The notes under the pieces were generated by a model. That model was not told where the DNA came from, made no database searches, and worked only from the letters and a program-made list of their open reading frames with translations. From Pecten maximus (taxonomy: Eukaryota): DNA of 64,000 nucleotides. This document shows, piece after piece, positions 1-64,000 of the stretch. The position numbers were made by a program, and so were the translations under genes. The stretch lies in assembly GCF_902652985.1 (NCBI RefSeq), contig NC_047019.1:30938001-31002000 (forward strand), given 5' to 3'. The stretch's first letter is position 1. Each line of letters opens with the position of its first letter.

Positions 1-2489
1 GACAAATTTGTCAATTGATGCATCGTGATGGAAACACATATAATCCTAATTGCTATGATAATTGGTGTGCTTTATGCTGAAGATTGTGATTAGGTTTTTC
101 CTAATCGAAACATTGATTGTAGACTCCCTTTGACAAGTGTTGTGTGTAGAGCTATCTTCAGGCCATTACCCTGGTGTAAGACTATACACCAGCCAACTAT
201 ATATCCTACATGTAGCCATAGGTCAATATACACAGCGATACATGTATGTGGGGCATCTGTACTGTAGCTTTTCTTCAGATTTGTTTAAAAGGTCTACTTT
301 TTCTGTTGAGAGCTTTCCCTGTACTGTTTATGCTATATTTGTTTCAGTATTGCCATGAATATATATAAATATGCATGGTTGGAACTAGAATTTGGGGTCA
401 GTGCTGGAAAAATACTGGAATTTGCTCACACATGCTTGAAATGTACTGGAATTGATACTTATATTTACTACTGTAGCTGTAAAATGCATTTTTTTTCAGT
501 TTCATTAGATTCCTCAAATGTGACATTCATCAAAAGAAAATTATAAAAAATACAACTACATGTCTTTTATTTGATGAAGATTGTAAAAAATGGATTTCCA
601 AATCAAATTCTTTGACACTGTGCAATTCAACGGTAGAGGAAAAAATAGTGAGCAATAAAATTTGATGATAATGTTCTTAAACACCATAAAGATGAACAAA
701 ATATGGCCTCAATTCCTTACCTTGAAAATTGTGGGGGAAAAAACGCATGAAAAGTGCTTGAATTATTGTGTAAAAAATCTTTAAAAATCATGATTGATGT
801 ACATGTATATACATGAATATGACATATTCTATAGTCACAACACAAAATAAGAAAAAGGCCTACGTACGGGCAGATGAAATTATATTTCTGTGACACCCAT
901 TTCTTCAACTTTTCTTTTGTAAATTTTGTGATCAGGTTACTAATGTTATATATATTTTTTCAACAGCACTCAGTGGTAGTTATAACTATATAATAATGCT
1001 CTTCAATGAGTGTGACATGGGAATTTTTTGTTGCCTGAAAGTATTTCCTGGTGAGGCTGAGAAGTTCCTGTTGGTGAAAAAAGTGGCTATCAGCAGTGAC
1101 AAGATTATGTAACTTGGGTACATTAATTGTAGGCCTGTGATCATCAATACATTGTACATAATCATTTTTCCTATGCTTATGTAAATTAAAGTAGAGTTCC
1201 ATTTATAATTGAAACAATTTATATAGAAAAAATTCATCCAGAAGGATAAATACACAAGTCCGATGACATTCTCATGATCAAGCTCTAGTTCTGTGCTCCT
1301 GAGGATAGGTAGGGGTTGACTTTAGTGGGGGTGTCGGAAATCTTTTTAATATGTCATATGAAAATGTTTGTGGGTGAAAGTGTCCTAGGCCAAGTTAAGC
1401 GCCATCATGCATCAGTCATGGGTGAGAGTAGAGGAGAGAAACACAAGAGAGAGAGACCGTAGGAGAGACTTTTTGGAGAAAATGAACAGAGATCAGAAGA
1501 CGTGACACATCAAAACATTATATTGGATTTTGCACTGAAAATAACCAAAATATGGGAAAACCAAAAAGGACTTGTCTTACAGCAATAACAGTCCAGTGAG
1601 AAAATCAATGTTCACTACACAACATATGATATTATGATGTGGGAAATATTGCAATTGAAAAACAGAAATTGGAGCAAAGCATAATCAGAAGGATCAACAG
1701 AAGCGGGTCCAAAATGTTCTTCAAAAACCATTACATATATAACTTCTGACCATCTACATCTCTGTTACTCATGGTCAGGTTTTGTTGTTTGTTGCATAAA
1801 ATTGTGAAGTGTTAACATATATGCATCTATATCGAATTTTTAAACTATGGAAATTTAACGTGAAAGCTGGACCCTAGCCTATGACCACTTATTTTCAGGA
1901 AAGCCATTCAAATTAGCAGCCAAACTCTGACCAACACTTATATGATATTAAATTAATTAAGGGCAGTGCGCTTATATAGCTACTTGAAGGCTGCTTCGAT
2001 TCGATAGTGCCATTTTATTCACGTAGTGTGCATGTAATGTCATGTCACAGGCACATCAACATGACATCTCACCTGTCTCTTACACAGTATATATACTGAC
2101 AGTGACATTGGCATACACAGTTGTTACGCAAAGAGAAAATATTCAAAAGTTTGATTAACTTGTCATGACAAGTAGCCAATACTTTCGTCAGATTATATAT
2201 TATATACAGGTATAAGATATAGTATTAGATAGTAGCTATATGTCAAATCAGAAACGTAAAGCCTTTAGAATATTAAATGAAGCCATCATCTGAAGAGAAC
2301 AGCAGTCAAAAAACAAGTTACACAGTACAGAATTAGATGTCTCATTATTGATTTTGAGTGGTGGCTGGCTACTATATGTAAGAGTAGGTATATGTACAAC
2401 AGAAATGCTGACACTTGTTTGAAAGAACGACTTATGTCTTCATCCCGAGGGTTCTATACTCGTAGGCCTCTTCTTGTTGCAGTTAGATA

Positions 2490-2602
2490 CACTCTAGCTG
2501 GCAGACTCTCTTTCCTGTTTCATCATGTTGCAATTGGTGGCAATACCCTAGCTGGCAGACTCTCTTTCCTGTTTCATCATGTTGCAATTGGTGGCCATAC
2601 CC
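2490..2602. repeat. 54-bp tandem duplication in the FoxO intron
   Basis: CTAGCTGGCAGACTCTCTTTCCTGTTTCATCATGTTGCAATTGGTGGC at 2494 and 2548. Confidence 0.85.
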
Positions 2603-3253
2603 TGCTTGACTTGGAGCAAGGGTTCTAATTTATACATGTGTTAAATTTAATGTGTAGAAAATATTCAAGTGTCCCTTACCTAGCTAGCTATAGGAACTCT
2701 TGAGATTATGCACATGAATATCATTGCTACAGAATGACATAGTTGGATCCCTTCTTCAGAAAATTTGATGAGCTGATCTTTGCTGAAAATAGAATGCAGC
2801 AGCACTACTGTATATGTATCAATCGAGTGTCCTCCTTCCCCAAGGTGCTTTAAAAAATTATAAACCTATTGCAAGTGGTACTAGTCTGATCTTCCAGTGG
2901 GAATTCTATATATAGATGTCTCACCCTGGATAGGCTGCCACTATAATTAGACAGACCAAGTGTGCCCCTTTCACTGGAGATGAGATCTCAACCTCTCCAG
3001 GGTGTTCAAGATATAGGCAGAACACATTTTCCAACCGTCCCCTCCCATCAATTATACATGGGAAAATGTAATTACTACTATTGGTTATACCCATTTCCTG
3101 AGAGTAATGTACTTCCTACTGACAATATTGATCACTGGTCAGCCGAGGAGTCCAGTAGGAGGGTAACACTGAGGGCTTTATATACAAATACTTGTCAATT
3201 TTCATTGCTTTAACAATGACTACATTAAAAATACTGTATACATAAAACCAATT

Positions 3254-3344
3254 GTAGGCAATAGTATGTAGGATATATATACTATAAATTACCTGGGAAC
3301 GTAGGCAATAGTATGTAGGATATATATACTATAAATTACCTGGG
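3254..3344. repeat. 47-bp tandem duplication in the FoxO intron
   Basis: GTAGGCAATAGTATGTAGGATATATATACTATAAATTACCTGGG at 3254 and 3301. Confidence 0.85.
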
Positions 3345-5850
3345 TTCTCGATTTACTTCTTTTCTTTCTGATTTTATAACATGTACACATTGTACAAAGT
3401 TAATGATGTGTACTATAAAGTATAAAAGGTCATTTAATTTGACGCATACCTTTTTTAAATATCACAAATTAAAGTTCTAATGTCTGTAGTAATGTCATTG
3501 ATTTACAATGGCTTCAAATCTATTAGACCTTTTTAGATGAGTTCGCTTATAGTTCTTGTTGAAATAAATTAGTATGTTAGGTATAAGCCTTCAATCATAG
3601 TGAACCAGCTTAGTTCTTGTTGAAATAAATTAGTATGCTTCAATCATAGTGAACCAATCATGTCAATGAAGATAACTTGAGAGTATTTAAAATGTAGATT
3701 GGTGTATATGAGCACTCATGCATATAAATGTGTGAGTTTCTAAGGAAACGTTGAGTTTTGATAGAAGATTTGCTTTATCATTAGGTAGAACCAAAATGGA
3801 TTCCAATGTTTATTAGCTGCTGATGAGAACCTGTCGCAGATCTTGTAGATGCCTCTACTTGTATATCTACCTGTACTGGTGGATACACATATATTCATCA
3901 CATTTCTTATCTTTCTAATCTGTAGCTTTAAACCATTGATCATTACTATATAAGTAGCTGTCAGTCTAGAAATTGCAATTAAATTACACATATCGACTTA
4001 ATCCCTTGGTTAAGTGTTTTCAATTTGAGCTTGTAGTGTTTATACATGATATGTATAAACCTTTGGGCAGAACCAATATGTGCAGTTATAATTACAGAGC
4101 TGATGCATTGTGTACCGTCTTCACAGTCTATCCAGTCGTATAAAAGTGTACTAGATATTTACCGTACTGGTCAATGTGATCAGTACACATGATCACATGC
4201 CATGAAGCAGGGTATATACTGGCACAATTAACATTGGCCAATTGCAATGATAAGGTATGTTTTGTCTACTAGATATCACACATGTTCAGGGAATGAGAGG
4301 CTAAGAGGCCAAGGGTAGGTAGAATGTGTATGTAAATATATCATCACAGATCATATATACATGTACTTCTGATCTCCACAATCAAAGACTAGCCACTGTA
4401 CATAGGGCACTGTCCGGTCACTGACCATGCATGGTTCATGTATGTGATATGTGCAGTATTAAAGTTACAGATTAGGTAGACATTCTTGATACATACACAT
4501 GTACTGTATTTTACATGTGGTGATTATAATGATGAAACATGAGCTTCACACTCCTGCTGGCAAGTACTGTATGCTGTCTTATAGGGACAATGGTCTGGTG
4601 TGATCATGGATGTCACATGTCTACATTTTTACTGTCTGTATTTGCCAGTTGTCAGATTTGACAGCGAGCACAATGCCCTGAGCACACAATGGCCACCACC
4701 ACCACCTTATCAGAGGGAGGCCCTCTATCGGTAATGTTATTACTTGGTATTGGTGGTGGTGGATTGAGCAGGAGCCAGATCTTATAAATAGCTTCCTGAG
4801 ATAAGGTTTGAAGTGATGACCTAGCATAGTGAACTTTCTGCTAGAGTGAAGGTTACAAATCTTGAGGCAATAGAAGTTTACCTATATATATACTTACACT
4901 GTACATGTGGGTACCTATAGTGTATTCACATAATTACAGGTCATGGAAGCCAGACTTCATAGCCTGTATATATACACCTACCTGTTTGGTAACCGAAGGT
5001 GTGTATATATATACCAGCAGTAGATATATATTATATATAGTATCATATATGTTTTAAGTACAAACTTACACTGTCAAATCTGTATTAGAAAATCTCCTTT
5101 GGGAAGGCCCTTGCACAGGTAACAGGATCATTTATCAATTCACAATTAAATTAATACATTTATAGGAGATATTAACAGTAGATTGTCTCTTAATTGAGTT
5201 GGTCATATGAGCAATTTTGGCTGCTTGTATTATATTCTAGACCATTGTAAACTGGATGTGGAAGTATAATGTATAGGTACATGTATACAGATCTAGTCTA
5301 CATCATTATGTGTACTTTTACAGAATCATGATAAAAAATTTGAAATATTGCAATTGTACGTAATCATTGATACTAGTATAGGTGATATTTATATGCCAAC
5401 CATGTGTGTTAGTTTACCAAAAGAATTGCCAACTTCAGAACTTGAATAAAATTGGTCGAAAAAAAAAAAAATCCCTTAAAGAATCGAACTTAAAGGGATA
5501 TAACAAAACAAAATCTCAACCCTTTATGTGTAAATTCTTGAATGTCAAACTCGAAGCAGAGTCTTGGGTTGCACAATCAAGGACATCACAAGTGCTGATG
5601 AGATTTCTTTGTTACATCTTCAAGGTAGAGAATGATACTACTGATAAGAAACAAAAAGATCACATGAAGCTTACAGAGAATTTATGATGATATTGTGATG
5701 GTGGAAACCAACATCATTTTGAATATCATTTTAAATTTCTGGTATAACTGTATTTTGGTCTTCATAAAATATTATTTAATTCAATGATTAAAGTTGAAAA
5801 AGAAAATATTTCTACTTCTTTTGTTAAACTATGTTTTTTTCTCATTTCAG

Positions 5851-7476
5851 AATTCCATACGACACAACTTGTCCTTGCACAGTCGGTTTATGAGGATTCA
5901 AAATGAAGGCACAGGCAAGAGTTCATGGTGGGTCATCAATCCTGATGCCAAACCCGGTAAAACACCACGTAGACGTGCTGGTAGCATGGAAACAAAAAGT
6001 TACGAGAAACGACGGGGACGAGTGAAGAAGAAAGTGGAAGCTTTACGTGCAGCTCTAGAGAATAACAACAGTCCATCGTCCACTACGGACGACTATCTTA
6101 CAGACTCTCCGCTGGGATTCCAGCTCAGTCCAGAGTTCCGTCAGAGGACAAGTTCAAATGCCAGTAGTTGTGGCCGCCTCTCCCCCATACAGGCTGGAAT
6201 TGAGCCTGATCTCCATGACAACCAGGTACCACCTATGTCACCTATCCCATGGGGAAGTGAGGAGGGTACTGTGCCTAGTTATGACCAGCTTGGACAGTAT
6301 GATCAGCTGGTAGACACTCTAGTTGACAGCATGAAGCTGGGGGAGAGTGGCCTCAGTCTAAGTATTGACAATGGTGGAGGACTGGGGGGCCTGGAAGGTG
6401 ATATAGAAATGCTGACAGAGTCCAGTTTACAACAACAGCTCATGCCTCCCAGTGACAATATAAATCTGTCCCAGTATAGTGATCAAAGTGCCAACTATGA
6501 TGATGCTCAGTACAGGAACATGCCTGCCCCACCCCCATACAGGGACGCCATGCGCCGCAGCCCCCAACAGCAGGGTGTGGACCAGCTCCCACAAAATGGC
6601 AACTTTTCAGATCTGGGTATTTCCCAGCAGAATACCCTCAGGATGTATGGACAGACAACAGATACAGGTCTGTTTACAGGTGACATGTTGCTGCAACAGG
6701 CCCGTATTAGCCCCAGCTCCAGTCAGCTCAGTGTAAACACTCAACAGCAACAGTTGTCCTCCCCTGCCAGATCTCCTCAAGGTTGCCAGCAGATCAGCCC
6801 CTCCCAGTTTGATAGTCGGGTGGGGTTCTCTCCTTCCCCTCAAGGCAAGCAACTTTCCCCTCAGCTCACCAGTCGCCAGCAGCACTCAATCCTGCAGCAA
6901 TGTCTGGAGGCGCCTTCAGACTCACTGTTGAGGGCAGCCCTCACACAAAACTCTGGTCTGACTCAGCAGAAAACACTCCCCTACCCACAGATGTCCATGT
7001 CCTCTGCACCCTCCACACAGCCACAGTACAATGTTCGTTATGGTAACACACAGCTCAATATGAGGCCACAACAACCTGCTCCGGGTCTTAATGGAATCAA
7101 CAATAATGTTGCCTCCACAATGCACCAACAACAACAACAAACACAACAGCAGCAGCAGCAAATGGGTCATGGTCTGTTGGGTAATATTGGGAGTGTTCCT
7201 CGTCAGTCTTCTGACAGTCCTCAACTTGTGCTTTCCTCATCCAACAGACAGAACATATCACCTCAGGATCAGGGGTTGGGTAATATGCCTCCCACTGCTC
7301 CCAGCTCAAATTCTCTTAATGAAATTGATGCTGATTTCTTTGATTTGGGATGTGACATGGAACAGGTGCTCCAACATGAACTCAGTCTTGAAGGCAATTT
7401 AGATTTCAACTTTGATACAGTAAATAACAGCTCCTCAACGTCTTCTGGAACAGACACTCAGAATTTGGTACGATAA
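5851..7476 (+). CDS. FoxO: Forkhead box O transcription factor, terminal coding exon (upstream exon(s) outside the window)
   Basis: Acceptor ttttttctcatttcAG ends at 5850. The exon opens [27 protein letters not shown] (C-terminal half of the FoxO forkhead domain, at the conserved intron position). Akt motifs RRRAGS and [15 protein letters not shown], and the C-terminal CR3 motif [22 protein letters not shown], are present. The first 19 aa of the ORF-track call are intronic. Confidence 0.96.
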
Positions 7477-8594
7477 TGATGGTTGATGTTTAGAACTTCT
7501 ATAATTAGTGGTTCGTCAATTGAGGGCCAAAGAAGTCCATACACACCTTTGTATGTGATAATGGCTCTCTCCTGGCGGGTCTCAAGTGTTGTGCTTTAGG
7601 ACTCTGTACCAAGGGAGCCTTACTGTGTGAAACTCCCCAAGCGGGCCAGTCCTATTATTGGTTGGGCTATTCTGCCGTAATCAACCGACAAATCTGTCTT
7701 AGTTCAGCCTTTGCCTAAGCTGGAAGTACTATGTAGTACTCCATGCAACAAATAGAATGAGTGTACATATACATACAAAGAAGGGCTGAATTAACATGTT
7801 TCACTATATACAATTGTGTTGTATGGAGGAAAAACAAAGTGACCTCATCAACATTTTGATCGCCAACAGTTGTCTCCCCTGCAATCCACGAAGACAATAT
7901 CAGTGTTAGGAGGATGTGTTACATTGAAAAAAATGGGGTGTTGTGAAGAGGGGTGCTTATTGTCAATACATACTGTATGATATAGTATGTCAGTGTAAGT
8001 CTAGAACTGCACTCCCTTATTGGAATTGCTGCATTGTAAGAATTTAAGCTCTGGTATGAACCCAAATTTGTGTGTTACATAATGTAATATATCATATATA
8101 TTTTCTCTTGCATATGGAAAAATACATGATTACAATTAAATACACACTTCCATTGCATTTTAATTTATTGACCTATGCTCCAACAGTGTAATGTTATACT
8201 GTTTTATAGCCATCAGACATTTGGGTGTCTTAAATTTTCATTAAATTATGTTGTTCAACGAAGTAGATTTATTTTTAAGTTGTAGACTAAGACTACCATA
8301 TCATGTAAACTCTGTAAATAAGTATACATGTATGGTGTTTATCAATGCAGCACAGCCAGAACATATATGTCTAATAAGGTCTTTACCTCCAGTATTTTTG
8401 AGGTTGCAGCATAGATCTTTGTTTCTGTGAAAAAGTTGCAATAAAACTTTAGGCTCCAACACAGGGAGTCAGAGTCTTACCTTCAAAATTTACATATTTC
8501 TTGGCTTCAACACACAGTCTTGGTTTCAACTTTTACTATAGTCACAGTACATTCAATGTAAAGACAATTTTCACCTCTTAATGCCAAGTACATA

Positions 8595-9245
8595 TCATCC
8601 CCAGGGACGGGTAAAACAGCACTATCACATATACCAGTACATGTCGCCCCTGGGGAGGGTAGAATGACCTTATCACAGTCTGGTACATGTCACCCTGTCG
8701 CCCTCCGGGGAGGGTAGAACAACACTATCACAGACTGGTACATGTCATCCTGTCGCCCTCCGGGAAGGGTAGAACAACACTATCACAGACTGTTACTTGT
8801 CACCCCTGGGGGAGGGTAGAAAAACAACATCACAGACGGTTACGTGTCACCCCTGGGGAGGGTAGAACAACACTATCACAGACTGTTACATGTCACCCTG
8901 GGGGAGGATAAAACAACATTATCACAGACCGTTACGTGTCGCCCCGGGGGAGGGTAAAACAACACTATCACAGACTGCTACGTGTCGCCCCGGGGGAGGG
9001 TAAAACAACATTATCACAGACCTGTACGTGTCGCCCCGGGGGAGGGTAAAACAACACTATCACAGACTGCTACGTGTCGCCCCGGGGGAGGGTAAAACAA
9101 CACTATCACAGACTGTTACTTGTCGCCCCGGGGGAGGGTAAAACAACACTATCACAGACTGTTTCGTGTCACCACGGGGGAGGGTAACACAACATTATCA
9201 CAGACCTGTACGTGTCGCCCCGGGGGAGGGTAGAACAACACTGAC
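8595..9245. repeat. 46-bp minisatellite (about 13 copies)
   Basis: Unit GTCGCCCCGGGGGAGGGTAAAACAACACTATCACAGACTGTTACGT. Confidence 0.92.
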
Positions 9246-11959
9246 ATTACAATGCTATAACACTGGTTCACCTGCAGTTCTTTATCAAATATGTTTGCAT
9301 AACATGTGGCTTTCAAGAAAAGTATCAATTTCAAAACTTATTTTTTACATCTAGCAATCATCTTCATCGAAATTGACTGCTTGAGTGTATTTTGTGTACA
9401 TGTGAAATGTGTTCACATTTTTTAGATCATGCTTATAAAAGTATGTTAAGTTGTATTTTGTCAGATTCATATTAAAGTTTTCATAATACTTGTAGATATA
9501 AATAAATATATATATATGTATACAACTAACATAATTATGACAGTTAAGTGATGTTAGCAATTGTATCTTGTCTCAGATTTCGTGCTAGGTGTGTGTGATG
9601 TGTGCTTGCGAAGTGCTCGAGTTTAAACTTATAAATGTAACACATTTTAACTACCTGAAAAAGATAAGAAGGCAGTAAGAATTGATGAACCAGGCAGGGT
9701 TTGCTTTGAATTATATTGGGTCATTTTGTTACTTAAAAATTATTTTGAATTTCATTGCAATAGATATTAGTGAATCTGATCATGAAGGTTATAGCATGTC
9801 CAGTAATCTATAACATATCCTGTACCTGTAGTAGGGGTTAGAGATATCACTTGATTATACTTTAAGGACTAGAAAGATCACTAAGCATTACTTTTATCAA
9901 TGGCCTTCATTTTTCCAAATATCAATAAAGGTATTTTCTTTACAAATTTTAATTTCTGCAGACTTAATGATTTGGTTTGAAGAGCAATTTTTCCTCTTTT
10001 GATGTTTGAATATTATATGCCATGGAAGACAAAATCAACTACTACACTAAGGGTTAACATAGGATGAGTTCTCTGGAGACAAAGAGACTGCATGCAGCCA
10101 ATACCACTGGTATGGCTATATGGCAGGGTCAAAGTTCACACCAGCTGGTTAGCTGCTCTAGTTAGTGGTTTTACATAGGCCCTATTGTCTGCTTCTCAAG
10201 CAACATGTTACTATTTATAAGTCATCAATACTAAATGCTGCATACAAAACTAGCTGTAAGTATATTTACATGACAATAGACATGGTAGTAGTCTGTGGTG
10301 TCTATATATAAAATCCTATTGATTTTTTCTGCTATGGGTATAGCTAGGCCTGTCTGAGGTCACTTTATCAATGTACTTTGAAATGTTCCATCATTTCTCA
10401 GTATGTACATTTTATTGAAAAAAAAACCCAGATGTAGGCATGTTTTTATAAGGTTAATCATAAAACAACTTACTTTCTGATATTTCTATTACCACGTAAT
10501 GTATTTAAACTGTATTAGACCTAATAAGTGCCCCCCACTTTTTTCAGTGGGCACTAAACCTGTTACTAAGGATGGGAGATACATAAAACGTTTCTTACCT
10601 CAAGACTTCTGTTTTGTCAATTTTTGCTACATAAAGGTATGAAAATGAAAAAAAAAAGTAATTTTTCCACCCAGATTTCACATGGAAACATTTTCCAGTA
10701 TATGATTTTATTAAGCATATCATTTTTGTGTTTTTTTAAGCACACTAGTACACCTTTTAGGTCAAATATGGCTTATATATATACTGAACGAAACTGGAAA
10801 AGACCATTTTTAATTTCTTTTTTATTCTACTGCAGTTTTATTGACATTGGCTCAGGCAGTAGCTACTAGGTAGTTATACTCTTTACTATCCTAGTGTGGT
10901 TCAGACAATATTTCTTGGTTTCCAGAAGGCTTGATGTTACTATGTTATATTCTCTGCTATCCTTGGGTGGTGCAGTCTACTGTCTTGAATGGTAGGGCTA
11001 CACATGCCCCTACCAGATCGGGGACTTGGCCTGCCCCTGCCTGACTTAAAAAGGGGTCTGCGCTAGCACTGCCCTCTATCCAACTGAGGAATAGAGCTGC
11101 CCTCCCCTACCAGACTTCAGGACAGTGCTGCCCCCTGTCTGAGTGACTGGCAGAGAGCAATGATACAGGTGTCCTTTCCACACTGCCATTGATTTTTCTG
11201 AGTAAGTGGAATTCATTAATGTGTGGTGCTGACCTATAAAGGCTAGCCTGCTGCAGATGCTGGCAATGTGCAGGTCACCCAGGGATTCTTAGTATTGATC
11301 AGACTAGCCACAGGCAGTTGTCCATGTAGGGTTCTCCTAAAACTAGTGTTGTAAGCTAATCACATCTCCAAATACTAATGTATATAGGGAGGCTAAAACA
11401 GCTTAAGTAGACCCATCTAATCACCAAGGTTCTCCTTTCACCACAGTCGATCTAAGAGCACTTGTGTAGTGTTTCACTTTAATCGGTATAAATTCTTCTG
11501 TTAACCTGAATACTAGTATATGGTAGTGTGATATTGTCAACAGTCAGTACCGCTGTGCCTTTATGGGTTATCTCAGTAATAGTACCTAAATACACCCAAC
11601 TAGTACTGTAATGTGACACACAAACAACGGACTTTGGTTGTAACCAGTATATATTAACCTTCTGTATATGGTCCAGTCACTGCTGACCCGTAATTACAAT
11701 GTAATAACGGGTGTGTCAATGGTTATCACTGCTATAGGTCATTGTGTCAGATTGGTAGGCTCCTTAAATGGAATGGTTTGGATGAAATGAATTACTAGAC
11801 TAAGAAAGTAAAAATTGTCAAATGTGTTATGGGTTCAGTATTATTTAAGATCTAAAATAGCCATGCAGAAGTTTTCTGCAAGGTCTTTATGCAGCAAACG
11901 CTTGTCATTTTCCTGATTAGGTGTACTTTCAAGGAAGGCAAAGAATGTAAATCAGTTGG

Positions 11960-12268
11960 CTGTGTTTTGATTCCATTTGTATGGCTAAGAAGCAGCTGAC
12001 TGGTTCAATTTCATTTGTATGGCTAAAAACCGGCTGACTGTGGTTCGATTTCATTTGTATGGCTAAGAACCGACTAACTGTGGTTTGATTTCATTTGTAT
12101 GGCTTAGAACCAGTTGACTGTGGTTTGATTTCATTTGTATGGCTAAGAACCAGCTGACTTGTTTGTTTTTATTTGTATGGCTAAGAACCGGCTGACTGTG
12201 GTTTGATTTTGTTTGTATGGCTAAGAACCAGCTGACTGGTTTGATTTCATTTGTATGGCTAAGAACCA
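11960..12268. repeat. 37-40-bp minisatellite (about 8 copies)
   Basis: Unit TGGTTTGATTTCATTTGTATGGCTAAGAACCAGCTGACTG. Confidence 0.9.
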
Positions 12269-15244
12269 CCCAACGGCTAATGATAGATATTAACATGTGT
12301 TGTGTAGAACTGTAATTGCTTTAGAGAGCAACATAGAGGAAGTGCTGAAGCAGTAGCTGGCTGAAGGGAAGCAGGTTCACTTCTAGATAATTGTCCATAA
12401 TTCAGAAATTATAGCATACTTCCTATAGGTAGGGCATTTGGGGACTCATTTCTACACCAAACTGAAAAGTTGATGTTTCCTGGTAATATATACAAAGCTG
12501 GCAACTGCGACAAGATCTTCACTTTAAACACAACCAAACACTTAGCTCATACTATTTCCTTTCATGGACTATTGGTAATGTTTTGTTCAATATCGGCTGA
12601 AAAGTATTTTTTTTTTGCAGTGATGAGAAAAAGTTAAAATTTATACCAAATTTGTTTTCTATGCCCCACAAAGCTGACCAGTTTGAAATGTGTAACAGAA
12701 TGTTTTATTATACACTTAGGGCCTAGGGCAGTACAGGTTAGGGTGAACACCAAACCAAATCATTTTCTCTTTATAAGTAAAAACAGGTACATATCACACT
12801 TGATAAGGAAATGCATACAATTGGTTTAAATTGTCTTGAATTAAACCAGATATTGAACAATTTTACAACTGAGGCATATGGATAAGTAGATCTAGAGGTC
12901 GGCTGTGTGTGTTGAAGTGGTAACATGGTGTACTTATTACCTAGAAAACTGGTGGTGTTAAGAAGAACCGTCAGATTAAGGGTGGTTTCATGTAAATCTT
13001 AAAATCCTGTACAAGCTAGCAGTTTTACTTACCATTGTAACAAATTAGTTTCTTTATATCCATGTACCATGTAGATAGTACCAAATCCATGGAGTAATAA
13101 ATAACATTTTCCTTTTTTTTCACATGGAAATGTTTTTCATATGAGCTCATTTTGGATGATAAGATTTGTGTGATTTTTTGTTTGTTGAACTGCTAACACC
13201 AGGCCTGCCATAGGTTTGTTCTGTTGATGTATATAGGTCATTATCATGAAAATTCGGCAGCTATGTGAAATTACATGACAGTTTGTGTTTTATTTGGGTG
13301 AAACATTTTACATTCAGATCATGTGAAACCAGTAAGATGCACACTTAAATATGGTGACCTGGTTGACTAGATTTAGATTTACCATGAAGGAAAAATGGTT
13401 AAGCTGTTACTTGAAGCTGAAAATTTCATATTGAGCTTTATTTGAAAATATCAGATCTAATCTTTGTTACATTAAATATGTTTCACTCTATGGATGGTTA
13501 CTTTAAATTCAAATTACATGTTTCCTATACCCAAGATGTTGTGGAGATGTTCAATGGTGATTTTCTGAGCACAAATTTGTTCTGTACTGTATGGGTAGAA
13601 AAGACAATAATTCGTGAATGGCAAAAGCAGAAGTGTACTTCATCATTGAGCTTGGCATTCTTGAATATATAAAACACAAGGGCTTCAATGGCTCAGTATT
13701 CTACATGTATCTCCAAGGTCTGTCTCTATGATATGAAAATAGACTGTGGGGTTAGTATTCTGTACCATTCCTCTGTGGCCTACGTTAGATGAAAATATTT
13801 GCACCTGCAGACTGGGAGGAGTTCATTCGGGGAGATACCAGTCATAGTGGCATCTATTTACTGGTTATGTAGGATTTACATAGTAATAATGTGCCGTGTC
13901 CAGTGTCCTGGTTAATGGTAGATGCCAACACTAAATATTCAGGGATCCTCATACCAAACGGTTGTCATTCATTTTGCATGAAATATATTATGAATTTATC
14001 GTATAAGAGGTATGTAATGTATTGGAGTGCTCCGGATGTGATTGTTGTAGTATGGTCAGTATGTATTTGTAATTACTGTTGGGGAGATGCAAGGCTAAAC
14101 TTTATTTATTTATACAACATCAAATGGAGAAATCATACAAAAATTGGCTGTGCAAGCTGAAGAAGAACTACAACATTTGAATACCAGTGAATTAAGTGAC
14201 TAGTACTGTATAGGTACTGGTATGTATTTCCTGAGGAATTATTTCCCTACATTTGTTTTGATATACAATCGTATCAATCAAAGACTACCTTTGTCTGTTA
14301 AACTATGTTTTTGGGATTTTTTTGTGCTTGTAGATAGTATGAGGAATTTTATATATAGTCTTCATTTGTTATCAGCCTGTACATTTCATTGTTTTGCTCA
14401 AACAATCTCATATATAAATGTGGCTTGCTATAGAAATACAAAATTGTTAAATATTTTAGTTTGTTGAATTTAGTGTTTTTCATAGAGCTATATCTTAAGT
14501 GTTATACTTGTATGAAAGATATGTTAAACTCCCTTTACTTATATTTGTGAGTTTGTCAACTCCCTAAACTACTTAGGGTAGCCGTGTGTGTATACATTGT
14601 TTGTGTGAGAGATTGTTAAGACTCTATCTGTTTTATAGGAATTGCATAAATATATTTTGGGGTATTGCCTTTGTTACTTATTTCTCTTGCCCTGTACTGG
14701 TGTATTAATCCAGCATGAGGTATCCTTGTCATACTCAAAGATGAGGAGATTTCCCATAACGTTACAGCAGCACAGCATGTACACTTTGATGACAGGGCCA
14801 GCAGGGTAAGAGAAAATCATTCCCCTCCTTGGGGATGAGAATAGGGATCTCTGCAATCCTTGAGGGAAAGCAAGAGCCGCCAGCTTTGTGTTGGGACAAC
14901 ATACCTACCAAAGGGTTGACATCCCCCATTCTCATCACCAGCCGGGTCAAGATTCTATTGGTCATTTTTTTCATTGTTATGTTTAGTGGTCATTTATTTT
15001 CACTCCACTTTTGACCTCTGGCGGCTGTGTTTTAACAGCTGACGAAAGGAAGTATTAGGCATATTCTGTTAAAATTGTTTGTTGTATTCGAAGAAATGGC
15101 ATATATGTTGCATCAGATTTCTGTTGTAAGTATTTCGTTGATATTGACCAGGCTTAACTTTTGTCATTACTATCAGGGGCCGTTGGTACAGCCAGAGGTC
15201 TATTGCCTTGCTCGGTAAAACATGTTAGAGGTTCATAACCTTAC

Positions 15245-15770
15245 ATGTCTGCTAGATGTACATATCTTGCATGACTGCACATGCTAGAGGTGCATATCTT
15301 ACATGATTGCACATGCTAGAGGTGCATATCTTGCATGACTGCACATGCTAGAGGTGCATATCTTACATGATTGCACATGCTAGAGGTGCATATCTTGCAT
15401 GATTGCACATGCTAGAGGTGCATATCTTGCATGATTGCACATGCTAGAGGTGCATATCTTGCATGACTGCACATGCTAGAGGTGCATATCTTGCATGACT
15501 GCACATGCTAGAGGTACATATCTTGCATGACTGCACATGCTAGAGGTGCATATCTTGCATGACTGCACATACTAGAGGTGCATATCTTACATGATTGCAC
15601 ATGCTAGAGGTGCATATCTTGCATGATTGCACATGCTAGAGGTGCATATCTTGCATGATTGCACATGCTAGAGGTGCATATCTTGCATGACTGCACATGC
15701 TAGAGGTACATATCTTGCATGATTGCACATGCTAGCGGTTCATATCTTGCATGACTGCACATGTTTGATG
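15245..15770. repeat. 32-bp minisatellite (about 16 copies)
   Basis: Unit GCACATGCTAGAGGTGCATATCTTGCATGA(C/T)T. Confidence 0.93.
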
Positions 15771-16069
15771 TATATAGCCTTGCATACCTACACAGCGCAC
15801 ATGTCCATAGCCTCACATGTCTTCACACATCACAGGTTCATTGGCCTGCATGGCTACACTTGTCAGAGGTGCATACACATCACAGGTTCACTGCCTGTTT
15901 GGCTCTTATTAACTACACAATCATTATTTCATTACTGTCTATCACTGTTGTAAGGAATGAGCTGAACATAATTGTTACTTGAAGAAAAATCAAATGTTAT
16001 CTTTGTTATATAAGCCAAGTGATAGAAATTGTGAGTGTGACTGCACCTGTTGATGTGATTGTGTGAGGC

Positions 16070-16314
16070 ATGTTGTGTCAGTAATCCCTGACTGGGGGCT
16101 GATGGTGTACAGGAGGTTTGAATGGAGAATGTTGTGTCAGTAATCCCTGACTGGGGGCTGATGGTGTACAGGAGGTTTGAATGGAGAATGTTGTGTCAGT
16201 AATCCCTGACTGGGGGCTGATGGTGTACAGGAGGTTTGAATGGAGAATGTTGTGTCAGTAATCCCTGACTGGGGGCTGATGGTGTACAGGAGGTTTGAAT
16301 GGAGAATGTTGTGG
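16070..16314. repeat. 59-bp perfect tandem repeat, 4 copies
   Basis: Unit ATGTTGTGTCAGTAATCCCTGACTGGGGGCTGATGGTGTACAGGAGGTTTGAATGGAGA. Confidence 0.95.
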
Positions 16315-19300
16315 CAGTGCTTTGAGAGTATGTTGAGGGTAAGATAGTCCTTAACTAAAGTGAACCATCTAGTCAAATGTTGCTGGATTGGCTGGACAAC
16401 TTTTCTTTGGCTGAATCAGTAGAACACTTGACAGTAATAGATCTGGGTTAAAATATGATTGCTGTTATTACAGGGTATGGGCTTGTTACCTTATAATTAT
16501 ATTATTCTGAAATGATCATAACTTGATTGAAAATAATTGGGTAGGACATGAGATGGTGTTAGATTTTTTTTTATCATAAAAAACACTCACTTGAAAGTTA
16601 TTTATAAGGGGCATTTGAGCGAATATGTAAAACTGCAATATTTTAGATAAATATAATTATGTTTGAAAAAAGTGCTGGTTCAAATGTAAGTTCAAATTAT
16701 GAATCAATTAAGTATGCTTCATTGGGTAAGCTGTTAGTCACTAGCTTCTCTGGAGAACAAAAATGTGATAGATGTGCAGTAGTATTTAAATATTTCTTGG
16801 CATTGTAAGTGAAAAGTATTTTGAACAAAAAGGAAATATTCTGTTTACTGTATTATATATTTCTGATAATTGTGATTTCTAGGTGAAACACATGTTTATT
16901 GATTTCTTAACTTAGAAAGAAAATCTTAGTTGTATTGTACAAATTTGAATTATTTTTCTTGCATCAACTTAGGAAAATATTCAAACAACATAATTATGAA
17001 ATCTTGACAGAATGGAAGCATTGATGATCAACTTTGTGTATGTACAATGGCTGTGAGGGGTGTGCTATTGACTGGTATAGGGCTCTGTTAAACACCTCAG
17101 GAATAGAAATTTCCTGGGCTGGTCTTCATACACAATCAGTAATTCTTTGCCTTGACTGAGAAGTTAAAAATCAAACATTTTACAAGCAAAACAATTATTT
17201 TGAATTAAGTATGCATGCAATATATTCTTTGAACCTCTCTTTTTGTGTCTTCTTCGAGCACATAAACAAGAGGACAAATTAAATTCAGAGCTTGAAATTT
17301 ATGTGTAAGGTGCACTTTCTAAATAAAATTAAATTCCAATCATGGCAGAAATGTATGCTATTAAAAATAATTCATAGTTAAAAGCATTTAGAAGAAATGT
17401 GTGCTACACAATGTTTATTAGGTGAAATTTATGTACAATTGTATGTGTCATAGTGCTGTACATATTAACATCATTTACTACACGGGTCAAAACACCTTGT
17501 AAAATTTCATTGCTTTTTATTCATCCTTATATTGTGTTCTTGTTTGTGACATTAGGCAGCAATCTTTCTTTATATTTTACAAATTTGGAGGCCCCAAATC
17601 TGGACAACATTCATCTGGAGGTACTTTAATTACATTTGAGGGCCCCAAGTCTGGCTTCCATGAAATAGTATTGAAACATAATATTCCATAAAATGGTATT
17701 GAAACATATTACATCAGGAGTGTTGAGATGTTTCCATAATTTTAACTAAATTCTGTTTCGCTTTTTATGATTTGAAAGTTTTTTTTTATTAAGAATGGAG
17801 AGTACAGTTTTGTACACAATAGTTGTAATGTAGGTTCATTGACACATTCAGTCAATGCAGTGTTTTATTTTTGTAATATAAATTTTTGTTTTATTTTTAA
17901 TCAAAGGCTATTGACCTTTCAAAAAATTAATGTAAATTTTAGATTTGTTTTACAATGTGACTATGAGGGAGCGATTGTGAATATTTGGGTGAGAGTGTTT
18001 GTGTGCTTTCATTGAACTATTTTATATACCATTGTGATAAGCATCGTTAAAAATTGAATAATTTCTTGCTCAAATCAGAGCATTGGCCCCATGTTTAGGA
18101 TGTGGTAATGTTGAGTGTTATACTGTGAGTTTAAAACCCAGTTTGTGTGGCATCTTGCACACTTTGTTAATGCGTCTGTTATTGTAATGTCATTTGGTCA
18201 GTAATACACCCAGCATACATCAGCTCTGTCTACAAACATAATGGAGATCATTTTAGTCAGCCATTAAAAAAGATAAAAATTGCATTCTTATAAAAAGGAA
18301 AAAAATGATTCTGTGAAGAAATTCTTACTTGGAAAATTAATAATTTAAACTATCCAAATCTTTAATCCTAGTACCAGGACATTGAACATAATTAAGGTTA
18401 ACGCCATTATAAAGGTAATTCCTAGATAACAAGAGCTAGATGACAAAGCTGGAATTAAGAATAGAGGTGTATGTATGGTTTATGTGTTACTGCGTGTATC
18501 AGATTTATATAGATATATCATATACATACTACAAGCTATATGGTCAGCTTCCCCAGCTTGTTTGTTGGTCAAAGCCTTTCAAGTTGACTGTTGTGTTGAT
18601 TGATTCAGCTGTACAGTACTGAGGTATTGTGTATATTTTGAAGAGCTGATAAATTCTATTCATTGTTACTTTATTTAGTGTATATGTGGAATCACATTAT
18701 CATCCATGTCATCTGAATGTCCAGTCACTGATTCTGCATGTGTCGTCCTGTATTGTAGTGATGAAGACACTAGATAAACTGTTTGTGGGGCTGCTATACA
18801 GAGTCCCGTCCACGTGCTCTTACAAACTTGTACAGAGATGATATATATATATATATAATGCTATATCAGTGTAAAGAATTTTACAGGAATTCATGTGGAA
18901 TAAATAGATGAAAGTCAATTAAGAGTTTTATGCATTATTTTTTACCAAACGAGCTGTCAGCTATGGTGTGGTGCTAAGTCGGTCAATCTTCTGTCAGTCT
19001 CTATGCTTATTAGATCTGATCACCAGTCTCTCTGTCTGTAAACTATCTGTATTACTACTCTTTCTGAACGGATGATGACACAGAGTCAAGACATTTACTA
19101 TTTATGAGTAGGGCATATTGACTCCCCCTCCCAAAATATTGACACAGTTCTTTGTCAGTCTTAATGAGAAATAGATCTGGCATCCTGTTTTAATTCATAT
19201 TTATTTGCCTGACATGACGGAAAGATAGTCTGACCTCACCCATGCGACTTGGTCCCAAGACCGCACCATCGCACCAAGCGAAGATCATGTGAAGATGTAG

Positions 19301-19328
19301 GTCAAGAAATACTCTGCGAAATGTCCTG

Positions 19329-19545
19329 GGTCATATGAGGAAGGAGGTCAACAAATCACTTATATAACTGCCGAAGGTCATGAGGAGGAGGTCAACAAAT
19401 CACTTATATAACTGCCGAAGGTCATATGAGGATGGAGGTCAACGGAACACTGATATAACTGCCCAAGGTCATATGAGGATGGAGGTCAACGGAACACTGA
19501 TATAACTGCCCAAGGTCATATAGAGACAGAGGTTAAAGAAACACA
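19329..19545. repeat. ~47-bp tandem repeat, 4-5 copies
   Basis: Unit GGTCATATGAGGA.GGAGGTCAAC....CACT.ATATAACTGCC.AA. Confidence 0.85.
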
Positions 19546-20956
19546 TTACTTAAGAGCCTTGGTTGTATGAGGACAAAGGTCTAAGAAATGCTAATATACT
19601 GGCCCAAGGTCAGGGGTTGGAGGTCAAAGAAACAGTAACAAAAGCAGACAAGAAAGAAAGAACAAAGGAAGTAAAGCACAATTCAAACATCCAAAATGTT
19701 TCAATGGGTGCCGCAGATCTATGTTTCTCTCTTCAATGTCCTCTAATTAGAAGACACAAAAGAAAATCTCAGCAGGGGGCCACTTTTTATCATCTCCTAT
19801 GATCAAACATTTTTCCAGGTCCCTATATACAAGGTATCGAAGACATTATAGAATACATCCCGGTTCTGCAGGAAGTCCCACAATTAGTCACCTCTTGCGT
19901 CATGCAGCAAACTTCACTAGACATATTCTTGTTCCGCCTCTGCATGGATTCAGGGCCTGATGATGACATTGTGATGATGTCCGTCATTCATGTGTATAAA
20001 AATCTAAACACAGTTATTATGAAACTTACTTGAAAAGCAAATAGGTTGAGCTCAAGATAAATGCATGCATAATTGCAGTAATTACTGCTTGTGGCCCCGC
20101 TTATGTTTTTCCATTTTCTAGCCTGAACAAGGTATGGTCATAACCAGACACCGCATAAACAGTTTCTGTAGTAGACACATTTTCTGTCCAATACATTGTA
20201 GCTTATGGGAGACTGACAAATAATCAACCTGAATTATAAGCATTAACAAATGAAACACTCAAGACAAAATAGTATATACTATGTTTGACTCTCCTCGCGA
20301 ATTAACGCGAAAATAATTCCCACGCGAAATATAAGTGATTTACAGTATGTACCAATGGGTAAAAGGTAGCATTGCTAAGGGCTGATCTTACTTCCCTCTG
20401 TGTATTGTTCATAATCCTCTGTTTCCCCATGCTGTGTACATTCTATATCATGTAGTACACCCCAATATCTAGACCCTTTTACTTCCTTTGTCATTTTCAA
20501 TGTGATTTGATTCACCTCCCACCTTAGCCCTGTCTTTACCGCCTTTAATACGATTTGACCCTTTCTAATTCTCTGTCCAATGTGGTCTCATCTTTCTGTC
20601 TTTGTCCTCATCAATATGATCTCATACTTCCGATTTTGTCGTCCTCAATGTGAGCCGACACTTCTGTGACTTTGTCCTCTTCTTTGTCCTTTTTTTGTCC
20701 TGGTCATTGTGATCCGACACCCGTCTTCTGTCCTTGTTATCATTACAGACTATCTTGGAGAGGTGAGTATTGTCGAATAACCAAATTATGGAAGAAGCTT
20801 GACTAGCTTGTTCAGTTCCTAGAAAACAACACATAATCATAGAATATTTTAGCGAATAGAAGACGGTCGTTTTAAGTGACGGATTATAACAGGTATCGAG
20901 ACATCAGTTATATTCATGATATACTATTCAATGTCAAGTACTGTTGGAAACATCTG

Positions 20957-21190
20957 GGCTCAGTTGTTCAAAATGTGTTTAGCTTAATCAATTGATTAGT
21001 TAAAATTTCATTTCTCATTTGTTGCAAAACCTGTGAGTATATCATCTTTAAATTATGCCAGTTGGAAGAGAATTAAGAATTAGAGAATTTCATAAAGTTT
21101 TGTTAAGCTAATTCTACCATAAATTATATCAGGATTTGAATAATGCTGTTAAAATGTGATTAGACTAATCACATTTTGAACAACTGGGCC
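20957..21190. mobile_element. PIF/Harbinger-like MITE, copy 1
   Basis: TIRs GGC(T/C)CAGTTGTTCAAAATGTG; flanked by CTG/CTG; homologous to 53028-53288 in opposite orientation. Confidence 0.8.
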
Positions 21191-22149
21191 CTGATGTCTG
21201 AAATCCTAACGTGAAATATGCCTGTTTAAAAAACTGTTTGTACAGCTTACACAATCCGCGATGTACCATCTCCGTTTTCTGTGGTAATTGCGGTCTGGCG
21301 GGCGCCTGCTGCTCCACGTGATTAGTGACGGGTCGGTACACATGGACACGCCTCGAACATTGTCGAGCGTAAAACATGGGTCAAACAGCAGACCAAGGGT
21401 CAGAAAAGTCAATGTAAAACACCATCTTACGTACCGTTATAACATTACATACCGCTCCTGTTAGAACTCACACGCCGTCTTTACAGACACGTGTAGCAAT
21501 CCTGCTGCTGAAGCCAACTAGACTGGGATGTTTGACAGGGGGATATAGGACACTGTGCTGATTACAATTTTTATGTTTCTTTGGATTTTCAAGTTATTGC
21601 GAAAAGGACATACAATTCCCTAGAAAATTAACTTCGAAAGCAAACCCACTTATACTGCCAAGCTCGCCTTTAGAATACATTGTTATCTATAATGAGAAAG
21701 GACAGCTGTACTGGCTATTCCGCTGGACTGAAAACGTTAGGAGGAACACTAATGTAGCTGGTTATGGAGACATATTGATTTCTTGCTCTCCACGTCTATG
21801 GAAAGATGTAGGCATCGTTAATTGCAGCAGGAAAGAGAGGTCATCACCACGTACATGGTCAAATAGCCGATGGTCAGAATGACCGTATTAAATAATTGAT
21901 ACCGCATCATTGACTTTAAATGTCATAGAATATGCTGCGATACATCTTACTATAATCTCGGCAGCATTCAGAATCGATATGTAACTAGCTTTACTGCCAC
22001 TGGCCATTGCTACACATTCAGAGGACATTGACACTATAATGATGTCGCACCAACACGTCTAGTGCAGATAGGACACATAGATCACACATTTCGCAAGTTA
22101 GATCACGTCGTAACAAATTGAAGGGGGCTGGGAACCAAGCAGCACTGTC

Positions 22150-22995
22150 GAAAATACAATGGACAATGTTTTATAGTCCAGAAATATCAATAAAAACTGA
22201 CAACGTTTTATCGTTCAGAAAATTACGTAAGAATGGACAACTTCTCAACAATCTCGAATATCAATACAAATGAACAACGTAAAACCAATCTAAAATTTCA
22301 ATATTACAATGGACAATGCTATAACAGCCTTCAATCTCAACAATTGCCAATGGTAAAACAGTCTAAAATCTCAATAGGACAATGGACAATGTCATAATAA
22401 TCTGAAATATAAATATGATCATTGACAATGCTATAACAACCTTAAATCTCAACATAACAATTGATAATGGTTACAAAATCTAAAATCTCAATGGGACAAT
22501 GGACAGTGTCATAACAATCTGAAATACCAATAACAAAGGACAACGTCATAGCAATCTGGAATATCAATATAACAATGACAATGTCATAACAATCTGAAAT
22601 ATCGATATAACAATGGACAATGTCATAACAACCTGAAATCTTAATATGAACAATGGGCAATGTCATAACAATCTGAAATCTTAATACATGTATGACAATA
22701 GACAATGGTTAAACAATCTGAAATATCGATATAACAATGGGCAATGTCATAACAATCTGAAATCTTAATATAACAATGGACAATGGTTAAACAATCTGAA
22801 ATATCAATATGACAATGGACAATGGTTAAACAATCTGGAATCTTAATATAACAATGGACAATATCATAACAATCTGGAATCTTAATATAACAATGGACAA
22901 TATCATAACAATCTGAAATCTTAATATAACAATGGACAATGTCATAACAATCTGAAATCTTAATATGACAATGAACAAATTGCAAGAATCTGAAT
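22150..22995. repeat. 39-bp minisatellite (about 20 copies)
   Basis: Unit AACAATGGACAATGTCATAACAATCTGAAATCTTAATAT; produces the spurious CYDIVHCYIKISD ORFs. Confidence 0.9.
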
Positions 22996-24132
22996 TCTCA
23001 TTTATGATTAAGTAAATGATGTTTCCAAAAGGTTGATTTCAGAAATGTGTTCCAAGAAATGTGTCTTACTTAAAACATACTTCATTGCCAAAATTAATTT
23101 GAACGAGGGATTAGGGCAAAAGTTAGGTACCATTATACAACATAAAAACATTTACAAAATCGGATGGATTTGAAGAAACTCTGCACACATCTAAACACAA
23201 TGGTGTAGTAGGGTATGGTGGTAAAGGTTTACAGAATAGTCTGGATTACAAACAAAAGTAGTTCTAAGTTTAACTCAATTCCTAACTCATTTATAATGCT
23301 AATTTCATTGTTGAAAAAACTGACACATAAAGAAAATGTGAAAGGCATTCTCACATGGATGTCCGCAGATACACGATAAAGATCATATTTAAGGGATATG
23401 CAAATATGTCTGTTTAGTATGCAACATGTTCAACTTTTGTTCTCCAATGCTGAAGTAAATAGGTAGGAATGGTTTTATATTTTAGGGTTGAGAAAGCGTG
23501 TTTAAAAAAATTAAAGGAGGGCGATGACCACATTGATGGATCTAATAAGCCCAAGCTTCAAATAGTTGATGGTATTAAGGAGAAATTTGCAAGAGAAAGC
23601 TTGCCTAAAGGAGGAAGTCTGTAATATAAATGAATGATTTATATATATATTAAAATCAGTTTTTCGACTTAACAAATATGTCAAATCCGTTTTCCGATGA
23701 TTTTTAGACATGATGAAGAAGATTTTAATAAAAATCACCAACAGCTGATTCAAATACATCGACGGTAATATCATTATTATTAATTAAAAATAATAAGAAT
23801 TATTTAAGAAAACTTTCTGTTGTCTACTTATCTAACCATGTACAGTACATAGCTTTCCTCGTAACTTGCCTTCAAATCTTTATGGCAACCCCGGTCAAAG
23901 GTCTTTTTTCTCTCAGGATCAATACAAATGTGATATACAATGTACCGTATTTCAATGAGATGATTCACCGTACAACGAGCATGCATAAAACCAGTTAAAA
24001 ATTAATGAGTAAAGTAATCTCGAATAAAGTTTTGGTCTAATCCACGTTTTTTTTTGAATGGTAGGCCTACAACCCTTTGTATGGTGAGAGTTCAACACCA
24101 ATGGAAGGTAGACAACTCTTGCTAAAATGGTA

Positions 24133-24172
24133 AGACCGGAAGTAGAAAAGGTAAAGAGAAAGTAGACAGCAC
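24133..24172 (+). promoter_or_regulatory. Candidate ETS-site proximal promoter of paralog A
   Basis: AGACCGGAAGT..AAAGAGAAAGTAGAC, similar to 52695-52730 upstream of paralog B. Confidence 0.45.
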
Positions 24173-24173
24173 T

Positions 24174-27100
24174 ATGGACGTAACGACGTTACTGTACGTG
24201 TCGGGGTTTCTGGTCTGTATTACATACTATTTTTCTCAATAAGTTATGGTTGATGTCAGTTTTAATTGATCTTTATCACTATAGACACTGTATACAATAA
24301 TATTATCGCAATGATCGAAGCCTGACTTCCATACTGATCGTAACGTCTGACTTTACCTGTCAATGGATGATTCTGGTCTTCTTTGGTTTACGGGGGCTCC
24401 ATCATTAGTGATGATTATACCATGTGGGGTTAGGCATGAAAGCGGGTTATTTACAGTGTTTTTTTTTTTTATTTTGTTTTTTAATTTTTGTGCAGGGTAT
24501 AGATTAAAGGTAAAAAAAAATCCAGTGTGTTTTAGTGTGTGATGAGGGCTCCAAATATGTGTCTTGAAGTCCTCTAGTGCTGTGGATAGATATGCTGCTC
24601 TTCGGAAGAGATTCCATTATGTTACTGTTTGTGGAAAGAATGGATATTTGTATGCATGAGGGTGTGCATGTCTCATTTGGGTGTTTGTAGGAGGGAGTAT
24701 TCATGTTGGGATTAAGGCTACGATTTGGTGTAGAATTTTGTACAAAAGAATGGTTCTTACGTATAGACAAACATGTTTGTAGTGTTGCCCATTTTAGTTT
24801 GTGGATCATGTCTCGCATTTTAATGAACCCAGGTGTTGTGGTATCTGTTATAATGAAAATAACCTTTATTTATCGTCGTTTACCTGGTTAACAAGCAATA
24901 TAAGCTCTTATTGCTGCTGAGGGAACAGATATTGTTTTGAATGTTGGAGAAAACCCATCAGGGAAAACCACTGTGCCATTGATGGGGAAACAATGAACCC
25001 AACAGACATCATCCCTGTTGCCAGCATGGCTTGAAACCTACGTTCTAGGGGAGAGTGGTCTGAAGTTCATGCATGACTGTACTTACAACTGTCAGTGCAT
25101 TAGCGATCGCGGCTACCGAGCCACCCAAGTGTCAGATACCAATATAGTTCTAAACAGACAAACCATTTTGATCCAGCTGAAATTCTTGTAGAACTTGAAT
25201 ATTTTTTTTAAACACTGTTGAATCACAGGGTTCGTTACTAATGATATGATATATAAGATAGTCAAACTGTCAAATGTATGCATGCAAGCTAGCCCCAGTT
25301 TCCTATGGCCTTGACACTAGACTTGGACATACTGAGTGAGCTGATATACATGACGTCACAGGGTGTAGATTTACACAAATATGACTGTGGGTTATAACTA
25401 CACTCTAGATCTTTGTATATTTACTAAATATAGATATTAATCTTCTGCAAAATTATCTTTTATTCAAAATTAGAATAAGTTAAATTACTCTCTAGAAAAG
25501 CTTGATTTCTCCCGCTCTCTTCAATGATATTTTATAAATACAAATATTTATGTTCAAATAAAGATGTTATAATTTACTACTTTTCATTTATACTGTGGTA
25601 TCGGATTGCAATACTGGCCGCATTCCAAAATTTTCTAATATGGCTACCAGATTCCTGCTGTGTGCAAACACTCTATAGGCTGATCTAGAGTAGGCATCTA
25701 TTTGTCAGAATGTCCCAAGTCTGGTATCAGGGCTAGAGGAAACTCATTATATGTGATCCATCTCATCTCTTATATGATATCATTTGTAACAAACTTTTGA
25801 GGTTGAATACATTGTAGATAAACTGGTGTATTAAAATTAATTCATTTCTTATAGGACCTCTTTGGTGTCAGCATGATAGTGTCACAGATTGGAACTCACG
25901 CACGTGAACTTGGTGCTTCATCAACAGCAGCAGGATTTGTCGGTAATCATGCAACATATTCATATACAATTTTAGTGAAATACAAACTTTTCTATTAGAC
26001 ATGGATATATATGATTGTATGTACAGTGTATCTTTGTTACAGTTTATTAAAACAGCCAATATTTTATTGAGTCTAGATCTGTACCTTGATCATGGTTCCA
26101 ATTCGCTAACTGTTGTGGAGTTTTATAAAGCATTTTACACATTTGAATGACCAAGAGGCCCATGGGCCTTAACGGTCACCTGAGTTTTGATATAGTTTGG
26201 CATATTTGCCCCCTATAACCTTGAATGAAGGTTAATCCCAGCATGCTACAGACCTAATATTTGGTCTCTGGGCCTTTTGGTTATCAAGGAGAAGTCTTTT
26301 AAATATTTTAGCATATTTGACCCTGTGACCTTGAATGAAGGTCAAGGTCATCCATTTGAACAAACTTGGTAGCCCTTTATCCCAGCATGCGACAGACCCA
26401 ATATTAGGTCTCTGGGCCTGTTGGTATTTGTAAAGTGTAAATGGTTTACAACGGACGACGGACGATGCACCATGGATGCCGCCAGACAAAAGGTGATCGC
26501 AATAGGTCAACTGAGACTTCATCCTAGAAATGCTAAAAATGCTTTCAACTATAAGAGTAACTCGATTCAAGCTAGTGCATTAACAGTACTCTTACAACCA
26601 TTGATATGGGCCCGAAACAGTGAAAAAGGAGAGTGGCATTATACTTGTAAATGTACGTTGATGTTTATCAGGTCACCAGTGATAACTTAGTGTTGTTACT
26701 ACTCAATGTTACAGGATTACACGGTGAGAATATTCTATATATGACAGCGCAGGATTAATTTAATTTAAATCACTGCCGCTGCTAGGGATCCAACTCGGGA
26801 CTTCTGGCTTACTAGTCTTAGGCTCAACTGATCAAGCTAAAGAGAAAATCGCTATAGCTGAGCGGTGTATTGCAGCTAGTGTTTACTAGGGTTACATACT
26901 CCCCCTCCAGGAAAGAACTCGTCCTCAAGTTTTCGAGGGGTAACAGCGATGCCTTCGCAGGCAGCAATGAGTATCATTCCCGAGTCCCTACATGGGCGCC
27001 AATGTAACAGAGCGCATGATTAATTAAATTTAAATCACTGCCTCCGCTAGGGATCAAACCCAGGACCTCTGCCTTACTAGTCTTACGCTCAACCGATCGA

Positions 27101-30100
27101 GCTAAAAAGAAGATCTCTATAGGCGAGCGGGATATTGTGGCTAGTATTTACCAGGGTTACAGTTAGTTGCTATCATGACAAAAATGATTAGCCAGAGACC
27201 TATGGCTAGCTGAAGTAATGTTGTTACATGTATTTGTGCTGTACTTGCATGTCTTTTCATGGACTGAAGTACATGTATATGATATCATATTTGCCTTTTA
27301 GCTTTATGCTTATGTTTCTTTAGCTCAGTAGTGATAGGCTGAATGGCTAGGAGTAAATTCTGGTTGGAAGCATACTTCTTTACATTTGTATATCCTGTTA
27401 CAATTCTGTCAAAGAGTGTGTATTTAATGCCAGGATCCATAGAATTACCTAGAGAGAAAAGTAAAATTCCATATTATTCTGGTCTTGATTATAACCAGAC
27501 ATGGCATGTTGTACACTTTGTCTTAGGATTCAAGATTAAGATATCATTATTGTTTTTAAACATTTTAGTAAGAAATAATGATTTTCGTAAATAGGGTCTG
27601 TGTATGGCGCTTTGCAGCTCGTCTCCAGTCCCACTGTGGTAAGTACTTTTGTGTTCTGTGATCTAACATTCTGACAGAATTATGTGTAAGTTGACACAAT
27701 TTTGAGAGAAAGTCTCAAGTGACCTTTTTGCAATACACAATTTCCAAGTTAATTTAAGTCCCTCCTTGTGAGCTCTTAAAAAAGGAGATAAATTACTCAT
27801 CCGATTTGATGCATGGTAGAAACAATATAATATACTGTGAATACATGATGCAGGGACCTAGTAGAAGTAGAAGTGTTAGCTTGATGTGTTTCAGACTTGC
27901 GCAAGACATTTCTGTTTTACTTGAAATTTAATTAAAGAATATTGATAACTATTTATCTGGAAAACACAATACACAAAACGATACTTACTAACGAGCAAAT
28001 ATGAAAGCTTCCTAAGTAATGTGTGTGTACTGTATTGGTAAACTCCAATCTATGTACATAGGGACGATGGAGTGATGTTATGGGTCGTAAAGCCTGCCTT
28101 GTACCTTGTCTCCTCATGTCAGCAGTAGGTTACCTGTCAATGGGCTTCTCCTACACACTAACGATACTCATCTTCTCACGGATCATCACAGGTATGTGTA
28201 AAGTACTGGTAGGATTTCTGTTTTTCTGAGTGGTAGGGTAAATATAAACTAATATTGTACTTGGTACTTTCTGAGTGGTAGGGTAAATATAAACTAATAT
28301 TGTACTTGGTACTTTCTGAGTGGTAGGGTAAATATAAACTAATATTGTACTTGGTACTTTCTGAGTGGTAGGGTAAATATAAACTAATATTGTACTTGGT
28401 AAAAAAACTTCCTCCCACATCAAGACCCCAACAAGAGTGATTGATACATTAATATTAGTTGATATCTCTTGTTTCATTATCCTACAAAATGAAATTGAAC
28501 ACTTTTCATCCTGCTTCACTGTTTAAGTCACAGGTGCTTGACATGTTCTATGACCCAGAATGAAAAATTAACCCCTGGGACTGACCCTAGATCACTTATT
28601 ATTGATGAGAACACAGGGGCTTGAGACATTCCTATGACCAAGAATGTAAAATAAACCCAGTGTCTAACCCCTAGATTTCATTTAAACTTCATTGTTATAA
28701 AACAAATGGATTGGACAACAGGCAAGCCTATATGAGTCCTCTCCAAAAGGTACCACACAGACTATACTAAACATTCAACATAATTACTGAAATCTTTTTG
28801 TACTATTTATATAAAATTGTACATTAGTTAAGATAAATTTGATATCACCTGAAGTTCATAGGATTGCATTAGAATTACCAATACGGTTATAAATTATAAA
28901 TTTCATTAATTAAATACCTAGAATTAGAGAAATTAGGACAAGTAAAAAAGTAATGATCATTATTTTCAATATGTGAACCACAGGTACAAACTGGATATGG
29001 GATAAGTGATCTTTAGATTTATGATGGTTCAAGTGTACTTGCATTATTTCTTTATCAATTGACACAAGATAATATCTAATTTACGAGGGATGCAGTTTTA
29101 ATCCCACCATCATCAAATTTCATATGTAGGTTCCCCTTGGTGCCTAGTTATGCATATTGCATTTTGACACCAATCGGAAAACAACATGGCCGACAGGCAG
29201 CCATCTTGGATTTTGACAATTGAAGATTGTTATCGCTATTTCTCAAAAAGCACAGAAGGGATCTTTCTCAAATTTCATATGTAGGTTCCCCTTGGTGCCT
29301 AGTTATGCATATTGCATTTTGAGACCGATCTGAAAACAACATGGCCGACAGGCAGCCATCTTGGATTTTGACAATTGAAGTTTGTTATCGCTATTTCTGT
29401 GAAAGTACTTAAGGGATCTTTTTCATATTTGTTATGTAGGTTCCCCTTGGTGCCTAGTTATGCATATTTCATTTTGAGACCAATCGGAAAACAACATGGC
29501 CGACAGGCAGCCATCTTGGATTTTGACCATTAAAGTTTGTTATTGCCATTTCTGAGAAAGTACTGAAGGGATCTTTCTCAAATTTCATATGTAGGTTCCC
29601 CTTGGTGCCTAGTAATGCATATCGCATTTTGGGACTGATCGGAAAACAACATGGCTGACAGGCAGCCATCTTGGATTTTGACCATAGAAGTTTGTTATCG
29701 CTATTTCTGAGAAAGTTCTGATTGGATCTTTCTCCAATTTCATATGTAGGTTCCCCATTGGTGCCTAGTTATGCATATTGCATTTTGAGACCAATTAGAA
29801 AACAACATGGCCGACAGGCAGCCATCTTGGATTTCGAAAATTGAAACTGGTTATCACTATTACTAAGAAACTAATGAAGGGATCTTCCTGAAATTTCATA
29901 TGTAGGTTCCCCCAGGTGCCTAGTTATGCATATTGCATTTTGAGACCAATCGGAAAACAACATGGCCGACAAGCAGCCATCTTGGATTTTGACAATTGAA
30001 GTTTGTTATCTCTATTTCTCAGAAAGCACTGAAGGAATCTTTCTCAAATTCCATATATATAGGTTCCCCTAGGTGCCTAAATCTTAAATTTTATATATAG

Positions 30101-32789
30101 GTTTCCCTTGTTTGAAAAGTACTAGAGGTTTCTTCTGAGTTTACACAGATTAGTAAGACTTAGAAGAAGAGAAAAGTAGAGAAAAGATCAATCTGACATG
30201 GAACCTATGAAGAACATTCAATGGTGGGCGCCAAGATCCCTCTGGGATCTCTTGTTAGGATATACTAGAACCTTATTACCTCCCTTTTCCACTAATTGTT
30301 AGTTCTTTTTATAATTACCTCCCTTTGACCATAAAAATCAATATATTCATAAAAAAAAATTCATCTCCATAGATATTTCATCTCCATTGACTTAATTTAT
30401 ACACATATTTCTTATACTTTTTCACTTTCAATTGTTTTAGTTTAATTCTACTATTGTTCTGTTTGTATTGGGGAAGACTTATATAGGCCAAGCCTGCTGT
30501 CTAACCCATTTGTATAAATGTTATACAATAAAATATGTTAAAATGAAAATGCAGTTTTAAATAGTAGCATATATAGTATCATTAGGATTTGCTAAGGTTT
30601 GATTAAGATTGTTTTTGAAGGATCAAGATTAGTCCATGCCTGCATAGTACTTGGAAAGAAACTTCTCTTGTAGATATTGATTTTTGATCTTGGTATATTA
30701 AAAATCTATGATGAAGCAGGTTATGAGTATTTTGCTGATGATTTATAAATATGGTTCGATGAAATTCAATAAATAATCAGGGATCATGTGATTTATAATT
30801 TTGTACATTAAAATTAATTTGTGCTTATGACGCCTTTATTCTAATTTTTCCACTTTGACCACTTCTTAACCAAGTAATGATTTTCATTTCATCAGCCCCT
30901 AGATCAGTTATTGTTGACAGCAGCATGGGAGCTGGACACATTCCTTTGACACATTCTTTTGACCCAGAATGGCCCAGTTAATGTCATTAATACTGAAAAG
31001 TGAATGTCAACACTACCCTGAACATACCCAACATGAAGTGCCTACACAAGTGAACATCCACATATCCATATATGTATTCACAACTTGCAACCGAAAAAAG
31101 GGTGACAACTGCACCTGCACTTATTTCACAGGTTGCACACCACCATCTCAGTTCACACTGTCCATATACAATGTATTTCAATACAAGGCTGTTCATAATA
31201 TATACTTCATATAAAACCTACTACTATTCATTCTGATAGAATTAATACAGGGACCAATTATTGTTCATCGGGATCATAGATAGCTCAAACATTTATTGTT
31301 CTTTGGTTTTGTGTCATACAGGTATGTTTAAACAAAGTCAGAGTATATCACGGTCGATGCTGTCTGACATCACACCAGAGGACCAGCGCTGCCGAGTATA
31401 CGGGAGGTTTAACTCGGTGTCCAGTATTGGCTTCATCCTCGGGCCACTAGTCAGTAGCACCATCATCAAACACGAAGGAGGATTCTACACAGTCAGCTGT
31501 CTCTGTGGCTCTGTATTTACTCTGAATGCTGGTACAAGTCTTTAATTTGGTTGGTTATGATACTCCACTGGTAGTAATTCACTAAATTAGGGTTTAACAT
31601 CAACAGATGTCACATACATTCCTTAATTGAAATCATCATTAGTTTACCCAAAATGTTCCTTCAGTTTACTTAAGCATCGTGCATTTATACATTTTGAACA
31701 AAAAATAATTGAAATGTGTGTAGCTGCCTACACGGTCCATGAAGTTTTTTTTCCCACTATGGTCTGTACATTTTTGGTAAAATTTCTCTTGTAAAATATT
31801 TCCTATGGCAATACATAAGACTACCGGTAGATCTTCATACATATTGTCAAGGAAACAACTATCAAAAGGTCAAGGTCAAAGTCTTTACAGTTAAGATACA
31901 ATGATTTTTTTTATATAAAATTAGCTTCATTTTCATACAACTACATAGTTAAAAAAACTGTTATTTAGGTTTTTCATGGCAGATGTTGACATGACAAATT
32001 TATGTCATAACAAAAAACAAATTAAGAAGCTTAACATCTTTATTGCCACTCAATGCATATCACATAGTCTGAATTGGTTTGACCTGTTTTGGGTATCAGG
32101 CTTTAAACAATGATTTTATTTTGGTTTCAGTACTGATGTGGTTTGTTTTACCATCAATTGGTCCCACCAAGAAGAAGTCTTTGCACCACAACAGTCTGAC
32201 AAATGTTATGATGTCATTTAAACATCTAAACTGGATAGACCTTTGGGATATTTTCCTGGTGAATTTCTTTGCTGGATTTTCTGTGATGCTATTCCGCAGT
32301 AACTCGGATATGATTTTCAGGGACAGGTTTGGGACAACAAAACAAGACATGAGCTACCTGACCTCCTATACGGCTGTAGTATCGGCCCTGTGTGGCTTTG
32401 TGTCGGGGTGGATAGCTAGTCACTACAAAGACAACTACCAACTGTATAAACACATGTTATATGGGTTATTTGTCACGTTAGTAGCTTTAACGTTAGTCGT
32501 GGACTTCTGGATGTATGTCGTAGTGCTGGCATTGCTTAGTTTTGTGACAACAAATCTACGAGTGGCTAGTGCCAGTCTGCTGGCGTCCAGAGCTGGTACT
32601 GGAGGTGTAGGGGCTGTTATGGGTCTGGGGGATACAGTCATGTCTGTAGCACGCATGTTGTCCCCTCTCCTATCTGGTATGGCTTTGGAAGTCAGCTCAT
32701 CTGGTCCTTCCCTCATAGGGTCAGTGATGGCTGCAGTAGCTGTTGTAGTCGTCTCCCTACGGTCACAATTAAAACTTCACCAAGAGTGA
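24174..32789 (+). CDS. MFSD9: MFSD9-like major facilitator superfamily transporter, paralog A (6 exons, ~389 aa)
   Basis: Exons 24174-24212 (MDVTTLLYVSGFL), 25855-25942 (DLFGVSMIV..LGASSTAAGFVG), 27595-27638 (SVYGALQLVSSPTV), 28062-28191 (GRWSDVMGRK, MFS motif A), 31322-31531 (MFKQSQSISRSMLSD..GFILGP) and 32131-32789. All introns are GT-AG with consistent phases; total 1170 nt in frame. Confidence 0.88.
24500..24855 (-). pseudogene. 3' fragment of a LINE RT (intron 1 of paralog A)
   Basis: MIHKLKWATLQ..., PFFPQTVT*WNL, resembling the SFFP.T...WN.LP C-terminus of L2/CR1-group elements. Confidence 0.55.
26150..26540 (-). mobile_element. Short HINE-type element, minus strand
   Basis: CAAGAGGCCCATGGGCC..TCACCTGAG end, two internal repeat units and a (GGAC)n microsatellite. 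Confidence 0.6.
26707..27161 (-). mobile_element. Miniature LTR retrotransposon (TRIM) with a tRNA-Thr-like sequence inside each LTR
   Basis: Direct repeats ~26740-26896 and 27003-27161 ending GGGTTACA (TGTAAC on minus). PBS TGGCGCCCATGTAGGGAC (26984-27001, tRNA-Lys-like). PPT GGAGGGGGAGTA (26897-26908). Internal region about 105 bp. Confidence 0.85.
28222..28401. repeat. 45-bp perfect tandem repeat, 4 copies (intron 4 of paralog A)
   Basis: Unit TTTCTGAGTGGTAGGGTAAATATAAACTAATATTGTACTTGGTAC. Confidence 0.93.
29115..30256 (+). repeat. 155-bp satellite array (about 6 units) with a HINE-like 3' end
   Basis: AACATGGCCGACAGGCAGCCATCTTGG at 29183, 29338, 29493, 29648, 29804 and 29959; ends AAGATCCCTCTGGGATCTCTTGTT. 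Inverted units also occur at about 33810-34175. Confidence 0.85.
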
Positions 32790-33809
32790 AATTGTGTTCT
32801 GCCAGACTTTTGTTGTGATATGTTTGCATATTTATTTGCTCAGGGATTTTATAAAGATAGATGTTCATGTTTGAATATTGTTTTTTGACATGTTTTTAAT
32901 CAATTAACTGTATATTAGTCAGTACAGATTTTCTCAGATAGAGTCATGACTTGGTAGTGAATATGGGGCTATAATTTCAATTATTGACTCCTAGCATGCA
33001 TCATGAAGTGGTTAATTGCTGCTTGTAACTATCTCTGTTTCATGGGACATAATCTAGCGAAGTCCATAAAATATACAAATAAGAGATATTACTTAACAAT
33101 TACATTCACATGATAAAAATCCCATTCGAACACACCTGAACAATTACACATTAGTTAAGAGATATCGATCAATAACATTAATAATTATCCCAGAATTACA
33201 AGGGAAGTAATGTAACTTAAGTTATCAATTTATTACATCATCATGTTTGTTAACTTATCATCTAAACTTTATTACATGGAAGGGGAAGTGAAATCGTCCA
33301 CATATCTCCATGTGTTTGTCAACAGTGACAACTTAATGGAGTCATTACACAGTGCTTCTTTCCCCAATCTCGCTATGTCTGGGTATTCTGGTAATGTCGG
33401 ACTAGGCTTGAAGAGTTATCTCCAAAACACTTACAGGCTCCGACATATGATGATCACGCTGCATCAGAAACACTAGGAATATTTCATTGACTAGGTTTAA
33501 AAAACTTATCTATCTTTTGGCTAGTACCTGCTGCTTTCTTCATTTTCAAATTTTGTCTACATGTTTACTTTCTCAGTACTCGATATTCTAAAATTAAAAC
33601 ACCATAACTATCAAAATATCCGCGTATCGGAAGCTATGCCCCTGCAAACTAAGTACATGTATTTGAATTTGTTTATTATTAAATTCCCTATAACACATTG
33701 ACACTGATGTGGGATTCTATACAAAATCATACAATGTGCCCAGATATTTCAGCAATGTCAGGACTAAAATTGCTCTAACTTTATAAGGTCCGAAGATAAT
33801 AAAGGGTTA

Positions 33810-34405
33810 AAGTGTTGCCACCTGTCGGCCATGTTGTTTTCCGATCGGTCGCAAAATTAAATGTACGCAACTATGGCCCAAAGTAAACCTGCATATGAAA
33901 TTTAAAAAAAATCCTTCAGTACTTCCTGAGAAATAGTGGTAATAAACTTTTATTGTCAAGATCCAAAATGGCTGCCTGTCAGCCATGTTGTTTTCCAATT
34001 ATTCCCAAAATGTAATATGCATAACTAGTGACTAAGGGGAACCTACATATGAAATTTGAGAAAGATCCCTTCTACTTTTTTCAGAAATAGCCTCAGCAAA
34101 CTTAAATTGTCAAAATACAAGATGACTGCCTGTCGGCCATGTTGTTTTCAGATTGGTCCCAAAATGCAATATGCTGAATTTTTTTGCCCTATAAACCCCT
34201 ACTCTTTCTTAATCTTTGAGTGGATTACAACCAAATTTGTTGTGAAACATCTGTAGAGTAGACAAATCATATATAAATGAGGCTGGTGTGACCCATGGAG
34301 ACTAAGTGGTGGGGCCACTAAAGGGAAACGTTTTTTGTGACTTTGCTTTCTATATATAATGATTCAATACTGTCAGATGACCGTTAAGCGCCATAGCCCT
34401 CTTGT
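33810..34405. repeat. Inverted copies of the 155-bp satellite joined to a HINE 3' fragment
   Basis: CCTGTCGGCCATGTTGTTTT-like motif three times; ends GATGACCGTTAAGCGCCATAGCCCTCTTGTT. Confidence 0.65.
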
Positions 34406-35058
34406 TATTTACATCATCATTTTACAAGGGTCTGAGTTGCAGGATCATCTGCATGAATATACATATCACTCTGATTAGTAACTATGGGGTGGGGGGAGGG
34501 GCGTTTATATACAAAATAAACGGCAATGGTCCCAATATTGATCCATGAGGGACCCCAACTGACAGGGGGAGGGAATCACTTAGATTCAAAATTTCATATG
34601 AGATATGACATCAGATTAATTTAATTGCTGGTAATGTGACGGCGGCACCACAGACACGAATTTAATTTCAGATACACGAATCAAACAGCCCCCTTGTGTA
34701 AGGAACGATAACTAGTATGAGAACAGACCATTGATGCATCGGGAACCGGCAATATTAAGATGGTGATCTATTGTGATTGTTGTCAGTCCCCTGTGATCGG
34801 ACAGCTCAATCTTTCCTTTCATGTGAAAGTTGTGTCTTTTCTTTTTGACTTCCTCTACCGAGTGCCTGAGAGTAGAGAAAGAATTGATAGCACTAGAACG
34901 CCAGAACATCTTAATTACTTACCACCACCATAGTCGGGGCAATCACATGTACATCTATTTTGATTAAATATTTCTAAATGTCGACGATAATATTATATTG
35001 CTATAATAAAGACTTAGAATTATACTGAGAAAACGGCCAATCATACTGTTGTGTAATA

Positions 35059-35518
35059 GTTTGGTTTGGATTGGTTTTATTTGTTTATAACGTCCTATCA
35101 ACAACTTTAATAGGTCATTTAAGGACGGCCTCCCGTGCGTGCGACATGCATGCGTGTTGTGAGTGCGTATTTGTGTTTTTGGAGGCTGCGGTATGTTTGT
35201 GTTAAGTCTCCTTGTGATAGTTCGGATCTTTTGTCGATTTATAGTGCTACCTTACTGAAGCATACTGCCGATGACACCCAGCAGGACACCCCACCCGGTC
35301 ACATTATACTGACAACGGGCGAACCAGTCATCCCACTCTTTATGTTATATGCTGAGCGCCAAACGGGAGTAGCAACTACCATTTTAAAGACACTGGTATG
35401 TCTCGGCCAGGGGACATAACCCAAAGCCTTCCTCACATTGGCGAACGTTCAACTAATGGTCAAAAGTGAGGCATTGGCAAGGGAGACATTAGGAAGAAAG
35501 GCGTTAAGAAAGAAGAGA
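35059..35518 (-). mobile_element. Second, 5'-truncated copy of the same SINE
   Basis: Reverse-complement match to about 37100-37550, including the tail. Confidence 0.85.
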
Positions 35519-35579
35519 CCGCGTACTTGTATTGTTATTCACAGGGTTTTGTTAATACTGATTTACATGATAAACGTGT

Positions 35580-36300
35580 TAGCTAACCTATGACATACCG
35601 TGGCATCCGCAATCCGTCCGTCCGTTCGTCAACAAATTAGACCGTCCTTCAACAAATTTGATGAAACTTTGTATGCAGCCATATATTGACAGGATCTCGG
35701 ACGAGTTCGAAATTGGAAATTATTTGACAGTAACATACAGAGTTATTGCCATGTGCATAATATTATTAGACCTTGTGAACATGATAACTGGAGTAAATAT
35801 CAACAAGGTTTTATGAAACTTTGCATGTAGCCATATATTGACAAGATCTTGGACGAGTTTCAAAATGGGAATTACTCATCTGTAACTGGCAGAGTTATTG
35901 CCGTTTGTAATAATATTATTACTAACATTTTTTTAGCCCACCTGGTCCGAAGGGTACATCTTTTTAAAATGCTAATTGTCCTGCAAAACTAAATGGATTT
36001 TGATGAATTTTGGTCTGGAAAATTATTTGACAATGCTTTATGTTGCATAGATTAAGGATGTAACACCCTTGGGGCGGGCGAAAAGGGGCCAAATAAAGGA
36101 AATATAGCAAAAAAAGCAAAAACAAACAAGCAACTTTAAAATCCCCCTTTCTTTATTCAAGAACATCAGGATTTAGTCAACCTGTAGTTTGAACAGTTGT
36201 TGAGAGAGTCGATTCAAAAGTAGGAAAATATTTGAAATGTATGTTGCCATACTTACTGAAATATCCAGGTGAGCGATACAGGCCCTATGGTACTATTGTT
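35580..36300 (+). mobile_element. Two adjacent degenerate HINE-type elements
   Basis: TTAGCTAACCT..(GTCC)n at 35579 and TTAGCCCACCTGGTCCGAAGG at 35933; end CCAGGTGAGCGATACAGGCCC at about 36265-36290. Confidence 0.6.
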
Positions 36301-36427
36301 TTATATTGAGAGCTGGCTGTCAAAGAATTGTAAATTCTGAAAATTCTGTATTATATTTATCAGATGTTCTAAAAAGTGTTTGAGGGTTGACTAAAATACA
36401 TTTGCCAATTGTGAACATGTTCTGACC

Positions 36428-36502
36428 TAGCCCGAGTTTCCTCTGGCCCTGAGACACCACCTACACCAGACATGGTGTCAGGGCCAGAGGAAACTCGGGC
36501 TA
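36428..36502. mobile_element. 75-bp hairpin mini-transposon with 9-bp TSD (AcademH-like TAG termini)
   Basis: Perfect 25-bp TIR TAGCCCGAGTTTCCTCTGGCCCTGA; TSD GTTCTGACC at 36419-36427 and 36503-36511. Confidence 0.8.
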
Positions 36503-36779
36503 GTTCTGACCAAGGTCAAGGTCAATATATCGGGTAAAAGAACGGCAAGAAAAATGAATTTATTCATAAAGTACATAATTTTTCTCCTGATCAACTCAAT
36601 TCTATAAATGATTATATTTTGTCGGAAAAGGCTTTTGTTAGTTTTGATAGTAAATCTGAAGTGAATGAGGTAGCTAACCAAATATCTAATCTACTAGTAT
36701 TCAAAAGCGGCAGTAACAGACATTTTTGGATACAAAATAAATCACACTGGCATACAAAATATAAATAATGTATATTATA

Positions 36780-37966
36780 ACAAACCATGGTTTACAGCTG
36801 AGTGTCTCACCAAAAGGCGGGCCTTCTATGATACGAAAAGTATATACGCAAGTCACAAAACTGATCTCAATAGACGAAATATGAAAAAAATAAAAAAGGG
36901 AATATATGAGAATATCAAAAAAGTAAGGAAGAGTTATAACGTATCTAAATTTAACATTGAAAATCACATACGAACTATGTCAAAATCTAATCCTAAAGAA
37001 TTCTGGAACATCTTAATTCATTCCCTGCAGGTAGGGCGTAAGAATTGTACCTGCTGCTCCCATTGCATGATCGTAAGAGGCGACTAAATTTGGGATATTA
37101 TCTTTTCTTTCTTAACAACTTTCTTCTTCCTAATGTCTCCCTCGACAATGCCTCACTTTTGGCCTTTAGTTGAGCGTTCGCCCCTGTGAGGAAGGCTTTG
37201 GGTTCTGTCCCCTAGCCGAAACATACCAGAGTCTTTAAAAATGGTAGTTGCTACTCCTGCTTAGCGCTCAGCATATTTGGAGTGGGACGACTGGTTCGCC
37301 CGTTGTCAGTATAATGTGACCGGGTGGGGTGTGCTGCTGGGTGTCTTCGGCAGTATGCTTCAGTGAGGTAGCACTATAAATCGGCAAAAGTTCCGGCCTA
37401 TCACAAGGAGACTTAACACGAACATACCGCAGCCTCCCAAAACACATACCCACTCACCACACGCATGCATGTCACACGCACGGGAGGCCGTCCTTAAATG
37501 ACCTTAGCTGTTAATAGGACGTTAAACAAAATAAACCAAACCAAACCAAACCAAACATCTTAATTCATTCAATAAAAGTAATAATAGAAATGGCAATACC
37601 GCTATATCTTTGGATTTCAAAAAATTAAGCAGCTCTGAGGATGACGAGGATGAAGTTATCATTCCAGATATACGAAAATGAGTTTGATTTTATACTGAAT
37701 AGTGAAGTGACTGAAAATGAAATTAGACAGGTAATTGTAACCTTCCTAGTAATAAGACACCAGGTTTTGATAATATTATCAATGAGTATATAAAACATAC
37801 ACACCTCGGTCTGTATATATTAAACTTTTTAATGTTATTTTAAACTCAGAATGTGTACCAGAAGCATGGACCATTGGAGTAGTTAAACCTTTATACAAAA
37901 AGAAGGGTGACCCTAAAAATCTCAATAACTATCGAGCGATCACACTAATCTCTTGTCTTGGCAAAG
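36780..37966 (+). pseudogene. Degenerate non-LTR retrotransposon (LINE) ORF2, linker and RT N-terminus; target of the SINE and Polinton insertions
   Basis: KPWFTAEC, SNPKEFWNIL, NKTPGFDNIINEYIK and VPEAWTIGVVKPLYKKKGDPKNLNNYRAITLISCLGK, with frameshifts. Confidence 0.85.
37024..37553 (+). mobile_element. SINE-like retroposon with tRNA-like segment, (AAACC)n tail and 17-bp TSD
   Basis: TSD AACATCTTAATTCATTC at 37007-37023 and 37554-37570. 3' end GACCTTAGCTGTTAATAGGACGTTAAAC followed by AAACC repeats. A second copy lies at 35059-35518 (minus). Confidence 0.88.
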
Positions 37967-38259
37967 AGTAGTACAAAAGTACCGGTTCTGGGCCACCCCT
38001 CTCCCCTATATAATCCTTACCACCCCCCAGTTGCACCCCCCTTCGACAGGGGGGTACCGATGACGTCACAGAGGGTTATCCGGTGCACTATAAAAGAGGT
38101 CACACCCCTCGGGGGGGGGGGGGGGGGGGGGGGTACCGATGATGTAACAAAGGGTCAGTCACCCCCTTCGTTAGGGGGGGGGGGGGGGGGGGGGGGTACC
38201 GATGTTGTCATGTTGATGACGTGTTTGGATTTTCCAATCTATTTCGAGGGATTGCATCA
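37967..38259. repeat. Left terminal inverted repeat of the Polinton
   Basis: Reverse complement of 44559-44849, with only about 4 substitutions plus poly-G length differences. Confidence 0.95.
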
Positions 38260-38548
38260 CAATCAGATATAACTTACAGGTCTTTCTAGAACAATATATA
38301 AGATAACAAGCTATTTTATGTACTGCATTTTATTTTCCCCGTCGCGATGGAATGAATGTAGGTCGGAGAGCCATCCCACATCCACCCTTACAAATAATAC
38401 CTACTCTATCATTGACAAATGAATATTTACATCTAAATGAGAGCCATCTATCACCCATGCTATAGTACTTGAGCGATCTGTATATATGTACGCTCTTTCC
38501 CATAACAAAGGGTCTTGATATTAGACCTTTCTAGGATAGTTCACTCTC

Positions 38549-39658
38549 CTATAAATCGGTTACATCAGACGCGTGAATCCAGGAGTTAAATTTCTTCGGC
38601 CAGTGTAGCCATTTCACGTAGTATTGTTTGTTTCGACCTTTTCCTCTGGTTTTCAGAATGGTCTCCAACTTCCACATATCATCGTTCCTAACATCTATTT
38701 TCTGTAGCTCGGACTGGTAGAACGTTCCTTTGATCTCGTCTCCATCATAGTCTTTGACTCTATACACCGGTAAGCCTCCACGAAGTATCTTTTGAGAAAT
38801 GGTGAATATCTCCCCCGTCCATTTTTGGTCATATTCTCGGGAGAAAAGGTTTCTCAAATGGGACAATCTTACTTTATCTCCAACTTTGAACTTGAAAGGT
38901 TTACGGACCTTCTTTGTTTTTCGCAAGATTGGTTGGTTTTTAGGCCAATACATTCTCCACCAGATAGACGTCTCCTTATCTTTAGACACATTTGTGGGGG
39001 GCATACCGATCGTTCGGTGATACGTTCGATTGTAGCTATTGGCAAATGTTTGTAATTTCTTAACGTAATCGTAGTTTCTTCTGTGCGTGAAATATCTGTA
39101 CAGTCTGGATTTTATGGTCTTGATTACACGCTCGGCTACGGCTGCTTTGGTTTCGTTTTGGGCATATAAATGCTGTATGCCATATCCATCCAGGAGTGTA
39201 TTCACCGCTTTCGATCTAAATTCTTGGGCCTTATCGGTACGTATCCGGTCCGGCTGTCTCCCCTCGTATAAATTGTCCTGTAGTGCTTTTGCTACAGACG
39301 CACCTTTCTTGTCTTTTAGAGGTCTCATCCACAAATATTTAGAGAAGACATCTATGACAACGAGTACATAGGAATAACCATCGTTTTCACTCTTGAATTT
39401 GACCATGTCCATGAGATCAGCCGACCATTGGTCGTCGATACCCGTCACTATGATTTTGTTTCGCTTGAATGGACGTCGTAGGGATCTCTGAAGACTGTAT
39501 GGCTCTTGGCGTTGTAACCATTTTCTTATTTTATATTTGCTGACGACGTATTTTCCGTCTTTCCGTACATATCTATACAATTTGTCGGGCCCCGAGAAAC
39601 TTCCCGCCTTTGCAGGGTCATAATAAATATCTCTTAGATAATCCTCCCATGAAGACAT
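38549..39658 (-). CDS. Polinton retroviral-like (RVE/DDE) integrase with C-terminal chromodomain
   Basis: Motifs IYYDP..GSFSG, WSADLMDM (D), RIRTDKAQEF (D), KAAVAERVIKTIK (E), FKVGDKVRLS, and chromodomain ILKTRGKGRNKQYYVKWLHWPKKFNSWI. The ORF is open from 39709; Met 39658 is preferred because TATAAATA lies 52 nt upstream of it. Confidence 0.93.
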   Translation of the reverse strand: MSSWEDYLRDIYYDPAKAGSFSGPDKLYRYVRKDGKYVVSKYKIRKWLQRQEPYSLQRSLRRPFKRNKIIVTGIDDQWSADLMDMVKFKSENDGYSYVLVVIDVFSKYLWMRPLKDKKGASVAKALQDNLYEGRQPDRIRTDKAQEFRSKAVNTLLDGYGIQHLYAQNETKAAVAERVIKTIKSRLYRYFTHRRNYDYVKKLQTFANSYNRTYHRTIGMPPTNVSKDKETSIWWRMYWPKNQPILRKTKKVRKPFKFKVGDKVRLSHLRNLFSREYDQKWTGEIFTISQKILRGGLPVYRVKDYDGDEIKGTFYQSELQKIDVRNDDMWKLETILKTRGKGRNKQYYVKWLHWPKKFNSWIHASDVTDL

Positions 39659-39709
39659 CTTTCCTCGTCGAGTACGACACGTTGGAATGAAGCTTTGAAC
39701 AAAATACAT

Positions 39710-39717
39710 TATTTATA
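39710..39717 (-). promoter_or_regulatory. Candidate TATA box of the Polinton integrase gene
   Basis: TATAAATA directly after the ATPase stop codon, 52 nt upstream of ATG 39658. Confidence 0.45.
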
Positions 39718-40389
39718 TCAGTTTTGATCTGCTTCGGTGTCATCGTCCGATTCATCATCTTCGGAGTCATCTTCTGATTCTTCATCTTCAGATTCATCAT
39801 CCCACAACTCTTCTAAAACATGTCGATTCTTTTTAAGTGCCATCTTGATCGCTTTACTATCTCCATATCCATCGTCTATGAATTCTGTTACATCATCCAT
39901 GATCTTTCCGTGGATCATACCATTTCTCAGTTGAAGAATGTACTGGATAATGGCTTTATAATTTTGGTAAAATTTCTCCATGTCTTCAGATTCCATCTTC
40001 TCGTTCGCTTTCGTCTGTGCTTCGTCATCAGACATGCCCTCGTTTACGTATTTATCATACTTTTTATTCCATTTAACCTCATTTGAAGACCTTGACTCAT
40101 TCATTAATGAATTGAAAACTTCATTTTCTTCACTTTCACCACTTTCCTCATCGGACTCTTCATATGAGATCCACCTTTTTGGCTGCGGTCCATCTTCTTC
40201 CTCTATTGATTCTCGTTTCCTTTTCCTAGAATCATTTTCTGGACACCAGGTTTTCAAGTGTCTCTGTAAATCGTGCATGTCTTGGAACATGATACCACAA
40301 TCGTCACAGGCAGCCATATCTTCCTGTTGAAGCTGTGTATCGTCTAGAGTTTGCTGTTTCTGCTGCTGCTGTTGTTGTTGTTGTTGTTG

Positions 40390-40432
<43 letters not shown>

Positions 40433-41291
40433 GAATACGTCTGCTCGGTTTGAGTGTCAGCCTCAAAATGAACATTAGTTTGATCTCTCTGTCCTTTTAT
40501 AGACTGCTCAGACAAGATGTCACTGCGCATGCGTAATGACTCAGATGTTGATGGTTTCAAATCGACGAGAAGATATCCATATGGCTTTTGCGTTGCATCT
40601 TTGAAGTATCTCATCAGGTGTTGATCATTTTCGGGGTACATCTGTCTGGCTAAAGTCATGATCTGTTGTTTATCGATAGGGTTATTGAACAATATCAAAT
40701 AGTGACAATTTCTCCGCTGTGTGGGGTCTTTATTGTAGTAGAGATTCTGATTGATGGCAATAACAGACAAATTTCTGTGGTGGCTTCCCTCCGTAAATAA
40801 TTCGTTAATACGAGGGTCCTTGCTTGCGGTCGACATCAGATCGTCTAGGATGACGAGGTTCCTTATTCGAGGATTTAAGAAGGAATCCTGGTCTAAATCC
40901 AGCGGTATTCCCTTGATGAATTCCACCTTAGGTATTACGGTTGCTTTGATAACGTCGTAGAGAGGTTGCCATCGTTTGTACAGCCATATAATTCGTTGTG
41001 GAGCTGGTTTTATTTTGGTCAAGCAGTTTTGTAGCAGTAACTTGACAAAGTAAGTCTTCCCACAAGAAGTGGGCCCCGATACGTTTGCAGTAAAGGGATG
41101 TATGAAAACGAAATTCTGCTGCTGCTGGGGTAATACATCATATACAGACTGCTTCATAACGTCTATATAGGATGACTTCTGCGGCGGCGGCGGTGGATAC
41201 GCATGACTGCCCTGATGCGACAGTGGATACGCATGACTGCCTTCTTGCGGCGGCGGCGGCGGCGGCGAATACACATTACTACTCTCCTGCA

Positions 41292-41323
<32 letters not shown>

Positions 41324-41439
41324 TGGCTGTCTTTTTGTGGTGGTGTTGTTAGATAACCATGTATGTTTCTCTGATGTCTTTTCATTACATCCATTCTGGA
41401 AAACCATCTTCGGCAGTCACAGCATTGAACTTTATTCAT
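39718..41439 (-). CDS. Polinton A32/FtsK-HerA-like packaging ATPase with N-terminal C2H2 finger and polyP, and C-terminal polyQ, second Zn finger and acidic tail
   Basis: Walker A GPTSCGKT, Walker B LVILDDLM, and A32-like GSHHRNLSVIAINQNLY..RRNCHYLILF. Zn fingers CCDC..HQRNIH and CDDC..HLKTWC. Uninterrupted 573 aa. Confidence 0.88.
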
Positions 41440-41491
41440 GTTTACCCCTCAGTGTCCAGGTATGAAATGACAAACTTTTAGACTTTAGGTC

Positions 41492-41499
41492 TATTTATA
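41492..41499 (-). promoter_or_regulatory. Candidate TATA box of the Polinton ATPase gene
   Basis: TATAAATA 53 nt upstream of ATG 41439; the same motif and spacing occur before the integrase ATG. Confidence 0.5.
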
Positions 41500-41683
41500 C
41501 TCTATTGGGCAGTGCATTATGGGTAAAAAAAAACACCTCAACACATTGTAACAGTCGATATTTATAATCCCTGTCAATTAGACAGTACACAAGTCAGGGA
41601 CCCATCTTGTGTCTGTCTATACATAGAACCTACTTTAAAATGGACAATATGATTTATTTACACTATTGAGAGTCTTCACTCTC

Positions 41684-44338
41684 CTAATTTTGTATCCTCC
41701 AATGGCCGTATGCATAGCTAGTAATCCCATCATCTAGCAGATACCGTTTATCGTCAAATGGTGACAATCCAATCTTATTCATATTAATGTTGTAAAGTTG
41801 ATGCTTATAACTTCTTATCTGGTTCATCTGTGACATGTGGATTTTCCTCTCGAGGAGACACTGCCTATACTGTTCGTATCGGGTATTGTTTTCAATGACA
41901 TGCATTTTTATCCCCTTTGCCTTCTTAACCTCTGTTATGTCCCTTTCAACTTCGCCATTGTTGTAAATGTATGCATACATTTTAGCCTTCAATCCAACAA
42001 AGGCATGTATCGCATTTCCATGAGTTTCATCCTTCATTTTCCCAAGGACCTTCTTATTTGTCAAACTATAGAGCCAATGATCTTTTCTGTAGTCTGATGT
42101 ATCGAACAGGTGGTGATCCTGAAGCATGTCTTCGTAAACATCTCCTGTTTGTATGATATAAGCCAAAGAGTCGGTGTCCGTAAACAAAAGAGTTGCTTTA
42201 TCTCCGTACTTTTGTTTCATGTGATTGTAGTGAAAGTCGTACATCAAGGTTTTTGACATGTCTAAAATGCTAAAGCCAACATAGATAGGCCTATTCAGGT
42301 AGAGTTTCTGTTTGAGCATGTGCACGGCCACGAGATTGTCATTAAATATCCGAAACGCATTAAACGACGGTTTGCTTGCTAACTTTATTGCCTTCTTTCT
42401 GCTGTTCACGAGCTTAACATCCATCCGTTTTCTTAAATTGTCCATGGTTTTTCCAAACACACTGTTGTTCATCAGTTTGTAGAAGTCCTTTTCGAAGTCA
42501 TTTCGCGAACTTTTGCGTCGTTCCGTATTAAAATCAATGTATTTCTTCAGCCAAGGTCCTTGCTTGAAAGTCAATACTCTGTGGTTTTTAGTCAATTTCA
42601 TACCCAGTGAGATGTATTGCTTGAGATTTCTGTAATGAAGTACATATTTCTCTTTGTTGTTCAAATTGGGAACCAACTTTTCTGTTGCTGGCAAATGAAG
42701 AGCCTCTACTTGGCTAGGATGAAGGTCTTTCCATAGATCCTTAGCATACGGAGAAAGCATGTCTTCTGTAACTGTAATTCGCCCAGGAGCTAATGGATAG
42801 TCGTTGTGGAGTTCATGAAGTTCTTTTGGATACTCTAGATCAACTTCCAAGATGAAACCGGTATCGGACTCATCGGGTACTTCCATTACGTTGATATCCC
42901 TTTCGTCTTCACCTAACCAACGGAAATCGTGAGTTGGCAGATATTGGGACATTGCCCAACCATTCAAATTATTTGCATCTAAATATGTAATATATTCTGA
43001 TGACTTTGAAGTCCGAGCCGTTCATTACCGAAATGATGTTCCATGTTCTTAAATCTGTCCATTCCTTCCTTTGCCAAATTTCCTATGAGCTTCTCCAGTG
43101 ATGTTCCCATAAACTGGAAGCTGTCAATAAAATCCATACATCCCATGGAGAAAGATATGTACTTTTCCATATTATTTGGAATACATTTGATCTCCTTCTG
43201 TACATTTCCAATGGCCTGCATGATAAGATGTGAATCATAACCTCTAAGATTGTGAAAGACGACGGGGATTCGTCCCGTATATTTGTAATTAATATTACAA
43301 TCGTTGTGAGCTGGTCCAGTGAATGTACCCGTCACGTGACAATGATCCCGCACTCTGTCGTCCCCTAACTCCTTCCCACAAATATGACAGTCTACTGCCG
43401 TTTTAAATGATTGCCAATCACTACCCGTCATGATCATCGGTTCTACGTGTTTCAGCTTTTGTTCTATTTCCTCTTGCTCCTTAAGCATACAGTCCACAAA
43501 GTGTTCAGTCACATCTGGTCCTCTATAGACTACAGGGTTCTTGGAAGTCTCAGGTGTGAGACCAACTACTTTGTAGGCAAAACTAGAAGGGACATGCTCA
43601 GTAATTTTCTCAGTGTGCGACCTGTTTGGATCATTGGTACACCCTTGTATCGGAACCTGGAAAGCTTCAAAATCAGCATAGATGATATATGGAACTTTAA
43701 GCTGCTTTCGGACATCTTTATAAAACAGCCATTTATCTTTTTCCTCTGGAAGTTTTACTCTCTGTGCACCATGCCCCTTGCAGTAAGTTATGTGGTCGGA
43801 TAGAATCCTTTCTTTTGTGAATCCCTGTAAACAGTACATACAGAAGAAATGACGATGACTGTCGCTCTTTTGATCGTTTAACAAACGATTTAAGTCCTTG
43901 ATCCAGCAATAGTGAGACTTTCGACCATCTGTTAAAAATATCAAGTCTACATGCTGGTCATACCTCTTTTGTGTGATGTGTTTTGGAAATAAAACTCCCT
44001 TTTCATATCCAAGCACGTTGATGGATATTTTGTTTCTGATTTCAAACTTTTGTATGTCTGTGATTTTTACAGGAAAGGCAATATCCGTGAAATCGAGTTC
44101 ATCTTGATGATCGGTGTATTTGGTCAACCGCTCTGGATGATTTTTCACCGGGTGTAATCCTGCTAACACAGACCACATAAAACATTTCTTATCCTTATTT
44201 TGAACGTTGATAATAGCATGTTTAGACCTCAGCTTGATTGGTAGGGGGATATAGCTGGATCCTTTGAGAGGGCTGTATTTGCTCATATGTATTTGTATTT
44301 GGAGCACCTTGTCCAATGTCCAATTACTACCCTGTCGC
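41684..44338 (-). pseudogene. Polinton protein-primed DNA polymerase B, 5'-truncated, with an internal deletion/frameshift near 43013
   Basis: GSNWTLD..YSPLKGSSYIPLP, ExoI IYADFEA, Endo-VII-like CHIC..RDHCHVTG..AHNDCN, ExoII FHNLRGYDSH, then a frame jump to YITYLDANNLNGWAMSQ (motif A), KLMNNSVFGK (motif B) and FTDTDSL (motif C). Combines ORF-track pieces 42979-44316 and 41684-42967. Confidence 0.92.
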
Positions 44339-44558
44339 CATATTCAGCATCATACTGCAGAATGTTTGTTCTAGGTAAAACCAATCATACCTTACCCATT
44401 GAAATTCATTTACTACATAACCATATTCAATCGTTCGCTACGGAGATATTCATAAATGTTGTATAAGATATGTATCGTCTTTTGTATTTTGTTTACTTTG
44501 TGTATCATAGAATGTCCCAAATGAACTTGACTGGTTGAAAACCAGCTATTTCTAAGCA

Positions 44559-44849
44559 TGATGCAATCCCTCGAAATAGATTTGAAAATCCAAACACGTC
44601 ATCAACATGACAACATCGGTACCCCCCCCCCCCCCCCCCTGACGAAGGGGGTGACTGACCCTCTGTTACATCATCGGTACCCCCCCCCCCCCCCCCCCCC
44701 CCCCTGAGGGGTGTGACCTCTTTTATAGTGCACCGGATAACCCTCTGTGACGTCATCGGTACCCCCCTGTCGAAGGGGGGTGCAACTGGGGGGTGGTAAG
44801 GATTATATAGGGGAGAGGGGTGGCCCAGAACCGGTACTTTTGTACTACT
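44559..44849. repeat. Right terminal inverted repeat of the Polinton
   Basis: Reverse complement of 37967-38259. Confidence 0.95.
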
Positions 44850-46719
44850 GCAAAGTATTAAAGTGTACCCCGAACGAAAAACGATATTCAAATATGTTAT
44901 TCTTTGTAACCACCAATGAAGAATGTCGCAAACCGCATCAAAATCGGTTGGCCGAGTGCCGAGATATCGCACATCGAAGTATGCGATTTGCACCTGTCGG
45001 TCGACTGTTTTAAAAAGTGGGAGAAAGGAGAACACACCGCCAGTAGCATAGAGGACAGTGTGAACAGTAGCAACACAAACATGTCTGAATACGGTCTGGA
45101 CATGAAATTTGAGGTTGATGACTTTGGCAAATATTGCCGACAAGAAGTCGGAATCTAACAGTATAAGTTTGAGCTTTAAAAAAAAAAGTAATAATTAGTG
45201 AAATTGACTCTGAAAATGACCGCTTGGTTAACACAGACTGGTGTAATAATCGGTCAATCACCAATAAAAGTATATTAGTTATGTGTTAACCATTTCTTAC
45301 TCATTACTAAAGAAAGGAACACAGCATCAACATTTTAAATAAAATAATGTGCCATTTTATTCGCAAATTAATATTCAAATGAACACACCAACAATACAAC
45401 AGTTCTGGATACTCTGGTTTGTGAGAAAAGACGATACACACGTACAGTAAATGTATGCGTTATATTCTATACAAAACCCGCTTCTAGTCATGAAGGACCC
45501 TTAATTCAGAAAGTAATATATTATAATCATCATGATCTACAATAGACTAAATCTCTCCCGTATGAATACCAGTGTTGAAGCTTACAACAAACTTCTACAT
45601 ATACAGATTTTATCCCTTATTTTACATGTCATGGTCTCAGGGATTACGGACGATTAAATGCTTGAGAAAGATATAATTTATATACGATCGTTGTCAGTGA
45701 AATTATATAAAAGTGATTCGCAACAATTACAATATAATTGATACTTTATGTACAGGTACATAGCATAGGTACTGATTAAAACCATCATTTTAGCTCCGTT
45801 TTTTTATGATAAAAACATACAATTAAGTTCATCGTGACTAATCATAATTAATACTAAAACTTATAAACTCGCAATGATTTTCGTGTATGATTTTTTCAAA
45901 TTTTATTTATTTATTTTTTGTTATTACATGTATAATTATTATTTTTTTTTTTTTTGTAATTGTGTCATTATCGTGAAGTGATCGAGGTCCTTGTGGTTTT
46001 ACTTTCCATTCGTCATATCTTCACTTAAAACAGGATTTTAAAAGATGTATATACATGTTCGGAGAATTACGAATTCTCAAGTTTGAGTGGGTTAGTATAC
46101 CGCTAAACAATTACCAGGTGTGAAATGACGGTCCACAAGCTCGTCACACCTGTCACTGCACCACAGGTGTCTGTGATTTCTGGTGTTCTAATCGGCACAC
46201 GCCGATAATTGCTTGTGAGTTCACGCGTTTGGTTTCTATGCACTTCAAAAAATCATTTCATTTTCCGAAATTTTGGCCCCCAGTGGTGAAACATATTCAG
46301 TATTAACATCAGTTCCAGATTAAAAAATATTGAACTATGCTTAAACAAAAAGATAGAACAATATGTAAATTTAGAACCAGTAATATATTTCTTCCAGGGT
46401 GATGGACCGGAACGTCACCTGAAAATAGAATTTGTCCGTTAATTCGTAAAAAAGTATATACTTAGTTATTATACATGTAACCCATCTATTCATAAAATGA
46501 AAGGATTATCATCATCATGCAATATTAGAGTATCTAGAAAGACATTTGAAACATAATATGTGAATTTCAAACATCAATTTGTAATATATATATATTGTAA
46601 AAATATTCAAATGAAATGTTTTAAAACATACATGCTATCATAAGTACTATAACTATTTTATGATTAAATATACCATCCTGTATTGAACGAAGTTTTATAC
46701 AGTGTATACTACAAACTTT

Positions 46720-46880
46720 GTCTAAATGTATGTGTTAGTCTAAATGTATGTGTTAGTCTAAATGTATGTGTTAGTCTAAATGTATGTGTTAGTCTAAATG
46801 TATGTGTTAGTCTAAATGTATGTGTTAGTCTAAATGTATGTGCTAGTCTAAATGTATGTGTTAGTCTAAATGTATGTGTT
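46720..46880. repeat. 18-bp tandem repeat, 9 copies
   Basis: Unit GTCTAAATGTATGTGTTA. Confidence 0.93.
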
Positions 46881-47643
46881 TCACTATTATATATTATTAT
46901 GCTGTTATAATTTTTGTTGACCTCTTGTCGCACATAATAGTGTGCCTGAGTGCTGGCACATCTTTACATTTAATTTAACTGTTTACAATTCAAACTGTGA
47001 AAATAGGTACATGTATTTCATTTATAATTGTATCACCCATATGGAATAGTTTACCACGATCTGTTGTAGAGGCAGACAGCACACTTTATGAAGAGGTATA
47101 AAAGGAACTCGTGTCCACTCGTGTCAATAAAATGCATTGATATTTCTGAAATGTTTAATTCATGAATATATCATAGGTAATTATTAAAGCCATAATTTTA
47201 GCTCCGTAGTGTATATAAAAAAGACAAGTTTATGCCATCGTGACTAACTATAATTAATACTTCAAACTTACTAAGATCGCAATGATTAAAGTGTATGTGT
47301 TTTGTTGATTAAATCACGTGAAGTGATTGAGATCCTTGTGATTTTACTTTCCAGTCGTGTGTCGCAAGCCATGTCTTCCCTTTAACAGAACTTTAAAAAT
47401 ATATAAACATGCTCAGAGAATTACGTACGAGGTACATCTAAGTAAGAATGGTCGACTTCCCAACAGTTTGGAATCTCAATATAAGTATTACCAGGTGTGA
47501 AATCACGGTCCACAAACTCGTCTCACCTGTCGCAGCACCACAGGTGTCTGTTATTTCGGGCGTTCTGATCGGAACGCGCCGATAATTGCTTGTGAGTTGG
47601 CTTCAATGCACATCTACCTGATATACAAGTCTCTGGTTATATG

Positions 47644-48884
47644 GGCTGTATCTCCATTTGCCCACTTTTTAAAATCCTATAAAGAGGGAAGTGTTGTGAC
47701 AAGAATTATAGTCTATTTCAGAGTAGTTAACCTAAATTTACCTGTGTTTTTTACCTGTGTTTTTCACCTGTTACCTGATTATATCATGATGGTAACTTAT
47801 ACCTATAGGATGTACATATCAAGAAAAACTTATTAATTAAAAAAATGCAATAAATTACAAAATATATATATATTAATTGCATTTATAGACTATAATGAAC
47901 TAATTATCTAAAATCAAAGATTTTTTAATAATCATTTTATCATTACTTATAATATCAATAAAATTTCACCAATTTACAATGATCAGATGTAACAATGTCC
48001 AATAATATTAATGACTGAATGATGGAGATGACTCGCGGATCATCAGCTTTCCAACCACGGACAGCTTATTTGACCTCGCAAACGCCGACACCATCTACTG
48101 CGACGGAACATTCTTCACCTTTATTATGCAAACATTTCAGTCTCCATGTTAACTATACCAGTGCTATTTATTGCATACTGTTAATCATTTGTGTATATTC
48201 TGGTGTTGCTCATGTATCGTATATATGATCTTAGTGTCAAATAAAAAAACTTCTGAAACTTCTGAAACCTGCCCAAGCTTTTCTATCAGATTTATACCAT
48301 CCATGCCACTAATCAGATTTATACCATCCATGCCACTAGTCTACACTTTATTGCCTAGCAAGACCCAGCAGACCTACACCCGAGTCCTCACCCTTCTGAA
48401 GATGACCATGACGAACTACTGTAGTCGATATATGTTGCTGATTGAAATGTATTATCTAGTGTTCTATATACAATTTGTATGTCTGTCGTTGTATAATATG
48501 GTTTTATGTCATTAGTAATCATTACATGTATTCTTTCTAAAAATTTTAATTTTTAATTAAAATGTATTGATATGTAACTGTAGTTATGTATCGCATAATG
48601 TATTTAAAGTAACATATTGTAATGTTATGTAAAATGTGTCTTAAATGAATGAACGCATTTGTATTATAATATTTTCCATAAAATGAAATTAATGTAATAT
48701 TAATGTTACATGTCACAGGTATATATATCTCTATTTCCCCACTTTCTCCAGGTAGAACAGGTAAATGACTACAGGTAAAACACAGGTAAAATTAAAATGG
48801 AACAGACTATAATTGGTTTGCCTTTGTTTTCCTATATCAACACTTTTCTTTGAACTTTAAAAAGTGGGCAAATGGAGAACACCC
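47644..48884 (+). mobile_element. Deleted Mutator-like (MULE) DNA transposon with transposase remnants
   Basis: Imperfect ~110-bp TIRs (TCTCCATTTGCCCACTTTTTAAA..). Near-perfect 9-bp TSD (G/C)GTTATATG. Remnant peptides DLANADTIYCDGTFFT (48018-48119) and MPLVYTLLPSKTQQTYTRVLTLLK (~48330-48400). Confidence 0.8.
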
Positions 48885-49206
48885 CGTTATATGTAGGTAT
48901 ATTTAGCTTGAGTTTTGGTAAGAGTGGCGTATACTATAGGGAATTCATATTTTGTTAAAATTAAACATTATTTACATTGGAATCAGCGAGTCTCTTTTTC
49001 CCTACAAGCAATACATATTCGTATCGCAAAAGTTTGTCTTTAAAATAATCAACCTAAGTTGGCTAACCTTTCGTAGACAAGTTTTATCGATTTCGGACAA
49101 TTATCCGGAAATCACAAATAACGGTATCTTCAAGTGGATTTGCAACGTATCCATTGCTATTTTGGCTTGTAAGAATTCAAATTCTTCAGCATTTATTTTA
49201 CACCAT

Positions 49207-49241
49207 CAGAGACCTATATACTAAATTAATATAGGTCTCTG
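49207..49241. mobile_element. 35-bp CAGAGAC-terminated palindromic remnant with 7-bp duplication
   Basis: ACACCAT-[CAGAGACCTATAT actaaatta ATATAGGTCTCTG]-ACACCAT. Confidence 0.7.
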
Positions 49242-49383
49242 ACACCATGTATGAATTGCATTTTAAACTTCTGTTACTAGATGTATTATAACCGAAATCA
49301 ATATTGGTATGCAACAAACCATGCCCTCATAATGGAGGCTATATGATGTAAGTAGTTACATGTTATAAACGGCCCGTTATAAC

Positions 49384-49674
49384 TATGGAACGCCAAATTA
49401 ACATATATTCAATTAATTGAACCTATCTTCAAAAAATTGAAGATAGTTTCAATTCAATTAGAGATAGGTTTAATTCAATTAGCGATAGGTTCAATAGTTA
49501 GAGATAGGTTCAGTTCAATTGAAGATATGTTCGATTCAATTGTACCCACCTTTAAATAATTACAGATAGGTACAAATAATTGGACCTATTGTGATCTCCG
49601 ATTTATTAAACCTATCTTCAAATTATTGAAGATAGGTTCAATTAATTGAATATATGTTAATTTGGCGTTCCATA
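49384..49674. mobile_element. MITE with long TIRs, TA flanks and internal ~21-bp subrepeats
   Basis: TATGGAACGCCAAATTAACATATATTCAATTAATTGAACCTATCTTCAA and its exact inverted copy ending at 49674. Confidence 0.8.
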
Positions 49675-50459
49675 TTGAATAGAACATTATTCAAATGTTA
49701 TACATGTCATATACGACCCGTTATTATAGAAAATTATTCAAATCTTACATGTTATATACGACCCCTTATAATAGAAAACAAGTAATATGTTACACGTTGT
49801 ATTTGGCCTGTTATAATCAATGATAATTGAAAATTTGTAAGATGTTAGATGCTATATACGACCCGGCCGTTATAATAGGAAATTAGTAAGATTCGGTGTC
49901 TTCTCAGTATACATGTAAGGTATTTTGTTGGCCAAGTGAGACTATGTGTGAAAGGTAGAACAATAGGAGATAATTACAGGTAAGGCTATAGACTGCTTCA
50001 TAAAACTTCAAACTTTCATGAGGATGTCATCGTGATCTATTTCTAATGAGTTATTTCTTTTATTTCAACAGACCGAAAGGTCCAATTACAGATTGGTTAA
50101 AATTAATAAAATATACCATACGATTAAATTAAATGCATAGTAAGAACAAATACAGTATATAAAGAGCATACACTTGTAAAATAGAATTTATGTCCTAAAT
50201 AAATATCATCTAACAATCATGTTATGAACAGCAAACAAAACCCAACTAATTCTAAGTCCAACTTAAATCTATCAAGTAAGATGTTAAAAACCTGTCAGAA
50301 ACATGCCTAAGGTAGTTAGAATTAATTTGGACATTACATTTTTACATTAATCCTGCATTTACAGGGATAAAATAGAATTGAGCTACTCAACTTAAAAACC
50401 GATATGGAACTAAAAAGTTAATTTCTCCTGTGAAATAACTACAAAGTTCAATCAAGCAG

Positions 50460-52555
50460 GTTATGTAGATTTGAATAAACATGAGCATTGGTTACGTGAA
50501 TTTAATATGTCCTTTATGGATACATTTAAATCTATTGGGAACGGTGTTATTGCTAAACCTGTCTTTGAATTAGATCCGTTTAAGTACAAATGCAACATCA
50601 GAGGAGGAGTTGCTATGTTATATAAAGAATCCTCTTTCAGAGTCCAAGAGATCAAAGTCGATAGCCTGAGAATAGTTGGGGCTGAGTTTACGTTATCTAA
50701 TGATATAGTAATTTATTGTTTTGTTTCATACATGCCAGCTTCGAGAAGTATTGAATTGTTCATAGAACATGTTGAGCTTCTGGAATGTACGGTTTACTCT
50801 GAAAAGGGACAGGTTATATTAATGGGAAACATGAACGTTAAAATACTTGGTCCTAAGTGTATTTTCGTAGAAAACGAAAGATCGAGTATTTTTCCTGGGT
50901 TTTTAAACAGGTGTAATCTAATATCAATGGATGTACAGGCTAATTTTATCGGACCAAATAGTACTTTTCTCCCTCAGACTGGCAAATCAACACTTATCGA
51001 CCATATAATTATTGAATCAAGTATGTCTGATTTAGTAGGTACTGTGGCTATTTTAGAGGAAAGCGATTTGAATCTTTCTGTACAAACTTAATGATATCGG
51101 TATTACTTCAAGGCCATGGCATATTTTAAAAGCAATATATACAGATATAACAAGTAGTGTTTTATTTAATGGTTTGACTTCAAGATGGATCCGTATGGAG
51201 AGAAGGATTTTACAGGGGAGTGCGTTGTCTGCCAAAATGTACCTTGTATTCATAAACAGTTTATTAGACACAATAGAAAAATGTGAAAATGGTGACTAAT
51301 TGTTGACTTGAGAATAAACATACCAACACAAGCTGATGATATATGTCTGATTAGTATACAACGTAAAAGCTTACAGAATATACTCGAGATATGTGATTTG
51401 TATAGTAAAAAGTGGCGTTTCACTTTTTCTGCGGTAAAAAGTAAAATAATGTTTCTCTAGAAAAAAGAATCGCAATCTTGATGCGAAAGTGTATCTTTAC
51501 GAGCATCTTCTCCCGGTGGTTAAAGAAATAACTCATGTTGGTGCAATGTTAAACTATAATTTTAATAGTATCGAACGCACAGTACGTGCATGTAATAAGC
51601 TTAGAGTGGTGTCATGAGTTTAATTAGAAGTGGAGCTCATCCATGTGCGTTAAATCCATTAACTTTTTGTAAAATAATTAAATCAAAAGTATATGTATAT
51701 GCTTCGGCTCTTTATGGGTGTGAATTATGGTGTCTTTTGAAAAGTGAACTTTTAATACTAGAAAGAGCACAGCGTTTTATTTAAAATCAATTCAAGGTTT
51801 TCATACAAGAACTCGTACTGATATGTGCACGGGTCTTCTTGGATGGTGGAGTATAGAAGCATACATAGACACTAAGAAATTATTGTTTTTCCTATCTGGT
51901 ATTTTTTACTCGACTTTTTTATGGCAGATATGGATACCAACATGTACAATAACGGGTTTACAAGTGACATAATAATAATTCTAAAGAAATACGATTTATA
52001 CAAATTCTTACAAGAATACTTATCAGATGGAGTATTTGCAGTGAAAAGTAAATGGATAGCGAAAGTAAAATATAATGTATTTTTCTACATTTATACGAAG
52101 AAAAAGTATGGAGAGAGAGAATGATAAGTGATCCTGATTTTCACAGGTTTCTGATAGTTCATGGCAATTTAACTCCTCACATGTTTTGGAAATTACTGAT
52201 AAAATTCCCTCATAGTAGAGAAGCCATATATAAAATAATGTCAGTAATTATAAGTTTAAGACAACCAGAGAAGGAATTATGTCACAAGTGTGGTAAAATG
52301 TATAATTATGTATATGTTCATATCGTTTTACAATGTGCCTTTACAGAACAAGTAAGAGATCAGTTATGGTGTGAATTAATTAATACGTATGAAATTATGT
52401 TCAGTGTATATTTACATTCCCATTAAGATTTTCAGTTATTTTACATACTTATTGGTGGCAAAATTATATATGAACTGGATATGTCAGAGTTAGTGGACTT
52501 CCGACTGTTATCGGTTAAGTATGTTTCAAAAATTCTGAACAAATATTATGAATAA
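50460..52555 (+). pseudogene. Degenerate LINE (APE endonuclease, RT C-terminal half, terminal CCHC), internally deleted; possibly RTE-X-like
   Basis: APE motifs EHWL, RGGVAMLYK, YMPA, MGNMN and TLIDHIII. RT motifs LQGSALS, TQADDICLIS and ALYGCELW. CHKC..HIVLQC near the end. Many stops and frameshifts. Confidence 0.82.
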
Positions 52556-52810
52556 TTACCTTAATATGTATTTTTCTTTCTCTCTTTATAACTCTTATGA
52601 CCGGTAACACCTGGCGCGTCATATGCCGAAACCAAGTTGAACTTCAAAGGTTAAGACTCTTTAATATTTCTTGGGGAAGGGAGATAACTCTTGCAGACCG
52701 GAAATGACACGAAAGGGAAAGTAGACCCACGTAACGTTACATACAAAAGCACGTTTACTAAACTTACATGTTGATAACGGATTTTTTCAGCAATGAAATG
52801 GCGAAAATGT

Positions 52811-58782
<5,972 letters not shown>

Positions 58783-60615
58783 AGCCGTAATAAATGCTGT
58801 AATTGAAAGTGTACATTAATTATGTCTTCAGGTAAAATCTGCCTGATTCTTTGTAGAGCTTACTGGATATATTTTATTTCATGTTTTCATATAAATCTTA
58901 TTTGATTTTTAATGATTAATTTTGACAATTTTTGTTTTAAATTTATTGAAATACAAGTGACTTGTTTTAATATTTATGGTGCTGGAGTAGACTGGTGTGA
59001 TGCTGTTTGTGTCGAGGGATTTTTTTACCAGTTGAAGGCTGAGACAGATGACCTATGACAATCCATCTCCTGCTGTCATACTCATTCAACATTTTACATT
59101 TTGAAGTTGAAATTGAATCTTATTTCAAACTAATACTCTAGTTTAACTAAACTTAAAGGAAATTTAAAAACAGTGCTCGGTAAATCATCTTACCTAACAA
59201 TAACAACCTTAAAGGTTGAAAAATGCCTACCAATATATTTCTGGAAATTTCCTCTTCACATAACAGTATATGTATGTATACCTGTACGGTTCTCCAGTCA
59301 CTGCTCAATTGTTAGTCACATATATTCGTATAAAATGTAAATACCTTTTCTACATTCCATTTGTGTGAAAATGTATTGGTTATGAAGAAGTATCTATGCA
59401 CTGTAATAGTGGAATTTTTAATGTTTACATGTTTAGTAAACAGAACAGCAACACTATCAGTACAAGTAGAATTGAGCACCACACTGAAGATCCCACTAAC
59501 CCTGAAGTCGTTGTTGGCTGTATTTGAATGTTTGATATCAGTACAAGGTGTATGACCAGTATGATATGTAATTTATAGACTTTTGTGAGTTGTGTACTGT
59601 GATAGGTATCAGTATATGTATTAAGTATATTCTTTTTCCTTGTAAATTAATTCCCTGTTGAAATGCAGTATTATCTGTTGTTAACATAAATGTGTGATAA
59701 AACAGCTTTAAACTGTTTTAAATCATGTCTTGCCTGAAAGGCATATCCAAATTTAATCCCGCATGTTACAGAGTGGGAGTAGATCGGGAGCCGATACCAT
59801 CCACACCAGTAGATGAAGTTGAAGATGTCTCAATACTAGTTTCAAACTAATAGTATGATGACAACATCAGTGTGGTTACAATATGGATCTTTAAGGCTGT
59901 ATGTTACCTTACTATGTTGTAATGTGTAAGATATTGCATCAATCATTTTGACATGTACAACTTATAGCATCTTCTCACTTTAGTTGTTGTGCAATAGGTA
60001 CTGCATTTTGTCTCGATCTCACAAACTGAGGATTTTAATGTTTTCAAGATTCCTGTTGTATGATAGAAATTTTAGCATGTTGGACTTTTTGTTGGCACAA
60101 GTATTTTTTCAACAAAATAATGTATATCCAATTGTATCGATATTTCAAATACATGTACACTTTGAAAATACATGTAAGTACATAAGATATACTAGAAGCT
60201 GTTTACATACTGTGCTAGAAGCTTTTTAAGGAACAGGGCTTTTTTTCACTACTTTGGGAATGGGGCCTTTGGCTTTCAGGGATTGGGAAAAAATGTGCAG
60301 CAACAGGTAAATTGGAAAAAAATGGACGGAATGGTGAAAATAACAAGTAGACACAAATATGGATCTATGCTATATTTATTTAGACTCTAGAGCATTATCT
60401 CCCTTTATCAGGCCAGAATAACCAATAAAACGTTGACGGGACGGCACCATCCCGATTTTTAAAGACATACATATTTTAAAGATCATTCGATTGTGAATTT
60501 TAACTGGTCGGATTGGGAAAAATCTACAATTTTGCTGTGGGGAATGGGCCCAAAAAAAGCCGTGAGGAATAAGTCTTGTTTTTTAATTTTTGACTGGCGT
60601 GTAAACTGCATTTTT

Positions 60616-62569
60616 AGCTCACCTGGTCCGAAGGACCAAGGTGAGCTTATGCCATACCGTGGCGTCCGTCGTCCGTCGTCCGTCCGTCCGTCCGTCGTCC
60701 GTCGTCCGTCGTCTGTCGTCCGTCGTCCGTCGTCCGTCCGTCCGTCAACAATTGACTTCTTCTTCATAACCACTGATCAGAATTTGACCAAATTTGGTCA
60801 GAAGCATCCCTATGGGTAGGGGACTCAAAATTGTACAAATGATGGGGCTGACCCCCCAGGGGCCTGAGGGGCAGGGCCAAAAGGGGTCAATTTGGCTATA
60901 TTGATATAAATAACTTCTTCTCTGAAACCGAGCAAAGGATATTGCTCCTATTTGTCTGGAAGTATCACTATGGGGTGGGGATTCAAAATTGTACAAATGG
61001 TGGTGCTGACCCCCAGGGGCCTGAGGGGCGGGGCCAAAAGGGGTCAATTTGGCCATATTGATATAAACGACTTCTTCTCTGAAACCCAGTAAAGGATATT
61101 GCTCCTATTTGTCTGGAAGCATCACTATGGGGTGGGGATTCAAAATTGTACAAATGGTGGTGCTGACCCCCTAGGGGCCTGAGGGGCGAGGCAAAAATGG
61201 GTCAATATAGCTACCATATTGATATAAACGACTTCTTCTCTGGAACAGAGCAAAGGATATCACTCATATTTGCCTGGTAGCATAACTTTGGGGTGGGGAT
61301 TCAAAATTGTACAAATGATGGGACTGACCCCCTAGGGGCCTGAGGGGCGAGGCAAAAATGGGTCAATATAGCTATATTGATATAAACTACTTCTCTGGAA
61401 CCAAGCAAAGGATATCCCTCATATTTGCCTGGTAGCATCACTTTGGGGTGGGGATTCAAAATTGTACAAATGATGGGGCTGAACCCAGGGGCCGGAAGGG
61501 CGGGGCCAAATGTGGTCATTTGGGCTATATTGATATAAACAACTTCTTCTCTGAAACCGAACAAACGATATTGCTCATATTTGCCTGGTAGCAACAATAT
61601 GGGGTGGGGATTCAAAATTGTACAAATGGTGTGGCTGACCCCCGGGGGGCCCGAGGGGCGGGGCCAAGAGGGGTCAATTTTGCTGTATTGATATTAACGA
61701 CTTCTTCTCTGAAACCGAGCAAAGGATATTGCTCCTATTTGCCTGGAAGCAATCACTATGGGGTGGGGATTCAAAATTGTACAAATGGTGGTGCTGACCC
61801 CCTAGGGGCCTGTGAGGCGGGGCAAAAATGGGTCAATATAGCTATATTGATATTAACGACTTCTTCTCTGAAACTAAGCAATGGATATCACTCATATTTG
61901 CCTGGTAGCAACACCCTAGGGTAGGGATTCAAAATTGTACAAATGACAGGACTGACCCCAGGGGACCTAAGAGGTGGGGCCAAAAGGGGTTATTTTGGCA
62001 AAATTGATATAAACAACTTTTTCTCTGAAAATAAGCAATGGATATCTTTAATATGTGACTGGTAGCATTCACTTTGGTTAAGGATTCAAAATTGTACAAA
62101 TGATGGGGCCGACCCCCTGGAGGCTGAGGGGCTGGGCCAAAAGGGGTCAATTTGGCTAAATTGATATGAACAACTTCTCTGAAACAGCTCATATTTGACT
62201 ATTAGCATCCTATTGGGGTAGGGATTCAAAATTGTATAAAGGAAGGAGCTGACCCCAGGGGGCAGAGGGCAGGGTCAAAAGGGGCCAATTGGTCTATACA
62301 AGATCTTCTCTGAAACTAAGCTATGGATATCACTCACATTTGTGTGGTAGCATCCCTATGGGGTCACGCCAAAAGTCAATTTCATTTCATGGATTAATGT
62401 ACCTTTTGGCATTTTAGTATTAAAATAAAACCAATGTACATGTACCCATATAAAATGCTTATGATATATATTGACATAGCAATACCAGCGACAAATATAC
62501 TTAAGCATCATTCTTGTTTCATATCTCATGAAACCAGGTGAGCGATACAGGCCCTCTGGGCCTCTTGTT
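60616..62569 (+). mobile_element. Non-autonomous Helentron/HINE-type element carrying a ~158-bp satellite array
   Basis: Starts TT|AGCTCACCTGG with a 5' hairpin, then a (GTCC/GTC)n microsatellite at 60660-60745 and about 10 units marked by GGGATTCAAAATTGTACAAATG. Ends CCAGGTGAGCGATACAGGCCCTCTGGGCCTCTTGTT (subTIR plus 3' palindrome). Confidence 0.85.
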
Positions 62570-62701
62570 TTAGATATTTTAATGACGCATGGAAGTGTGT
62601 CATGTTGTAATATCTGTAGAAAATGCAGCTTACAATAACCAGTAATTGATAAAAAAGGAATTATTCCTTATGTTTACATTTTAACCTGTGTTTTACATGC
62701 T

Positions 62702-63122
62702 GTAAGACTTACTGTATCTAGGTGTGTATATACAATAAGACTTACTGTATCTAGGTGTGTATATACAATAAGACTTACTGTATCAGGTGTGTATATACAG
62801 TAAGACTTACTGTATCTAGGTGTGTATATACAGTAAGACTTACTGTATCTAGGTGTGTATATACAATAAGACTTACTGTATCAGGTGTGTATATACAGTA
62901 AGACTTACTGTATCTAGGTGTGTATATACAGTAAGACTTACTGTATCTAGGTGTGTATATACAGTAAGACTTACTGTATCTAGGTGTGTATATACAATAA
63001 GACTTACTGTATCAGGTGTGTATATACAGTAAGACTTACTGTATCTAGGTGTATACATACAGTAAGACTTACTGTATCTAGGTGTGTATATACAGTAAGA
63101 CTTACTGTACCTAGGTGTATAT
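62702..63122. repeat. 33-bp minisatellite (about 13 copies)
   Basis: Unit AGACTTACTGTATCTAGGTGTGTATATACA(G/A)TA, with 32-bp variants. Confidence 0.93.
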
Positions 63123-64000
63123 AGTATACTTGCTCCAGCTTGTGATATCTCAATGTACTTAGGTTGAGCTTGACCAACATTTTTGACTACCAAAGTATTG
63201 GAGTTCTACATTTCTGATATATCAGTCACAGAGAAGTTTTATTTTAATAATATTATATATTCATAATTATACAAGTTGTGATAGAAAATATTACAGGTTA
63301 TTAAAATTATAATTTTTTCTAAGAAACTTTGAGTATTGGTTATTTTTTGCTGGTGAGACATATTTGACTAAGTATACCAACATCTTACTTGGTATTGTGC
63401 TAATGAGATTGTCATTGTGTGGTGTCAGGAGTCCATCCGTCATTTCTCCCTTTAAACAACTTCTAAGCAATAACCAAGATCCTTTATGCTGTGGTGCATT
63501 GTCCATTGCCTGTCCACCATCAACTTTTTTCCTTTAAACAACTTCTCAATAACTGTCGGGCACAGAGACCTGATATTGGGCCAGTACCATGCTGGGATGA
63601 AGGCCTAGGGCTACCAGGTTTGTTCAAATGACTGACCTTGATAAACTTTCAAGGTCACGGGTCAAATATAGTGATTTTTTTAAACTTCAAAAGTAACATT
63701 CTGTCCCCTATGGGTTATGATATTGGGCCAGTAGCATGCTGGAATGAAGGGTCTACCAAGTTTTTACCTTTACTTACATCCAAGGTCATGAGAATATAAA
63801 ACGTGTTGATTTTTACCTGAATGAGCAAGATAGCTAGGTGTGTGCTACTCAGCCAGTAGTGTACTCGGATGAAGGACAATAGAATTTGAATAATGTGGCT
63901 ATCAGCTTAGCATGCACATAAACGACTATCACAACTTCAAAGATTATTAGAAGGTGAATGATGCAGGCCCATTTAGCCTCCTGTTCAATACCATAATACT

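What the first reader, a model, noticed from the sequence alone, without database searches (positions are those of the whole stretch)
37967..44849. Compact capsid-less Polinton with perfect ends, intact integrase and ATPase, and a dead polymerase
Seen: AGTAGT termini, a perfect GCAAAG TSD, ~290-bp near-identical TIRs and only three co-oriented genes in 6.9 kb. The integrase sits next to the left TIR with its own AATAAA (38329-38334, minus). Established: full Polintons are usually 15-20 kb and also encode major and minor capsid proteins and an adenain-like protease. Inference: one deletion near 44340 removed the virion block and the polB N-terminus (terminal-protein region), and a second deletion broke polB. 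If the element integrated in this form, it is a non-autonomous, defective-interfering or satellite Polinton that keeps its origins, integrase and packaging motor and borrows polymerase and capsid from a helper.
Basis: partly seen in the sequence, partly recalled or inferred. Interest (0 to 1): 0.8.

Follow-up and report, generated by a model that had tools for sequence, protein, structure and literature searches.

The report
Capsid-less Polintons that keep packaging motor
This is a broken copy of a scallop family of small self-copying mobile elements that lost their virus shell genes long ago yet still keep the motor that normally fills the shell, which suggests they either borrow shells from other resident viruses or use the motor for a new job.

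Summary
The 6,883-bp element has AGTAGT ends, a GCAAAG target duplication, ~290-bp inverted repeats and three co-oriented genes. No virion block was deleted at 44340: its closest sister (9,344 bp, 97-99% identical) and nine further target-duplication-flanked elements of 7.4-11.3 kb carry only polB, ATPase and integrase. In this genome 0 of 61 loci of this ATPase clade have a capsid gene within 20 kb, against 61 of 74 distant ATPase loci within 10 kb. The window copy lost ~2.0 kb, 463 bp and 95 bp, all in the polB unit. Each junction occurs once in the assembly, and polB shows the same purifying signal as integrase and ATPase, so mobilisation in deleted form is not shown. The real finding is the family: natively capsid-less Polintons in at least four terminal-repeat families that keep an A32-type packaging ATPase (zinc-finger fusion) under strong selection, beside 84 capsid-gene loci. 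Use of helper capsids (about 45%) and exaptation (about 40%) are the rival roles. A 2014 table holds two single precedents; I found no description as a clade.

The parts
37961..37966 (.). Target-site duplication GCAAAG (left), inside a LINE-like reverse-transcriptase fragment
   Evidence: flank translation (LINE label recalled, no Pfam hit)
37967..38259 (.). Terminal inverted repeat, integrase side (AGTAGT start, internal GGTACCGATG repeats, poly-G runs)
38329..38334 (-). AATAAA after the integrase
38400..38551 (-). ~150-bp 3' element shared (77%) between the integrase and polB 3' regions
38549..39658 (-). rve integrase with C-terminal chromodomain, intact DDE (open frame starts at 39712; likely start 39658)
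39712..39717 (-). TATA-like box right after the ATPase stop; probable integrase promoter (inferred)
39718..41439 (-). C2H2 finger - A32/FtsK-type ATPase - poly-Q - C2H2 finger - helical domain - acidic tail; Walker A and B intact
41494..41508 (-). CCAAT and TATA-like motifs ahead of the ATPase (inferred promoter)
41675..41677 (.).
41684..43021 (-). polB C-terminal piece (polymerase motifs), out of frame with the N-terminal piece
43010..43012 (.). Junction J2: 463-bp deletion with 3-bp overlap, frameshift, late exonuclease region
42979..44343 (-). polB N-terminal piece: end of the terminal-protein domain, vOTU-like domain, exonuclease motifs, endonuclease-VII-like insert; no start, no promoter
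44338..44339 (.). Junction J1: ~2.0-kb deletion of upstream non-coding DNA, zinc fingers and most of the terminal-protein domain; no capsid genes were in it
44339..44558 (-). Remnant of the non-coding left arm; closer to L032/L022 (97-98%) than to the polB sister L021 (94%)
44559..44849 (.). Terminal inverted repeat, polB side
44850..44855 (.). Target-site duplication GCAAAG (right)

Best explanation
The element is a young, single, defective copy of a natively capsid-less three-gene Polinton family (typically 8-10 kb: terminal-protein-primed polB, zinc-finger-fused A32-type ATPase, rve-chromodomain integrase). Shown: family structure, repeated insertion with new 6-bp duplications, absence of capsid/penton/protease genes, purifying selection on all three genes, three deletions confined to the polB unit of this copy, each seen once. 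Inferred from known Polinton biology: intact members excise or are copied to a linear form, replicate from the inverted repeats with their own polB and terminal protein, recombine with co-replicating relatives, and reinsert with their own integrase; this copy cannot replicate alone and has left no detected daughters. For the retained ATPase I commit to capsid borrowing as the most likely role (about 45%): the element keeps its own genome-selecting motor and loads its DNA into capsids made by capsid-encoding Polintons of the same genome. That step is inference only.
For: Sister L021 differs by three gaps only and has no extra frame over 57 aa. Ten other elements with perfect, different duplications carry all three genes and nothing else but insertions. 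Capsid, penton and protease profiles built without any own-genome sequence find 5 of 5 capsid-encoding controls (capsid E <= 6e-65) and 0 of 26 repeat-bounded elements (best E 0.19). 0 of 61 versus 61 of 74 ATPase loci near a capsid gene. ATPase core dN/dS 0.03-0.13 in all 12 comparisons with measurable dS; 9 of 21 were saturated. Two copies 99.5% identical at different sites have three open frames. Parent polB N-domain has the little-finger-like fold reported for terminal proteins (Z 9.1, rmsd 3.4, 110 aligned; PMC11161782). The clade nests among capsid-linked ATPases (L161, L095, L125; quick tree). 84 capsid-gene loci are present as possible helpers. Contigs of run X1 and run X8 pass J2 in the undeleted form.
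Against: The resident capsid-encoding families examined have ATPases only 28-47% identical and fall outside the clade, so a matched helper was not found. No particle, free linear DNA or expression was shown. Both genome searches scored only part of their candidates (150 of 279 and 96 of 190), so counts are lower bounds. Whether the deletions arose before or after insertion is unresolved: the empty site or an undeleted allele at this locus was not seen in the cut tables. Capsid loss outside this genome rests on one complete contig (L081) and short adjacencies (L094, L085).
Confidence: 0.72

Rival explanations
1. Same family structure, but the ATPase is exapted: the elements are purely intracellular self-synthesizing transposons and the finger-ATPase-acidic-tail protein serves transcription, replication or integration, not packaging.
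For: Two C2H2 fingers, poly-P/poly-Q tracts and an acidic tail look like a DNA-binding regulator. ATPase and integrase are adjacent and co-oriented in every arrangement seen. The ATPase clade pairs with both polB classes (L176, L081). No closely matched helper. Adenovirus IVa2 doubles as a transcription activator (recalled, not checked).
Against: The same fusion sits beside capsid and protease genes in L161, so it predates capsid loss and needs no new role. In nine capsid-less Polintons the ATPase went with the capsid (PMC4028283).
Confidence: 0.4
2. One reading: this 6.9-kb form is itself a mobilised satellite that integrated after losing a virion block and polB, and keeps integrase and ATPase under selection.
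For: All three deletions spare the repeats, ATPase and integrase. The family does make defective forms that integrate: gene-less ~790-bp palindromes with one shared internal junction at two sites with different duplications (L029, L030), and polB-less duplication-flanked forms (L028, L075, L179). PolB-less polintons that stayed active are reported in butterflies (10.1101/2025.02.07.637071).
Against: No virion block existed in the parent. Junctions unique. No dN/dS contrast. Random placement spares those units 16% of the time. X1 and X8 contigs show the undeleted form at J2.
Confidence: 0.12
3. The family is one segment of a bipartite system: a replication segment (polB, ATPase, integrase) and a capsid segment (the multicopy capsid-encoding, polB-less family) that depend on each other.
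For: L063+64 and L065+66 carry integrase, finger-ATPase, penton, capsid and protease frames but no polB between 95-98% identical repeats; many near-identical capsid hits of this family exist.
Against: Different termini and only 36-45% identity in shared genes; complete capsid-plus-polB Polintons also exist in the genome and could serve that family (L071+72).
Confidence: 0.1
4. Ordinary decay: all capsid-less copies are independent post-insertion deletions of full-length Polintons.
For: Many copies carry stops, frameshifts and insertions.
Against: Shared compact layouts with distinct duplications in several families, open frames in young copies, zero capsid remnants in 26 elements, zero of 61 loci near a capsid gene.
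Confidence: 0.03

Closest known systems
Polintons/Mavericks with pPolB1 (Beta adintovirus class)
   Same: Terminal-protein/vOTU polB without a PF03175 hit, rve integrase, A32/FtsK ATPase, inverted repeats, 6-bp duplication (PMC8502044 section 7).
   Different: 8-10 kb rather than 13-25 kb (10.1101/2023.08.22.554363); no major capsid, penton or adenain; ATPase about 570 aa with fingers and a helical domain instead of about 230-275 aa in the resident capsid-encoding families.
Capsid-less Polintons of Krupovic et al. 2014 (PMC4028283)
   Same: No capsid genes; read there as the transposon end of a virus-transposon continuum.
   Different: Nine of them also lost ATPase and protease. Two single entries kept only the ATPase: P_Pd1.1 (Platynereis, 10,777 bp) and P_Gi1.2 (Glomus, 11,019 bp) (Table S1). 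They are the nearest precedent, are not discussed in the section I read, and I could not test whether P_Pd1.1 belongs to this clade.
PolB-less polintons of Pieris butterflies (10.1101/2025.02.07.637071)
   Same: Repeat-bounded defective forms that appear to have stayed mobile.
   Different: They keep capsid genes and lose polB; this family keeps polB and loses capsid genes.
Phage satellites that pirate capsids (PICI/SaPI, P4) - functional analogy, recalled
   Same: Own replication and integration, own packaging determinant, no capsid, helper present in the same host.
   Different: No homology; packaging into helper capsids is not shown here.
Cytoplasmic linear plasmids and transpovirons
   Same: Derived from Polintons by loss of the morphogenetic module (PMC11161782).
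   Different: This family keeps the integrase, lives in chromosomes and keeps the packaging ATPase.

Membership tests
Polinton/Maverick | Protein-primed polB with terminal-protein and vOTU domains | tested here: met
   Met for the family; in the window copy the gene is broken.
Polinton/Maverick | rve integrase with DDE triad | tested here: met
Polinton/Maverick | Terminal inverted repeats and 5-8-bp target duplication | tested here: met
Polinton/Maverick | A32/FtsK-type packaging ATPase | tested here: met
Polintovirus / Beta adintovirus | Double jelly-roll major capsid gene | tested here: not met
   0 of 26 elements, 5 of 5 held-out controls; 0 of 61 loci; control identity supported
Polintovirus / Beta adintovirus | Penton (minor capsid) gene | tested here: not met
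   (controls E <= 1e-7; best non-control 1.1); the penton label of the queries is recalled from gene order, not confirmed by a fold
Polintovirus / Beta adintovirus | Adenain-like maturation protease | tested here: not met
   controls carry Peptidase_C5 hits
Polintovirus / Beta adintovirus | Beta-class polB (not PF03175) | tested here: met
   No PF03175 hit for window or L027 polB; L176 and L081 have the PF03175 class instead
Capsid-less Polintons with concerted loss (Krupovic 2014) | ATPase lost together with capsid and protease | tested here: not met
   ATPase intact and under purifying selection
Mobilised non-autonomous derivative (this copy) | Same deletion junctions at several sites with different duplications | tested here: not met
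   (one assembly; candidates capped at 39-40 scored)
Mobilised non-autonomous derivative (this copy) | Selection on integrase/ATPase but not on polB | tested here: inconclusive
   No contrast, but only 21 and 19 substitutions to compare
Capsid-borrowing satellite (family level) | Capsid-encoding helper in the same host | tested here: met
   84 capsid-gene loci; complete-looking examples; a matched helper was not identified
Capsid-borrowing satellite (family level) | Genome found inside helper capsids | not testable with these tools
   Only assembled contigs were available

The most novel reading that the evidence does not exclude
A bivalve-wide lineage of integrating, self-replicating satellites of Polintons: three-gene elements that gave up the capsid but kept a zinc-finger-fused packaging motor to load their own DNA into the capsids of resident Polintons, swap polymerases of both classes, and themselves support a lower tier of gene-less and polB-less parasites. 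This would be a eukaryotic counterpart of capsid-pirating phage satellites inside an animal germline.
Probability: 0.35. Interest if true: 0.85.

Novelty: new variant of a known kind. Interest (0 to 1): 0.62.

Why it matters
Conservation of capsid, protease and ATPase together is the main argument that Polintons are viruses, and capsid-less ones were thought to drop all three. Here a large, recently active clade has no capsid or protease yet keeps the ATPase under strong selection. Either Polinton capsids are real and are parasitised, which gives an indirect handle on virions that have not been seen in animals, or the ATPase has a second job. Both are directly testable in a farmed shellfish. 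At least one major survey was seeded on the protease gene (PMC8502044) and would miss such elements, so they may be common and mis-annotated as host zinc-finger genes. The single window copy itself is a defective one-off.

Tried and rejected
Pfam PF21738 and PF00770 searches of the genome found nothing, but their controls were blank too and capsid genes were later found by protein search, so they were uninformative. Viral contigs held no relative. ARAGORN and Rfam gave no credible RNA gene in the parent's upstream region. ESM Atlas and a homolog search did not name the ATPase C-terminal helical domain, and it does not match the 312-aa gene of the capsid-encoding family. ATPase-integrase complex prediction gave no answer, score 0.01 with alignments unused; not evidence either way. 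C3949 and C1634 are not alternative haplotypes of this locus. A weak penton-query hit in L078 lies in the query's tail over an inverted polB piece; I did not resolve it and L078 was not among the 26 elements. Two distant matches run 7 bases past J1; L059 shows continuous polB there, so they are not the junction. Splicing as the source of the deletions was rejected: no GT-AG ends. No empty-site joint appears, but 139 joints were not shown and both flanks are repeats. The careful ATPase tree did not finish; only the quick tree is used. The sigma-70 scan is irrelevant to a eukaryote. Three look-ups of earlier findings were empty.
Full report
Observation. The element runs from 37967 to 44849 (6,883 bp), starts AGTAGT, ends ACTACT and is flanked by GCAAAG on both sides. 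The inverted repeats are 293 and 291 bp with 3 mismatches and homopolymer length differences. Three genes lie on the minus strand: an rve integrase with chromodomain, a 573-residue finger-ATPase-finger-helical protein, and polB in two frames. The ATPase core has intact Walker motifs across 44 aligned rows; its model (mean pLDDT 83) matches the STIV B204 packaging ATPase and A32/IVa2 proteins best. The host is a scallop: the best named homolog (92%) is from Pecten maximus on a contig as long as C5, and other named homologs come from Mizuhopecten, Argopecten, Solemya, Pinctada, Mytilus, Ruditapes, Mya and Mercenaria (419 hits, 120 listed).

What was deleted. A search with the terminus gave 46 matches (40 of 60 candidates scored). 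The closest sister, L021 on C8, is 9,344 bp, has its own duplication (CTCTTG) and is 97.5-99.3% identical over three blocks. Against it the window lacks about 2.0 kb at 44338/9 (J1), 463 bp at 43010-43012 (J2, frameshift) and 95 bp at 41675-41677 (J3). J1 removed non-coding upstream DNA, the polB start, its zinc fingers and most of a domain that folds like the Y-polymerase little finger (model of a natural copy, Z 9.1, rmsd 3.4, 110 aligned), the fold reported for Polinton terminal proteins (PMC11161782, passages). The removed DNA holds no capsid gene: the sister's upstream arm has no ATG frame of 45 aa or more.

The family is natively capsid-less. Ten elements besides the window have perfect, different 6-bp duplications and all three genes: 9,344, 9,720, 9,840, 9,916, 10,909, 10,945 and 11,326 bp (AGTAGTAC termini; the three largest have long non-coding gaps or insertions), 7,384 bp (AGTAGTGAT), and 8,392 and 8,662 bp (TGATGAAT, different gene order) (30 loci were tested for ends, 14 gave perfect terminus-plus-duplication pairs including the window). 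A fourth terminus type (AGTAGTAGG) has a polB-bearing member and derivatives. Profiles of capsid, penton and protease genes built only from metagenome contigs found 5 of 5 capsid-encoding controls from this genome and 0 of 26 repeat-bounded elements (25 from this genome, 1 metagenome; one search gave the same with controls in the training set). Genome-wide, 150 listed ATPase matches collapse to 135 loci; 0 of 61 at 50% identity or more have a capsid hit within 20 kb, while 61 of 74 below 50% have one within 10 kb. The loci are related, so this is not 135 independent tests, and both searches scored only part of their candidates. In a quick tree the scallop capsid-less families A-D form one group (SH-aLRT 94) inside a wider group (96) that includes ATPases lying next to capsid or protease genes (L161, L095, L125); the resident capsid-encoding families fall outside. 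L161 has the whole fusion beside capsid and protease genes, so the fusion came before capsid loss. Outside this genome, L094 shows polB-ATPase-integrase adjacent on 3 kb, and L081 is a 10.6-kb repeat-bounded contig with PF03175-class polB, the fused ATPase and integrase and no capsid hit; most of the 84 fetched contigs were too short to judge.

Selection. Against L021 the synonymous/non-synonymous counts are 6/5 (integrase), 3/1 (ATPase core), 4/0 (ATPase tail), 9/2 and 3/7 (polB pieces). Pooled by hand, dN/dS is about 0.12 for integrase plus ATPase and about 0.18 for polB: no contrast, and polB died too recently to show one. Across the family the ATPase core gives 0.03-0.13 in the 12 of 21 comparisons where dS could be estimated. 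L027 and L165 are 99.5% identical, sit at different sites and have three open frames, so the family moved recently.

Is this copy a mobilised satellite? Only the window spans J1 and J2 (1 of 45 matches) and J3 (1 of 62). Three deletions of these sizes placed at random spare the repeats, ATPase and integrase 16% of the time. Four runs were laid, all as contigs: in X1 a contig continues 613 bases past J2 in sequence unlike the window, as the undeleted form would; X8 (RNA by guess) shows the same at J2 and J1; in X2 a contig stops exactly at J2, as expected where both forms occur. Contigs drop rare variants and the tables were cut, so this does not prove absence and does not show the state of this locus in other animals. 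Other members do look trans-mobilised: gene-less palindromes L029 and L030 share an internal junction and have different duplications; L028, L075 and L179 lack a working polB and have perfect duplications. So defective forms can integrate, and the window copy may have been one, but it left no detected daughters.

Mechanism. Shown: structure, repeated insertion, selection, mosaic exchange, and possible helpers (84 capsid loci, including a complete-looking 16.4-kb family and a capsid-encoding family without polB). Inferred from Polinton biology: protein-primed replication from the repeats and reinsertion by the integrase. For the ATPase I favour packaging into borrowed capsids (about 45%) because the catalytic core of a packaging motor is conserved over saturated synonymous distances and descends from capsid-linked genes; exaptation to transcription, replication or integration is nearly as likely (about 40%) given the fingers, low-complexity tracts, acidic tail, constant adjacency to the integrase and the lack of a closely matched helper.

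Literature. Krupovic et al. 2014 (PMC4028283; passages, section 4 and Table S1) report 72 Polintons, nine without capsid, protease and ATPase; the table lists two with ATPase only (P_Pd1.1, P_Gi1.2). Starrett et al. (PMC8502044; passages and section 7) seeded their survey on the protease. Passages were also read in 10.1101/2023.08.22.554363, 10.1101/2025.02.07.637071, PMC8097293, PMC11131425, PMC11296320, 10.1101/2024.03.25.586562 and 10.1101/2025.04.19.649669. Nine searches and these passages showed no description of a capsid-less, ATPase-retaining clade. Repbase, subscription journals and preprint supplements were not available and may hold such entries. The phage-satellite and IVa2 comparisons, and the LINE and penton labels, are recalled.

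Verdict. Observation confirmed; interpretation partly supported. The copy is an ordinary defective insertion, but it belongs to an unusual, apparently undescribed variant of Polintons that separates the packaging ATPase from the capsid. Interest 0.62.

Noticed in passing
G000:C10:3.12 Mb (L063+L064) and C3:52.03 Mb (L065+L066): A multicopy family with integrase, finger-ATPase, penton, capsid and protease frames but no polB between long repeats: the mirror image of the family studied.
   Followed up: partly
L029:219-1008 and L030:188-980: Gene-less ~790-bp palindromes with one shared internal junction that includes the terminus of a second subfamily, at two sites with different 6-bp duplications.
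   Followed up: yes
L075:5607-8635, L173, L179:86-3556, L028:264-7969, L076: PolB-less derivatives: ATPase only, integrase plus part of the ATPase, or ATPase and integrase duplicated at both ends; L075 joins termini of one family to genes of another.
   Followed up: partly
L205 (G000:C10:40691500-40701000): Head-to-tail array of the 2,194-bp non-coding left arm, units 99.9% identical, each starting at the terminus; replication by-product or assembly artefact.
   Followed up: partly
L021 ~1250-1330 and the matching place in L025, L026, L027, L036: A conserved stretch with tRNA-like box A/box B motifs in the upstream arm, plus a ~225-280-bp duplicated unit; lost in the window copy. ARAGORN and Rfam gave nothing.
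   Followed up: partly
L081 (metagenome contig, 10,582 bp) and L176: The same ATPase clade with the other polB class (PF03175) in repeat-bounded elements without capsid genes: polymerase exchange.
   Followed up: partly
window 38300-44500 against L022, L025, L027, L035, L077: Mosaic identity: 84-98% over integrase and ATPase tail but mostly 70-75% over polB, pointing to frequent recombination among relatives.
   Followed up: partly
L161 (contig filed in a Sedimenticola MAG): A bacterial genome bin holds a Polinton fragment (capsid, protease, fused ATPase): probable host contamination.
   Followed up: no
window 5788-7476, 32073-32789, 57988-58782: Host exons: FoxO (Forkhead and FOXO-TAD) and two major-facilitator transporter exons that flank the element.
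   Followed up: no
window ~44858-45500: A very high-copy repeat begins a few bases right of the duplication (contig depth 10^4 in three DNA runs), cutting the LINE-like target.
   Followed up: no
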